From the NCBI GenBank assembly GCA_963666735.1, contig OY762926.1, positions 160,001 through 224,000 of the forward strand: DNA of 64,000 bases, written 5' to 3'. Source of the DNA: Gemmatimonadota bacterium (GTDB taxonomy: Bacteria > Gemmatimonadota > Gemmatimonadetes > Palauibacterales > Palauibacteraceae). Of the stretch, positions 1 through 64,000 are shown piece by piece. How positions within the stretch are numbered: the stretch's first letter is position 1; every line of letters begins with the position of its first letter. Position numbers and translations under genes: made by a program. The notes beneath the pieces are model-generated. The model was not told where the DNA came from, ran no database searches, and saw only the letters and a list, made by a program, of their open reading frames with translations.

Positions 1-1
1 C

Positions 2-2272
2 GTGTCGCTGGGGCTGACGCCCCGGCCTTCGTTGAGCGCTCAAAGCCACGGGAGGGACGGAGGAGGCGAAATGACGACCGTGTCGCTGGGGCTGACGCCC
101 CGGCCTTCGTTGAGCGGGACGAGCCCTACTCGTGGGTGGGTTCGACGATCGAGTGTCGCTGGGGCTGACGCCCCGGCCTTCGTTGAGCGGTGGATCGGTC
201 GAGGCCGATCTTCGTATTCGCGAGGATGGTGTCGCTGGGGCTGACGCCCCGGCCTTCGTTGAGCGATAACCGCCAACAACAAGCCCGGCGGGAAAGTGTC
301 CGCGTGTCGCTGGGGCTGACGCCCCGGCCTTCGTTGAGCGCTCCAAAAGGGAGGGCAGTGGAATGGATCGTGCGAAGATGTGTCGCTGGGGCTGACGCCC
401 CGGCCTTCGTTGAGCGGCTTGACCAATAGTGACGGGAACTACCCCGGCAACTCCGGTGTCGCTGGGGCTGACGCCCCGGCCTTCGTTGAGCGGCCTCGTC
501 ACCCAATCCTTTGTCCTGGCCCGCCGCACCGAGGTGTCGCTGGGGCTGACGCCCCGGCCTTCGTTGAGCGGTGGAGGCGCTCAGGAACGCCGCCCCGGAC
601 GATGGCGAGTGTCGCTGGGGCTGACGCCCCGGCCTTCGTTGAGCGGAGGGGACGGCGCTGGAGGTTGCGGAGCGGCTGGCGAAGTGTCGCTGGGGCTGAC
701 GCCCCGGCCTTCGTTGAGCGACGACGCAGATCGGGGTGCTGGTCACCCGGGACACGCGGTGTCGCTGGGGCTGACGCCCCGGCCTTCGTTGAGCGCTGGG
801 GGTCATCCAGGACCTGCAGAACGGGTTCTCGAAGTGTCGCTGGGGCTGACGCCCCGGCCTTCGTTGAGCGCCCTTTCGTGCGTGTCCGCTGTTTCCCGGT
901 CTCGCGAGAGGTGTCGCTGGGGCTGACGCCCCGGCCTTCGTTGAGCGGACTGGGTTTTCGCCACGGCCGACTGGACGGCCCACATGTGTCGCTGGGGCTG
1001 ACGCCCCGGCCTTCGTTGAGCGCCCGTTGGCAGGGATAGGCTTACGGATTGGATGGCGCAGTGTCGCTGGGGCTGACGCCCCGGCCTTCGTTGAGCGCTG
1101 GGCGGCCAGTCGCCGTTCCCGAAATGACCGAACCGACCGGTGTCGCTGGGGCTGACGCCCCGGCCTTCGTTGAGCGTCCCTGGAGAGAGTCCACGCGGGC
1201 TGAACGGTTCACGGGTGTCGCTGGGGCTGACGCCCCGGCCTTCGTTGAGCGTCTTCATGGAGCGCGCCATGTCGCCCGACGGCCTGCCACGTGTCGCTGG
1301 GGCTGACGCCCCGGCCTTCGTTGAGCGCTGATCGCCCGACTGCTCCGGCAGTCGCTTGAGCCGGTGTCGCTGGGGCTGACGCCCCGGCCTTCGTTGAGCG
1401 ATCTCGACCTGATCGACGTCCTCCATCTGGGAGCGCGTGTGTCGCTGGGGCTGACGCCCCGGCCTTCGTTGAGCGCCCAGTCACTGTGACGAGCGTGTAC
1501 CGGAGCCTCGAGAAAGTGTCGCTGGGGCTGACGCCCCGGCCTTCGTTGAGCGCCATGTAACACCATTGCCAAACCGAAGAAACCGCCCGTGTCGCTGGGG
1601 CTGACGCCCCGGCCTTCGTTGAGCGGGGTTCGCCTACCGAGTTCTTGACGCTCAGTGGGTGCGAGGTGTCGCTGGGGCTGACGCCCCGGCCTTCGTTGAG
1701 CGGCGCGGGAGAAGCGTCCGAACGATTCCGTCTTCCGCCAGTGTCGCTGGGGCTGACGCCCCGGCCTTCGTTGAGCGGCTGGCTTGCGACGATGATGTCG
1801 ATGGACTGGACGCCCGTGTCGCTGGGGCTGACGCCCCGGCCTTCGTTGAGCGACCTCCGGTGTTCCGGGGGCGGGGCGTACGGACGCGGGTGTCGCTGGG
1901 GCTGACGCCCCGGCCTTCGTTGAGCGGGTTTGGGCGATCCCTCATCGCCGCACGCGTTGGCGCAGGTGTCGCTGGGGCTGACGCCCCGGCCTTCGTTGAG
2001 CGAAGTCGAAAATCAAGGAATTCGCGGACGCGTGTCTGGTGTCGCTGGGGCTGACGCCCCGGCCTTCGTTGAGCGACCTATCCCGGCCTCCTCGCGGTCG
2101 CGTGGATCGAAGTGTCGCTGGGGCTGACGCCCCGGCCTTCGTCGAGCGGATCGGAGCGCCCGTGACCGGCTACGGGACGCCGTATATGTGTCGCTGGGGC
2201 TGACGCCTCGGCCTTCGTTGAGCGTCATCATTCACGGCGCTATCTGAGGCAAAAAGGTAGAGTGTCGCCGGG
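2..2272 (+). CRISPR. CRISPR array, 37-bp repeat GTGTCGCTGGGGCTGACGCCCCGGCCTTCGTTGAGCG, 30 repeats plus degenerate terminal repeat; probably type I-G (I-U); likely continues left of the window
   Basis: Repeats start at 2, 80, 153, 229 ... 2039, 2112 (T>C variant), 2188 (C>T variant), with a truncated GTGTCGCCGGG at 2262. Unique spacers of ~36-42 nt. Internal hairpin GCTGGGGC-TGAC-GCCCCGGC. Degeneracy at the right end marks it as the trailer. Subtype is inferred from repeat style only. Confidence 0.97.
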
Positions 2273-2274
2273 TC

Positions 2275-2345
2275 GCCCAACGCCCACACGCTGCGCGTGA
2301 AGCTCCTCAAAATCGGTCTGCGCGGTGCCGTGCAACGCGTCCGCA
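2275..2345 (+). pseudogene. Possible IS1380-family transposase C-terminal remnant abutting the terminal CRISPR repeat
   Basis: Reads PNAHTLRVKLLKIG, resembling the TxRxKLLKIG motif near IS1380 C-termini; very short. Confidence 0.3.
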
Positions 2346-2491
2346 TGTCGGCACGCCCCGCCACGGCTCCCACGCGCAGCCTGTGACAACTCCGGGCGCG
2401 AAGAAATTGCATCCGCCACCGTCGCATACTTAGACTTCCAACACCCTGATTCCGGGGATCAACATCCCCGGGAGTACGATTAACCCGTTCC

Positions 2492-3714
2492 TAGTGTCAT
2501 GTCACACATCAAACGTCGGATAGAGACGCTTGAGCTTGACACGTGCGTCGTCGGTGGTGAACTGCCAGTCGACCTTGGCTCGGATTCGGTCTCTGGCCGC
2601 CTGCCAGGCGGCGACTTCGGCGCGCAGGGTGTCGATGGAGTCGATGCGGCGGTTGAGGCACTGGCGGATCATGACGTTGAGTTCGACCTCGGCGACGTTC
2701 AGCCAACTGCCGTGCCTGGGGGTGTGGACGAACTCGAAGCGGTCCCAAAGCGCCTTGGCCTCGGCGGGTTCGAAGGTTTCGTAGAGGGCGCCGGGGCGGT
2801 GCGTGTTGAGGTTGTCCATCACCAGCGTGATCCGGGTGGCGCCGGGGTACTGCGCGGCGATGTCCTGCGGGAAGAGGGCCCAGTCGGTCTTCGTTCTGCG
2901 CTCGGTCACCTTGGTCCGGCGCCGGCCGGCCAGCGGTTCGGTGGCCATGAACACGTTGCAGGTGCCGAGGCGCCGGTACTCGTAGTCTTCGCGGGCCGGC
3001 CGTCCCGGTGCCGGCGGGACGGGCGTGCGCGTCTCGCCGATCAGCTGGCGCGGCGTCTCGTCCATGCACACCACCGGGAAGTTCGCATCGTACGGACGCC
3101 GGTAGACGTCGAGCACCCGCTCCATCCCCGCCGCGAAGTCGGCGTTGCGCCGCGGCGGGATCACCCAGCCGATGCGCCGCCAGGGTTTGATGGCGTTTTT
3201 TTTAGCACGCGCCGCACCGTCTCGTGCGAGACGCTGTCGATGTAGCCGAGTTCCACCGCGCGGTCCGCCAGCAGGCGCAGCGACCACTGCGCGCGCCCCT
3301 CGGGCGGATCGCCGCAGCTGAGCGCGACCAGCCGCGCCTCAAATTCGCCGTCCGCCTTACGAAGGTATTTCGCGCGACGACCCTGCCGGGCCCCAAGCGC
3401 CGCTTCCACACCGTCCTCCACGAACCGCTTCCTGACCCGGTCCACCCTGCGCGCGCTGATCCGCAACACCCCGGCGATCTCTCCGCCGGTCGCGCGCCGC
3501 TCGTTGAACTCCCCCTCGTCGCAATTGAGCAGAACCAGCGCGTTGACCACCTTCCGCGAACGATGCGACCCCTTGCGCGTGATCGCCGCCAGCGCCTCGC
3601 GCTCCCCCGCCTCCAACTCCACCAGATACCGTTTCATGCCAGCCTCCCCGCCATTGTGGACCGGCGGGAAACCTATCAGGATACATGCGACATATCACAT
3701 GTGACATGACACTA
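2492..3714 (-). mobile_element. IS630-family insertion sequence, copy 1 (1223 bp)
   Basis: Terminal IR TAGTGTCATGTCACA...TGTGACATGACACTA within CTAG context at both ends; two-ORF transposase. Confidence 0.93.
2502..3637 (-). CDS. IS630 transposase, orfA (3637-3161, HTH) joined to orfB (DDE) by predicted -1 frameshift
   Basis: SHETVRRVLKK|NAIKPW junction at an A8 run near 3196-3203; motifs VVCMDE, LVMDNLNTH, HTPRHGSWLNVAE. Confidence 0.9.
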
Positions 3715-4273
3715 GGAGGATTAGATTCATGTCATCATCCAAGCGCGTGTCGGGCATCGCCGCCATGCTAGCCGCTCTGGTTCTGGCTGTGGTGCCGTCC
3801 GCTTCCGCGAGCACGCTGGAGGTAGGACTTGAGGCCGCTCTTCCAGCGGTACGCGCCGACTTTCCCGTTCTCCCCGCTGCGGCGAATGAGCGTGCCGCTG
3901 TACCCGTGGGTGCTGCGCTCGACTCGTGTGATGACGAAGCGTGGCGTCTTGGCGTTGCCACGGCGGGCTGCCTCATCGGTGCTGTCGGGTTCTTCAAGGC
4001 AGGTAAGACCATCAAGGCAGCCGGTAAAGCGATCAAGAGCGGCGGCAACGTCAAGCAGATCGTCTACGGCGCAGTCGGTGCTTTTTTCTGCACGGACGTG
4101 TGGAACAGCTTTTGGGATTGGAGTGACTGCGCGAATGATGCCGGGATGCAAGATATCCTCAACCCCGCCTACGGATATGACCCCCAGATCCTGGACACCC
4201 CACCATTGTGACGTTTGACCTCCGGGCGCGGTGCTGCGCAGGGTAGAACCCGGCAGACCGGAAGGAGGTCGAC

Positions 4274-4552
4274 ATGGCACGGCGGCGGTACACGCCCAAG
4301 CTGAAGGCACAGGTGGTGCTGGAGGTCCTGGGTGGCGAGAAGACGCCCGGGCAGGTGGCCAAGGCGTACGGGGTGCACCCGAACTCGGTACAGCTCTGGA
4401 GGCGGCGGTTCGTGGACCGGGCGCCGGAGGTCTTCGCCCGGGAGACGACGGTGAAGGAGTACGAGCGCCGGATCCGGGACCTGGAGCAGCTTCTGGGCAA
4501 GAAGGAGGTGGAGATCGCCCTTTTAAAAAACTTCTTGGGCCGGAGCGGCTGA
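4274..4552 (+). CDS. IS3 transposase OrfA (HTH)
   Basis: MARRRYTPKLKAQVVLE...VAKAYGVHPN; RBS GGAGG; slippery TTTTAAAAAAC near 4521-4531. Confidence 0.88.
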   Translation: MARRRYTPKLKAQVVLEVLGGEKTPGQVAKAYGVHPNSVQLWRRRFVDRAPEVFARETTVKEYERRIRDLEQLLGKKEVEIALLKNFLGRSG

Positions 4553-4554
4553 GC

Positions 4555-5451
4555 GTGGCTGAGAAGGCGGCGCTCGTCTCCGGAACGCATGGGGCGTACG
4601 GCCTGGGGCCGTCGCTGCGGGCGGTGGAGCTGGCGCGCTCGACGTGGTACCACCACACGCGGACGAGAGTGCCGTACGCGGAGAAATACGCGCACCTGGA
4701 GGCGCCGCTCAAGGCGATCGCCGAGGCGCACCCGGAGTACGGGTACCGGCGAACCGCCGCGGAACTCCGGGAGACGTACGGCCACCGGGTGAACCGGAAG
4801 GTCGTGGCGCGGCTGCACCGGCTGTGGGATCTGCCCTTGAGGCGTACGGTTACGCGGCCGAAGCCGAGCGCGGTCCGGCGGGCCATAGACGCGGCGGGGC
4901 CGCGCGCGAACCTGTTGTCGGGACGGCCGAAGGCGGAGATGGGGCCGCTGGAGGTCTTCTACACCGACTTCACCGAACTCGTCCACGCCGGCGGGACGAG
5001 CAAGGCGTGGCTGATCCCCATCCTCGATCACGCGACGAAGTACGTCGCGGGCTTCGCCGTTGGAGCGTCGGCCGACTCCGGCTTGGCGCTCTCGGCCTGG
5101 ACGGCGGCGGAGCGGACCCTGGCCCGCCTCCGGCACTCGCTGGACGGGATCATCGTCCACCAGGACCGGGACCCGGTGTTCACCGGCTATGCATGGACCC
5201 GCCGGCTGCTGTCGGCGGGCGCGCGGCTCTCCTACGCGCTGCGCGGACCGAGGGACAACCCGGAGATGGAGAGCTTCTTCGGCCGCTTCAAGGTGGAGAA
5301 CAGGTCTCTGATCCTCGACGCCGGCTCGGTCGAGGAACTCGCGGCCGTCGTCCGCGACCGGATCAACTACTACAATCGGGTACGCCGTCACTCCTCCCTC
5401 GGAGACCGGCCACCCATGACCATCATCGAGGACCTCTACCGAGAGGGCTGA
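4555..5451 (+). CDS. IS3 transposase OrfB (rve/DDE), probably expressed as frameshifted OrfAB; start approximate
   Basis: YGYRR, YTDFTE, HQDRD, DNPEMESFFGRFKVE, YNRVRRHSSLG motifs. Confidence 0.88.
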   Translation: MAEKAALVSGTHGAYGLGPSLRAVELARSTWYHHTRTRVPYAEKYAHLEAPLKAIAEAHPEYGYRRTAAELRETYGHRVNRKVVARLHRLWDLPLRRTVTRPKPSAVRRAIDAAGPRANLLSGRPKAEMGPLEVFYTDFTELVHAGGTSKAWLIPILDHATKYVAGFAVGASADSGLALSAWTAAERTLARLRHSLDGIIVHQDRDPVFTGYAWTRRLLSAGARLSYALRGPRDNPEMESFFGRFKVENRSLILDAGSVEELAAVVRDRINYYNRVRRHSSLGDRPPMTIIEDLYREG

Positions 5452-5594
5452 GCAGCACAATAAACCCGGAGGTCGGGTGTCCAACTTCTTGGGGTCACTT
5501 CATACCTTGGCCTCCTGTCGGATGCGGATGAAGGCGGCGACGAGAATCTTGGCCAAGTTTTCGTGGATATCGGCGATTACCTTCTCGGAGCTCC

Positions 5595-5711
5595 ATGATG
5601 GGCTGGGATTGGTGGTACCTATTTCCGATTGCGTTCGTGGTGTTCGTATACATCGTCGCGAATCGGGCAGCGGATTCGCTGACGGATTCGCGAAGCGGGC
5701 GTAGGGAATAG
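5595..5711 (+). CDS. 38-aa single-pass membrane peptide, candidate immunity protein
   Basis: MMGWDWWYLFPIAFVVFVYIVANRAADSLTDSRSGRRE; ATGA overlap with the stop of the reconstructed upstream gene; below the ORF-track cutoff. Confidence 0.55.
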   Translation: MMGWDWWYLFPIAFVVFVYIVANRAADSLTDSRSGRRE

Positions 5712-5789
5712 GGCGGATCCTAGGAAGAGGAACAGGGTGGTGCGATCCTCCTCAAAGATCTTTCCGAGTGCAGTGCTCTCTCTGCCAAC

Positions 5790-5890
5790 TGGAGCTGTCC
5801 CGCTTTCACGGACGGTTGATTTCTGTGGTTGAGCGCCTCCGGCGCTGCTCCCGTCAGTCCCTCTCAGACGCGAAAGAGCGGCTCGGGGTC
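5790..5890 (-). mobile_element. Isolated right end of an IS3-family element related to 46700-48035
   Basis: TGGAGCTGTCCCGCTTTCACGGACGGTT..TTTCTGTGGTTGA is the reverse complement of the end at 47993-48035. Confidence 0.8.
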
Positions 5891-5904
5891 AGGGCCGTCG
5901 CACC

Positions 5905-6065
5905 CCGCCGGCGCCGGATCCGGAGGTCGCGGCGAAGGCGACGAGGCGGCGCTTCACGGCAGCGTACAAGCTGTCGATCATGGAGAGGGCGGACGCCTGC
6001 GAGTCGCCGGGGGAGGGTCGGAGAGCTGCTTCGGCGCGAGGGCTTGTACAGTTCGCGCCTGACGC
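5905..6065 (+). pseudogene. Fragment of a different IS3-family OrfA
   Basis: PDPEVAAKATRRRFTAAYKLSIMERADACESPG..VGELLRREGLYSSRLT, frameshifted. Confidence 0.7.
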
Positions 6066-6076
6066 TCTCATGTTTG

Positions 6077-6640
6077 TCAAGCGGGCGATGGCGCGGTGAG
6101 CACGCGGTAGACTTCGCGTGCCACATAGCGCTTCAGGCAGCGCATGAACTCACGCTTGGACAGCCCCTCCCGGGTGCGCCGCTCGACGTAGTCCCGGGTT
6201 CGCTGGTCGGTGCGCATGCGGCACACGACGATCATGTGGAGGGCCGAGTTGTCCTGGCGGTTCCCGCCGCGATTGAGGCGATGGCGCTGCGTCTTCCCGC
6301 TCGATGCGGGCAGCGGGCAGGCGCCGCACAGCATCGCGAAGCTCGCATCGGAGCGCAGCCGGCCGGGATTCTCGCCCGCCGCGACCATCAGTTCGCCCGC
6401 GCTGGCGACGGCTCACGCCTTCGAGCGCGAGCAGATCGGGAGCGAGCTCCTCGACGAGGGCCAGGACCCTTCGGGCGAGGGACTTCAGCGACAGCCTAGT
6501 GGCCACCGCCGGGTCCCGGCATCGCGTGGCGTCCGGCCTCCAAGCCGCACAGACGGCAGTCGTCGTCCGCACTCGTCTCCGATGTCTCGACGCCACCAAG
6601 GCGGGCGACCCGCCGGTCCAGGGGCGCGCGGCACTGATTG
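6077..6640 (-). pseudogene. IS110-family transposase C-terminal fragment
   Basis: GENPGRLRSDASFAMLCG..PASSGKTQRHRLNRGGNRQ..ALHMIV..CLKRYVAREVY; frameshifts upstream. Confidence 0.85.
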
Positions 6641-6655
6641 CCCGTCTCGTCGCGC

Positions 6656-7297
6656 TCAGATTTGCGCCGCCTCCATGATCGCGGCCACATAGTCATCCAG
6701 CCGGGCCATGACCTCGATCGTGTCCGCCTGGCTCTCCGCGTTCGCGAACTCCTTGGCCAGACCGAGCAGTAGGCGGCGAACCGCAACCGGGTCGCCCGCC
6801 TCCATCGGCGGCGCATCCGCAGCGTTGGGCTCCTCAGCCGTTGGGACCTCCGGTTCCGGTGGCGTCTCGGGCTTGGGAGCGGCGGCCCTTGCCAGCCGCG
6901 CCTTCACCTGGAGGGGGTACTTTGCGTGGAACTGTCGGGCCGAGAGTTCCGCGACGGAGGGGTCGATCTCGCGGGCACCGGCGAATAGGTCCGCGTTCGA
7001 GACATCGGGGTCCACTTCGAGCGTCCGCTCCACAAACTGCTTGACGGCGGCGCCGGATGCCGCGGGCGCGGGGTCGGGCTCCGGGTTCGCCTTCGGTTGC
7101 CGTGCGGGCCGCTCTTGCGGCGCGATCCGCCGGGTCGCCGACAGCCGATACTTGGCGTGAAACTGTTGCAGCGTGAGTTCCCCGACCGACTCGTCGATCT
7201 CACGGGCACCGGCGAACAAGGCGGCGTTCTTCACGCCGGAGTCCGCCTTCAGTTCGCATTCCACGTACTGCAAGACGGCATCATGCAAGCTGCCCAT
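6656..7297 (-). CDS. Hypothetical protein (213 aa) with two tandem copies of a small helical domain
   Basis: N.xLFAGAREID.SV.EL..xQFHAKY occurs twice with Pro/Ala/Glu linkers; purine-rich RBS before ATG 7297. Confidence 0.7.
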   Translation of the reverse strand: MGSLHDAVLQYVECELKADSGVKNAALFAGAREIDESVGELTLQQFHAKYRLSATRRIAPQERPARQPKANPEPDPAPAASGAAVKQFVERTLEVDPDVSNADLFAGAREIDPSVAELSARQFHAKYPLQVKARLARAAAPKPETPPEPEVPTAEEPNAADAPPMEAGDPVAVRRLLLGLAKEFANAESQADTIEVMARLDDYVAAIMEAAQI

Positions 7298-7574
7298 GTC
7301 CGTTACCCTTTCCTGTGGCAAGTCCGCGCCCGGCGGAGGCGGACGAGCCGGGAGTCGCTCAATTGTGCTCAGTTTGAGAATACTCGACGAGTGGTCGGGC
7401 AGGGTCAATGTTCGCTGGCGTTTGCGAGAGGCTCCACCCGTCACCTGAGTAGCGCCGGTGATCAAGGGGTAGATCTCGCCCGCCGTCCGAGGAATCGCCG
7501 ACATCAGCCGAAGCGCGCCGGACGCGCCGTAGGCACGGCGGCGCTCAAACCAGCCTTCCTGCAAGGATTATTTC

Positions 7575-7673
7575 GAGGGGAGCGACCCCAGCAGGGGGCG
7601 GGGACGAGCGCGTGAAAACGCGCACGGCCCCGCGCCCGAAACGGGCACCTGTGCCCCTGGGGTCGCTCCCCTC
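7575..7673. other. Highly structured intergenic element (multibranch stem-loop)
   Basis: Perfect 17-bp IR GAGGGGAGCGACCCCAG/CTGGGGTCGCTCCCCTC enclosing a GAAA-capped hairpin and GCCCG-AAA-CGGGC. Confidence 0.6.
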
Positions 7674-7834
7674 CACGCCCAAAGCGGCTCCTGCGCCACG
7701 GCCGACCGTGCAGCGACGCCGCAAGACGTTGCCGCGTCAGCGGATATGCGAGCCGATCGGTGCGCATCACCGGAGCGTCAGAATGTGCATCGACCCCCGT
7801 TGTCTCTTGCACACCTCCGGTACGGCCCAGGACC

Positions 7835-8818
7835 TCAGGCCTCCCACCAGAATCGAGCCCCCGCGAGCCGAACCGTCCGCCATGTGGCGACGCGTTCCGT
7901 CAGCCCCCGGCCCGCACGCCTGCGCGCGCGCTTCTCAAGAGCGACGGCGTGCTTCAATGCCGGCTGCAATCCACCGTACTCGTCGAGGACCCGGACATCC
8001 CCCCCGAGGATGGCCTGCTCGATCTGGGCGAGCTCGCGCCGGGTCTCCTCGTCGATTTCAGAGGGACGGGGATACCGTGCCCAGTTGGCGAGCACCCGGC
8101 CCGCCCGGTGGTCCTCCTGCCATCTCCGGGCGACCGCCACCACTTCGATCTTGTGGCCCAGGTCCCATAGCGCCTTCCAGAGATCGCCGTGCGCCGCGCC
8201 CCACGAACGGAGCGCCGTCGCGGTCTCGTGGCCCGGCTCGGCGTAGACGAAGACCGCGCGCTCCGTGTCCAGCGCGATGGGCAGCCGAAGCGGGAAAAAG
8301 CGCCGGAGCCCCCCGAGCGCGCCACGGTAGACGCGTTGGGGAAGAAGCCCCCGCTCGATCCCGAGCGCTTCGAAGGCGGCGACCTTCTCGGCCTCGGTCG
8401 GCAGCCACGGCACGCCGGGATGTTCGAGCACGTAGTCGAGCGCGAGCAAGCGGCGCATCAGCACTTCCCCGGACGTGATCCGGCGACGGCGGCGGTCCCC
8501 CGTGCCGAGCGCCTTGTAGATCGCGCGTCCGTGGCTCCGGCAGATCCGACCGATGCCCTTGATGCCCGGCGGTTTCTCCTCGACGGCCACGCCTTGGGCG
8601 ACGAGCTTGCGGACGGCGCGGCCAACCTTCTCGTGGTGGCACCCGAGGAAGCTCGTCCACTGCGCCCGGGTGAACACCCCGCCGTGGAAGCAGGCCAGGG
8701 CGATCCACTCGGCGCGCCGACCCGCCCAGCCAAGAGGCTCCAGCGCCTTCGCGCGTTCGCTCAGATCGGCGACCGCTCCGCTCGCCGCCGGATTGAACTG
8801 CCACTTCGGCCTCTCCAT
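7835..8818 (-). CDS. MGE-associated protein, Replic_Relax-like (winged helix plus nuclease-like domain)
   Basis: ALEPLGWAGRRAEWIALACFHGGVFTRAQ..., LMRRLLALDYVLEHP, RFFPLRLPIALD; family assignment from memory. Confidence 0.55.
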   Translation of the reverse strand: MERPKWQFNPAASGAVADLSERAKALEPLGWAGRRAEWIALACFHGGVFTRAQWTSFLGCHHEKVGRAVRKLVAQGVAVEEKPPGIKGIGRICRSHGRAIYKALGTGDRRRRRITSGEVLMRRLLALDYVLEHPGVPWLPTEAEKVAAFEALGIERGLLPQRVYRGALGGLRRFFPLRLPIALDTERAVFVYAEPGHETATALRSWGAAHGDLWKALWDLGHKIEVVAVARRWQEDHRAGRVLANWARYPRPSEIDEETRRELAQIEQAILGGDVRVLDEYGGLQPALKHAVALEKRARRRAGRGLTERVATWRTVRLAGARFWWEA

Positions 8819-8870
8819 GCCCGAAACGGTGTGGAAACGTTCGCGGGCAAGTCAACCCGAAGGAAGCGTC

Positions 8871-8910
8871 ACAATGTCTCGCGAAGTCTCCGGATGTCTC
8901 GGAATGTATC
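8871..8910. repeat. Four 10-bp phased direct repeats (iteron/operator-like)
   Basis: ACAATGTCTC GCGAAGTCTC CGGATGTCTC GGAATGTATC, 53-92 bp upstream of the 8818 start. Confidence 0.5.
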
Positions 8911-8982
8911 CGGGCCATCGGTCACGGCCCCCAGCGGCTTTTCCAATGCCGCCTGCCGGTCCTCCCCCCGGTGCCCACGGCC

Positions 8983-9336
8983 TCAGGAGAAGAACCCGCG
9001 CACCGACCGCAGGACCTCCTCCATCTTCCCGGTCCTGAGAGCGCCAATCCGCTTGACGACGAGCACCGAGTGCATCGTGAACAGCTTGGTCGCCTTCACC
9101 ATCGATGCCTTGGGGAGCCCACCCTCGGCGAAGTCGGCGCGCCGGAGATGCACCGCGTTCGGGTCACCACCCGTGATGTGCGAGGTGATGGCTGCCAGCA
9201 CGAGGTCCCGCTCGGCGGCGTTGAAGGCATCCGGGGAAAGGACCAGCGCGGGCCGTCTCTTGGATGAAGTGAGATCGGTGAAGGGGAACGAAACGAGAAC
9301 GATATCGCCCTGCCTATAGGCTATCGTAGACTGCAT
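8983..9336 (-). CDS. PemK/MazF-family toxin
   Basis: GDIVLVSFPFTDLTSSKRRPALVLS...ITSH...GGLPKAS. Confidence 0.92.
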   Translation of the reverse strand: MQSTIAYRQGDIVLVSFPFTDLTSSKRRPALVLSPDAFNAAERDLVLAAITSHITGGDPNAVHLRRADFAEGGLPKASMVKATKLFTMHSVLVVKRIGALRTGKMEEVLRSVRGFFS

Positions 9337-9514
9337 CCTCCTCGTTTTCCCAGAACTCGAAGCTGCGCTCCGAACCCTTCAACCACGGAACGTCCGCCGC
9401 AAGCCGTTTCAACTCGCTCTCGGAGAAGACTTGGTAGACCTCGCCGGGTGCCGGGCTCTCCACCTCCTCCAGGGGCGCGAACACCCCGTCCCTGTATTCA
9501 GCCTTGATGCTCAT
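9314..9514 (-). CDS. Antitoxin (DUF104/AF2212-like)
   Basis: IKAEYRDGVFAPLE N-terminus, acidic FWENEEDAVYD tail, overlaps the toxin start. Confidence 0.8.
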   Translation of the reverse strand: MSIKAEYRDGVFAPLEEVESPAPGEVYQVFSESELKRLAADVPWLKGSERSFEFWENEEDAVYDSL

Positions 9515-9625
9515 GGTTCATTGACTCTACCGGATAACCGGCGCGGGCGCTACTTCGCGCCGGATCGCGAGAGAGTGCGGCATGAGGGAGCGACACGCCA
9601 AGTCGCCACGCCTTCGCATGGCCAC

Positions 9626-10848
9626 TAGTGTCATGTCACACATCATACGTCGGATAGAGGCGCTTGAGCTTGATGCGGGCGTCGTCCGTGGTGAACTGCC
9701 AGTCGACCTTGGCTCGGATCCGGTCCCTGGCCGCCTGCCAAGCGGCGACTTCGGCGCGCAGGGTGTCGGTGGAGTCGATGCGGCGGTTGAGGCACTGGCG
9801 GATCATGACGTTGAGTTCGACCTCGGCGACGTTCAGCCAGCTGCCGTGCTTGGGAGTGTAGACGAACTCGAAGCGATCCCAAAGCGCCTTGGCCTCTGCG
9901 GGTTCGAAGGTCTCGTAGAGCGCGCCGGGGCGGTGCGTGTTGAGGTTGTCCATCACCAAGGTGATCCGGGTGGCGCCGGGGTACTGCGCGGCGATGTCGC
10001 GCAGAAAGCGGGCCCAGTCGGTCTTGGTTCTGCGCTCGGTCACCTTGGTGTTGCGCCGGCCGGCCAGCGGCTCGGTGGCCATGAACACGTTGCAGGTTCC
10101 GAGGCGCCGGTACTCGTAGTCCTCGCGCGCCGCCCGTCCCGGTGCCGCAGGGACGGGCGTGCGCGTCTCGCCGATCAGCTGGCGCGGCGTCTCGTCCATG
10201 CACACGACGGGGAAGTTCGGATCGTACGGACGCCGGTAGATGTCGAGCACCCGCTCCATCCCGGCCGCGAAGTCGGCGTTGCGCCGCGGCGGGATCACCC
10301 AGCCGACGCGCCGCCAGGGTTTGATGGCGTTTTTTCTAGCACCCGCCGCACCGTCTCGTGCGAAACGCTGTCGATGTAGCCGAGCTCCACCGCCTTGTCC
10401 GCCAGCAGGCGCAGCGACCACTGAGCGCGCCCCTCGGGCGGATCGCCGCAGCTGAGCGCGACGAGGCGCGCCTCGAATTCGCCGTCCGCCTTGCGAAGAT
10501 ACTTCGCGCGACGACCCTGCCGAGCCCCGAGCGCCGCCTCCAGACCGTCCTCCACAAACCGCTTCCTGACCCGGTCCACCCTGCGCGCGCTGATCCGCAA
10601 CACCCCGGCGATCTCCCTGCCGGTCGTCCGCCGATCGTTGAACTCGCCCTCGTCGCAATTGAGCAGAACCAGCGCGTTGACCACCCTCTGGGAACGATGC
10701 GACCCCTTGCGCGTGATCGCCCCCAACGCCTCGCGCTCCCCCGCCTCCAACTCCACCAGATACCGTTTCATGCCAGCCTCCCCGCCATTGTGGACTGGCA
10801 TGAAACCTAACACGATCCTTACGACATATCACGTGTGACATGACACTA
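9626..10848 (-). mobile_element. IS630-family insertion sequence, copy 2 (1223 bp, diverged isoform of copy 1)
   Basis: Same IRs and CTAG context, same length, scattered substitutions. Confidence 0.93.
9636..10771 (-). CDS. IS630 transposase (orfA 10771-10295 plus orfB via -1 frameshift)
   Basis: VLEK|NAIKPW junction at an A6 run near 10330-10335; DDE motifs as in copy 1. Confidence 0.9.
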
Positions 10849-10898
10849 GTTTGATTCCGCTTCTCCGCCCTCCGCCGACCCGGAACCGCATCTCTCAC

Positions 10899-11280
10899 AT
10901 GCTCAACCACCTCGAACCTCGCCGCGTCACCGTCGGAGACCGCCGGGCCAAGCTCTATCTCGGACGCGGCCCGCTCGCGCTCGAAGTCGTCGTGGTCGCG
11001 TTGGACGGGCGGCCCCGGATCGCGGATCTCAGGGCGATGTTCCGGGCGCCGCGCCGCGCCGGTGCTGATCGTGGCGCCTTGGGGCGCGGGACGGGCGGCG
11101 GTGTGCGGCCCGACCGAGCACAACCCGGTGGAGCAGCGGGACCTGCCGGTCGAGCAAGTCGAGGCCGTATGCGGCAAGGCACTGGAGGCAGCCGGACCGC
11201 ACACCGCGATCCGGCTTCTTCATCGGCTGCTTCCCCGCGCTGGACGCGCCGATCCCAGGCCTCCGCAACGACGGCCTCTA
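10899..11280 (+). pseudogene. Frameshifted N-terminal fragment, possibly of a type IIG-like restriction-methylase
   Basis: Across frames: LEVVVV..RPRIADLRAMF..VLIVAPWG..AAVCGP..ALDAPIPGLRNDGL; resemblance recalled, not verified. Confidence 0.35.
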
Positions 11281-11283
11281 CAC

Positions 11284-11311
11284 AAGGCCGGGGTGTGAAC
11301 CCCGGCGACAC
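11284..11311 (-). repeat. Solitary, 3'-truncated CRISPR-repeat variant
   Basis: Minus strand GTGTCGCCGGGGTTCACACCCCGGCCTT matches the first 28 nt of the array repeat at 24/28 and keeps the hairpin. Confidence 0.7.
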
Positions 11312-11409
11312 GCGCCGTCACTCCCTGCAATCCCACATGCGAGTCGAGCACCTGAACAAACGTGATCAAAGCCGCTTAACGCGGTGGCTCGGTGAGGCAA
11401 GTCGCTCAC

Positions 11410-12098
11410 CCAGAGTTGGCTGGGTGTGCATCTTCGTCGTCGCCGTCTTGAAGCGTCTCTTGGTCGCGCCCTCGATCCCCAAGCCCCTCATCAGCCGCCC
11501 CGCGCGCCTCTGGCCCCACCCGCCCTCGGCCCCGAGCGCCGCGTGGACCCGCGGACCGCCGTACGTCTCGCCACTTCCGGTCCAGATCGACCCGACCCGC
11601 GCGTCGATCTCCGCGTCCCGTCGCGCGGGTGCCGAGGGAGGACGCTTGAGCCAGTCGTAGTAGCCGCTGGAGGAGGAGATCCAGCACCCGGCACATGGCC
11701 CGAAGCGGAAACTCGGCCCGGTGCGTCTTCATGAACGCGTACCCCCGTTGGGGATCGGTCCGCTCTCCCGCGCGAACCAGGCTGCCGACTTTTCTTAGGA
11801 TGTCACGCTCCATCCGGAGCCGCTTGTTCTCCCGCTTCAGGCGCGACATCTCTCGCCGCGTCTCGGCCGTCAGACCGTCGCTCCGCTCCCCCTCGTCCAG
11901 CTCCGCCTGTCTGACCCAGTCCGGATCGTCTGCTCCGAGGGCTCGAACTCCCGAGCCAGCGACCCCGGGCTACGACCCCCGCGCAAGCTCGACAAGCCGT
12001 TCCCGGTACTCCGGCGGGTACCGCCCCGCTCTTGCCGCCACGACACACCTCCTTGGTTGGCCCAATGGAGACGTGTCCATGAAGACGGGGCAACTCCA
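11410..12098 (-). mobile_element. Truncated, frameshifted IS3-family element (left end, orfA, start of orfB) related to 46700-48035
   Basis: IRL TGGAGTTGCCCCGTCTTCATGGACAC; YPPEYRERLVEL, RLKRENKRLRMERDIL, MKTHRAEFPLRAMCRVL. Confidence 0.85.
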
Positions 12099-12401
12099 AC
12101 ATACGAAAGTACTTGGCCCAACTGCCACCAACTCGGTCCTGAATCCCGCTTGCCCACCTGGGGGCGTCCACATTACGAACGGTTACCGGCGAAACGCGGA
12201 ACCTGCCGGTTAACGAACCGATCGGTGCCTACGACCCCGCAGTCTGCCCTGCTCGGTAGCGATACCCATCTGCTTGTGTGATACATCTGCGGTCGATAAC
12301 GTTCGACCACATTGAGCGGAGGGTTCACGAGTGATCGGGTCACGCTGGCAAGGTGAGCATCCCCAGTCGAGACGACACCAAGCTAGCCCCAAGAGGACGT
12401 A

Positions 12402-12707
12402 GTGAGCATCTACCCTCCCGGTTTGGCGGAGATCCTCGACGGCTTGGACGAGCGGTGCGAAGGACTGGCCCGTGAGCACGAGCAAGGTTCCTGCGATGGC
12501 CCGCATGACCCAGTGACTTGGCAGCAGATCAACGACAAGTTCGTCGAGGCCGTGGCAACCGTCATGATGGAAGCGCGCCGTGATGTTTTTTGTTATTTCG
12601 GGACGCATGACTGGGAACCGCGCTACATGCTCGGTCGACTCCATGATCTGCTGAACGTTGATCCCTCCACATATGCGAAGGCGGCGGTAAAGCGGATTTG
12701 GCCCTAG
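12402..12707 (+). CDS. Hypothetical protein (101 aa)
   Basis: RBS-like GAGGA before GTG; ordinary globular composition; no recognised family. Confidence 0.4.
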   Translation: MSIYPPGLAEILDGLDERCEGLAREHEQGSCDGPHDPVTWQQINDKFVEAVATVMMEARRDVFCYFGTHDWEPRYMLGRLHDLLNVDPSTYAKAAVKRIWP

Positions 12708-12850
12708 CAGGCCTTCGGTCATCTCGTCGCCTCAGAGAGGGGAGCCCGGTTCCCGGTTGTGTCCTCCGGCGATGCCCTCCAGCCGCATTCACGGCCGCTT
12801 CGAACGACGCAAACGACGCTGTGAGCCCGATGGGCCGACGGGCTGGCCCG

Positions 12851-14342
12851 AGTGTTTTCCAATACGGAGATGAGCCTGAACGCGGAGTGGTGAGCCGGGC
12901 CCGCGGGGCCGTTGGCGTTGGGCTCTCTCCCGGATAATCCTCGCTGGAGGGAGAGTCGCGCAACGGGGGCCGGGGGGAGCGGACACGGGGACTCAGGCGA
13001 CCGATACGGCGGGGGCGAGAGAGCGGAAGAGGTCGCGGCGGGCCTCGCGGACGGTCCTGGCGGCCTGGAGGCCGGGGGTGGCCGAGGCGACGCGGTCGAG
13101 CGCCTCGAAGGTGACGCCCTCGCGGAGAAAGCTCTCCGCGTCGTCGAGAGACTTGAGCTTCTCGTAGGGGGTGGCGACGTCCTGTTGGCGGTAGCGCTTC
13201 TTGATGCGGCCGCGGGGACCCTCGACCTCGGAGGGGAAGAGGCAGGGCCGGTGGAAGTTGAGGAAGGGGCAGAGGTGGTCGCGGAGGAAGTCGTTGACGG
13301 CGGGGGCGCACCCGGCGGGGATGTGTGCGCGTCCGAGCCACTTGCGGACGATGGCTCCGTTCTTGGACTCGACGAGCGCGTTGTCGTTGGAGTGACGCGG
13401 GCGGGACTTGGTGAACTGGCCGATGTGCAGTTTGTTGAGCATGTCGGCGACGTGGTGGTTGACGTACTCCGAGCCGTTGTCGGCGTGGAAGGCCCGGACT
13501 TGGAAGGGGAAGGCGGTGAGGAGGTCTTCGAGGACGGGGAGCATGAAGATCTCGGTGATGCGGGAGACGGAGCCGATGTGCTCGAACTGGGTGACCTGGT
13601 CGACGACGTTGAGGACGTAGAGGCCCTTTACGCCGTTGAGGTCCCCCTGGTGGACGGTGTCGACGCGGACGAAGCCGGGGCGGCCGTCGGGATCGGGCTT
13701 GCGGCGGACGCCGATGGAGACTTGGACGGGGCGGGTCTTGTCGAGGGAGAGGGCTCCCAGACGGTAGTCCCGCCGCTTGCGGAGGTTGTGGATGTGGCCG
13801 TTGGAGATGTGCGCGAGGCGCTCGAAGCGCCCGTCGCCGCGGACCTCGTACTGGCGGCGGAGGACCTCCTTGGTGGCGGGTCCGGAGAGGCGGCCGTAGG
13901 CGGCGTCGACCTCGGCCGGGAGGGCGGCGTCGCCGGGCGTGTAGCGCCGCTGGAAGGCGTTGGCCGGGGGCTTCCCGCGCCGGTCGCGGATGTGGCCGGT
14001 CCTCTTGTGCTGGGCGATGAGCCGGGTGAGCTGCGCTCTCGAGAGGCCGGTCACCTTGGCCAGATAGGCCTTGACGAGGCCCTTGTCTCGCTTGCCGAGG
14101 CGGTGGTGGCGGAGCCTCTCCAGCGACCGTCTCACGAAAACGTAGGCCGAGTCCCGGTCGTTGAGGGTGAAATCCACCGGCTCGCTGCCCTCGAGGAAGG
14201 CGCGAACCTCATGAAGCGTCCGAATCCGTTCGGTGCGAAGCGTCACGATCATGCCTCCATGATCTCATCGCCCCGCGCCTCAGGCTCACATGCCGGTGGA
14301 AACCCGTCCCTCGTTCAGGCTCATGTCCCGTTGGACAAGACT
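12851..14342 (-). mobile_element. ISNCY/IS481-like insertion sequence with 5-bp TSD GCCCG
   Basis: Imperfect IRs AGTGTTTTCCAA..GAGATGAGCCTGAACG / reverse complement AGTCTTGTCCAA..GACATGAGCCTGAACG; GCCCG at 12846-12850 and 14343-14347. Confidence 0.85.
12993..14252 (-). CDS. DDE (rve) transposase, 419 aa
   Basis: PGFVRVDTVHQGD, FHADNGSEY, SRPRHSNDNALVESKNG. Confidence 0.9.
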   Translation of the reverse strand: MIVTLRTERIRTLHEVRAFLEGSEPVDFTLNDRDSAYVFVRRSLERLRHHRLGKRDKGLVKAYLAKVTGLSRAQLTRLIAQHKRTGHIRDRRGKPPANAFQRRYTPGDAALPAEVDAAYGRLSGPATKEVLRRQYEVRGDGRFERLAHISNGHIHNLRKRRDYRLGALSLDKTRPVQVSIGVRRKPDPDGRPGFVRVDTVHQGDLNGVKGLYVLNVVDQVTQFEHIGSVSRITEIFMLPVLEDLLTAFPFQVRAFHADNGSEYVNHHVADMLNKLHIGQFTKSRPRHSNDNALVESKNGAIVRKWLGRAHIPAGCAPAVNDFLRDHLCPFLNFHRPCLFPSEVEGPRGRIKKRYRQQDVATPYEKLKSLDDAESFLREGVTFEALDRVASATPGLQAARTVREARRDLFRSLAPAVSVA

Positions 14343-15782
14343 GCCCGTGTCGAGGGGGGGAGGAGGGCGCTATTTTGGCAGGGAAGCCGTGAATCATGTT
14401 CTGGACTCGAGATGGCGTGTGGAGACGACGGCTCAAGTCGGTAGCGGTTCTGTTGGCCGTCGCAGCAGCGGCCTACATAGGTGGAAGGGCATCCGGGGGC
14501 GGCGCCGATACGTTGCGAATCCGGCGATCTTCCACCTGGACCCCACCTTCTCCGCTGGACAGCTCGGAATGCCGGACACCCTCCTGGTCCCGAACGGTCT
14601 GGCAGCCTTCGTCGAAACGGACAACTTCTGCACCCACGGCCATAACCGTGAGGAAAGGGTCCGGTTGAGTCTCGGCCGCCGCAGCGAGGTGCGCGTCCCG
14701 GAGCAGGGCCATGGATCATTGACTCAGATCGCCTCGCGTCTTCAAGTTGGTCGAGACACTCGCAGTGGTCGGCGTGCCGGCGGCCGTGCCAGCAGCGGGC
14801 ACAAGAGGTCATCGACCTACCTTCGGAGCGTCGCCATTTGAATCCGGCGTTGGACCCGGTGCCGTTGCAGGTATCGAGTTGCTTTTAGGCGTCCAGATTG
14901 AGGTGTTCGATGTTCGCCATCAGCTTGGCTGCTGGCCGGAGATGAGCCCCGAAAGAGGCTTCGGGTTCGAGCGATGGCGCGGGGACGGTTAGCGTCTTGG
15001 GGAAGTGCCGATGCGGGCGACGCCGCTCGCAACCGCAGGGGTGTGCGACGGCTTTGCAGCCGCTCCTCATCTGGTCTTCCACGCGGCGGCGGGGTTCGGC
15101 GATGTCTCGGAATGGCGAGGGGCTCCACTCGGGCAGCTTTGGCGGCCTTGATCCCCGAGGTGCGGTCGGTCTCGTCGAGTGGTTGACCCCCGTGTTTCGA
15201 TGCCTCGTGCAGACACCGTGGAGGACTGGCATGCGCAACAACCCCATGCCGCGCTCCGCCGACCTCACTCCCGGTCACCAATCCCTCGCGTGAAAGCCTT
15301 AGGCGGGTGCCCGTCGGCAGTGGTTTCGCCTGGGGTCGGTGAGAGCCTGAGCGAGGAGCCTGAAGGGCGGAGTCCAGAAAGCGAGGCCTTGACTAGTGAA
15401 GCTATCGTTGGAGACCCTGTCGTTGCTTCGGCAGAGGATGGAATCCAGCTTGGACACGTCTCGCGTCCTTCTGCGGCGGTCGTCGTGATCATCACGAGCA
15501 CGTATCTGTCCACCACTCGCGGTCGCTACAGGTACCTCTTCTTCCTACTCCTCAAAGACTATGATCAAGAACAACGGGAGTTCTCGAACGCTCTGAGGGC
15601 AAGCTTGGAGCGCTTCGCACGTCAACTGCAGAGTGAAGGCGCGCTCATACGACCATTCACAGGCGACGTTGAGGCGACTCGAAGGCAGGTTCTTGACAGG
15701 CGCTGGACTCGATCCGCGAAGCAGGAGATCAAGAGCACACCAAGCCTGCTGATGATCAACCGCGACTTCGACACATTCGACC

Positions 15783-17204
15783 CTAGCAGGCCGTGGAAGA
15801 AGTGGTCGCCGACGCGGGCGACTGTGGAAGCGGAAAGTGGCGGATGATTCGGGTGCTGTTATGCAAAAGGCGGCCCGGGGGGCGGCGAAGGCCGCGATTC
15901 GCGCCCCGGAGGCCGAGAATGCGCCCGATTCGGCCGAAGATGGCGGCAAAACCGCGTGCGGAGGCGTCCGCGAGGGCCGCGGTCGATGCCGCGAGGCCCT
16001 GCAGGCCGCGCGGGGTGCCGAAGCCGAAGCGGCCGCGCATCGCCAAGGAGAGGTTGAAGGCGGCGGCGTGAACGAGCATCCGTTTTCGGATCTCCTCCTG
16101 CCCGCGGACGTGAACGCGGCGCATTCCTCCGCTGCCGAGCAGGTGCGCGAAAGTCCGTTCCAGCTTCTCCCCGCGCTGGCGCTGTAACCGCTTCCCCCGC
16201 TCGCCGCGGATCCGGCGGCGGTTGCCGTACACGGCCTTCTGCGCGTCCCGCTTGCCCTTCCACTTCCGGCGGCCCCGGTTCGGCTCGCTGACATAGCTCC
16301 GCAGTCCCCGCTCCCTCACGCCCGTCATGGTCGCGTTCGAGTGGTAGCCCTTGTCGGCCACCACCTCCCTCGCCTCCGCGCCCGCCTCCGCCAGCCGCCG
16401 CTCCGTCTCGTCCAGCGTCACCGGCAGCGACGCGCAGTCGCCGCCGTCCATCGTCTGCACCGTCACGGCGACCACCGCGCCGGTCTCCATGTCGACCGCC
16501 TGCTCGAGCTTGTGCGCCAGGCGCGTGCGGCCGTCCTTCATCTTCGCGATCCGCGCCTCCGGGTCGTGCGGATGCTTCCAGTCCTTGTTCGACCCCTTCC
16601 CCGGACGCTTGCGGTCCAGCTTCGCAAGGTCGGCCCGCGTCGGCGTCTCGATCCCCGACGCCTTCGCCAGCTGTTCGAGCCACGCGTCGTACTCCGTCTC
16701 GTCGTCACGCCGCACGATCGCGCGCAGCGCCGCGTTCGCCTCCAGCGTCGTCGAGTCCACCCCCACCGTCCCGCCCCGCAGCAGCCCCGACTCCCGCAGC
16801 ACCTCCAGCACCCAGCCGAACACCGCCCCGTGCGCCTCCACGCTCAGACGCTTGCGCGTCTTCGACAGCGTGGAATGCTCCGGCGGCGTCTTCGCCAGAC
16901 CGTAGCCCAGGAACTCCCGCAGCGAGATCGAGTCCCGGCAACGCCACGCGATCCCCCGCTCCGAGCCGATCCCCTCCAGGTATCCCACCATCAGCATCCG
17001 GAAGTACACCCCCGGCGGAAGGCCCGGCCGGCCCATCCGCGCCGCGTAGAACTCCCGGCACGCCTCCTCGGCGAACTCGTCGAAGCCGCTCCCGCGCAGA
17101 AGCCTGTCCAACGCCGCGTAGAACGGGTTGTCCAGCGCACGCACCGCGCTCGCCGCAATGAACAGCTCCTCCTGACGCTCCCCCGGCATCCTGCCCACCG
17201 CCAT
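15783..17204 (-). CDS. IS1182/IS5-like transposase (DUF772 plus DDE), 473 aa
   Basis: GRPGLPPGVYFRMLMVGYLEGIGSERG, VDSTTLEANA, VADKGYH, R.EKLERTFAH; the stop codon lies in the duplicated CTAG. Confidence 0.88.
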   Translation of the reverse strand: MAVGRMPGERQEELFIAASAVRALDNPFYAALDRLLRGSGFDEFAEEACREFYAARMGRPGLPPGVYFRMLMVGYLEGIGSERGIAWRCRDSISLREFLGYGLAKTPPEHSTLSKTRKRLSVEAHGAVFGWVLEVLRESGLLRGGTVGVDSTTLEANAALRAIVRRDDETEYDAWLEQLAKASGIETPTRADLAKLDRKRPGKGSNKDWKHPHDPEARIAKMKDGRTRLAHKLEQAVDMETGAVVAVTVQTMDGGDCASLPVTLDETERRLAEAGAEAREVVADKGYHSNATMTGVRERGLRSYVSEPNRGRRKWKGKRDAQKAVYGNRRRIRGERGKRLQRQRGEKLERTFAHLLGSGGMRRVHVRGQEEIRKRMLVHAAAFNLSLAMRGRFGFGTPRGLQGLAASTAALADASARGFAAIFGRIGRILGLRGANRGLRRPPGRLLHNSTRIIRHFPLPQSPASATTSSTAC

Positions 17205-17289
17205 CGCCAACCTCCCGTTGCCTTCTTGTCCCGCCCACAATCTAACCATCAACACCGGCGCGCGACATCGCGACTTTTTCCACGGGCTG
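15787..17289 (-). mobile_element. IS1182/IS5-like insertion sequence with CTAG duplication
   Basis: IRs CAGGCCGTGGAAGAAGT / reverse complement CAGCCCGTGGAAAAAGT; CTAG at 15783-15786 and 17290-17293. Confidence 0.88.
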
Positions 17290-17562
17290 CTAGGGAGCAT
17301 CCGTGGCTCCACATCAAGATCCCGTTGCGTGGGCGCGAGGAGGAGGCTGGTCGGATGCTCGAGGATCTGGCGAGGCTGATCACCTCTGAGCCGGAGGAGG
17401 ATGTTTTTCGGCGAGCCCATCGGATCGTGCGCAGGGCAAGTCTGGACCTCGGCAGGATTGTGGAGATCAGGCCCAGCGTCTTCGGAGTCAGCCTGAACTC
17501 TGAGGGCCTCAGAGACTTTGTACAGCAGGTCGTCGGTTCGAGGCGGGGTCGAAGCGCCAACT

Positions 17563-17640
17563 ACTGATCGCCTGCCTGCCGATCTGGTTGAGGTTGTTTC
17601 CGATGTGAGCAACCCTGCTTGGTGCGCTCGCGCTCGACCG
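17563..17640 (-). pseudogene. MobC C-terminal remnant
   Basis: VAHIGNNLNQIGR motif, similar to mobC at 41426. Confidence 0.6.
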
Positions 17641-17749
17641 GGGCCCTGAATCACCTTTCGATCGTGTTCGAGGGCCGAATGCCCGTATGAGTGCGAGGGC
17701 CATTTACACAGAAAATCTGACAGTCCCGTGCCTCCCCCTCGCCAGCCCC

Positions 17750-18096
17750 GGCGGCCACGCTCCCGAGCCACCACTCGGCCTGCGCGTTCAGGTCCGCGTC
17801 GCCGGCGAAGCTGCGGCCGTAGGCGAAGCTCTTGCGCACGTAGCCGATGGGGCGCTCGACCTTCCCCTTCGTCTTCGCCCGGGAGGGCCGGCAGGCCCTG
17901 GGCCGGAAGCCCCAGTGCGCGGCGAAGCGGAGGAACTCGGCGTTCTCGGTCACGCGGCCGCCCTCGCCCCTCAGATCCCGGATGATCACGCTCTTCATCT
18001 GGTCGAACAGGAGCTCCCGCGGCACGCCGCCGAAGTCCTGCTGCGGGTAGAACCGGAGCCACAACAGCCGCGAGTAGCCGACCGCGACCGCGCCGT
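17750..18096 (-). pseudogene. IS21-family IstA internal fragment
   Basis: GYSR, FGGVPRELLFDQMK, FAAHWGF.PRACRP.RAKTKGKVER. Confidence 0.85.
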
Positions 18097-18632
18097 TGAT
18101 ATCCGTTCGATTAAGAATCAGCCCCTCGAAAGCTCGGAAAGTTGTCCCAAAACTCGGCATCGATCCCGAGACTTGCATGGTCGCAAGCGATTCAAGGGTC
18201 ACCGATCCCGTGGATCACTTGAGATGGTCATTCGTGCGGGCGATGGGACACCGTGAGACAGTTCCGGGCCGGGATCAGTCAGCTCGAAGAGGAGCGCATC
18301 CCACGCCCGATCAGCCGCCGCCGAAACCTCCGGAGCGGCCCCTGAGTCCGGGGGAGTTCGCCGTTCGGAGGCCTTAGACCGGGGTTTCGGGGCCGCCTCG
18401 GGGGCCGGGGAGGCCACGGAATCGCCCTCCGCAGCCGGAACCGGGTCGGATTCCGCGTCTCCCGCGCCGGGGGTCGGGTCCTCTCTTTCCCCAGCCCCCG
18501 GTCCCTCGAAGCGCTTAGACGCGCTCACAGCGCCCCCGCCGTCACCGCCAGCCACTCGCGGATGTTACCAAAGCGGAAGTCCCACGCCGGTCCCGGTCGA
18601 AGCCGGTCGATCCGCCATAGGGTCCCTCGGGG

Positions 18633-18821
18633 TCACGGAGTCCGCCGCCGTGTCTCGAACCCGTGCGCCGTGAGCACGGCCGCCGCTTCCTCGGGGCCGG
18701 ACACGTCCGCCTCCCGCTCGCGGCCGTCACCGTCGCGCCAGCGCACCCGCCGCACGTCCGGAGGGACAGCCACGGGGTAGAGCCTCGACAGCCCGCGAAC
18801 GTCCAGAGTTCCGCCCGTCAC
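18633..18821 (-). CDS. Small hypothetical protein (62 aa)
   Basis: GTGA overlap with the upstream stop; its start sequence is duplicated at 19490-19510. Confidence 0.4.
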   Translation of the reverse strand: MTGGTLDVRGLSRLYPVAVPPDVRRVRWRDGDGREREADVSGPEEAAAVLTAHGFETRRRTP

Positions 18822-19399
18822 TGCCGGCATTCGTTGACCCGTAGGTATTCGTCGACGAATACGTCCAGCAGCCCACGAAGGGCTTCAAAACGGCCGCTAC
18901 CCTCTCTAATCCACGTGTTGAGGCTTCCGCTCGTTCCCGTCCGCGGGTCCTGAAACCCGTTCTTCCAAAATTCCAGCTTGAAGTCCCAGTCCCCGAAGCG
19001 GTCCCCGTAGAGGCGGCCCCCAAAGACGAAGAGACGGTCGGGGGCTTCCGGGTCATAGATTCTCGCGGCCCGCAACCGGCTTCGGACGGCGGTTTCGGTT
19101 TCGGCTTCAGTTTCGCCCCCGCCCGCCATGACGACGGTGAGATTCACCGCACAGCCGGTATACAGAACGAAGCGCGATCGGTCGCTGACATACTCCTGGG
19201 AAGCCACGGGCCGGGGGAGTAGTGACGCCACGGCAATGAGAACGAGCGGGAGGGTTCGCTTGCCGCCCGCCCGTGCGTAGCGCTCGCTGTTCCGCCGCTT
19301 CTTCCGCTCCCGAGCGCACCCGTCCCCGCAGGTCTTGGCCGCCGGGCCGCGCCGGTCGGGGATGGCGCTTTCGCACTCGGTAGAGGTCCGGGGTTCCAC
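18818..19399 (-). CDS. Exported hypothetical protein, paralog A, with an extra N-terminal Cys/Arg-rich segment
   Basis: TLPLVLIAVA signal-like segment; TAVRSRLRAARIYDPEA and F.DEYLRVNEC shared with paralog B; start inferred by position. Confidence 0.55.
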   Translation of the reverse strand: MEPRTSTECESAIPDRRGPAAKTCGDGCARERKKRRNSERYARAGGKRTLPLVLIAVASLLPRPVASQEYVSDRSRFVLYTGCAVNLTVVMAGGGETEAETETAVRSRLRAARIYDPEAPDRLFVFGGRLYGDRFGDWDFKLEFWKNGFQDPRTGTSGSLNTWIREGSGRFEALRGLLDVFVDEYLRVNECRQ

Positions 19400-19506
19400 C
19401 GCCGCGCCGCTCAACTGGACGCCTCCCCCGTCCGGACTGTCGGGAGCCGCGCCGCGCCATCCCTCGATCAGCCCTTCCATCCGCGCCACGTCCAGGATCC
19501 CGCCCG

Positions 19507-19992
19507 TCACTGCCCGCATTCATTGACCCGTAGGTATTCGTCGATGAATGCGTCCATGTGCTGGGCCACCGATGCAAGGATGAAGCTCGCATCGCCTTGG
19601 CCGAGCGAGCCGCTATGCCACGTCCCGGCCGGGCCGCGACCGGCGGAAAGGTCGTATAGCCATTTGTAGAGTTCGATACTGTAGCTGTAGGGGGAAGTTC
19701 GACCGGTCCCCCCTAATACGTTCACGTTGATGTAGAGATAGGCGAGAGCCTCCGGGTCGTAGATGCGTGCGGCGCGCAACCGACTCCGAACGGCCGTAGT
19801 GATTCGCGATTTGGTAAGGCCGATCTCCCCAGCCGTATCGGGAAGACCTTCGACCACCAATCTCACTGCACAGCCGGTATCCAGGTGGAAGCGGTCCCGC
19901 TCGCTAACCTCCCGCTCGGCAGTTTGGGCAGCCACGGGGCCGGGGAGTAGTGCCGCTACGGCAATGAGAACGAGCGGGAGGGTTCGATCCAC
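19507..19992 (-). CDS. Exported hypothetical protein, paralog B (161 aa)
   Basis: Signal peptide ending VAA-Q; same conserved blocks as paralog A. Confidence 0.65.
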   Translation of the reverse strand: MDRTLPLVLIAVAALLPGPVAAQTAEREVSERDRFHLDTGCAVRLVVEGLPDTAGEIGLTKSRITTAVRSRLRAARIYDPEALAYLYINVNVLGGTGRTSPYSYSIELYKWLYDLSAGRGPAGTWHSGSLGQGDASFILASVAQHMDAFIDEYLRVNECGQ

Positions 19993-20006
19993 GCGTCCGC
20001 CGCCGC

Positions 20007-20213
20007 TCAACTGGACGCCTCTCCCCTCCGGACGTCGGGGGCCTCGCCGCGCCAACCCTCGATCAGCCCTTCCAGCCGCGCCAGCCGCGCCCGCAGGTCC
20101 CCCACCTCGCGAGACAGCGCGGCCACGTCGCCACGGATCCCCCGGAGCGCCCGAACCACGGTCACAAGGAGCGCCGCGCCTACGCCGATCACGGCCCACG
20201 CCTCGGGGGACAC
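20007..20213 (-). CDS. Small membrane-anchored coiled-coil protein (68 aa)
   Basis: AWAVIGVGAALLVTVV TM segment followed by a heptad LRARLARLEGLIEG. Confidence 0.55.
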   Translation of the reverse strand: MSPEAWAVIGVGAALLVTVVRALRGIRGDVAALSREVGDLRARLARLEGLIEGWRGEAPDVRRGEASS

Positions 20214-20404
20214 TTGCCGCTCGCCTTCCGCCGTGCGGCCCGCTCGCTCGATTCGAGCGCCCGCCGTTGGGCTTGTCTGCACCAATCGGCCGGGCTCATA
20301 AGCGCCCGTTCCGCCGCCCTCGCGATGCGAGCCCGGAAGCCCGCAGGAACCGCGATGGGTTGCCGCTCGAGGTATGACCCGCCACCACGCTGTCCGCTCG
20401 CCAC
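20189..20404 (-). CDS. Possible small ribbon-helix-helix regulator
   Basis: IAVPAGFRARIARAAERALMSPADWCRQAQRRAL pattern; start uncertain. Confidence 0.35.
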   Translation of the reverse strand: MASGQRGGGSYLERQPIAVPAGFRARIARAAERALMSPADWCRQAQRRALESSERAARRKASGKCPPRRGP

Positions 20405-20648
20405 CGCATACCGCCTTTCCGCTTGCCCCCACCGTCCGGGGGATGCCGGGAAGATGCACCCCCGGGGCCGTGTCCCGCAAAGAACGGGCTGTCCCATTGT
20501 AGTACCCACCCACACCCCCGATGGATTGCTATAACAAGACGCACCGGTCACGAAGCGGCCTTGGTTGATCGAGTGAGCGTTGTCACCGAGCGGGCAATGG
20601 TTGCGCGGGTGTTGCCAACCCGGCCATCGTTGACGTGATTCCAGTGTC

Positions 20649-21686
20649 ATGAACCGTGCGTACCCCGTTCGCCTCCCTCGTGCCGGACCTGCGGTCGCCG
20701 TGCTGTTCGGCTCCGCCTGCGTCACCGGACCGGAACCGCCCTCGGCTGCCTGCACGCCGGACGGCGAGCCTCTGCGCGTGGCCTTCTACGCGTTCTTCGA
20801 GCCCGTCAGCTACAGCGCCGACGAGGATCCGGCTTCACCGGGGTTCGGCACGCATCTCGGCTACGAGGCGGATCTGCTTACCGCGCTTGAGTACATGGAC
20901 GGGGCGCGGCTCTCCTTCGAGCGCACGCCCCTGAGCGATTGGCCCGGCATCTGGCTCCTCCCCACGACACCGGACATCGACCTTGTCGGCGGAGGCATCA
21001 CGATCCTGGAATCCCGGACCCGCAACGAGGCCGGTGAAGTGGCCGTCGCCTTCACCTCCGGTCACATCGCTTTCCGCCAGTCTCTACTGGTGCGCGCCGC
21101 AGACGCGGAGCGGTTCTCGTCCTACGACGGACTGACCGGGGACGTCCGGGTCGGTGTCCTGCGGGGCACGACCGGGGAAGCCCGCCTGCTTCAGATCACG
21201 GGGTTGGCGAACGCGGACGGCGTGCTGGCCGCCGGAACACGGATCGTCACGCCCGGAGAGACGGTGGTCGCGGACGGCACGGCCGCGTATGTCATCACGG
21301 CGGCCAAGGCTTCGGCGGCGCTGGAGGGCAGGACCCGCATCCAGCCGCCGGACGACTCGATGCCCGTGGTCGTCCACCTCGGCGACGCAAGAGGCGAGAT
21401 CGAACTCTTGGAAGCCCTGGGCGACGAAGCGATCGACGCTGTCGCGCGTGGGGCGGTGGGAAACGGCGAGGCTGCGCACGCCTCGGGCGGCGACTTCGTG
21501 GTGGCGGCACTCGATTCTCTGGTCGAGTACGGCGGCTTCGCCATGGACGCGCGGGAGCCGCGGCTCGTGGCCTGCATCGACGAAAAGCTCGAATGGCTCA
21601 CGTTCGGCCGCCGGATCGGCTACGCGGAGTGGCGAGCCGATTCGACGGTGTTTCTCGAACGGGCGCGGCTATGGGACGGCGGATGA
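20649..21686 (+). CDS. ABC-transporter substrate-binding lipoprotein (family 3-like)
   Basis: Lipobox-like FGSAC; F.PVSY, GYEADLL, IDLVGGGITILESR, VGVLRGTTGE. Confidence 0.8.
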   Translation: MNRAYPVRLPRAGPAVAVLFGSACVTGPEPPSAACTPDGEPLRVAFYAFFEPVSYSADEDPASPGFGTHLGYEADLLTALEYMDGARLSFERTPLSDWPGIWLLPTTPDIDLVGGGITILESRTRNEAGEVAVAFTSGHIAFRQSLLVRAADAERFSSYDGLTGDVRVGVLRGTTGEARLLQITGLANADGVLAAGTRIVTPGETVVADGTAAYVITAAKASAALEGRTRIQPPDDSMPVVVHLGDARGEIELLEALGDEAIDAVARGAVGNGEAAHASGGDFVVAALDSLVEYGGFAMDAREPRLVACIDEKLEWLTFGRRIGYAEWRADSTVFLERARLWDGG

Positions 21687-24660
21687 CGGACCGGACGTTT
21701 TGACCTATGGTCCAGGGCGCTTGAGCTCGCGCGCTGAGCCGGTGCACGGGGTGCGATGCTCCGTGCCCCGGATACGCGACCTCATGTCCCCTCCAGGGGT
21801 GCGTTCGCGGTACGATGTGAGGGGCGTCTTTTTCCTGCCAAACATTCAGCTTGATGGGGAACGCGATCTTGTCCTTCGGGCTCTGGTTCCGGAGTTGGTA
21901 GAGTTCTCCCGCGACCGCCTCGATTCCCGCCGCAAAGCCGGACACCTCGTCCCGGAGGCCCGCGTCGTCCGCGCCGGTGACGATCGCGTCGACTTGGGAG
22001 AGGAGATTGCGCACCAGGATGACGCTCTCGTTCGCCCGGCTCTCGGCGTCGCGGATCGCCATCGCGAGGCGGAACCGATCGGTGAAGGCGGCGGGGGAAA
22101 TGTCGCCGAGCCTCGGGTCGGGATTCACGTCGAACGGTGTCTCCCGGGTCGAGCCGTCGATGGTCAGTTGCGCGAGGTAGCGACCCGGCGGTGCCCACGG
22201 CCCCACGCCCGGGTCGCCGCCCTCGAGGACCATCCCGGGGAACGTCACCGCGCCCGGGTAGCGGAGGTCCCAGCGGACCCGGTGGGTGCCTCCCTCCACC
22301 GTCCCGTCGACGAGGGTGCGGACGTGTTCGCGTTCGTCCGTCAGGACGTCGAGCCGCGCGCGCCTCCCGGGCGCGCTCACGCGGAAATCGATGACCGCGG
22401 GAACGGATCGCCGAACTGCGTCGGCCGGCCGGAAGAGGTGTACGTCCGCGCCGGCGAGATCCGCGTCGAGTTGTCGCACCGTCTCGATGTCGTCGAGCAC
22501 CCAGAAGGAGCGGCCGTGGGTGCTGATCACGAGGTCGCGCGCCTCGACCGATAGTCCGGTGACGGGCGTATCCGGAAGCTCGAGCGACAGGTCGCTCCAG
22601 CTCGATCCCCCGTCGAACGACACGAACACGCCGCGCTCGGTCCCCGCGTACAGGAGCCCCGGGCGCTCGGGATCCTCCCGGATGACGCGCACGAAGGCGC
22701 CATCGGGGATGCCGTCGCCGATCCGGGTCCAGCTCGCCCCGTAGTCGTCGGTCCTCCACGCGTACGGCGCCCGGTCGTCCATCTCGTACCGGATCCCGGC
22801 CACGTGTGCGATCCCCCGGCGGTGCGGCGACACCTCGATGGTCATCACGCGCGTGTGCGGGGGCATGTCCAGGGGCGTGACGTCCTGCCAGTTGCCGCCG
22901 CCGTCGCGCGATACGTGGATGAGCCCGTCGTCGGATCCAGTCCAGATCGTCTCCGGTTCGCGCGGCGAGAGTCCGATCGAGTAGAGAGTGCCGTAGATCT
23001 CGGGACCGTCCTGGTCCTTGATGATCGGGCCGCCGGAGTCGCCCAGCGTCTCCGGCTCGGCGCGCGTCAGGTCCGGGCTGATCTTCTCCCACGACCGACC
23101 CTCGTCGAGCGATCGCCACAGGTGCTGCGATCCGACGTAGAGGGCGTGGGGCGGCGTCGGCGCCACCGCGATGGGGTAGGTCCAGTTCCAGCGCTCGGGC
23201 ATGTTTCGCGCGGGCTCGCCCATGACGATGCGCGGCCACGGCTGGATGTCCGTCGCCATGCCGGTCGCCCGGTCGTAGCGCGTGAGCGTGTTCGTCGCGC
23301 CCGCGTAGAAGATGTCGGGATCGGCGGGGTGCGGAGCGATGTAGCCACTCTCGCCTCCGCCCACCGGGTACATCCATTCCGTGCTCGCCCCCCGCGGGTC
23401 CCGCAGATGGGTCGGCTCGGACGACACGCACACGGTCGTGTTGTCCTGCTGCGCGCCGCACACGTGGTAGGGAAAGTCCACGGTCGTGGCCAGGCGATAG
23501 ATCTGGGCCGTCGGATACCGCATCGAGGTCCACGTGCGGCCGCCGTTCACCGTGACGACGCCACCCCCGTCGTTGCCGTTGATCATGCGCAGCGGGTTCG
23601 TGGGATCGATCCACAGGTCGTGATGGTCGACGTGGGTCTCCGGTACGCTCTCGAGCGTCCGTCCGCCGCCGGTCGAGCGCATGAGCCGGAAGTTGAGGAT
23701 GTACAGCGTGTTGCGGTCGACCGGGTCCGCCTCCAGACGCTGGAAGTAGAAGGCACGCTGCCAGATGTCCCGGTGGCCGTTGACGAACTCCCACGACGCC
23801 CCCCCGTCGTCAGACCGGTACAGCCCTCCCCGCTCGGCCTCGATGTTGGCCCACACCCGGTCCGGATCCGCACCGGACACGGTGACCGTGATCTTGCCGA
23901 GTACGCCCGTGGGGAGGCCCGGGTTGCGCGTGAGTTCGCTCCACGTGTCGCCGCCATCGGTGGACTTGAAGATCCCCGATCCGCCGCCGCCGCTCCACAG
24001 GCGCCACGGCTTGCGATACACCTGCCACAGCGTCGCGTAGAGGATGTCCGGATCGCCCGGATCCATGACGAGGTCGACGGCCCCCGTGCGCTCGTCGCGG
24101 AAGAGCACCCTCTCCCACGTCTCGCCTCCGTCCGTGGTCCGGAAGACGCCGCGCTCGGGGTTGGGTCCGAAGGGATGGCCGAGGGCGGACACGTACGCGC
24201 GATCGGGGTCCGTCGGATGGATGCGGATCCGGCCGATCGCGTGGGTCTCGGCGAGGCCCAGGTGCCGCCAGTTCTTCCCGGCGTCGTCCGAGCGGTAGAC
24301 GCCATCGCCCTGGAGGACGTTGGCCCGCAGCTGCACCTCGCCCATGCCGATGTAGACGATGTCCGGATCCGACGGCGCCATCGCCACCGCGCCGACCGAG
24401 GCGCTGCCGACCTGCCCATCGGTTACGGGCGTCCAGGTGATCCCGCCGTCCGTCGTCTTGAACAGCCCTCCGCCCGTCGCGCCGAAGTAGTACTCGAACG
24501 GTCGATCCGCATGGCCCGCCACCGCGATCGAGCGTCCGCCCCGGTCCGGTCCGAGCGAGCGCCACTCCATGGGAGGGAGGAGCGAGACCGGATCCTGCGC
24601 CGCGAGCCCCGGGGACGGCACAGCCAACGACATCGCAACCAGCACCGGGCGCGCGAGCAT
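21598..24660 (-). CDS. VPS10/BNR-repeat glycosyl-hydrolase-like secreted protein; C-terminus probably replaced after ~21845
   Basis: WRSLGPDRGGRS, many S/T.DGG.TW Asp-boxes, HVDHHDLWIDP, GAQQDN, GGGESGY. Confidence 0.9.
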   Translation of the reverse strand: MLARPVLVAMSLAVPSPGLAAQDPVSLLPPMEWRSLGPDRGGRSIAVAGHADRPFEYYFGATGGGLFKTTDGGITWTPVTDGQVGSASVGAVAMAPSDPDIVYIGMGEVQLRANVLQGDGVYRSDDAGKNWRHLGLAETHAIGRIRIHPTDPDRAYVSALGHPFGPNPERGVFRTTDGGETWERVLFRDERTGAVDLVMDPGDPDILYATLWQVYRKPWRLWSGGGGSGIFKSTDGGDTWSELTRNPGLPTGVLGKITVTVSGADPDRVWANIEAERGGLYRSDDGGASWEFVNGHRDIWQRAFYFQRLEADPVDRNTLYILNFRLMRSTGGGRTLESVPETHVDHHDLWIDPTNPLRMINGNDGGGVVTVNGGRTWTSMRYPTAQIYRLATTVDFPYHVCGAQQDNTTVCVSSEPTHLRDPRGASTEWMYPVGGGESGYIAPHPADPDIFYAGATNTLTRYDRATGMATDIQPWPRIVMGEPARNMPERWNWTYPIAVAPTPPHALYVGSQHLWRSLDEGRSWEKISPDLTRAEPETLGDSGGPIIKDQDGPEIYGTLYSIGLSPREPETIWTGSDDGLIHVSRDGGGNWQDVTPLDMPPHTRVMTIEVSPHRRGIAHVAGIRYEMDDRAPYAWRTDDYGASWTRIGDGIPDGAFVRVIREDPERPGLLYAGTERGVFVSFDGGSSWSDLSLELPDTPVTGLSVEARDLVISTHGRSFWVLDDIETVRQLDADLAGADVHLFRPADAVRRSVPAVIDFRVSAPGRRARLDVLTDEREHVRTLVDGTVEGGTHRVRWDLRYPGAVTFPGMVLEGGDPGVGPWAPPGRYLAQLTIDGSTRETPFDVNPDPRLGDISPAAFTDRFRLAMAIRDAESRANESVILVRNLLSQVDAIVTGADDAGLRDEVSGFAAGIEAVAGELYQLRNQSPKDKIAFPIKLNVWQEKDAPHIVPRTHPWRGHEVAYPGHGASHPVHRLSARAQAPWTIGQNVRSVIRRPIAAPVRETPSNRLATPRSRSGGRT

Positions 24661-24667
24661 CGGAACC

Positions 24668-26173
24668 CTACCTGATCTCCTCGCGGATCGCGGCCAGTTC
24701 CTCCGCGGCTCCGGGGGGTGGTTGTGTGAACAGGCTCACGCCGGTCGTGACGGCGAAGCCCGCCGCGAAGCCCGGCAGCATCTCGTACAGGTCGTAGAAG
24801 CCCTCCTTGAAGAGGACGACCCACAGCATCGTCACGAGGAAGCCGGCGATCATGCCGGCGAGCGCGCCCGCCCGGGTGGTTCGGGCCCAGAAGAGCGAGC
24901 ACAGGACGACCGGGGCGAAGGCCGCCGCCAGGCCGGACCAGGCGAAGAGGACGAACCAGAAGATCGCCCGCTCCGCGGTGAGCGCGAGCAGCAGTCCGGT
25001 CACGCCGAGGACCACCGTCACCGCCTTGCCCAGGACGGAGAGCGCGCGCTGCCGGGCGTCGGGGCGGAAGATCTTCTGGTAGATGTCCCGCACCGCCGCG
25101 GAGGAGGCGAGGATCAGCAGTGAATCCGCCGTCGACATGATGGCGGCGAGGACGACGACGAGGACGAGACCCGTGAACAGGTCGGGCAGCAGTCCCGCCG
25201 CCATGGCGGGGAGCGCCGTCTCGGGGTCGGCGAGGGTCGGGTAGAGGACGCGGGCGGCCATCCCCGTGAACACGGCCCCGAGATCGAACACGATGATGCA
25301 GCCGACGGCGATCGGCCCGGCCTTCCGGATCTCGCGCTGGTCGCGGGCCGCGAGGAACCGCGCCAGAAGCTGCGGGGCGCCGAGGAACGCGAGCCCCACG
25401 CCCACGAAACCGGCCGCGCTCGCGATCCCCAATGGGGTGAGTCCGAGCCCGCCGCCGAGCCGCAGGAGGTCGGAGCCGGATGCCTGCAGTCCCTCGAAGG
25501 CCACGAGGGGTTCGGCCGCGCGCAGCCCGTCCATGAGCGCGACCCAGCCCCCGACCGCGCTGAAGCCGACGAAGGGGAGCACGAGCAGGCAGGCGAACAT
25601 GAGGACGCCCTGGGCGAAGTCGGAGTACGCCACGGCCTTGAACCCGCCGACCACGGTATAGAAGAGGACGACGGCGAGGCCGAGGTAGACGCCAGCGTGG
25701 TAGCCGGTGCCGAGGAAGGAGTCGAACGCCTTGCCCGTCGCCGTGAGTTGCGCTCCGACGTAGAAGGCGACCATCGAGAGGACGATGATGGCCCCGACGA
25801 TGCGGAAGGCATGCTTCGTGTCGTGGAAGCGGTCCTCGAGGTAGTCGGGGACGGTAATCGAACCGTAGCGGTCGGTGAACGCCTTGAACGGCCGCGCCAC
25901 GAAGGCCCAGGCGAGCGCGACGCCGAGCACCTCGCCCAACACGACCCACAGCGCGTGCATGCCCAGCGCGTACCCGATCCCGGTGAGCCCGAGCAGGAGC
26001 CACGCGCTCTCCCCGGTCGCGTTCGAAGAGAAGGCCAGGACCCACGAAGGCAGCTTCTTGCCCGCCGCGTAGTAGCCCTTCACGTCGTGCGACTCCTTCC
26101 CGCCCCACACCCCGATGACGAGGAGAACGAGAAGATAGACGACCACGACGCCGATGATTACGGGAGAGGGCAT
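24668..26173 (-). CDS. putP: Sodium:proline symporter (SSS family)
   Basis: SSNATGESAWLLLGL.G, GGFKAVAYSDF.QG, G.PQLLARF, AAIMSTADS, AWSGL.AAF.P. Confidence 0.85.
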   Translation of the reverse strand: MPSPVIIGVVVVYLLVLLVIGVWGGKESHDVKGYYAAGKKLPSWVLAFSSNATGESAWLLLGLTGIGYALGMHALWVVLGEVLGVALAWAFVARPFKAFTDRYGSITVPDYLEDRFHDTKHAFRIVGAIIVLSMVAFYVGAQLTATGKAFDSFLGTGYHAGVYLGLAVVLFYTVVGGFKAVAYSDFAQGVLMFACLLVLPFVGFSAVGGWVALMDGLRAAEPLVAFEGLQASGSDLLRLGGGLGLTPLGIASAAGFVGVGLAFLGAPQLLARFLAARDQREIRKAGPIAVGCIIVFDLGAVFTGMAARVLYPTLADPETALPAMAAGLLPDLFTGLVLVVVLAAIMSTADSLLILASSAAVRDIYQKIFRPDARQRALSVLGKAVTVVLGVTGLLLALTAERAIFWFVLFAWSGLAAAFAPVVLCSLFWARTTRAGALAGMIAGFLVTMLWVVLFKEGFYDLYEMLPGFAAGFAVTTGVSLFTQPPPGAAEELAAIREEIR

Positions 26174-26344
26174 GCAATGCCTCCGCTTCGGTGTTTCGGG
26201 GACGACGGGTCACATACCTTCCACTTGTAACGGGCCGGTGACAACCATCGTCCAAGAAATAGGTGTCCAATAATACGAGGTTCCGCCGGAAGGGTGCCGC
26301 GCGACGCGCCCGCGGATGGCGGATGCACGAAGATGGAGGCGTCG

Positions 26345-28369
26345 ATGAAGGCCTTGGAGCGGCATGGAGTTTTCCTCGCAGCTAGTCTGACCATCGTTGC
26401 GGGCTGTGCCGACGCCCGCCCGACCGCGGAACTGATGGCCGATGCGGCTGCGGACGTGGAAGCGATCCGTCTGGAACGAGCGATGGTCCGCTACGACTCG
26501 GCCCGGACACGATCTCCGGACGACGCCGAGGCGCACCGGGAGTATGCGACGCTCGCCAACTACTTCAGCCTGAACGCGGAGGCCGCGGGGGCCTGGGAGC
26601 GCGCGCTCGAACTCGAACCCGAACACGCCGCCGGCTGGGAGGCGTACATCCGCGCCCTCCGCTGGGCCGGCATTTTCGAGACGGACCGGCGCTACGGCGA
26701 GAAGATTCTGCGGGTTCTGCCCGAGGCGCTCCGCAACGCGCCGGACCGCCCCATCATGTATAACGACGCGCAAGAGGCCGCGTCGGATCTCGGACAACTC
26801 GACGCCTACGCCGCGGTCCTCGCCGAGCATGAGGCGACGCGCACCGACGACCAGATCCTGCTCCACGCCCTGGGGTCCCTCCGCATCGCACTCGCCGGTC
26901 GGGAAGAGGGCGACCGGGGCCAGTTCGTGAAGGATTCGATCGGGGCCGCCCTCGACGCGCTCGCGGCCGAGGCCGAAGACGATCCGAACGTCCCCGCGCC
27001 GGTTCTTTACCGGCTCGCGGCGGGGTACGATTTCAGGATGCTCGGACGGGAGGCAGATGCGGATCGCTGGCTGGAGCGTCTGGAAGCGGCCCCCGACCGG
27101 GGCGATCTGGCGGACGATCTGCGGTACTGGGATCTGGCCATCGAGTGGCAGGACGCCCTGTACGGGGGTGGTGACGATGGCGGCGATGCCGAGGGAGACC
27201 GGTGGGACGAGCTGTCCCATCTCGTCGCTCAGGGACTGAAGTCGTCGGAACTTGGAGAACGGGCCGCATGGTTTGCCCGGCGGTACATGACCGTCCGGGC
27301 GGAGGTGTTGGCCTCCCTGGATCCGGAGCCGTCGTCAGCCGGGCTGGACTTCCCGCGCGTCGCGGCCGAACCGCCGGGTCCCGCGCTCGATCCCGAGTTG
27401 GCGGAGTCGCTGTTCACGGCCATAATGGACGAGATCCGGTGGCAGGACGGAGTGTACGCGCAGAGGCTCGCCACGCTGCTCTACTTCGGCATCCGGCCCG
27501 AGGTCGTGCTCGAGAAGGCGGTCGCAATGGAGGAGGCGCTCCGCGCGGACCGCCCGGGGTACCTGTACGCGGGAGACCGCGGCCGGGAGCGGGAGACATC
27601 GCGCGGGAGCTCCATCGACCGGGCACGTGTGATGCAGGCTCGCGCACTCACCCAGATCGGCGAGATCGAGGCGGCCGGGGCGCTGCTCGAGGAGCTTGCC
27701 ACCGAGTCCCGCCGCAGCTGGACGCTGGCGGAATACGGGCGGCACCTCCTGCGGGAGGATCGGCCGGCGGAGGCGCTCGATGCCTTCGTGGAGGCCACCG
27801 CATTTCGCAGTTGGTATCGTACCGCCGCCGTGGAGACTGCCGAGGCCATCGGTCTGTCCGAGGAGGCCGTGGACGAGCGGCTCGCCGTTCGCCGCCCCGT
27901 CGTGGAGGAGGAGCTGGAACGCCGGGAACTCGGGGAGCGCATCGAGCGCGAAGCGCCGGAGTTCGCCCTCGCGGACCAGACCGGAACCGAGTGGCGGCTG
28001 GCCGGCCTCGAGGGGAAGATCGTCGTGCTCAAGTTCTGGGCGACGTGGTGCGGCCCCTGCATCGAGGAGTTTCCTCACTTCGTCGAACTCCTGAAGACGT
28101 ATGAAGACGATGAAGAGGTCGTGTTCCTCACCGTCGCCACGGCGGGTTCTCCGCGGGACCGGGTCGCCGCGCAGATCGAGGAGGGCGGCTTCACATTCCC
28201 GGTTCTGTTCGACGAGCAGGGCCTCGCGCTGGACTACGAGATCCTCGCCTATCCGACGACGCTGTACCTGGATCAGGCCGGGTTGATCCAGTTCAAGCGC
28301 GAAGGCTTCGACGAGAACGGCTACGAAGCCGGCGTCGCCCGCCGCATCGACGCGCTTCGCAGCCAGTAG
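26345..28369 (+). CDS. TPR-containing lipoprotein with C-terminal TlpA/redoxin domain
   Basis: RBS GGAGG; lipobox-like VAGC; TPR-like helices; FWATWCGPC and AYPTTLYLD. Confidence 0.85.
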   Translation: MKALERHGVFLAASLTIVAGCADARPTAELMADAAADVEAIRLERAMVRYDSARTRSPDDAEAHREYATLANYFSLNAEAAGAWERALELEPEHAAGWEAYIRALRWAGIFETDRRYGEKILRVLPEALRNAPDRPIMYNDAQEAASDLGQLDAYAAVLAEHEATRTDDQILLHALGSLRIALAGREEGDRGQFVKDSIGAALDALAAEAEDDPNVPAPVLYRLAAGYDFRMLGREADADRWLERLEAAPDRGDLADDLRYWDLAIEWQDALYGGGDDGGDAEGDRWDELSHLVAQGLKSSELGERAAWFARRYMTVRAEVLASLDPEPSSAGLDFPRVAAEPPGPALDPELAESLFTAIMDEIRWQDGVYAQRLATLLYFGIRPEVVLEKAVAMEEALRADRPGYLYAGDRGRERETSRGSSIDRARVMQARALTQIGEIEAAGALLEELATESRRSWTLAEYGRHLLREDRPAEALDAFVEATAFRSWYRTAAVETAEAIGLSEEAVDERLAVRRPVVEEELERRELGERIEREAPEFALADQTGTEWRLAGLEGKIVVLKFWATWCGPCIEEFPHFVELLKTYEDDEEVVFLTVATAGSPRDRVAAQIEEGGFTFPVLFDEQGLALDYEILAYPTTLYLDQAGLIQFKREGFDENGYEAGVARRIDALRSQ

Positions 28370-28544
28370 GGACTGCCGCACCGAAATCCGGCCCGGGTCC
28401 GGTGCGGACGTTCCCGCGGGAGCGTCTTCCGGTGCTCATGATGATCCTCGTCAGCCTACGCGACATGAGCACTTGGAATCACATATCGTTGTGAGCGTTC
28501 AGCTTACGGGGTTCAGGGGTCATATTCCCGCTGATTGGTTTGGG

Positions 28545-29705
28545 TCAGGCGCGGACCCTCGGGCGACTGTCCAGAGCCTTCCTGAGTTGTCCGGCGTCGG
28601 CCTGCTGATAGCAGCGCAACACCGTCTGAGCCTCCTTCCAGCCGCCAAGCTCGCACAGCACCTTGAGCGGCAGGTCCATGAGGTCGGAAGCGAACTTCCG
28701 CCTCAGCGAGTGCCAGCCTCTCCCTCGTTCGTGCTCCAGTCCCGCGAGCCGCTCGGCTCTGTGCCACCAAGCGACCGCCCGCCCCCGGCTGATGCTCGAT
28801 GATGGGTCCTGCGGCGCGGGCAGCACCAGCCCCTCGCCGTTCGCGTGGTTCGCTTCCCGCGCCTCCTCCAGTACCGCCACCGCCTCGTCGGTCATCGGCG
28901 TGACGTGCTCGTAGCCGGTCTTTTCGTGCTCCGCGCGCCACCGCACCTCGCGCCCCTCGAAGTCGATGTCGCTCCACCGAAGGTTGCGGATCGCCCCGAT
29001 TCGGTGCCCCGTCTCGTGGGCGAGCACGAACGCGACGTGGAACCGTCAATCGACCTGACGGGATACCCCGAGCATCGCTTGGTACTCCTCCTCGGAGAGG
29101 ACGACCCGGGTGGGGTTCTTCTCCTTGGGCGTCTTCAGGCCCCTCAGCGGGTTCGAGTCGAGAAGGAGTCTCCCCTCCTCGTCTCTGGACTTCGTCGCCC
29201 AGTTGAGCACCGCGAGCAGGAACTTCAGGTCCAGCTCGATGGTGCGGTTGCCCACGGGCTTCCCGCTCGGTCCGACCCGGCCTGCCCGGCGCTCCCGGAT
29301 GAAGCGGTCCCAGTCCCGCTGGGACAGGGTCTCGGGCCTTCGGTCCCGCCCGAGGAAGTCGAGGAACATCCTCGTCCCGATTCTGTCCCGGTGCCGGACC
29401 CGCTCCGTCTTGGTGGGCGTCACCTCCTCACCGTAGATGTCAAAGAGCATCTCCAGCGTGAGCGGGTCGGGCTCGGCTTCCGCCTTGCCCCCGATTTCGG
29501 GTCCGATGAATCCAGCGGCGAACTCGTCCGCATGCCGCTTGGCTCTCGCCCAGTCCCGGTGTCCGAGAGACCGGGTGAGCCTGCGCCCGTTCTCGCGCCA
29601 CTCGATCTGGAAGAGGCCGGTCTTCGGGTCAGGGAAGACCCTCACCCGGTTCCGGCCCCACTCGCCGGCGCCGTAGCTCCGGCGGCTTCGTTTCGTGCGT
29701 GCCAT
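28545..29705 (-). pseudogene. Tyrosine recombinase/integrase int1 with one in-frame nonsense codon
   Basis: RQVD-TGA(29046-29048)-RFHVAFVLAHETGHR aligns with GQVG-W-RFRAALVLAHETGHR of int2; HSLRR, GGW, LRCY retained. Confidence 0.9.
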
Positions 29706-30003
29706 CGTTCGATACCTCCGATTCGGCAGACTGAGGATGGCACGAATCACGGCGAGGAATCGTCTAACTGCTTACAGGGCTGCACGATCTGCGCTTTCTG
29801 CCCTTGAAACGTGTCTTCTCCCGTCGTCCAGAAACGGCGGGTAAATCGCCTCGATTTGCGGGAATCGCGTTCCGCCTCCGGCAGTGGCTGGGCGCAGGGT
29901 TCGCGAAGCCGTCTGCCGCAGTCAATCGTCATCTACTTCGCCCTCTGGACTGGACGTGATCGTCCGGTCTTCCTCTGTCCTTCAACCCGTTCGGATCGTG
30001 GAG

Positions 30004-30633
30004 TCAAGGCGATTCGGCTAGCGTGATCGCGTCTTGCATCGCCCACCCGCAGACCGTCCCCGTGAGCCGGGCGACCGGAGCAACGCCGGCGGCCGCATCA
30101 TCGAGCGATATCCGACTCTCCAGCTTGTTGGCCAAGTCGCATCGTCCTCCGCGGTCGTCCAATGACCAAGTCAACGTACCGGAGACATCCGCCTCGATCA
30201 GAATGCCCGCGTCGTAGGAAAGGGTGATCCGGATCGATTGCGCCAAGCGGTCGCTGTCCATGAGGAAGGACACGTCGTCGCCGCTGAATGCGCAGTCCCT
30301 CGCGGTCAGCGTGCCCTCCAACTCGGCGGACATCGTACCCTCCGCCAGCGTCAGCATCGCATCCCCCGTGAAGGAGGCTCGGCCGCCATGCGCGCAGGGA
30401 ATCGCGGCTCGTACTGGTGAATGCCCCTTGGAGACATTGAAGCTCGAATAGGGGCCAAGATGAAGGATCTCGCCGTGAGCCAGCAAGCGCCCGCCGTACA
30501 GCCCCCGCACCAAGGCTGCGGCCTCGGCTTCGGTCATAGCCGGATCAGGGCCTGCGACTTCCCCGCACGCTACCGGGGCGAGCGCGGCGGGAACCAGAAG
30601 CAGCAGGAAGCGCAGCCTCTCGGGTCCAAGCAT
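30004..30633 (-). CDS. Putative lipoprotein
   Basis: RFLLLLVPAALAPVAC signal; beta-rich body with several Cys (PCAHGG, C.F, GTVCG). Confidence 0.65.
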   Translation of the reverse strand: MLGPERLRFLLLLVPAALAPVACGEVAGPDPAMTEAEAAALVRGLYGGRLLAHGEILHLGPYSSFNVSKGHSPVRAAIPCAHGGRASFTGDAMLTLAEGTMSAELEGTLTARDCAFSGDDVSFLMDSDRLAQSIRITLSYDAGILIEADVSGTLTWSLDDRGGRCDLANKLESRISLDDAAAGVAPVARLTGTVCGWAMQDAITLAESP

Positions 30634-30887
30634 TTGGGTCCCCCTTCCCCGTGAACAGGCGTACATTCCATGCAACCCCCGCACCGGGACATCCAGTTTC
30701 GACCGGCCGGTGATCGCGTTCGCTCGCACGGAGGGCGGGTGCCGCCGAGGAGAGAAAACATACCGTACGTCGCCCGCCGAATGCGAACATGGCGCGCTAC
30801 CAGCGCGGCCTCGTGGCCGGGTACGTTATCGTACGGGGTTCCCGCGCAGCGCGGGCGCAGCGTACCAGAGGCCAACTCACGACCCAC

Positions 30888-33494
30888 ATGACCGCACCCA
30901 ACCTGAACTGGATCGCCAACTACATCTGGGGCATCGCGGACGACGTGCTCCGCGATGTCTACGTGCGCGGCAAGTACCGGGATGTGATCCTGCCGATGAC
31001 CGTGCTCAGACGGCTGGACGCCGTGCTGGAGCCCACCAAGCAGGCCGTCCTCGACATGAAGTCCACGCTGGACGCCGCCGGAGTCACGAACCAGGACGCC
31101 GCGCTCCGGCAGGCTGCCGGGCAGGCCTTCCACAACACCTCGACGTTCACACTTCGCGATCTCCGGGCGAGAGCCAGCAGACAGCAACTCAGGGCCGACT
31201 TCGAGGACTACCTCGACGGGTTCTCGCCCAACGTGCAGGACATCCTCGTCAACTTCGAGTTCCGCAACCAGATCCCGCGCCTGGACAGGGCCGACGCCCT
31301 GGGTTCGCTGATCGAGAAGCTGACCTCGCCCGACATCAACCTGGGTCCCGATCCGGTGGTGGACACGGACGGCGCGATCCGGCACCCCGGCCTCGACAAC
31401 CACGGCATGGGCACGGTCTTCGAGGAACTGATCCGGCGCTTCAACGAAGAGAACAACGAGGAGGCGGGCGAGCACTTCACGCCGCGCGACGCCGTGACGC
31501 TCATGGCGAAGCTCGTGTTCCAGCCCATCGCCGACCGGATCGAGTCCGGCACCTACCTGCTCTACGACGGCGCCTGCGGGACCGGCGGCATGCTGACCGT
31601 GGCGGAGGAGGTGCTGCACGGGTTCGCGGAGGAGCGCGGCAAGCAGGTGTCCACGCACCTGTACGGGCAGGAGATCAACGCCGAGACCTACGCGATCTGC
31701 AAGGCCGACCTGCTGCTCAAGGGCGAGGGCGAGGCCGCCGACAACATCGTGGGCGGCCCGGAGCACTCGACGCTCTCGAACGATGCGTTTCCGACGCGCG
31801 AGTTCGACTTCATGCTCTCGAACCCCCCGTACGGCAAGAGTTGGAAGACCGACCTCCAGCGGATGGGCGGCAAGAAGGGGATGACCGATCACCGCTTCCT
31901 GATCGAGCACGCGGGCGACCCCGAGTACTCGCTGGTCACCCGTTCGAGCGACGGCCAGATGCTCTTTCTGGCCAGCAAGCTGTCGAAGATGAAGCGGGAC
32001 ACCCGGCTCGGCAGCCGGATCGCCGAGGTCCACAACGGAAGCTCGCTGTTCACCGGATCGGCGGGTCAGGGCGAGAGCAACATCCGGCGGTGGATCATCG
32101 AGAACGACTGGCTGGAGGCCATCGTTGCCCTGCCGCTCAACATGTTCTACAACACCGGCATCGCCACCTACGTCTGGGTGCTCACGAACCGCAAGCCCGA
32201 GCACCGGCGGGGCAAGGTGCAGCTGATTGACGCGACCCGGTGGTTTCGACCGCTCAGGAAGAACCTGGGGAAGAAGAACTGCGAACTCGGGCCGGAGGAC
32301 ATCGAGCGGATCTGCCGGACGTTCCTCAACTTCGAGGAGACGGAGGAGAGCCGGGTCTTCGACAACGAGGCGTTCGGATACTGGAGGGTGACGGTCGAGC
32401 GGCCGCTACGGCTCAGGGTGGACCTGTCGACCGAGCGCCGCGCCGGGTTCTCCGTGGCGTGTCGTGATGCCGGGGAGGAGCCGCTCGCGAACGCCGTCGC
32501 GCGGGCGGCCAAGACACTCGGCTCAGGGCCTCACTTCAACTCCAACATTTTTCTTGAGGCACTCAAGGCCGATATGTCCGGTCGTCGCGCGAAGCTCACG
32601 GCCAAGCGCAAGAAGCTGTTGCAGACCGTGCTGGCCGAGCGGGACGAGGCGGCGGAGCCGGTGGTCAAGAGGGTCCACCGGCGAGGCACCGCGCCTGACC
32701 CGATCCGGGGACTGTTCGAGTCTCGCGACGGCTCGAAGACTCGCGTCGTCGAGTACGAACCTGACACGGCGCTGAGGGACACCGAGCAGATCCCGCTCAC
32801 GGAAGAGGGCGGAATTGAAGGGTTCCTGCGGCGCGAAGTGCTTCCCTACGCCGGGGATGCGTGGTACGTCGCGACGAGCGTGAAGATCGGCTACGAGATC
32901 AGCTTCAACCGGTACTTCCACAAGCCCGAGCCGATGCGGACACTCGCTGAGATCGGGGACGAGATTCTGGCGGTCGAGCGAGAGACGGAGGGGCTGCTGG
33001 GGGAATTGCTGGGACGCGCGAGGAGTCTCGTTCCCACCAAGCCCCGCGTCTACGTCGACACATCAGTAATCGGAGGCTGCGAGGATGCGGAGTTCCGTGA
33101 ACCCTCTCGTCGGCTGATCGAGCGATGTCAAGACGGGGAAGTGACGCTCGTGGTTTCGGCTGTCACGGCGGGCGAGCTGCGGCAGGCTCCTTCCCCCGTG
33201 CGTCGGGTGCTGCCGTCCATCGGCCCGGAACACTTGGAGAGGGTGGAGGTCACGCGCGAAGTCGAGACTCTGGCGAACGGGTATATTGAGAGCGGAGCGC
33301 TTGGCGAGGGGATGCGCGCCGACGCCCTGCACATTGCTGCCGCGACTGTGGCCGAGGTGGACGTGCTGGCAAGCTGGAACTTCCGGCACATGGTGAACCT
33401 GCGCCGGATCCGTCAATACAACGAGGTGAACCGGATGTTGGGCTACCCTCCGGTGGACATTCGCACCCCCAGGGAGCTTGAAGATGACGAGTGA
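30888..33494 (+). CDS. hsdM: Type I R-M methyltransferase HsdM with in-frame C-terminal PIN (VapC-like) domain
   Basis: IWGIADDVLRD, AGEHFTPRD, YDGACGTGGML, NPPY, GYEISFNRYF; then RVYVDTSV..EL..DALHIA..SWNFRH from ~33042 with no stop in between. Confidence 0.92.
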   Translation: MTAPNLNWIANYIWGIADDVLRDVYVRGKYRDVILPMTVLRRLDAVLEPTKQAVLDMKSTLDAAGVTNQDAALRQAAGQAFHNTSTFTLRDLRARASRQQLRADFEDYLDGFSPNVQDILVNFEFRNQIPRLDRADALGSLIEKLTSPDINLGPDPVVDTDGAIRHPGLDNHGMGTVFEELIRRFNEENNEEAGEHFTPRDAVTLMAKLVFQPIADRIESGTYLLYDGACGTGGMLTVAEEVLHGFAEERGKQVSTHLYGQEINAETYAICKADLLLKGEGEAADNIVGGPEHSTLSNDAFPTREFDFMLSNPPYGKSWKTDLQRMGGKKGMTDHRFLIEHAGDPEYSLVTRSSDGQMLFLASKLSKMKRDTRLGSRIAEVHNGSSLFTGSAGQGESNIRRWIIENDWLEAIVALPLNMFYNTGIATYVWVLTNRKPEHRRGKVQLIDATRWFRPLRKNLGKKNCELGPEDIERICRTFLNFEETEESRVFDNEAFGYWRVTVERPLRLRVDLSTERRAGFSVACRDAGEEPLANAVARAAKTLGSGPHFNSNIFLEALKADMSGRRAKLTAKRKKLLQTVLAERDEAAEPVVKRVHRRGTAPDPIRGLFESRDGSKTRVVEYEPDTALRDTEQIPLTEEGGIEGFLRREVLPYAGDAWYVATSVKIGYEISFNRYFHKPEPMRTLAEIGDEILAVERETEGLLGELLGRARSLVPTKPRVYVDTSVIGGCEDAEFREPSRRLIERCQDGEVTLVVSAVTAGELRQAPSPVRRVLPSIGPEHLERVEVTREVETLANGYIESGALGEGMRADALHIAAATVAEVDVLASWNFRHMVNLRRIRQYNEVNRMLGYPPVDIRTPRELEDDE

Positions 33495-33738
33495 GACCGA
33501 ACGGAAGCCGTTCGACTGCGTGAAGTCGATGCGCGAGATCAGGAATCGAATCAGCGGCGAGATCGCCGACATGTCGTATGCCGAGCTTTCGCGATGGCTC
33601 GAAAGGCGGGTGCGCGAGGACTCCTTCTTCGCACGCATCCCGAAAGCCCGGAACCCATCACGACCGGCTGGGGGGCGAGGTGGGATGCGTGAGCCCGGTT
33701 CTTCGAGCGCAGCAATTGGAGACGGACCCCAAGGCTGA
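33484..33738 (+). CDS. Small protein typical of partners found downstream of PIN toxins (putative antitoxin)
   Basis: [28 protein letters not shown]; overlaps the HsdM-PIN stop. Confidence 0.65.
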
Positions 33739-35537
33739 TGGCAACCCAGCGCTATTCGGTAACTCCACACCCGATCGAATCCCTGCTGACCTGGGTGAAG
33801 TCGGGCGCAATCGCGATCCCTGAAATACAGCGCCCCTTCGTCTGGCCCGCGGTCAAGGTGCGCAATCTGCTTGACTCCCTCTACAACGGCTACCCGGTTG
33901 GCTATCTGATCTCCTGGCGCAACCCGACGATCAAGCTGAAGGACGGAAGCTTGTCCTCCGGGAAGCGTATCCTGATCGACGGGCAGCAACGCGTCACGGC
34001 GCTGATGGCAGCGCTGCTGGGGCACGAGGTGCTGACCAAGGACTACCGCACGGTTCGGATCCGAATCGCCTTTCATCCGCAGCATGAGCGCTTCGAGGTC
34101 CGCAACCCGGCCATCGCCAAGGACGGAGCCTGGATCGACGACATCGCCAAGATTTTCCACCCGGACGCCGACCTCTTCGAGTTCATGGACGACTACGCGT
34201 CGCGCAATCCGGGTGTTGATCGCAGGGTCGTCGGCAAGACGCTCCAGAGAGTCGGTAAGATCGTCAACAACCATGTCGGGGTCATCGAGTTGGCCGAGGA
34301 TCTCGACATCGAGACCGTCACCGAAATCTTCATCCGCGTCAACTCCGAGGGCACGCCGCTTTCCCAAGCCGATTTTGCCATGTCGAAGATCGCCGTCAAC
34401 GAGTCCTACGGCGGCAACCTACTGCGCAAGGCCATCGATTACTTCTGTCACCTCGCGGTGGCGCCGGAGTTCTTCTCGAAGATCGAGAAGGGAGACCCGG
34501 ATTTCACGGCTTCGCCGTTCTGGCCGAGAATGACGTGGCTCAAGGGTGTGAACGACGACCTCTACGATCCCACCTACACGGACATGCTGCGAGTGGCGTT
34601 CACCTCGAAGTTCGAGCGCGGCAGGTTGCAGGATCTGGTCGCGCTTCTCTCCGGGCGGAACTTCGAGACGCGCGAATACGAGGAGGTCATCGCCGAGGAC
34701 GCCTTCGCCCGTTTGCAGGAGGGCGTTCACGCCTTCATGAAGAAGACCCACTTCGACCGGCTGACCATGATCCTGCGCTCCTCGGGGTTCCTTACGTCGC
34801 GCATGATCCGCAGCCAGAACGCGGTCAACTTCGCGTTCATCCTGTACCTGCGGGGCCGCGACGAGCGGCTCGACGCCCATGAGCTCGAACGCCTCGTGCG
34901 GCGCTGGTACGTCATGTCGATCCTGACACGGCGTTACTCGGGAAGTCCCGAAACCGCGTTCGACCGTGACATCCGCCAGATCGCTGCGCAAGGACTGCGG
35001 CCATACGCCGAATCCGTCATTGAGAACGAACTGCCCGGCAGCTATTGGACGGGCATGTTGCCCCAACTCATGGACACATCGTTCTCGACGAGCCCCTACT
35101 TCATCGCATACCAAGCGGCCCAGGCCTACTTGGGCGACAAGGGATTCCTCTCCACCACAATCCGCGTGAGCGATCTTCTGCTCAATCGGGGTGATCGCCA
35201 TCACGTGTTCCCGCGCAAGAATCTGAAGGACAAGGGGCTCACGCGCGGGCGCTACAACCAAATCGCGAACTACGTGATCGCCCAGAGCGAGATCAACATC
35301 GCCATTGGCGACACTCCACCGGAGACCTACTTCGCAAGACTCGCCGAGCAGGTGAGCGGTGGGAAGAGGCGATATGGCGGAATCGTTGATCGCGCCGAGT
35401 TGGAGGAGAACCTCGCCAAGAATTGCGTCCCGCTGAGCCTGCTCGACGGGGAGATTCCCGACTACGACGACTTTCTGGCCGCCCGCCGTAAGCTGATGGC
35501 ACTGAGGATCAGGGCTTGGTTCGAGGCGCTGTCGTGA
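33738..35537 (+). CDS. DUF262 (GmrS) plus C-terminal HNH-like domain; GmrSD-type modification-dependent nuclease
   Basis: [33 protein letters not shown]...NQIAN. Confidence 0.85.
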
Positions 35538-37003
35538 GAGGTCATCTTCGGCCATACCCCGAGATGCGAGACTCGGGGATGGAGTTGCTGGGGAAGGTGC
35601 CCGAGCACTGGGAGGTGCGGCGGCTGAAGTACGCGGTGTCCTTCACGGGAGGCGGTACTCCTTCGAAGACCAATGCTTCGTTCTGGAGGGGTCGGATACC
35701 TTGGGTATCGCCTAAGGATATGACCCGCAACCGACTCAGCGATACCGCCGACCACATTACCGAAGCTGCTGTGGCAGCGAGTGCGGCAAGCATCGTTGCG
35801 GCTGGTGCCGTGCTTGTAGTCGTCAGGTCTGGGATCCTGCGCAGGAAGATTCCAGTGGCGATCAACACGGTGCCGATGGCCGTCAACCAAGACATGAAGG
35901 CCATGCGTCCTCGGAAGGGGATCATGAGTGAGTATCTTCGCGGGTTGATCCAAGGCAACCAGTCGTTCTGGCTGAGCGAGTGGACGAAGCAAGGCGCTAC
36001 GGTGGAGAGCATTGAGCATCGCCTGCTGGCCAACTCGCGAATACCGATCCCTCCACCCTCCGAGCAGACCGCTATCGCCCGTTTCCTGGACGCCGCCGAC
36101 CGGCGCATCCGGCGCTACATCCGTGCGAAGGAGCGGCTGGTCGAGCTATTGGAGGAGCGGAAGCGGGCGCTGATCCACGAGGCCGTTACGGGCCGGATCG
36201 ATGTCCGAACCAGCCAGCCCTATCCGGCCCACAAGGACTCCGGCGTCGAGTGGCTGGGGAAGGTGCCGGAGCATTGGGTGCGATGTCGATTGAGGAACGT
36301 CGTGTCCGAGGTGACGACGGGTTCTCGGGGCTGGTCATCATATGCTGCGGACGACGGACCTCTGTTCGTGCGCGTCGCCAACCTGAGTCGTGGCTCACTT
36401 GAGTTGCGGTTGGAAGATGCTGTGCGACTCGATCTGCCAGCAACCTCTGAAGCAGCCCGAACGCGGATCGCCGAAGGTGATCTACTGCTTTCGGTAACAG
36501 CCTATATCGGATCGGTGGGAGTCGCCCCGGAAGGATTGGGAGAAGCTTATGTGAGCCAACATGTGGCGCGCTGTAGACCGTCCCCTGCGGTCGCCTCCAA
36601 GTGGCTCGGGTACGTGCTTCTCTCGTCGCTGGGGCAGACCTATGGTCAAACGCGGCTGTACGGCGGCACGAAGGACGGGTTATCACTTGACGATGTGCGG
36701 AACTATCCGATTCTGTTACCGTCCCGGGGCGAGCAGCGCGGGTTGGTGCGATGGATTGAGCGACGACTATCCCTGCTCGGAGAGCTGCGGGACGCAACCG
36801 AAAGCCAGATCGAACTCCTCCGCGAGTACCGTACCCGCTTGATCGCCGATGTCGTGACGGGCAAGCTCGATGTGCGCGAGGCGTCGGCGAGGCTACCGGG
36901 GGCGGACCCGCTCGCTGGCGACCGCGACCGAACCGACACCATCCCCACCGAATCGAACCTACATTCAACCGCACACGACACGTTGAAGGAGGCCGTACCA
37001 TGA
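35534..37003 (+). CDS. hsdS: Type I R-M specificity subunit
   Basis: Two TRDs with [12 protein letters not shown] repeats, [26 protein letters not shown]. Confidence 0.93.
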
Positions 37004-37227
37004 CGAACTGGAACGAGTGCCCAGCCGTCGAGCGGACACCGGGCAGGGTGAGCGGAGCCTGGGTCTTTTCGGGCACACGGATTCCGCTCTTCGCGCTCTA
37101 CGAGAACCTGGCCAGCGGGGCCACCGTCGAAGAGTTCGTCGAGTGGTTTCCGGGGGTCGAGGAACGGCAGGTGAGAGCGGTACTCGAACACGAGGCGAAG
37201 ACGCTGAGAACGGCGTTGGCCTTTTGA
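37000..37227 (+). CDS. DUF433 antitoxin-like protein
   Basis: PGRVSGAWVFSGTRIP..LFALYENLASGATVEEF. Confidence 0.9.
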   Translation: MTNWNECPAVERTPGRVSGAWVFSGTRIPLFALYENLASGATVEEFVEWFPGVEERQVRAVLEHEAKTLRTALAF

Positions 37228-37553
37228 AGCTGCTGTTCGACCAGGGCACGCCCGCGCCGTTGCGGAGACGCCTGCCCGGACACTCCGTGGACACGTTGGC
37301 CGAGAAGGGCTGGTCCGAGAAGAGCAACGGCGAGTTGCTCGATCTGGCGGAGCGAGAGGGATACACGGTTCTGGTGACGACCGACCAGAGCTTGGCCCAC
37401 CAACAGAACCTGCCTCGGTGGCGAGTCGGGCTCGTCGTTTTGCTGTCCACGGACTGGTCTCAGGTTCGCCTGCGCACCGAAGAGATCGCCGAGGCCATCG
37501 AGGCGGTGCGTCCGGGCCAAGCCGTCGAAGTGCCGATCCCACATCGCGGCTGA
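37224..37553 (+). CDS. DUF5615 PIN-like toxin
   Basis: KLLFDQG, GW..KSNGELL..AE, VLVTTDQSL..QQNL; TTG start overlapping the DUF433 stop. Confidence 0.88.
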   Translation: MKLLFDQGTPAPLRRRLPGHSVDTLAEKGWSEKSNGELLDLAEREGYTVLVTTDQSLAHQQNLPRWRVGLVVLLSTDWSQVRLRTEEIAEAIEAVRPGQAVEVPIPHRG

Positions 37554-37554
37554 C

Positions 37555-40554
37555 ATGACCACGGACACTTCCGAACGGGGCCTTGAACGCCTGATCTGCG
37601 AGGCGCTGACGGGCGACCCCTGCGATCCGCCGCCGCGCGGCACGGTTAGCGAACCCGCCCCCGGATACGGCGGCGTCGGCTGGTCTCCCGGCAACGGTCG
37701 CGACTACGACCGGGAGTACTGCGTCGATCTCGTCCAACTCCGGGCGTTCCTAGAGGGCACGCAACCCGAGTCCGCCGCCGCGCTCCGGCTCGCCGAGGAC
37801 CGCCCGACGCGCCGCAAGTTCCTGGCGCGGTTGCAGGGCGAGATCAACAAGCGCGGCACCATCGACGTGCTGTGCCACGGCGTCAGGCACGGTCCCCACC
37901 ACTTGGAGCTCTTCCACGGCACGCCATCGGCGGGCAACGAGACGGCCCGGAGGCTATTCGAGTTGAACCGCTTCACCGTCACCCGCCAGCTTCGCTACAG
38001 CCGGGACGAGACTCAGCGCGCGCTCGACATCGGACTGTTCATCAACGGCCTTCCCGTCTTCACTTTCGAACTCAAGAACAACCTCACGAAGCAGACGGTC
38101 CACGATGCCGTCGGGCAGTACAAAAAAGACCGCAACCCGCGGGAGCCGCTCTTTCGGCTCGGGCGCTGCGTGGCGCACTTCGCGGTGGATGAGAGCGAGG
38201 TCCGATTCTGCACCCACCTTGAGGGCAAGTCCTCGTGGTTCCTTCCCTTCAACCGTGGCTGGAACCAGGGCGCGGGCAACCCGCCCAACCCGGACGGCCT
38301 CAAGACCGAGTATCTGTGGCGCGAGGTGCTGCCCCGCGAGAGCCTGACCGACATCCTCGAGAACTACGCCCAGTTGCTGGCAGAGAAGGACACGAAGACC
38401 GGCAGGAAGAAGAGGAAGCAGGTTTGGCCCCGGTACCAGCAACTCGACGTGGTGCGCCGCCTTCTGGAGGACGCGGCGACGCACGGTGCCGGGAAGCGAT
38501 ACCTGATCCAGCACTCGGCGGGCAGCGGCAAGAGTTTCTCGATCGCGTGGCTCGCGCACCGGATGATCCCGCTCAAGAAGGACGGCAAGACCGTCTTCGA
38601 CTCGATCATTGTGGTCACAGACCGCCGGATCCTGGACAAACAAATCAAGGACACGATCCGGCAGTACCAGCAGGTGAAGGCCACCGTGGGGCACGCCGAG
38701 CGGTCGGGCGACCTGAGGAGGTTCATCGAGCAGGGGAAGCAGATCATCATCACGACGATCCAGAAGTTCCCCTTCATCCGCGACGAGATCGGGAGCGGGC
38801 ACCGCGACCGCGCCTTCGCGATCATTATCGACGAGGCGCATTCGAGCCAGGGCGGGAAGACCAGTTCGGCAGTGTCGGCTGTTCTGGGCGAGTCGGACGA
38901 CGTGGGCGAAGACGAACCGTACGACGAGAGGCTCCGGCGCCTGATGGCATCGCGCAAGCTGCTCCCCAACGCCAGCTACTTCGCCTTCACCGCGACGCCG
39001 AAGAACAAGACGCTGGAGCTCTTCGGCGAGCCGGACCCGCAGAGCGACGGCACGGTCCGGCACCTTCCGTTCCACACCTACAGCATGAAGCAGGCGATCC
39101 AGGAGGGGTTCATTCTGGACGTGCTCGAACACTACACGCCGGTCGAGAGCTACTACAGGCTCGCCAAGACGGTCGAGGAGGACCCGGAGTACGATGTCCG
39201 GAAGGCCGGGAAGAAGCTCCGGCGCTACGTTGAGAGCCACGAACACGCGATCCGGCTCAAGGCCGAGATCATGGTGGACCACTTCCACGAACAGGTGCTG
39301 GCGCAGCACAGGATCGGCGGCAAGGCGCGTGCGATGGTCGTCACGAATGGAATCGAGCGCGCGATCCAGTACTTCCACGCCATCCGCGACTACCTGAAGG
39401 AGCGCAAGAGTCCCCACGAGGCGCTCGTCGCGTTCTCGGGCAAGCACGAATACAAGGGAAGCCGGGTGAGCGAGGCCAGCCTGAATGGCCTGCCCTCGAA
39501 GAAGATCGCCGAGAGGTTCCGGGAGGACCCGCACCGGTTCCTCGTATGCGCGGACAAGTTCCAGACTGGCTACGACGAGCCTCTGCTGCACACGATGTAC
39601 GTGGACAAGACGCTTGCGGGGATCCGGGCGGTCCAGACGCTGTCACGGCTCAACCGGTCGCACCCGGAGAAGCGGGACGTGTTCGTGCTCGACTTCCTGA
39701 ACGACACGGAGACCATCACGAAGGCGTTTTCGGACTACTACAGGACCACGGTCCTGTCCGACGAGACCGACCCCAACCGGCTCCATGACTTGCAGGCCGA
39801 CCTCGACGGGGCGCAGGTCTACGCTCCCGATCTGGTCCGGGCGTTCGTGAAGCTGTACTTGGACGGCGCCGAGCGCGGACGGCTCGACCCCATCCTCGAC
39901 CGGTGCGTGGCGGCATACCTCGGGGACCTGGACGAGGACGAGCAGGTCCGGTTCAAGGGCAGCGCCAAGGCGTTCACACGCGCCTACGCGTTCCTGTCCT
40001 CGATCCTTCCCTACAACAACCTGGACTGGGAGGAGCGCTCGATCTTCCTGAACTTCCTGATCCCGAAGCTGCCCGCGCCGGAGGAGCCCGATCTGTCGAA
40101 GGGCATCCTCGAAAGGATCGACATGGACAGCTACCGCGTCGAGAAGCACAAGGTCCGGGAGATCATCCTTCAGGATGAGGACGCGGAGATCGACTCGATC
40201 AGGACGGGCGAGGGCGGAGGCAAGGGCGAGATCGAGACCGACCGGCTGTCGGCGATCATCGACGAGTTCAACGACCTGTTCGGCGGAATCGAGTGGGGGG
40301 ACCCCGACCGGGTCATCAGGACGGCCACGGAGGACATCCCCGCTGCGGTGGCGAAGGACGCTAGGTTCAAGAACGCGCGGCAGAACTCCGACAGGGAGAA
40401 CGCCCGCGTCGAATCCGACCAGGCGACGAAGCGGGCAGTAATCGGGATGGTGCGGGACAACACGCAACTCTACAAACTTTTCGCCGACAACCCGGACTTC
40501 AAGCGGTGGATGTCGGACATCGTGTTCCGGCTGGCCTACAAAGCGGCTGGCTGA
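37555..40554 (+). CDS. hsdR: Type I R-M restriction subunit
   Basis: D..LFINGLPVFTFELKN, QHSAGSGKS, DEAH, FTATPK, FQTGYDEP, QTLSRLNR. Confidence 0.95.
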   Translation: MTTDTSERGLERLICEALTGDPCDPPPRGTVSEPAPGYGGVGWSPGNGRDYDREYCVDLVQLRAFLEGTQPESAAALRLAEDRPTRRKFLARLQGEINKRGTIDVLCHGVRHGPHHLELFHGTPSAGNETARRLFELNRFTVTRQLRYSRDETQRALDIGLFINGLPVFTFELKNNLTKQTVHDAVGQYKKDRNPREPLFRLGRCVAHFAVDESEVRFCTHLEGKSSWFLPFNRGWNQGAGNPPNPDGLKTEYLWREVLPRESLTDILENYAQLLAEKDTKTGRKKRKQVWPRYQQLDVVRRLLEDAATHGAGKRYLIQHSAGSGKSFSIAWLAHRMIPLKKDGKTVFDSIIVVTDRRILDKQIKDTIRQYQQVKATVGHAERSGDLRRFIEQGKQIIITTIQKFPFIRDEIGSGHRDRAFAIIIDEAHSSQGGKTSSAVSAVLGESDDVGEDEPYDERLRRLMASRKLLPNASYFAFTATPKNKTLELFGEPDPQSDGTVRHLPFHTYSMKQAIQEGFILDVLEHYTPVESYYRLAKTVEEDPEYDVRKAGKKLRRYVESHEHAIRLKAEIMVDHFHEQVLAQHRIGGKARAMVVTNGIERAIQYFHAIRDYLKERKSPHEALVAFSGKHEYKGSRVSEASLNGLPSKKIAERFREDPHRFLVCADKFQTGYDEPLLHTMYVDKTLAGIRAVQTLSRLNRSHPEKRDVFVLDFLNDTETITKAFSDYYRTTVLSDETDPNRLHDLQADLDGAQVYAPDLVRAFVKLYLDGAERGRLDPILDRCVAAYLGDLDEDEQVRFKGSAKAFTRAYAFLSSILPYNNLDWEERSIFLNFLIPKLPAPEEPDLSKGILERIDMDSYRVEKHKVREIILQDEDAEIDSIRTGEGGGKGEIETDRLSAIIDEFNDLFGGIEWGDPDRVIRTATEDIPAAVAKDARFKNARQNSDRENARVESDQATKRAVIGMVRDNTQLYKLFADNPDFKRWMSDIVFRLAYKAAG

Positions 40555-41321
40555 GGAGCGCGGGCGGCCTGTCGAGACGTTACGGGGGTGTTTTCCCCGC
40601 CCCGTTGGCGACGACCGCCGTCGGCTACTCGACGTTATTGGACCTCCTCATACGTTATCGACCAATAGGAGATTCCGGGCGGGTTGACTTGCTGGCGGGT
40701 GGCTACTCAGCGTTCAAGGCATGGAGACGCGGAAGCACCGGTTCAGCACGCGGGTAGGCACTTCCCTCGGGGACCCCGACGCGCGGTCCCCGACAGCTTT
40801 GGTAATGAAGCCCCAGAACGTCTCGAACCTCTGGATGGACGGTAAGCGGGACGGACATCAAGGCGCGATTGGCGGCGCGTGGCCGGACCCCGATGCTGCA
40901 ACGCGTTGCCTCGGCGCGACGTGGGAAATTGGCCTATTTCCCACCCTCTTGCACGACTTGCCGACTCCATGTTCGCCTTCATGCCATGGAGATTGAGAGG
41001 AGGCGGTTCGCGGCGGTCGAGGGGAGGGTTCGGGCCGGATGCCATCCCCACGACGGACTTTCGCGCCGTCACGGCGCGGACGCCCGAGCCTGGCTGGCGG
41101 TCACTCGCCCGAGGGGACGCGAGAAGGCGCTGAAGCCCTTTGGCTGGCTGCATCGCCGGGACAGCACTGCCCGGCATCCGGGGACCGCCCGAGTCTAGCG
41201 GCATCCATGCCCGAAACCCTTGCCCGGCGCGGGCGCGGTGAGCCCGTGGAGGACGCCGATGCGGCGGGTTGAACCGGACCGTTCACGGGCGCGGCCCACG
41301 GGCTCGTTGGACGCTGCTATT

Positions 41322-41410
41322 TCAGACAAGCCAGCATACCCCTTGGGGCCACACTCCGTGAGTCCCCTGCGGAGGCTGGCGGGGGGCCTTGCCCCCTGTG
41401 ACCCCCGCAA
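41322..41410 (-). other. Candidate oriT (ColE1/MOBP5-like nic region)
   Basis: Minus strand CGGAGTGT...GGGTATGCTGGCTTG resembles the ColE1 nic region GGAGTGTATACTGGCTT; directly upstream of mobC. Confidence 0.5.
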
Positions 41411-41425
41411 CGGAAACGGCGCGCC

Positions 41426-41764
41426 ATGAGCGCCGGACGCGCCGTTTGGGTGAAGGTTCGCGCCAGCGAGGCGGAGCGTGCCGAGTGGCACGCCAAGGCG
41501 CGCGCCGCGGGCCTCACGCTGTCGGATCTGGTGCGCCGGTCGGTGGGCCGGACGCGCACATGGACCGTGGCGCACGCCGAGGTCGAGCGCGAGCGCAGCC
41601 GCCAAGTGGCGCGCGTCGGGAACAACCTCAACCAGATCGCTCGGTGGGCAAACACCCACCGGGGGGCCATCGAGGCGGTCGAGGTGATCGGCCACCTCGT
41701 CGCCATCAGGCGGGCGCTCGCGGCACTGTCCCCCGCCGAAGGCCCGGAGTGGGATGCTGATTAA
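41426..41764 (+). CDS. mobC: Relaxosome accessory protein MobC/MbeC
   Basis: RHH-like N-terminus, VARVGNNLNQIARWAN. Confidence 0.9.
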   Translation: MSAGRAVWVKVRASEAERAEWHAKARAAGLTLSDLVRRSVGRTRTWTVAHAEVERERSRQVARVGNNLNQIARWANTHRGAIEAVEVIGHLVAIRRALAALSPAEGPEWDAD

Positions 41765-43355
41765 GTTCCTGGCGCACGGGACCGGATCGGCCGGCAAGGC
41801 GGCCGGCTACCTCCTCGGCGAGCGGGACGCCGCTGGGAAGCCGCGCGAGGGCGTCGAGGTCCTTCGAGGCGATCCGAACCAGGTGGCCGCCGTCGCCGAC
41901 ACGCTTGCGTTCGAGCACAGGTACACATCCGGCGTGATCGCGTGGGCACCGGAGGACGAACCGGCCGACGCCGAGATCGAGGCGGTCGTGGACGCCTTCG
42001 AGGACACGGCCTGGGCGGGACTGGAGCCCGACCGATACGCCTGGACCGCCGTGCTGCACCGCGAGCGCGGCGGCGGCGCGCACGTCCACGTCCTCGCCGC
42101 GCGGTGCGACCTGGAGACCGGCCGGAGCCTCAACATCGCCCCGCCGGGCTGGGAGAAGACCTTCGGCCCGCTCCGGGACGCCTTCAATTCCGAACACGGC
42201 TGGGCTCGCCCGGACGACCCGGCTCGGGCCAGGGTGCAGCAACCCGGCCACCGCGCCTACATCGAAGCGACCCGACTGCGGGCCGGGCTCCGGCTCGAAG
42301 CCTCCCCCCGCGACCTGATCCGGGACTACCTGCTCCAGCGCGTCGAGCACGGCACGGCGCGGAACCGGGCCGATGTCGTCGCCGCACTTCGGGAGGCGGG
42401 CCTGGAAGTGCCGCGCCGGGGCAAGGACTACCTCACCGCGCTGGACCCCGAGACCGGCGACCGCTGGCGGCTGAAAGGAGAACTGTATGGAGAGAACTTC
42501 GACCGCGAACGATTTGACCGAGCGGCTGCGGAAGAGGCTGGAGAGCGAGAGACGGGAGATCGAGGAGCTGACCGCGAGCGAGCTCGAAAGGCTCGGCGAG
42601 AACTCGCGGCGCGCCGCGAGGAACGCGCTGCGTTCCATCGAGCGCGATACGGAGGAGGCGGCCGGGAGGATGCGCGAGCTGCTGGCAAGGGCTTGGCAAC
42701 GGCCCCTGATCGTAGGCCTGAGCCTTTGGCTCGGTTTCTTCGGCGGAAGCTGGGCGACGATGCAGTGGTTGTCGAGGAGCATCCAGAACCGGATCGAGAT
42801 CCGCGCCGAACTGGGCCGGGACATCGAGGACGCCCGGCGGACGCTGGCCCAAATGGAGGAGGACACCTGGGGGCTCGTGTTCCGCGAGATCGAGGGCGAG
42901 CGGTTCGTGGTGGTGCCGGACGAGGTGCTGGCCGATCCGCCCTGGTGGAAGGTGGACGGAGACCTTCCGGCGTTGAAGCTGTTGAGAGAGTGAGGGAGCT
43001 GTATGAGCGAGTTGGAACGGCAGTTGACGGAGGCCTTGAAGAAGTTGTCCGCGCAGTACGTGACGGAGCAGCGGCGGCACTCCGGGCAGGTCGAAGGCTT
43101 GAGGCAGCACGTCGAAGCCTTGCGGCAGCGCGTCGAGCGGCAAAGCGCGGAGAACGACGCCTTGCGGCAGCACGTCGAGCGGCAGAGCGGGGAGAGCGAA
43201 GCCTTGCGGAGGCGAATCGAGTGGCTGAACGAGGACTTTACACGCTTAACCGAGTCGTACGGCGCGCTCGCCGCAACCTTACGATGATGGTCACGGCGAT
43301 GCGCCTGCGCGGGCTGGGGCGCGATCGCGATCGCGATTACGGTCCGAGCCGCTGA
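41754..43355 (+). CDS. MOBP5 (MbeA-like) relaxase
   Basis: MLIKF..GTG....GYLL, VLRGDP, YTSGV, HRERGGGAHVHV, DLETGRSLN, WARPDDP. Confidence 0.88.
   Translation: MLIKFLAHGTGSAGKAAGYLLGERDAAGKPREGVEVLRGDPNQVAAVADTLAFEHRYTSGVIAWAPEDEPADAEIEAVVDAFEDTAWAGLEPDRYAWTAVLHRERGGGAHVHVLAARCDLETGRSLNIAPPGWEKTFGPLRDAFNSEHGWARPDDPARARVQQPGHRAYIEATRLRAGLRLEASPRDLIRDYLLQRVEHGTARNRADVVAALREAGLEVPRRGKDYLTALDPETGDRWRLKGELYGENFDRERFDRAAAEEAGERETGDRGADRERARKARRELAARREERAAFHRARYGGGGREDARAAGKGLATAPDRRPEPLARFLRRKLGDDAVVVEEHPEPDRDPRRTGPGHRGRPADAGPNGGGHLGARVPRDRGRAVRGGAGRGAGRSALVEGGRRPSGVEAVERVRELYERVGTAVDGGLEEVVRAVRDGAAAALRAGRRLEAARRSLAAARRAAKRGERRLAAARRAAERGERSLAEANRVAERGLYTLNRVVRRARRNLTMMVTAMRLRGLGRDRDRDYGPSR
42487..42993 (+). 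CDS. MbeB-like mobilization protein, overlapping the relaxase in another frame
   Basis: RBS AAAGGAG; coiled coil plus TM segment; position matches ColE1 mbeB. Confidence 0.7.
   Translation: MERTSTANDLTERLRKRLESERREIEELTASELERLGENSRRAARNALRSIERDTEEAAGRMRELLARAWQRPLIVGLSLWLGFFGGSWATMQWLSRSIQNRIEIRAELGRDIEDARRTLAQMEEDTWGLVFREIEGERFVVVPDEVLADPPWWKVDGDLPALKLLRE
43003..43287 (+). CDS. MbeD/MobD-like protein with internal 42-bp repeats
   Basis: MSELERQLTEALKKL; repeated ALRQ.VERQS.E. Confidence 0.75.
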   Translation: MSELERQLTEALKKLSAQYVTEQRRHSGQVEGLRQHVEALRQRVERQSAENDALRQHVERQSGESEALRRRIEWLNEDFTRLTESYGALAATLR

Positions 43356-43441
43356 TGAGCGGGAAATCTGGCGCGGACGGCCTCCCGCAGCGAGCTTTCA
43401 GGAGCGCAGATCGTGCGGTCCATCGCGAGAGGAATCGAATG

Positions 43442-44656
43442 ATGGCACGCACGAAGCGGGACCGGCGCAGCTACAGCGCCGGCGAGTGGGGCCGGAACCG
43501 GGTGAGGGTGTTTGCCGACCCGAAGACCGGCGTTTTCCAGATTGAGTGGCGAGAGAACGGGCGAAGGCTCACCCGGTCCCTGAAACACCGGGACTGGGCT
43601 CGGGCCAAGCGGCAGGCCGACGAGGCCGCCGCAGGCCTTGCGATGTACGCGCCCAACGGCAGGGCCGAAGCCGAGTCCGAGCCGCTCACCTTGGAAGGGC
43701 TTTTTGAAATCTACGGTGAGGAGGTGGTCCCGACGAAGCACCGGCGGACCCAGCACCAGAACAGGGCCACGATGCGGATGTTTCTGGACTTCCTCGGGCG
43801 CGACCGAAGACCCGAGACGCTTTCCCGGCGCGACTGGGACCGGTTCATCCGGGAGCGGCGGGCAGGCAGGGTCGGACCCAGCGGCAAGCCCGCAGCCGAC
43901 CGTACCATCGTGTGCGACCTGAAAGTCCTGCTCGCGATCCTAAACTGGGCCGCCAAGTCGAGAGACGAGCACGGCCGCTTGCTCCTCGACAGGAATCCCC
44001 TCAAGGGACTCAGGGTGCCGAAGGTGAAGAACACCACCCGGGTCGTGCTCTCCGACGAGGAATACGAGGCGCTTCTGAGGGTCTCCGGACAGGTGGGTTG
44101 GCGCTTCCGGGCCGCCCTCGTGCTCGCGCACGAGACGGGGCACCGAATCGGAGCCATCCGGAAGCTGAGGTGGGCGGACATCGACTTCGAGGACAGGATC
44201 ATCGTTTGGCGGGCCGAGCATGAGAAAACCGGATACGAGCACCGGACGCCCGCGACCGACGAGGCGATCTCCGCCTTGGAGGAGGCGCAGAGGCACGCTG
44301 GCGGGACCGGAGACGCGCCGGTTCTGCCCGCGCCGCGGGATCCGTCGACGTGCGTGAGCCGTACGCTGGTGGGCACTTGGTGGAAGACCGCCGAGAGGCG
44401 GGCGGGGTTGGAGCCCAAGCGCGGGAGAGGCTGGCACTCGCTCAGGCGGAAGTTCGCTTCAGACCTCATCGGGCTGCCGCTCAAGGTGCTATGCGATCTC
44501 GGCGGCTGGAGGGAAGCCAAGACCGTCCTGCGCTGCTATCAGCACACCGACGACGTACAACTCAGGACGGCTCTGGACAGCCGTCCCCGGAACGGTCGGC
44601 ACCCGATCCAATCGGCGGGAACCGAACAGCGGGAATCGGATCACCGAATCCCGTAA
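43442..44656 (+). CDS. Tyrosine recombinase/integrase int2, intact paralog of int1
   Basis: Catalytic R (TGHR), K (HEKTG), HxxR (HSLRR), W (GGW), Y (LRCY). Confidence 0.92.
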   Translation: MARTKRDRRSYSAGEWGRNRVRVFADPKTGVFQIEWRENGRRLTRSLKHRDWARAKRQADEAAAGLAMYAPNGRAEAESEPLTLEGLFEIYGEEVVPTKHRRTQHQNRATMRMFLDFLGRDRRPETLSRRDWDRFIRERRAGRVGPSGKPAADRTIVCDLKVLLAILNWAAKSRDEHGRLLLDRNPLKGLRVPKVKNTTRVVLSDEEYEALLRVSGQVGWRFRAALVLAHETGHRIGAIRKLRWADIDFEDRIIVWRAEHEKTGYEHRTPATDEAISALEEAQRHAGGTGDAPVLPAPRDPSTCVSRTLVGTWWKTAERRAGLEPKRGRGWHSLRRKFASDLIGLPLKVLCDLGGWREAKTVLRCYQHTDDVQLRTALDSRPRNGRHPIQSAGTEQRESDHRIP

Positions 44657-44825
44657 GTGACGCGCCCGCAACAGAATCGGCAATCAAGGATTTCTGTCGA
44701 TTCGATGGACTGCACGATCTGCGCGTTTGAAACCTCGCGCAGGGCTCGTCCGTCGTCCAGAGTTGGCGGCCCGGCCGGCTCTGGCGCGGGCGCGCCACGG
44801 GGGCGCTGGTTTCTGCGGTCTGTTG

Positions 44826-44882
44826 AAGAGATGGGTTAACGCTTCACGTTAACCTCTGGCCGGGGGATGCCCCCGGACCCCC
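44826..44882. other. Candidate oriT of the second relaxase
   Basis: IR GGTTAACG-CTTCA-CGTTAACC followed by a GC hairpin, immediately upstream of mobC2. Confidence 0.4.
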
Positions 44883-44920
44883 GAACGACATTCCGTGCGC
44901 CACCAAGGAGGCCGCCCGAC

Positions 44921-45265
44921 ATGGCCCGTCCCCGGAAGCCCGAGGCCGAGCGCAGGACCCGCACGATCGGCGTGCGCGTCACGACCACGGAGGCCGCAGA
45001 GATCGCCCAGCGGGCCGGAGCGGCCCGCATGACGAAGGGCGGCTACATGCGCCGCAGGGCGCTGGGGCAGCCGGTCCGCGAGGCAGCCGTTCACCGTCTC
45101 GGCACCAGAGAGCGCGTCGAACTCCACCGGATCGGCGTGAACCTCAACCAGATCGCGCGCGCCCTGAACTCCGGGGTCTCGGCACCCGACGGGACGCTGG
45201 AGGCGGTGGAGCGGGTGGGCGAGCTTGCGGCCGATCTGCTGAGCGGCGAGGCGCTGGACCGATGA
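44921..45265 (+). CDS. mobC: MobC-like relaxosome protein
   Basis: RBS AAGGAGG; RTRTIGVRVT..E, LHRIGVNLNQIARALN. Confidence 0.88.
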   Translation: MARPRKPEAERRTRTIGVRVTTTEAAEIAQRAGAARMTKGGYMRRRALGQPVREAAVHRLGTRERVELHRIGVNLNQIARALNSGVSAPDGTLEAVERVGELAADLLSGEALDR

Positions 45266-46467
45266 TCCCGAAGATCAACAGTCTGGGGCGCTCGTTCGCC
45301 GGTGCCGCGGCGTACTGTCTGCACGATTCCCCGACGCCGGACGACCGGAGTCCGGAGACTTCGGAGCGGGTCGCGTGGGCCGACACCCGTAACCTCGCGA
45401 CGTTTCGGCCGGAGCGGGCCGCGCGGCTGATGGCCGCGACCGCGAAGGCGGCGCCCGACCTCAAACGGCTGGCGGGCGCGGCGCCAGGGGGGCGCAAGCT
45501 GGCGAAGCCGGTGCTGCACTACTCGCTCAGCTGGGCGCAGGACGAGACGCCGGACAAGCGGGAGATGAGCCGCGCGGTGGACGGGAGCCTGGAGGCGCTG
45601 GGTCTGGAGGGCCACGAGGCGCTGGTCGTCGCGCACGACGACACCCGGCATCCCCATGTCCATGTGGTCGCCAACCGTGTCGATCCGGAGACCGGGAAGG
45701 CGGCGAAGCTGGGCAACAGCAAGCTCCGGCTGTCGCGCTGGGCCGAGGGTTACGAGCGGGAGCAGGGACGGATCCGCTGCGAGGAGCGGGTCAGGAACAA
45801 CGAGCGGCGGCGGGCGGGCCAGGCGGTGGTTCGAGGTCTGTCGAACCGGCCGCGCCACTGGGCGCGCGTCCGCCGCGAGGGGTTGCAGCCCGGGCGGGCG
45901 AGGCGGGCAAGGGGGCCGCGCGATGAGGAGCGCGTCGACATGGAGGCATGGCGGCGCGCCGAGGCTGAGGCTTGGGAGACGGTCGCGGGCGGGCGCGAGA
46001 GGGGCCTCCAGCACCTCGAGAGCCGGGCGCGCAAGGAATGGGCCGAACTGCTCAAGCGGCAGGAGGAGATGCGGCAGCGGCTCGACCGGGAGAGCCGCAC
46101 CGTGCTCGGGCGGCTCCGGATCTGGCGGCGCGATCGCTCACTCGGGGAACTGGCCGGGGCAATCCGGGGCCGGGAGGATCTGGTCGAGGGCTGGCGCGAG
46201 GATCTCGACCGGTACCACAGGGACGAGCGGGCCGAGTTGGGCAAGGCACACGGCGAGAGAGCCCGGGAGATCGAGCGCCGTGGGCACAAGTTCTATCGAA
46301 GTAGGCTGGTGGACGCGGAGCGGAACGCATGGGCGGTGCGGGAGACGATGAGGGAGCGCGAACAGACACGGGAGCGGGCGCGCGGCCAGACCATCACCCG
46401 CATCGTTGTACCGCCCCCACCCCGGCCCAGAGGCCCCGAGCGTGGCGGGGGAGGGTTCGAGCGATGA
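45262..46467 (+). CDS. MOBP (MobA/VirD2-like) relaxase
   Basis: G.SF.G...Y, PVLHYSLSW, HDDTRHPHVHVVANRVDP. Confidence 0.9.
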   Translation: MIPKINSLGRSFAGAAAYCLHDSPTPDDRSPETSERVAWADTRNLATFRPERAARLMAATAKAAPDLKRLAGAAPGGRKLAKPVLHYSLSWAQDETPDKREMSRAVDGSLEALGLEGHEALVVAHDDTRHPHVHVVANRVDPETGKAAKLGNSKLRLSRWAEGYEREQGRIRCEERVRNNERRRAGQAVVRGLSNRPRHWARVRREGLQPGRARRARGPRDEERVDMEAWRRAEAEAWETVAGGRERGLQHLESRARKEWAELLKRQEEMRQRLDRESRTVLGRLRIWRRDRSLGELAGAIRGREDLVEGWREDLDRYHRDERAELGKAHGERAREIERRGHKFYRSRLVDAERNAWAVRETMREREQTRERARGQTITRIVVPPPPRPRGPERGGGGFER

Positions 46468-46757
46468 GCCTTGCCTCGGTCATCGCCAAGCGGATCGCCC
46501 GGAAACGGCTGATCAGGAACGGTCTTGGGTACGCTACGCGCTCTGGAGGTCGACCTTGGTGTTCTGATACCGTAATCACCTGACAGTCTGCCCCCAAAAG
46601 GGAGACGGTGGCCACCCGCCACCGAGACAATGAGCTACGCATCGGGGACGCCCTTCGTTGCGGTCTCGTAGTTCTTGCGTTCCAGCCATTCCTCTAGCGT
46701 GGAGTTGCCCCGCTTTGACGGACACCTATCCATTGGGGTCAAGCAAGGAGGTGTTCC

Positions 46758-47072
46758 ATGGCGGGCCGGAAGGGGCGGTATCCATCCGAGTACAGGGAGC
46801 GGCTGGTGGAACTGGTGAGGGGCGGGCGTAGTGCCGCGTCACTCGCCCGGAAGTTCGAGCCGTCGGAGCAGACGATCCGGAACTGGGTCCGGCAGGCGGA
46901 TGTGGACGAGGGGTTCCGTAGCGACGGGCTGACAACGGAGGCGCGCAGCGAGCTGCGGCGCCTGGAGCGGGAGAACAAGCGGCTCAGGATGGAGCGCGAC
47001 ATCCTAAAAAAAGCCGCGGCCTGGTTCGCGAGGGAGAGCGGATCGATCCCCGGCGGGGGTATGCGTTCATGA
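46758..47072 (+). CDS. IS3 transposase OrfA
   Basis: YPSEYRERLVEL..TIRNWV..LRMERDILKKA; A7G slippery site near 47005. Confidence 0.9.
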   Translation: MAGRKGRYPSEYRERLVELVRGGRSAASLARKFEPSEQTIRNWVRQADVDEGFRSDGLTTEARSELRRLERENKRLRMERDILKKAAAWFARESGSIPGGGMRS

Positions 47073-47917
47073 GGGCGCACCGGGCCGAGTTCCCGCTTCG
47101 GGCCATGTGCCGGGTGCTGGGTCTCTCCCCCAGCGGCTACTACGACTGGTTGAGGCGTCCTCCCTCGGACCGCGCGCGTCGGGACGCGGAACTGGAGGCG
47201 CGGATCGCGAAGATATGGACCGGCAGCGGCGAGACGTACGGCCGTCCGCGGATCCACGCGGCGCTCAGGGCCGAGGGCGAGCGGGTGGGGCAGAAGCGCG
47301 TGGGGCGGCTGATGAGGGGGCTGGAGATCGAGGGCGCGACCAGGCGGCGCTTCAAGACGGCGACGACGAAGAGGGATGCCGAGGCCCGCCCCGCGCCGGA
47401 CCTGGTGGACCGTGACTTCTCGGCCTCGGGGCCCGACGAGCTGTGGGTGGCCGACATCACCTACGTCCCCACGTGGGCTGGCTGGCTGTATCTGGCCGTC
47501 GTGCTCGACGTCTGGAGCCGCCGCGTCGTCGGCTGGGCCATGGCGACGCACATGCGGACCGAGCTCGTCGAGACCGCGCTGGCGATGGCTCTCGCAAGGC
47601 GTCGTCCCGAGGGTCGTGTCGTGCATCATTCCGACAGGGGCTCGCAGTACACCTCGCTCGCCTTCGGGGAGCGCTGCCGCGAGTCGGGCATCGCCCAGTC
47701 CATGGGCTCGGCGGGCGATGCGTACGACAACGCCATGTGCGAGAGCTTCTTCGCCACCCTCGAGTGCGAGCTGATCTGGAAGCGCTCGTTCCGCACGGCG
47801 GACGAGGCGCGACGGGAGGTCTTCGGCTTCATCGAGGGCTTCTACAACACCCGGCGGCTGCACTCGGCACTCGGCTACGAGTCGCCGGCCGACTACGAGA
47901 GCAACCATGCGGCCTGA
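47069..47917 (+). CDS. IS3 transposase OrfB
   Basis: WVADITY, HSDRGSQY, DNAMCESFF.TLE.E, YNTRRLHSALGY. Confidence 0.92.
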   Translation: MRAHRAEFPLRAMCRVLGLSPSGYYDWLRRPPSDRARRDAELEARIAKIWTGSGETYGRPRIHAALRAEGERVGQKRVGRLMRGLEIEGATRRRFKTATTKRDAEARPAPDLVDRDFSASGPDELWVADITYVPTWAGWLYLAVVLDVWSRRVVGWAMATHMRTELVETALAMALARRRPEGRVVHHSDRGSQYTSLAFGERCRESGIAQSMGSAGDAYDNAMCESFFATLECELIWKRSFRTADEARREVFGFIEGFYNTRRLHSALGYESPADYESNHAA

Positions 47918-48035
47918 GGCGCACCCGCGGCGCACACCGACATCCTCTCCCGAGCGCCTGAGGGAGGCTGAAAGGAGAAGAACCGGAGGCGATCAACCAC
48001 AGAAACTAACCGTCCGTGAAAGCGGGACAGCTCCA

Positions 48036-48860
48036 CAGATCTCCAGGGCCGGGCTTCTTGAAGAACCTGCCCTTGTGCGCGGAGCGGCAGGCCGGACAAT
48101 GGTATTCGATCGCAAACATGCGGTGTTCGAGCGGCCCGTTCGCCGTTTGTGGAAACTTGTTCTTGGCACCGCAGCCGGGGCAGTCGACGGTCGCGCGTCT
48201 GGCGGGTCCTTGCAGGCGGAGCGGGCTCCTGCAGGCTGAGCAACCGCCGGGTGCGTGCCGATCCGCGACTTCGTTCAACTCTCCACAGGCGCCGCACACA
48301 AGCACCGAAGACGGGTGGCGAGCGTTAGTTGCCAGCAGGTAGCCGGGGAAGAGGTCGATATCCTGGGCGCAGGTCTCGCAGGGCTGCGTCTTCACCCACA
48401 GGAAATACTTGACCGGAACTGCTCGGTCGCACGCCGAACATTCCGTTTCATACTGAGAACCCAGTTCCGCTCGTAGCTGGCTGACCAATGCGCTTCCGGC
48501 CTCAGCGTACTCGTCGAGGTCGAGGCTTTCCAGCTCCCGTCCCACGATCCACCAAGCCATCGGATTGATGTCCAAGCCCGCGACATCGGCCCCGAGACGG
48601 TTCGCCTCGATGAGGGGAGTACCCCCACCCATGAAGGGATCGGCAATGCGCTTCCCGCGCAGTTGGTGCGAGACGAAGAAGCTCTCGGAAAGGGCGGCAT
48701 CCACGAACTCGGCGAGGAGCAGGCCGCGAAACAGCGTGCCCGGCCGTCGCGCAAACCATTTGTGCACCGCAATGATGGGCCGGTAGTTTTGCTGGATGGC
48801 CTTCTCGCGCAAGGCCAGCGCGGAAATCAGCGGCACATCGAAGCGATCTTCCAACCTCAT
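48036..48860 (-). pseudogene. DUF1156/COG1743-type adenine DNA methylase with Zn ribbons, 3'-truncated by IS3
   Basis: REKAIQQNYRPIIAVHKWFARRPG, DPFMGGGTP, DINP, multiple CxxC. Confidence 0.85.
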
Positions 48861-49157
48861 CCGGTGCGTCCAGGTTGTGTGCAGGTCGAGTACGGCTCCA
48901 CTCCTGATCCGAAGGTAAGGGTGCCGGGCCCGCCGGACACCCGGCGGTGCAGACGCCGCAATCGCGACACCCGACTCGAGCATGGCTCCGGTTCTCAACG
49001 CACGATCATCTGAAGAGTCGGAGAAACGGACGAATCCTCCCCTCAGAGGGGCTTCGTTGCCTTGCGGGTCCTCGACTTGACTTGCTTCGCACCATGCGAG
49101 CCTGGCTCGAAAACCCGCACCCCTTTCCAGCAGATGGTTGATTCCATGAACCGCTTC

Positions 49158-49247
49158 CGGCTCATCCGCTTCGCGGACCAAGGTCATCGGCCGGCAGGAT
49201 ACGCAGAGCGGATGAATCGCCGCATCGATGCCCTACGAAGCCAGTAG
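49158..49247 (+). pseudogene. Orphan 3' end of a TlpA paralog
   Basis: LIRFADQG...GYAERMNRRIDALRSQ-stop versus LIQFKREG...GYEAGVARRIDALRSQ-stop at 28369. Confidence 0.7.
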
Positions 49248-49345
49248 CCGCTCCTGGCGAAGAGATCACGGCCTTGCAACGCGTTCCCGCGGGAACGTCT
49301 ACTATCCCTCCCGACCCGGGGATTGCGCGCAGACGGAGATACCGG

Positions 49346-50404
49346 TTGGCAACGCTCGCACCTGTCACAGCCACGCACGCCTTCGACGAGCGGCGGCTCG
49401 CGGACTACCTGTGCGCTTGCGGAGTGCCCGAGTTCGCGGGCGGGCTGACGGCGCTCCAGTATCAGGGCGGCCAGTCGAACCCCACCTACCGGCTCGAAGC
49501 GGGCGGCCGATACTTCGTCCTGAGGAAGAAGCCGCCGGGCGACCTCCTGCCTTCCGCGCACCTCGTCGAACGCGAGTACCGCGTGATGCAGGCGCTCGCG
49601 GACACCGACGTTCCGGTGCCGAAGATGATCCACCTGTGCGAGAACCCCGGCGTGATCGGGCAGGCGTTCTTCGTCATGGAGCATGTGGAGGGACGCGTGC
49701 CCTCGGCGCCGGGGCTGCCCGAGATCGACTCTCCCGGCGAACGGGCGGCGATCTACGACGCGATGAACGAGTGTCTGGCCCGGCTCCACTCGGTGGATTG
49801 GGCTTCGGCCGGTCTCGGAGACTACGGAAAACCATCGGACTACGTCGCGCGGCAGATCTCCGTCTGGACGAGACAGTACGCGGCGGCCCGGACCGATCCG
49901 ATCCCGGCCATGGAGGCGCTCGTCGAGTGGCTGCCCGCGCACATCCCGGCCAGCGACGCGTCCGGGGAGGAGACGACGATCGCGCACGGCGACTACCGGC
50001 TCGACAACATGATCCTGCACCCGGCGGAGCCGCGGGTGCTGGCCATCGTGGACTGGGAGCTGTCGACGCTCGGCCATCCGCTGGCCGATCTCGCCTACAA
50101 CTGCATGACGTATCACCTGCCCGAGGGTCCCCTGTGGAAGGGGTTGGGGGAGACCGACTGCGGGTCGCTGGGGATTCCGCCGGAGGAGGACTACGTCGCC
50201 GCCTACTGTCGGCGGACGGGGCGCGGCGGGGTGCCGGACTGGGAGTTCTTCATGGCCTTCGGCCTCTTTCGGCTCGCCTCGATCTGCCAGGGGGTGTACG
50301 CGCGGGCGATCCAGGGCAACGCGAGTTCGCGGAACGCGCTGGAAGTCGGCGCCAAAGCGCCGATCTTGGCCGAAGCGGGCTGGAGTTTCGCCCGCCGCGC
50401 CTGA
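49346..50404 (+). CDS. Phosphotransferase (APH family, ACAD10/11 kinase-like)
   Basis: GGQSNPTY, LRKKPPG.LLPSAH.VEREY, HGDYRLDN, DWELSTLGHPLAD; TTG start after GGAG. Confidence 0.92.
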   Translation: MATLAPVTATHAFDERRLADYLCACGVPEFAGGLTALQYQGGQSNPTYRLEAGGRYFVLRKKPPGDLLPSAHLVEREYRVMQALADTDVPVPKMIHLCENPGVIGQAFFVMEHVEGRVPSAPGLPEIDSPGERAAIYDAMNECLARLHSVDWASAGLGDYGKPSDYVARQISVWTRQYAAARTDPIPAMEALVEWLPAHIPASDASGEETTIAHGDYRLDNMILHPAEPRVLAIVDWELSTLGHPLADLAYNCMTYHLPEGPLWKGLGETDCGSLGIPPEEDYVAAYCRRTGRGGVPDWEFFMAFGLFRLASICQGVYARAIQGNASSRNALEVGAKAPILAEAGWSFARRA

Positions 50405-50429
50405 GGTCCGCCCGCGCCTCGGCGTGCCC

Positions 50430-51710
50430 CTACGAGGGGCGTGACCCCCGCAGTTCGAGTGTGGCGAGGGCGTCGAGGTGAACCTCGTCCGGGCCGTCGG
50501 CCAGGCGCAGCGTCCGCGAGTGCGCGTAGGCGGCCGCGAGCCAGGTGTCGGGGCTCACGCCGAGGGCGCCGTGGACCTGGATCGCCTGGTCGAGGACGCG
50601 GCAGGCCATGCGGGGGGCGACGACCTTGATCATGGCGATCTCCCGGCGCGCGGCCTTGTTGCCGACGGTGTCCATCATGTGGGCGGCGTGCAGGGTGAGA
50701 AGCCGGGCCTGATCCACGGCGATGCGGCACTCCGCGAGTGCGTGGCGGAGTGCGCCCTTCTCGGCGAGGGGGCCGGAGAAGGCGACGCGGGTCCTCGCCC
50801 GCTCGGCCATGTCCTCGATCGCGCGCTCGGCGACCCCGGCGAGGCGCATGCAGTGGTGGATGCGGCCGGGACCGAGGCGGCCCTGCGCGATCTCGAACCC
50901 GCGGCCCGGGCCGAGGAGCATGTTGCCGGCGGGCACGCGCACGTCGGTGAAGCGCACCTCGCCGTGGCCGACCGGGGCGCTGTCGTAGCCGAACACGCCG
51001 AGCGGACGCACGACCTCGATCCCCGGAGCATCGCGCGCCACGAGGACCATCGATTGCTGCCGGTGGCGCGGTGCGCCGGCGTCCGTCTTGCCCATGAAGA
51101 TGAACAGCCGGCACTCCGCCCGTGGGGCCTGCGTCGCCCACCACTTGTGGCCGTTGATGACCCATTCGTCTCCCTCCCGCACGATGGACGAGCGGATGTT
51201 CGTCGCGTCCGACGACGCCACGTCAGGCTCCGTCATCGCAAAGGAGGAACGGATCTCCCCGGCCAGCAGCGGCTCCAGCCACTCCTTCCGCTGTGCCCGC
51301 GTTCCGTAGCGGGCCAGCGTCTCCATGTTGCCGGTGTCGGGCGCGTTGCAGTTGAAGACCTCGGGCGCCCATTCCACGCGTCCCATGATCTCGCAGATGA
51401 GCGCGTACTCGAGGTTCGACAACCGCGCCCCGCAGCGTCCGCCGGGATCGTCTCCCGGTGCGTCCGCCGAATCGTCCGCCGGATCGTCCGGGGGCTGCGC
51501 GTCGGGCGGGAGGAAGAGGTTCCACAGCCCCTCGTCGCGTGCCCGCGCCTTCAGCGTCTCGAGGATCGGCGGCGTGGAGAACCGGTTCTCCGCCGCTTCG
51601 ATCTCCCGGTGGAAGGTCGCCTCGTTGGGGTGGACGTGCGCCTCCATGAACTCGCGCACGCGCGCCTGCAGTTCGAGAGACCGTTTGGAGAAGAGGGCTG
51701 GGGCGTTCAC
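50430..51710 (-). CDS. Acyl-CoA dehydrogenase (ACAD10/11-like)
   Basis: [52 protein letters not shown]. Confidence 0.95.
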
Positions 51711-51865
51711 TCGCGTTCCGCCGGGGTGTCGGGGTCGAGGGTGACATTGTCGGGGTGGGCCCCAAGATTAGCGGGCCCTCCGGCGGAAACAACGGGCGCC
51801 GCCGGCAGCACCGCTACCGACAGGGCGGCCGGCACGGGCCGCCTCCACCTTTTGGGGACTCGGGG

Positions 51866-54139
51866 ATGAGCGAACGGCATCTGGGACTCTATGGCGCGAC
51901 GGCGCTCGGAGTCGGCGCGATCGTGGGGGGCGGGATCCTCGCGCTCGCCGGCGTCGCCTTCGCCACGGCCGGTCCCGCCGCGATCCTCGCCTTCGGCCTC
52001 AACGGGGGGATCGCGTTCCTCACCGCGATGAGCTTCGCGCGCCTCGCCCGGCGGTTCCCGGAATCCGGCGGCATCTACACCTACGCGAAGAAGGTGCTCT
52101 CGATCGAGGTCGCGTTCGTGGTGGGATGGGTGGTGTGGTTCGCCTCCATCGTGGCCGGCGTCCTCTACGCGCTCGGCTTCGCCGCCTTCCTCGTCGAAGG
52201 CTTGGAGCGCCTGGGCCCCGTGCTTGGCGAGTCGTGGGACTGGGTCGGACACGGCCGCACCCAGATCGGCTTTGCGATCGGCGCCGTGGCCGTCTACGCG
52301 CTGATTCTCGTGCAGCGCACCGCGGGAGGGGGCAACGCGGCCACGATCGGCAAAGTCGTCGTTTTCGCGGTGCTCATCGCCGGTGGTTTCGTCGCGTGGA
52401 TCGTGGGCGACTCCGGGGAGGCGCTGCAGCGGCTGAGCCCATTCGCACCCGAGGGCTCGCTCGGCCTGCTGCAGGCCATGGGCTACACCTTCATCGCCCT
52501 GCAGGGATTCGACCTCATCGCCGCGGTGGGCGGAGAAGTTCGGGACTCCCGCCACACGGTGCCCCGTGCGATGTATCTGTCGCTCGGGATCGCGCTCGTC
52601 GTCTACATCCCCCTTCTCGTCATCGTCGCGACGGTCGGCGCGCCTCCCGAGGGGATCCAGGCCGCGGCGCAGGCGCACCCGGAGGGGCTCGTGGCCGAGG
52701 CGGCCGAGCGCTTCATGGGGCCGGCGGGTTACTGGCTGGTCATCGGCGCCGGACTCCTGTCCATGCTGTCGGCGCTGCAGGCGAACCTGTTCGGCGCCTC
52801 GCGCGTCGCGTTCTCGATGGCGCGAGACCGGACGCTGCCGCACCACATCGGGGAGATGCGGGGGCGAACGGGGACGCCCGCCGTCGCCGTCGTCGCGACG
52901 GGCGGGATGATGACGCTGATCGCGGTCGCGGTGGGAAACGTCGCCTCCGCGGGCGCCGCGTCCAGTCTCATCTTTCTCATCTCGTTTGCGATGGTCCATT
53001 GGGCCGCGATGCTCGCGCGGATGCGTTCAGGCGACCCGCGCCCGGCGACGCTCCCGGCCGTCGGCGCGGCCCTCTGCCTGGGGCTGGCGATCTTCCAGGC
53101 CATCGCCGTACCCGAGGCGGGGCGAGTGGTCGCCCTGTGGCTCGGCCTCGGCGTGGCGCTCTACCTGATACTGCTCGCGCCCGGCGCCCGTCTCGCCGAC
53201 GCGAGCGCCCAGGCGCGTGACCCCGATCTCGCCCGCCTGCGCGGCCGCAGCCCGCTCGTGCTCGTGCCGATCGGCAATCCCGCCAGCGCCGCGAGCCTCG
53301 TCGACGTGGCGACGACCGTTCGCGCGCCGGGTGTCGGCCGGATCCTGCTGCTGTCGGTGATTCCGAGGGAGGGGCGGCCGGCGCTCTCCGGCGACGCGGT
53401 GGTGCGGGACGCCAAGGACATCCTGGGCGACTCGGTGCGGCGCGGCCTCGAGGACTCGATTCTGCCGGAGACGCTGTTCACGATCGCGTCGGACGTGTGG
53501 GGGGAGATTGCTCGCGTGGCCAACAGCCAGCCGTGCGAAACCGTGCTCGTGGGGCTGCCGCGACTCACCGAACCCGGCGTCGAGACTCGGCTTGAGGGTC
53601 TCATCTCCAGGGTCGGCGCGGACGTGGTCATCGTGCGGGCGCCGCCGCGCTGGCGGATCGAGGAGGCGCGGCGCATTCTCGTGCCGGTGAAGGGACGACG
53701 CGACCACAGCGAACTGCGCGCCCGGCTGCTTGGGAGCCTGGCGCGATCCTCCGAGCGGTCCGTCACGTTTCTGCGTACGCTCCCGTCCGACGCGTCTCCC
53801 GACCGGCGACGAAGAGTCAAGCGCACCGTCCGGCAGCTCGCCAGGGATGAGGCCGCGGGTCCGCATGACGTCGCCTTCGAACACACGGACGACCCGGCGG
53901 AACCGGTCGCCCGCCTGGGACAGGAGAACGATCTCGTAGTGATGGGGATGGAACGCCGCGGCTGGGGCGAACCCGCGATCGGCGCCTTCGCCCTCGAAGT
54001 GGCCCGGCGGACGGACATGCCCCTCATCCTCCTCGGCCGGCGGCGCCACGCCGGGACGCTGACCGCGCGAGGCCTCGCGCAGGCGGTGTCGACGATCCAG
54101 AGGTCGGGAGAGAGGTCGGGAGAGAGGTCGGAACAGTGA
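51866..54139 (+). CDS. APC-family amino acid permease with C-terminal USP-like domains
   Basis: GVGAIVGGGI, FPESGGIY, GFDLIAAVGGEV, SRVAFSMARD; LVPIGNP and RILVPV domains. Confidence 0.88.
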   Translation: MSERHLGLYGATALGVGAIVGGGILALAGVAFATAGPAAILAFGLNGGIAFLTAMSFARLARRFPESGGIYTYAKKVLSIEVAFVVGWVVWFASIVAGVLYALGFAAFLVEGLERLGPVLGESWDWVGHGRTQIGFAIGAVAVYALILVQRTAGGGNAATIGKVVVFAVLIAGGFVAWIVGDSGEALQRLSPFAPEGSLGLLQAMGYTFIALQGFDLIAAVGGEVRDSRHTVPRAMYLSLGIALVVYIPLLVIVATVGAPPEGIQAAAQAHPEGLVAEAAERFMGPAGYWLVIGAGLLSMLSALQANLFGASRVAFSMARDRTLPHHIGEMRGRTGTPAVAVVATGGMMTLIAVAVGNVASAGAASSLIFLISFAMVHWAAMLARMRSGDPRPATLPAVGAALCLGLAIFQAIAVPEAGRVVALWLGLGVALYLILLAPGARLADASAQARDPDLARLRGRSPLVLVPIGNPASAASLVDVATTVRAPGVGRILLLSVIPREGRPALSGDAVVRDAKDILGDSVRRGLEDSILPETLFTIASDVWGEIARVANSQPCETVLVGLPRLTEPGVETRLEGLISRVGADVVIVRAPPRWRIEEARRILVPVKGRRDHSELRARLLGSLARSSERSVTFLRTLPSDASPDRRRRVKRTVRQLARDEAAGPHDVAFEHTDDPAEPVARLGQENDLVVMGMERRGWGEPAIGAFALEVARRTDMPLILLGRRRHAGTLTARGLAQAVSTIQRSGERSGERSEQ

Positions 54140-56505
54140 CGGCCGACGTCATCATCGTCCTCGCCATTGTCGCGGTGGCTGTCGTCCTCTTCGTCACGGA
54201 ATGGGTACGCTACGACGGCGTGGCGCTCATGGTGCTCCTCTCCCTGGCGATCTCCGGCGTCATCCCCATGGCCCGCGCCATCGATGGGTTCGCCAACCCC
54301 GCCGTGGTCACGATCGCGGCCGTGCTCGTGCTGAGCGGCGGGCTTTACAAGACCGGCGTCGCGAACCTCGTCGGCGCCCAGGTGCTGCGGCTGGCGGGTG
54401 ATTCTCAGGTGCGGGTCACGGCGCTGCTGATGCTCACGTCCGGGATCATGTCGGGGGTGATGAACAACACGGCGGCGGTCGCGCTCCTCATCCCGGTCGT
54501 GATCCAAATCTCCCGCCGTCTCGGCATGCGTCCCTCCCGGCTGCTGATCCCGCTCTCCTTCGCCGCGCTACTCGGCGGCATGACGACCCTCATCGGGACG
54601 GGGCCCAACATCCTCCTCTCGAGCATACTCGAGCGCATGGGGCAGGGGGGGTTCGGCTTCTTCGCGTTTACGCCCGTCGGCGCGACCGCGCTCGCCATGG
54701 GGGTCCTGTACGTGGTCCTCGCGGGGAGGCACTTCCTGCCGGACCGCTCCGCGGGGGACGAAGACGGGGGGGGCGAAGGGGGCGACGAGATCGACCTGGC
54801 CGGCCGCTACCGCCTCGCCGAGTCGCTGCTCTCGCTCCGGATTCCGTCGGATTCCGCGCTCGACGGGTGTTCTCTCGTCGAGGCGCGGCTCGGGCAGGCG
54901 CTGGGGTACGACCTGCTGGCCGTGCGTCGCAAGGGGCAGCTGGTGCGGGCTCCGGAGCGGGATTTTCAGCTGCGGAGCGACGACGTGCTCATCGTCGAGG
55001 GGCGGCTCGGGGCGCTCGACCGCCTGCGCGCCTGGGGTCACCTCGCCAGACACAGGGAGTCGGAAGGCGCCCTGGGGCGTCTCGTGAAGGATGCGACGGT
55101 GCTGGCCGAGGTCGAGATCGCCGAGAAGTCGGACCTCGTCGACAGCACGGTGCGCAGTATCGATTTCCGCAACCGTTTCCAGGCCCACGTCGTCGCCATC
55201 CGGCGCGGCGGCGGGGTCCTGAGCGGCTCGTTCCAGAGGGTCAATCTCGAGACCGGCGATGCGCTCCTCCTGCTGGGTCGCGAGGACCAACTCCAGCAAC
55301 TCCGTTATGCGGCGGAGTTCTCGTCCGTCGGATGGACGGACATCGGTTCCGCCACCGAGGCGTACGAGTTGCACCGATGGCTGATGCGCCTCCACATCCC
55401 CGACGGATCCTGGCTGGACGGACGGACCCTGGAGGCCTCGCGGCTCCGGCGCGCCTTCGACCTCACGGTGCTGGAGATCGAGCGCGAGGACGGCGACATC
55501 GCCCTGCCGCACGCGTCGGCGAGGATGCGGGCCGGCGATCACCTCATCGTCGAGGGGGCCCCGGCTTCCTTCGCCGTGCTGGAGGCGCTCCAGGCGCTCG
55601 TGCCGGCGGACGAACGACCCTCCGTGGGCGAACTGGAGTCGGAGGACGTGGGGTTCGCCGAGGTCACCCTGGCCCCGAGTTCCGACCTGGTCGGGAAGAC
55701 GCTGCGCGAGGTCCTCTTCCGCGAATCGTACGGACTGAACCTGATCTCGATCTTCCGGGGGGGGCGGGCCTTTCACTCGAACATCCGCATCGCGCGGACG
55801 GCGCTCGAGTTCGGGGACGCTCTCCTCGTCTACGGCAACCGGAAGAAGATCGCGCTCCTTGCCCGCGACCCGCGATTCCTGGTCCTCCACGGCCAACTCC
55901 ATGAGGTCTTCCGCGTCGACAAGGCGTGGATGGCCAGCGCGATCATGGTGGGCTTCATCCTCGCGGCATCCCTCAACCTGCTCCCCGTGTACATCGCGGC
56001 GCTGCTCGGCGCGCTCCTGATGGTGTGCGCCGGGTGCGTGAAGGGGAACGAGGTCTACACCTTCGTCGAATGGCGGGTCGTCATGCTCCTCGGGGGGATG
56101 CTGGCGCTCGGTCTCGCGATGGAGGATTCCGGCACGGCGGAACTCATCGCCCGCGAAGTCGTGGGGCGGGCGGCGGAGATGGGACCGCGGATCCTCATCG
56201 CGAGCATTTTCCTCATCTGCGCGCTCGCGGCGCAGTTCGTCCCCACCTCGGCGGTCGCCGTGCTTGTCGCGCCGGTCGCGCTCAGCGCCGCGTCCGAACT
56301 GGACCTTTCGGCACGGGCGCTGCTCATGGTCGTGGCGGTGGGCTCCTCCTGCGCGTTCCTAAGCCCCTTCGGCCACCCGGTCAACCTGCTCGTGATGGGC
56401 GTGGGCGGCTACAAGGTCGTCGACTACACGAGAGTGGGCGCGCCGCTCTTCCTGCTCCTGCTGCTGATGGTTGTCTTCTTCCTCCCCATCGTCTGGCCTC
56501 TCTAG
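54136..56505 (+). CDS. SLC13-family permease with multiple TrkA-C domains
   Basis: GFANPAV, MNNTAAV, LGGMTTLIGTGPN, four RCK-C-like repeats, FLSPFGHPVN...GGYK..DY.RVG. Confidence 0.92.
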   Translation: MTADVIIVLAIVAVAVVLFVTEWVRYDGVALMVLLSLAISGVIPMARAIDGFANPAVVTIAAVLVLSGGLYKTGVANLVGAQVLRLAGDSQVRVTALLMLTSGIMSGVMNNTAAVALLIPVVIQISRRLGMRPSRLLIPLSFAALLGGMTTLIGTGPNILLSSILERMGQGGFGFFAFTPVGATALAMGVLYVVLAGRHFLPDRSAGDEDGGGEGGDEIDLAGRYRLAESLLSLRIPSDSALDGCSLVEARLGQALGYDLLAVRRKGQLVRAPERDFQLRSDDVLIVEGRLGALDRLRAWGHLARHRESEGALGRLVKDATVLAEVEIAEKSDLVDSTVRSIDFRNRFQAHVVAIRRGGGVLSGSFQRVNLETGDALLLLGREDQLQQLRYAAEFSSVGWTDIGSATEAYELHRWLMRLHIPDGSWLDGRTLEASRLRRAFDLTVLEIEREDGDIALPHASARMRAGDHLIVEGAPASFAVLEALQALVPADERPSVGELESEDVGFAEVTLAPSSDLVGKTLREVLFRESYGLNLISIFRGGRAFHSNIRIARTALEFGDALLVYGNRKKIALLARDPRFLVLHGQLHEVFRVDKAWMASAIMVGFILAASLNLLPVYIAALLGALLMVCAGCVKGNEVYTFVEWRVVMLLGGMLALGLAMEDSGTAELIAREVVGRAAEMGPRILIASIFLICALAAQFVPTSAVAVLVAPVALSAASELDLSARALLMVVAVGSSCAFLSPFGHPVNLLVMGVGGYKVVDYTRVGAPLFLLLLLMVVFFLPIVWPL

Positions 56506-56530
56506 TCGCCGTTCTCCGGCCGGTGGGCGT

Positions 56531-58540
56531 CTACTCGCGGCGCGCGACTTCGGTCTCGATCTCTTCCCAGGTTCTCATCAATTCGTCGAGTTCCCCCGTC
56601 CGGGACGCGCGTTCGGCCTCGAGCCTGCGGACCTCTTCGCCGGGTGTCTCGGCGTAGAACGCCGAATCGGCGAAGGTCTCGTCGATCTCGTCGAGTCGGG
56701 CCTCGGCGGCTTCGATCCGGCGGGTGATGTCGTTCAGCTTCTTCCGCAGCGAGCCGCCCCGGTAGCGGTTCCGGCTTCCCTTCGCGGTACTCGGCCGGGC
56801 GCGGCGTGGCGGTGAGGCGTCGTCCGTAGGGTTGCCGGCGGAGAGCTTGTCGGCGGCGCGAGTTTCGGCGGCGGCGACGCGGGCGGCGCGCTTCTCTTTC
56901 CGGGCCCTGAGGACGACGGTGTCGACATCGAGGTGGTCGTCTCCGCAGTAGTGGACGTACTCGTCGTAGCTGCCCTTGAAGTCGCGGATGCCGTCCTCGG
57001 AGATCTCGACGATGCGGGTCGCGAGCTGCGAGACGAACCAGCGGTCGTGCGAGACGAGGATGAGCGTGCCGTCGTAGCTCCGGAGCGCCCCGACCAGCGA
57101 CTCGATGGATTCGAGGTCAAGGTGGTTCGTGGGTTCGTCGAGAACGAGCACGTTGGGCCGCTCGATCGCCATCCGGCAGAAGACGAGTCGGGCGGCCTCG
57201 CCCCCGGAAAGGTTGCCGACCCGCTTCTTCGCGTCGTCGCCGGAGAAGAGCACGCGCCCCATCTCGCCGCGCACGAAACCGAGGGTCCGTCCGGGACAGA
57301 AGCCCGCGATCCAGTCCTCGGCCGTCTGACCCGGCGACTCGAAGCGGGCCTCCTGGTCCTGCGCGAAGTAGCTCGGGTGCGTCTCGTAGCCCCACCTGAC
57401 CCCGCCGGCGTCGGATTCCAGCTCGCCCATGACGATCTTGAGCAGGGTCGACTTCCCGATCCCGTTGGGGCCCATGATAGCCATGCGGTCCCCGCGCTCG
57501 AGCGTGAGATCGACGCCGTGCAGGACCTCATTCAGTTCCGCGCCGCCGCCGTACGCCTTCTTCACGCCCTCCATTCCGAGGACGGTGCGTCCGCTCGGAC
57601 GGCGGGATTCGAAGCGGAAGTTCGGATAGCGGCGGGAGGAGGCCGGGAGGGGCTGCAGGGCCTCGGCCCTCTTCTCTATGAGGCGCAGCTTGCTCTGGGC
57701 CTGTCGCGCCTTGCTCGCCTTGGCCCGGAAGCGATCGACGAACTGTTGGTGGTGGGCGATCTCCCGCTCCCGCTTGGCGAGTTCCTTCTCGCGCCTCTCC
57801 TGATCCTCTCTCTTGCGGACGAGATAGTCGTCATAGTTGCCTTTGTATGTAGTGACGGTCTCATAGTCGATGTCGATAATGTGCGTGGCGATATTGTCGA
57901 GGAACCGGTGGTCGTGGGAGATGACGACGATCGCTCCATTGAACTCCCGCAGGAACTTCTCTAGCCACCGGATGGAGAGGATGTCGAGGTGGTTCGTCGG
58001 CTCGTCGAGGAGGAGGACGTCGGGCGCGCCGGCGAGCGCCTGGGCGAGCAGCACGCGGAGCTTGAACCCGCCGGAGAGGGTGGAGAGCGGACGGCGGTGA
58101 ATGTCGCTCGGGAAGCCGAGGCCCTCGAGGATCTCGCCCGCGCGAGCCTCCGCTGTGTAGCCGTCGTGGCGCTGGAAGATCTCCTCGAGTTCGGAGAAGC
58201 GGTCGGCGTCGAAGTCTCCGTCCTCCGCCTCGATCAGGGCCTCCCGCTCGACCATGGCGCGCCACAGATCGGGGTTCCCCATGAGCGTGGCGCCGAGGAT
58301 TTCCTCTTCGTCGTGGAGGAAGTGGTCCTGGCGAAGAACGCCGAGTTGAAGCCGGCGGGGGACGGTGACGGATCCCTCCGTCGGGTCCTCGGTGCCCCCG
58401 AGGATGTTGAGGAGCGTCGTCTTGCCGGATCCGTTCGCGCCCACGAGGCCGTAGCACTCGCCGGGGTTGAGGAGGAAGGTCGCGTCGCGGAACAGGACCT
58501 GGCCGCCGAAGACCTTTCCGAGGCCTGAGACAGTGATCAT
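56531..58540 (-). CDS. ABC-F family ATPase (YbiT-like)
   Basis: Two Walker A motifs (GANGSGKT, GPNGIGKST), LSGG, LDEPTNHLD twice, no TM segments. Confidence 0.95.
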   Translation of the reverse strand: MITVSGLGKVFGGQVLFRDATFLLNPGECYGLVGANGSGKTTLLNILGGTEDPTEGSVTVPRRLQLGVLRQDHFLHDEEEILGATLMGNPDLWRAMVEREALIEAEDGDFDADRFSELEEIFQRHDGYTAEARAGEILEGLGFPSDIHRRPLSTLSGGFKLRVLLAQALAGAPDVLLLDEPTNHLDILSIRWLEKFLREFNGAIVVISHDHRFLDNIATHIIDIDYETVTTYKGNYDDYLVRKREDQERREKELAKREREIAHHQQFVDRFRAKASKARQAQSKLRLIEKRAEALQPLPASSRRYPNFRFESRRPSGRTVLGMEGVKKAYGGGAELNEVLHGVDLTLERGDRMAIMGPNGIGKSTLLKIVMGELESDAGGVRWGYETHPSYFAQDQEARFESPGQTAEDWIAGFCPGRTLGFVRGEMGRVLFSGDDAKKRVGNLSGGEAARLVFCRMAIERPNVLVLDEPTNHLDLESIESLVGALRSYDGTLILVSHDRWFVSQLATRIVEISEDGIRDFKGSYDEYVHYCGDDHLDVDTVVLRARKEKRAARVAAAETRAADKLSAGNPTDDASPPRRARPSTAKGSRNRYRGGSLRKKLNDITRRIEAAEARLDEIDETFADSAFYAETPGEEVRRLEAERASRTGELDELMRTWEEIETEVARRE

Positions 58541-58598
58541 GGGTCTATCTGCGCGCGGCGCGGCCTGTTGTCATGGGGTTGCGGGGGAAGGACGCGGG

Positions 58599-60389
58599 TC
58601 AGCAGGACACGCAGTTGTGGCTGTTCTTCGAGCCGAGGCTCTCAAGCAGGGCCACGGCCTCCGGGAAGGGTTGCGTGCGCTGGTAGGGGCCGTTCGCCAT
58701 GTCCGCGGTCGTCTGGCCCACGCGACTGACGGCCGTGACGTCCGCGCCGTGCTCGACGAGGAAGCGGATGACCTCCAGATCGCCGCGCGAGGCCGCGTTG
58801 TGGAGCGGGGTATAGCCCTCTTCGTCGCGCCGGTTCACGTCCGCGCCCAACTCTTCCACCAGGTAGCGGACGGCCGGCAGCCAGCCGTCCGGGACGTACC
58901 GGTGGGCGTTGCTGGGGAAGCCCTGGCCGTAGCCGATGCCGGTCGCGGCGTGGATCGGGTAATCGGCGGGGCCGCCCACGGGCACGGGGGGAACCCCGGA
59001 CAGATCTCGCTTCTCGCGGTCCCACGCCGGGAGCCGCCGCGAGGGCACCTTGATGGTGGCGAGGTGGGGGCCGGCGCCGTACTCGACGAGGAGCCTCATC
59101 GCCTCCACGTCCAGGGAGTACGCGGCGCGCCAGAAGGGGGTCGCGCCCTTCAGGTCGATCTGCAGGAGGTCGAAGTTGTACGACACCCACCACAGGTGCT
59201 TCCCGAGACGCGCGTTGGGATCCACGCCCGCGTCGAGCAGACGGCGCATGACGTCGAGATAACTGTGCCGCTGCTGCCCGTGGGCGTGTTGCTGCGGGTA
59301 GCGCGATTTCGGCGCCCAGTGGGCGTTGAGGGCGGCGAAGAGCGGTGTCGCGCCGGCGGCGGAGGCGAGTTGCGGGTCGGCGCCGGCCTCGAGCAGTTCC
59401 ATGGCGAGGTCGAAGTGGCCGTTGATCATCGCGATGAGCATGGGGCTCGTGTGGTCGCCGCCGCTCACCTGGTTGACGTCCGCCCCGGCCTCGATGAGCG
59501 CGCGCACGGTGCCTGCGTGCCCCTCGCGGGCGGCGTGGAGCAGGGCGGTGAGACCGCCGTGGCCGCCGATGAGGTCGCCGTAGCCGAGCGGCTCGGGCTC
59601 CTCGATCGGACGGTCGTAATCCTCCTCGTCCTCGGCCGCGGGACGGCCCGCCGGGGCGTCGGGAGCCGCGGCCAGCGGCGCATCGGATGGGGCGGGCTGG
59701 GGCGGCACCGGCGGTTCGGGTTCTCCGCGCATCCGCGCCGCGCGGGCCCGGCGGTCGGCTTGCGACCACCCGGCCAACGCTGTGATGTCGGTCACCCAGG
59801 TGGCAAGAGCGGGGTCCGCACCGCCCTCGAGCAGCGCCCGCACGGCGGCTTCCCGGCCGCGGGCCGCCGCGTACATGACCGCCGTCTGGCCCCAGCGCGC
59901 TTCGCGGGCGTCGGCATCCCCGCCGTGCTCCAGGAGCAGGCGGACGGCCTCCGCGTCGCCCGCGCCCGCGGCGAGGTGCAGCGGCGTCGCGCCGCCCACG
60001 TCATCGGTGGTGGCCGTCTGTTCCGCACCGCCGGCGAGCAGGAGGCGCACGACGTGTGCGCTGCCGACTTCGCTCGCGAGGAGCAGCGGCGTATAGGCCC
60101 CGATGCGGGTGACGGCGCCGACGTCCGCGCCCGCCTCGAGGAGCAAGCCCGCCAGGGCGGCGTTCGCGGAGCGGGCGGCCCAGTGGAGTGCGGTCATCCC
60201 GTCGCCCTGCGGCGCGTTCACGTCGGCGCCAGCGGACAGCAGCGCGCGCACGGAGGCGACATCGCCCGTCATCGCCGCGTCCGCCACCGGCGAATCGGGC
60301 GACAACGCGCCGCTCAGAAGGACCGCCAGCAGCGCGACCGCCGGCGGCTTCAGGGCCGTGACCATCCGGAGGTGCCCGTCCCGCTTCAC
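58599..60389 (-). CDS. Exported ankyrin-repeat protein
   Basis: Repeated G.TALH.AA / TPL..AA; terminal NCVSC. Confidence 0.92.
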   Translation of the reverse strand: MKRDGHLRMVTALKPPAVALLAVLLSGALSPDSPVADAAMTGDVASVRALLSAGADVNAPQGDGMTALHWAARSANAALAGLLLEAGADVGAVTRIGAYTPLLLASEVGSAHVVRLLLAGGAEQTATTDDVGGATPLHLAAGAGDAEAVRLLLEHGGDADAREARWGQTAVMYAAARGREAAVRALLEGGADPALATWVTDITALAGWSQADRRARAARMRGEPEPPVPPQPAPSDAPLAAAPDAPAGRPAAEDEEDYDRPIEEPEPLGYGDLIGGHGGLTALLHAAREGHAGTVRALIEAGADVNQVSGGDHTSPMLIAMINGHFDLAMELLEAGADPQLASAAGATPLFAALNAHWAPKSRYPQQHAHGQQRHSYLDVMRRLLDAGVDPNARLGKHLWWVSYNFDLLQIDLKGATPFWRAAYSLDVEAMRLLVEYGAGPHLATIKVPSRRLPAWDREKRDLSGVPPVPVGGPADYPIHAATGIGYGQGFPSNAHRYVPDGWLPAVRYLVEELGADVNRRDEEGYTPLHNAASRGDLEVIRFLVEHGADVTAVSRVGQTTADMANGPYQRTQPFPEAVALLESLGSKNSHNCVSC

Positions 60390-61795
60390 GAGCCGGCCGC
60401 GTTGGCGCCGGGGGCCGCCAGCGAAAGTGCGCCCGTGCTGTCGCCGAACTGTTCGATGTCCTCCAGCCCGAGCGCGTGCATGAGGGAGAGCATCGCGTTC
60501 GCCATCGGCGTGCCCGCCGGCGCCCGCACGTGGACTCCGCCGTCCAGCTTTCCGTTCGCGCCGCCGGCCACGAACAGTGGGCAGCGCTTGTGGTTGTGCA
60601 CGTTGGGGTCGCCCATGGGCGAGCCGTAGATGACCATCGTCTTCTCGAGCAGGTCGGTCTCACCGTCCATCGTGTTCCGCAGCCGCTCGAGCAGGTACGG
60701 GACCATCGACACGTGGAACCGGTTGATCTGCGCGAAGTCGTCGATGTTCCCTTCGTCGGCGCCGTGGTGCGAGGCCGGGTGGAACGGCTTGTCGACGCCG
60801 CTCTCCGGGAAGACCCGGGCCGACGAGTCGCGCCCCAGCTTGAACGAGAACACCCGCGTCATGTCGGACTCGAACGCGAGCGCCTGGAGGTCGAACATCA
60901 ACCGCACGTGCTCGACGAAGGAGTCGGGCACGCCGGCCGGCGCCTCGGGCAGCGCCCGCTCCTCGCCGCTCCGGTTCTGCGTCTCGACACGCTCGATGCG
61001 CCGCTCGATCTCCCGCACGTTGTCGAGGTAGCGGTCGAGCCGGCGGACATCGACGGGTCCAAGTTCCCGGCGGAGTTCGCCGATGCGGCCCGCGATGAAG
61101 TCGAGCACGCTCCGGTTCGCCCGGCGGCGGGCGGCGCGTTCCTCCGCGCTTCCCCCGGCGCCGAACAGCTGGTCGAAGGCGACCCTTGGATCGCGGATCA
61201 TGGGGAGCGGTTCCGTCGGCGATTTCCAGCTGATCGTGTCCGTGTAGACGCACGCGTAGCCGTACGCGCAGCCGCCGGACTGGTCCACGTTCTCGATGCA
61301 GAGCTGCATGGAGGGGATCGGCGTGTTCTGCCCGAAGCGCTGGGCGTAGATCTGATCCATCGACGTCCCGGCGCGGATGTCCGAGCCTTCGGTCTGTCGC
61401 GGATGGGAGTGCGTGAGGAAGGTCGCGCTGGAGCGGAAGTGATCGCCGCCGATCTCCTTCGGAATCCTCGCCTCGGCCGCCGCGATATCGGTGTCGCTGA
61501 TGATCGTGAGCCGGTCCCGGAACGGTTCGAGAGAGGCGAGCGCCCCGGCGCCGAGGTCGAAGTCACGGCCCGTCTGCAGGGGCGACCAGTAGCCGCGCGA
61601 CGCTCCGTACGCGGTCGAGCCCGCCGCGCCGTGCACCATCTCGATCGCGATGAGCCGCGTCGGATCCGCGGGGCGGATCGATCCCCAGAGCCGTCCGGCG
61701 GGCACCATGGCGTCCAGCATCGGAAGCGCCACGGCGGCCCCCGCCCCACGGAGGAAGGTGCGGCGTGGAATGTACTTTCCCGTGATGATGTCCAT
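60386..61795 (-). CDS. DUF1552 domain protein (Tat signal)
   Basis: RRTFLRGAG..VALPMLDAM, GGDH, SMDQ, Y.CVY.DTISW, IREIERRI. Confidence 0.9.
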   Translation of the reverse strand: MDIITGKYIPRRTFLRGAGAAVALPMLDAMVPAGRLWGSIRPADPTRLIAIEMVHGAAGSTAYGASRGYWSPLQTGRDFDLGAGALASLEPFRDRLTIISDTDIAAAEARIPKEIGGDHFRSSATFLTHSHPRQTEGSDIRAGTSMDQIYAQRFGQNTPIPSMQLCIENVDQSGGCAYGYACVYTDTISWKSPTEPLPMIRDPRVAFDQLFGAGGSAEERAARRRANRSVLDFIAGRIGELRRELGPVDVRRLDRYLDNVREIERRIERVETQNRSGEERALPEAPAGVPDSFVEHVRLMFDLQALAFESDMTRVFSFKLGRDSSARVFPESGVDKPFHPASHHGADEGNIDDFAQINRFHVSMVPYLLERLRNTMDGETDLLEKTMVIYGSPMGDPNVHNHKRCPLFVAGGANGKLDGGVHVRAPAGTPMANAMLSLMHALGLEDIEQFGDSTGALSLAAPGANAAGS

Positions 61796-61800
61796 CTGGA

Positions 61801-64000
61801 TCACGTCCCCTGGTTGGTTCCCCGGTTCGTCGCCTGGTCGGTCCCCTGGTGCGAGCCGGCTTCGTCCCCCTGTTCGACGATGGCCCCGCCGCGGCTCATG
61901 AGGAAGGCCGGGCTCTCCGCCACACCGAGGATGAAGGCGGACATGCGGTAGCCCTCCGCCTCCGCGCGACGCGTGATCCGGCGGACGGTCGGCATATCGA
62001 AGTACTCGACGCGGCGTCCGAGCGCGTAGGCCATGAGGTTCTCGGTGAACGTCCTCGCCAGCGACTCGCGCCGCGAGAGAAGGGCGGTCCGCAGGTCGGC
62101 CGGCCCCGCGAGCGGCGTCCCGTCGTACAGGTCGCCGCTGGGATCGACCGTGCGCCCCTGGTCCCTGATCCGGTAGGCGCCCGTCACGTCGAAGTTCTCG
62201 AGCGCGAGCCCCAGCGGATCGATGACGCGGTGGCAGGAACGGCAGGCGGGACTCGCCCGGTGCATCTCCAGCCGCTCGCGCACCGTCAGGAAGCGGCCCT
62301 CCTCGGCTTCGTCGATCGCCTCGAGATCGGGCACGTCCGGGGGCGGAGGGGGCGGCGGCGTCCCGAACAGTACCTCCATGATCCACTTGCCCCGCAGCAC
62401 CGGTGAGGTCCGGTTCGCGTGCGAGGTCGAGGTGAGAATGCTCCCGTGCGCCAGCACGCCGCGGCGGATGCCGTCGGGATAGTCGACCCTCCGGAAGTGG
62501 GTGCCGGCCACGCCGGAGATGCCGTAGTGCCGCGCGAGCCGCTCGTTCACGAAGGTGTAGTCCGCCGTCAGCAACTCGAAGAAGCTGCGGTCCTCCCGCA
62601 CGACGTGCTCGAACAGAAGCTCCGTCTCGCGTCGCATGTCGCGGGCGAGTTGCTCGTAGAAGTCGGGGAAGCGGAGCGCATCCGGGTGGACGTTGTCGAG
62701 GTCCTGCAGCCTCAGCCACTGCGCGGCGAAGCGCGTCGCGAGCCCCTCGGCGTTCGGGTGCGCGAGCATGCGGCGGACTTGGGTCGCCACTCCGCCGCCG
62801 TCGTCGAGCCCGCCCGTCCGCGCGGCTTCGATGAGTGCCTCGTCCGGCGGCATCCCCCACAGGAAGAAGGCGAGGCGCGAGGCGAGATCGAGCGGCGCAA
62901 TGCGGTACGGGCCCTCGGTGCCGGCCCCGGCTGCACCGGCGGGCGGTTCCTCAAAGCGGAAGATGAAGTCCGGGCTGGCGAGGATGCCCTGAAGCGCCGT
63001 CCGGACTCCGATCTCGAAGCTGTCCTCGAAGCCGTCGTCGAAGCCGTCCTCCGCCGCGCCGGCGTCGTACAGGGCGAGGAGCGGGTCGATGTCCGCCGCG
63101 TCCACCGGCCGCCGGTAGGCCCGCGCCGCCAGGCGCTCCACGATCTCCCGCGCGCAGCGGCGCTCCGCCGCCTCATCCCCGGTTTCGGGCCGGCACGTCA
63201 GCACGCGGGCCCGGGTCGGCGTCTCCGACACGCCCGACACGCCGAACGGCCCCCGGATCGTGAGGTCGCGGAGGTGGGCGACGACCGTGATCCCGTGCGA
63301 ATAGCCGATCTTCTTGTCGGCGAGACTCCATTCGTGCGGCGACACCAGGTCTTCGATCGGTCCGTCGAAGCGCTTGATGAAGGCGGCGGACACCCGGTGC
63401 GCCCCGGCCGTCACGTGAATCGGCTGCGTCTCGACCTGGACCCCGTCGGGATCCTGGCGGTGCATCCAGCGGTCGATGTCGATGAGCGCCCGCCGTTCCC
63501 CGTCCACGGAGAGTTCGACCTGCTCGTCGAAGGGCGTCGTCTGCCCGAAGAAGTTCCCGGTCGATTCGTGTTGGAAGGCGAGCCGGAAGATGTAGTCGCC
63601 GTCCGCCGCAAAGTTGTGGACGACGGAGATCCCGCCGCGCGTGCCGATCGGGGTTCCCGGCACATGCTGTCGCTGCTCGGCGTAGCGGGACACCTCGTAT
63701 TCCGTCTCGCTGGGCGTCACGGTCGGGTCCCCGAGCGCGAGCCGGCTGATTTCGCTCGCCGCGGTCAGGTATCCCTCGAGCAGGGTCGCGGAGAGGTTCT
63801 GGACGTCCGCGATGTTGTCGAAGCCCGCGCTGATCGTCTCGTTCGGCAGGTAGGCGGAGGCGTCGATATCGAGTCCGAGCAGCGCCCGGATCGAGCGCTC
63901 GTACTCCGCCCGGTTCAGCCGCTGGAAGGAGCGGACGCCGGGGTCGGGCCGATCGGCCGCGACGGCATCGACACGCGCTTCGAGCGTCTCGGCGAGCTCG
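61801..64000 (-). CDS. DUF1592/DUF1588/DUF1585 (PSD) domain protein, 5' end beyond the window
   Basis: RLNRAEY, GFDN, LASRLAFFLW..PD, TSPVLRGKW, CRSCH, DPLGLALENFD. Confidence 0.9.
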   Translation of the reverse strand, partial: ELAETLEARVDAVAADRPDPGVRSFQRLNRAEYERSIRALLGLDIDASAYLPNETISAGFDNIADVQNLSATLLEGYLTAASEISRLALGDPTVTPSETEYEVSRYAEQRQHVPGTPIGTRGGISVVHNFAADGDYIFRLAFQHESTGNFFGQTTPFDEQVELSVDGERRALIDIDRWMHRQDPDGVQVETQPIHVTAGAHRVSAAFIKRFDGPIEDLVSPHEWSLADKKIGYSHGITVVAHLRDLTIRGPFGVSGVSETPTRARVLTCRPETGDEAAERRCAREIVERLAARAYRRPVDAADIDPLLALYDAGAAEDGFDDGFEDSFEIGVRTALQGILASPDFIFRFEEPPAGAAGAGTEGPYRIAPLDLASRLAFFLWGMPPDEALIEAARTGGLDDGGGVATQVRRMLAHPNAEGLATRFAAQWLRLQDLDNVHPDALRFPDFYEQLARDMRRETELLFEHVVREDRSFFELLTADYTFVNERLARHYGISGVAGTHFRRVDYPDGIRRGVLAHGSILTSTSHANRTSPVLRGKWIMEVLFGTPPPPPPPDVPDLEAIDEAEEGRFLTVRERLEMHRASPACRSCHRVIDPLGLALENFDVTGAYRIRDQGRTVDPSGDLYDGTPLAGPADLRTALLSRRESLARTFTENLMAYALGRRVEYFDMPTVRRITRRAEAEGYRMSAFILGVAESPAFLMSRGGAIVEQGDEAGSHQGTDQATNRGTNQGT

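Follow-up and report, generated by a model that had tools for sequence, protein, structure and literature searches.

The window analysed here, a 64,000-nt stretch of a Gemmatimonadota genome, holds a type I restriction-modification (R-M) operon whose hsdM gene runs on into a PIN domain. What does a nuclease fold do at the end of a methyltransferase subunit? Type I R-M is reported to be non-addictive, as the systems examined showed no postsegregational killing (PMC3874152, partial text), and the known back-up toxins PrrC and RonA are separate proteins; hsdM-PIN joins the nuclease to the methyltransferase chain.

The fusion gene and its reading frame

Translation of the window gave one frame of 868 aa with no internal stop (Table 1), and its start at 30888 was the homolog-consensus start. 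HsdM_N covers residues 9–145 and N6_Mtase residues 171–486. The HsdM part is complete, since positions 4–660 of the 661 in the PADLOC profile MTase_I (PDLC03029) aligned to fusion residues 4–708; motif I (YDGACGTGG, 31563–31589) and NPPY (31821–31832) are both intact. Together with a two-TRD hsdS and an hsdR motor-nuclease gene, this hsdM completes a type I R-M gene set in one locus, for which methylation and restriction activity are predicted. The full-length model (pTM 0.33) did not place PIN and left the methyltransferase core unresolved. The last HsdM helix, around which model confidence was low, is probably the C-terminal tail that packs on HsdS, by analogy with solved type I methyltransferases, in which both HsdM C-terminal tails bundle with HsdS (PMC9613975, partial text).

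Table 1. Features of the hsdM-PIN locus and its surroundings (positions in the window)
Feature	Position	Strand	Basis or remark
hsdM-PIN fusion gene, 868 aa (P0001)	30888..33494	+	Open translation, Pfam domains, PADLOC profile
HsdM part, residues 1–705	30888..33002	+	Pfam, PADLOC, motifs
Last HsdM helix, residues 686–703	32943..32996	+	Full-length model, low confidence around the helix
Linker, residues 706–718	33003..33041	+	dN/dS 0.76; contains TTG codon 707 (33006–33008), AGGAG (33021–33025), GTT (33030–33032)
VapC-fold PIN domain	33042..33491	+	Structure match, invariant motif, dN/dS 0.20
Partner, 84 aa, putative antitoxin, unnamed family	33484..33738	+	Follows PIN; dN/dS 0.30
GmrSD_N (DUF262) protein, variable cargo	33738..35537	+	Pfam; homolog in 4/25 fused loci
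hsdS, two-TRD specificity subunit	35516..37003	+	Pfam, PADLOC
DUF433 gene, antitoxin-like half of second TA pair	37000..37227	+	Pfam
DUF5615 PIN-like gene, second TA pair	37221..37553	+	E = 1e-4, just under cut-off
hsdR, 999 aa	37555..40554	+	Pfam; D..ELK, Walker A and DEAH motifs
mobC, relaxase, tyrosine integrase, mobC, relaxase (mobile-element context)	41426..46467	+	Pfam

Residues 715–868 alone matched Pfam PIN at E = 0.0018, weaker than the Pfam cut-off. A sequence search of the PDB found no match for PIN, and neither PIN nor its partner matched PADLOC or, in any meaningful way, NCBIfam. A model of residues 719–868 (pLDDT 92.5) matched VapC toxins with a best Z of 12.8 (rmsd 2.6 Å, 127 aligned residues), and an earlier note on this DNA, which had described a complete HsdM running without a stop into a PIN domain, was correct on this point. 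The acidic catalytic positions it had picked out (DTSV, E, DALH and SWN) are D724 (33057), E763 (33174), D812 (33321), H815 and S829-W830-N831. These residues, together with T725, S726 and D733, were invariant in 121 of 121 fusions, so that the fourth acidic position is N831 (of SWN) in each of them. We infer that PIN is a toxic RNase.

A read error was considered as the source of the fusion and rejected: many other genomes have this frame open as well, and a contig of run X6 spans 32769–33540, across the junction, with 37 substitutions and no gap. The suspicion that the fusion is recent, accidental or unique to this assembly was likewise not borne out, as it spans several phyla. Contigs of RNA run X19 represented related hsdM genes only, none of them over PIN, and were uninformative. 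No sigma-70 promoter or terminator match was found within 30500–34000.

Both the AGGAG and the in-frame GTT pointed out earlier are present in the linker. As a start from which PIN would be translated separately, this site was rejected: codon 715 is GTT in three of 23 sequences, AGGAG is not kept, and homologs differ freely at the site. Of the 22 Leu codons at position 707, 17 are TTG, the top share among 80 Leu columns (three others reach 0.65–0.69); this codon matches the start of a split subtype described below and has purine runs 2 or 14 nt away. Extra internal initiation there is a weak candidate, possible but unsupported, and the fusion protein would still be made, because with no stop in the frame ribosomes translating hsdM must make it. 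A Met lies within the last 22 linker residues in 46 of the 120 listed fusions. Many fusion linkers have a short (R/A)EP..Y-like motif ahead of PIN, and PINs outside HsdM fusions are preceded by it too (P0345, P0378, P0419, P0440). The linker may be a remnant of an upstream small gene.

Distribution, selection and the partner gene

Residues 715–868 were scored against proteins of 477–1519 aa, which gave 186 matches, of which 120 were listed. N6_Mtase was present in all 120 of these long homologs, with identities of 57–94% for PIN and 68–94% for HsdM. HsdM-PIN is a conserved family of well over 100 protein clusters and not an accident. Annotation misses the PIN domain, with a precomputed PIN label on only five of the 120 listed fusions.

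Because the protein search selects long proteins, DNA loci were gathered by PIN patterns. Among the 41 loci found, 28 had a long hsdM stretch ending directly upstream: 25 in frame, one frameshifted and two split. One of the 25 in-frame hsdM genes is interrupted by an inserted integrase, and two are cut by contig ends. In locus L008 (5041–9465), an inserted relaxase and integrase interrupt hsdM near codon 360; the rest of hsdM-PIN, partner, hsdS and hsdR are still open. Fused loci were found in Gemmatimonadota, Acidobacteriota, Gammaproteobacteria and Latescibacterota. Among named loci the closest belong to Gemmatimonadota MAGs, and those read sets that carry a label come from sponge metagenomes, which makes a sponge symbiont the probable host.

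Selection was estimated with the Nei–Gojobori method for 23 fused genes (253 pairs of related sequences, hence not independent). Median dN/dS was 0.13 for HsdM residues 1–500, 0.27 for residues 501–705, 0.76 for the linker, 0.20 for PIN and 0.30 for the partner core. No pair reached 1 for PIN (246 of 253 usable) or for the partner (217 of 253 usable). PIN and partner are under purifying selection, and the linker is nearly neutral. Measured from a fixed motif in HsdM, the first PIN strand lay 47–90 residues further on (48 in 77 of 120 fusions), and the linker is variable in length. Since PIN lacks a good start of its own, what the open frame reveals is selection to express PIN and not selection to keep the tether.

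The putative antitoxin gene overlaps the 3' end of the fusion by 11 nt, in agreement with the overlapping 84-aa partner reported before. Its conserved core comprises residues 1 to about 60, and the protein is charged, with no hydrophobic stretch seen by eye. It gave no match to Pfam or NCBIfam and no recognisable VapB domain or DNA-binding domain of the RHH, AbrB, HTH or Phd type, and its Atlas matches were unnamed clusters only. Immediately downstream of PIN, the partner was present in all 25 fused loci and in 74 of the 80 stand-alone loci examined, which were the best of at least 589 metagenome loci. Pairwise identities correlated strongly between PIN and partner (rho 0.85), more weakly between PIN and HsdM core (0.40) and least between partner and core (0.23). 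PIN and partner form a single chain in eight of 19 split-type proteins and six of 147 representatives; with the 11-nt overlap and the rho of 0.85, these single chains give the two-gene coupling of a type II toxin–antitoxin (TA) system. Extra diverged partner copies without a PIN of their own were found in L034 (six) and L027 (three), with a lone remnant in L097; such persistence and multiplication is the asymmetry expected of an antitoxin. This is what a toxin-first TA pair would look like, in which the partner would bind and block PIN. Diverged partner genes also lie in tandem, at most six together and mostly lacking a PIN of their own, in L034 (9446–13394), L027 (1403–2350), L019, L032, L033, L035 and L103; such arrays may serve for immunity.

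None of these 80 stand-alone metagenome loci had an hsd gene within the DNA retrieved, many of the contigs being short, and PIN mostly began at its own Met. PIN and partner are thus a two-gene module older than the fusion. At E ≤ 0.001 the module had 6064 representatives, more distant PINs included. The stand-alone loci (L104–L183) represent a large unnamed toxin-first module of PIN and small partner, independent of R-M, whose partner has no Pfam family.

PIN is dispensable, as 96 of the 120 nearest HsdMs (82–94% identity over residues 1–700) carry none; 23 have a full and one a partial PIN, and most PIN-free HsdMs end about six residues past the last helix. A second set of loci was collected via the HsdM C-terminal part (30 of 37 matches fetched, 401 genomes); it overlaps the PIN-pattern set, so that the counts are not additive, and contained 12 fused (window included), two split and 16 PIN-free loci. 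On the HsdM-core tree, the 25 fused rows needed 17–18 changes versus 23.0 in shuffles, and a single clade of fused HsdM cores was rejected (p-AU 1.6e-6, in a subset of 14/25 fused and 20/96 unfused rows). In several alleles HsdM is 92–95% identical to that of the window, yet PIN only about 70% and the partner 44–49%. Divergence of fused versus unfused alleles begins just past the last HsdM helix: contigs of runs X6 and X19 depart from the window at 32998–32999 and continue into an unfused tail. Homologous recombination with a crossover near this helix would be the simplest account, and PIN and partner have apparently been exchanged as a unit between hsdM alleles of sponge symbionts. On the origin of the fusion, a single clade was rejected with all rows (p-AU 0.0016) but not (p-AU 0.71) after dropping 16 of 60 stand-alone rows that are possible fragments; the fusion may have arisen once or more than once.

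The split subtype comprises 19 proteins (P0134, P0145 and P0155 among them; loci L038, L043, L093 and L095). Its hsdM stop overlaps the PIN start (ATGA), its PIN is strongly diverged, and the partner is often on the PIN C-terminus. It is nested among fused PINs, has changed fast (branch 0.89) and has lost an F-R-H motif.

Competing explanations and known systems

We tentatively favour, at a little short of an even chance, a toxin-first type II TA cassette (PIN RNase plus partner) grafted in frame onto the 3' end of hsdM, which is blocked by the partner and freed when the partner runs out. The toxin-first reading follows from the position of the partner behind PIN in fused and stand-alone loci, the extra copies without PIN and the single-chain forms. 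The partner would block PIN, and HsdM, as the carrier, would provide for expression and a 1:1 ratio and probably for a long half-life. VapC proteins work as dimers. An M2S1 assembly would put two PINs side by side, if both HsdM tails bundle with HsdS as in the solved enzymes (PMC9613975, partial text). The trigger would be a stop in partner synthesis, whether the locus is lost or allelically replaced or a phage shuts off host expression; the freed PIN would then cut RNA and growth would halt. The outcome would be the addiction normally missing from a type I R-M locus, plus a back-up defence; with the swappable PIN–partner add-on, a defence locus may become addictive or gain a back-up kill switch. 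Counting against this reading are the persistence of the 19-protein split subtype without a tether, the 96 of the 120 nearest HsdMs that have no PIN, and the partner in which no DNA-binding or VapB domain was recognised. As a nuclease on the methyltransferase chain that is exchanged between alleles, and across phyla within a single habitat, hsdM-PIN offers a direct test of whether physical linkage turns a TA pair into an R-M-coupled kill switch, with fused, split and PIN-free alleles as natural controls at 82–94% identity.

The pair could also be a passive hitch-hiker, one more TA cassette in the cargo slot between hsdM and hsdS, where fusion only solves translation and the tether has no role. 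We regard this as rather unlikely, but it is poorly separable from the carrier reading on present data. The near-neutral linker of variable length, the module standing alone elsewhere, the nesting of the split subtype among fused PINs, and the second PIN-type TA pair and variable cargo in the same operon all fit it, as do the separate PIN genes known from type I operons (PMC5499597, partial text). Set against hitch-hiking is the frame kept in 25 of the 28 loci with hsdM directly upstream, across several phyla and with PINs 57–94% identical; the fast change of split PINs and their loss of the F-R-H motif also suggest that free and tethered forms are not equivalent.

The earlier note had proposed a guard of the R-M system, in which the tethered RNase would sense Ocr/ArdA-type attack on the methyltransferase complex or its proteolysis. 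In such a guard, Ocr/ArdA binding, disassembly or proteolysis of M2S or R2M2S would displace the partner, or free or dimerise the PINs, and cause abortive infection as with PrrC and RonA. PIN does sit on the HsdM tail that anchors M2S assembly, HsdM was the sole R-M domain found with PIN when the longest or extended representatives (27 of the 150 listed) were scanned with Pfam, and truncated fusions keep the tail of the same HsdM subfamily as full-length fusions. PrrC and Ronin provide precedent. Of the 25 fused loci, 17 have a full-length HsdR (in four it runs off the locus edge, in two it is interrupted and in two it was not found), which would leave a working R-M system to guard. PrrC and RonA, however, are restrained by the R-M complex, whereas PIN comes with a dedicated partner that predates the fusion. 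That partner, rather than the R-M complex, looks like the inhibitor, given its presence away from hsd genes (74 of 80 loci), its closer correlation with PIN (rho 0.85 versus 0.40) and the loose, near-neutral linker. Such a linker and free swapping between HsdM alleles fit allosteric coupling poorly, and a DNA mimic need not move the HsdM tails, since the four-helix bundle is present in both the open and the closed state (PMC9613975, partial text). We therefore consider a guard unlikely. A variant, likewise unlikely, makes the M2S1 complex itself the toxin switch, in that the assembly would hold two tethered PINs and partner until a DNA mimic, proteolysis or HsdS loss releases the RNase; if true, it would be a covalent, allele-swappable guard of type I R-M, with partner arrays as immunity against incoming hsdM-PIN alleles in sponge microbiomes. 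What stands of the proposal is a conserved HsdM-PIN accompanied by an antitoxin-like partner, for which a role as back-up or maintenance toxin is plausible; PrrC-like guarding is so far unsupported.

PcrIIC1 is not known to have a partner gene. This PIN-fold accessory of a DNA-targeting immune enzyme, the type II-C CRISPR nuclease Cas9, enhances DNA targeting (8wmm; PMC12669027, partial text) and was near-tied with VapC toxins among the top structural matches of PIN (8wmm_G, Z 11.5). PIN might by analogy be a non-toxic scaffold or helper nuclease boosting methylation or restriction. PcrIIC1 differs in being a separate protein with 12% identity to PIN, and VapC toxins score equal to or above it; the obligate partner, the orphan partner arrays and the same pair far from R-M genes fit a toxin better, which makes an accessory role highly improbable.

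With VapBC, the pair shares the VapC fold, the acidic triad and the small overlapping partner gene. It differs from VapBC in its gene order (partner downstream of PIN in 25/25 fused and 74/80 stand-alone loci), the partner without a recognised VapB DNA-binding domain, the N at the fourth acidic position and the methylase fusion. PrrC is an ABC-ATPase/HEPN protein. No PrrC model was among the PADLOC matches listed that would indicate a separate ATPase and anticodon-nuclease protein, and the effector here is PIN within HsdM. PrrC–EcoprrI is similar as an RNase tied to a type I R-M locus and a possible second line of defence (PMC12707154, partial text), but there the R-M enzyme restrains PrrC as a separate protein, whereas the putative RNase of the window is a covalent PIN with its own partner. 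Ronin also links a toxin to hsdM and hsdS: its locus lacks hsdR, and HsdMS suppresses RonA, a membrane toxin of 61 aa that is a protein of its own (10.1101/2023.04.06.535777, partial text). The putative toxin of the window is a fused nuclease with a charged partner, and the full-length hsdR in the window and in 17 of 25 fused loci argues against a Ronin-like decoy. PIN genes coupled to type I R-M operons, including DUF433–PIN_10 with HsdM, HsdS and GmrSD, have been described (Matelska et al. 2017, PMC5499597 section 17). They resemble the window operon in PIN genes co-transcribed with hsd subunits, a DUF433/PIN pair and GmrSD_N, but are separate genes in poorly conserved arrangements, while the PIN here lies inside the HsdM chain, an arrangement conserved in well over 100 protein clusters; section 17, the available portion of the supplement and the Fig. 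S7 legend contain no HsdM-PIN fusion. Embedded systems (10.1101/2024.01.29.577857) and multidomain RelE toxins (PMC11980606), as far as the available text of both goes, differ from HsdM-PIN. A full-text literature search (titles and abstract starts) found no description of the fusion, although subscription journals, bioRxiv supplements, REBASE or InterPro could hold one. The architecture is apparently undescribed and built from known kinds of parts.

Operon and mobile context

Between hsdS and hsdR lies a second PIN-type TA pair, DUF433 and DUF5615 (37000–37553), and DUF433 was present in 17 of the 25 fused loci. Elsewhere in the genome, a frameshifted PIN remnant (L007, G000:C1:3370264–3370451) lies beside a DUF433-like gene. 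A second type I locus (G000:C1:269654–283300) encodes an HsdM that is 39% identical and has no PIN, with other cargo between hsdM and hsdS.

No tRNA was found. A 19-nt palindrome (28409–28427 and 49282–49300) was considered as an att pair and rejected, as it has about 40 genome copies and is REP-like. What we take, from labels by eye, to be an IS3-like transposase pair (46758–47917, + strand, and 48006–49187, − strand) lies beside an apparently truncated methyltransferase-like ORF. A split integrase (28545–29750, − strand) and an intact paralog (43355–44656, + strand), about 80% alike, face inward around the hsd operon.
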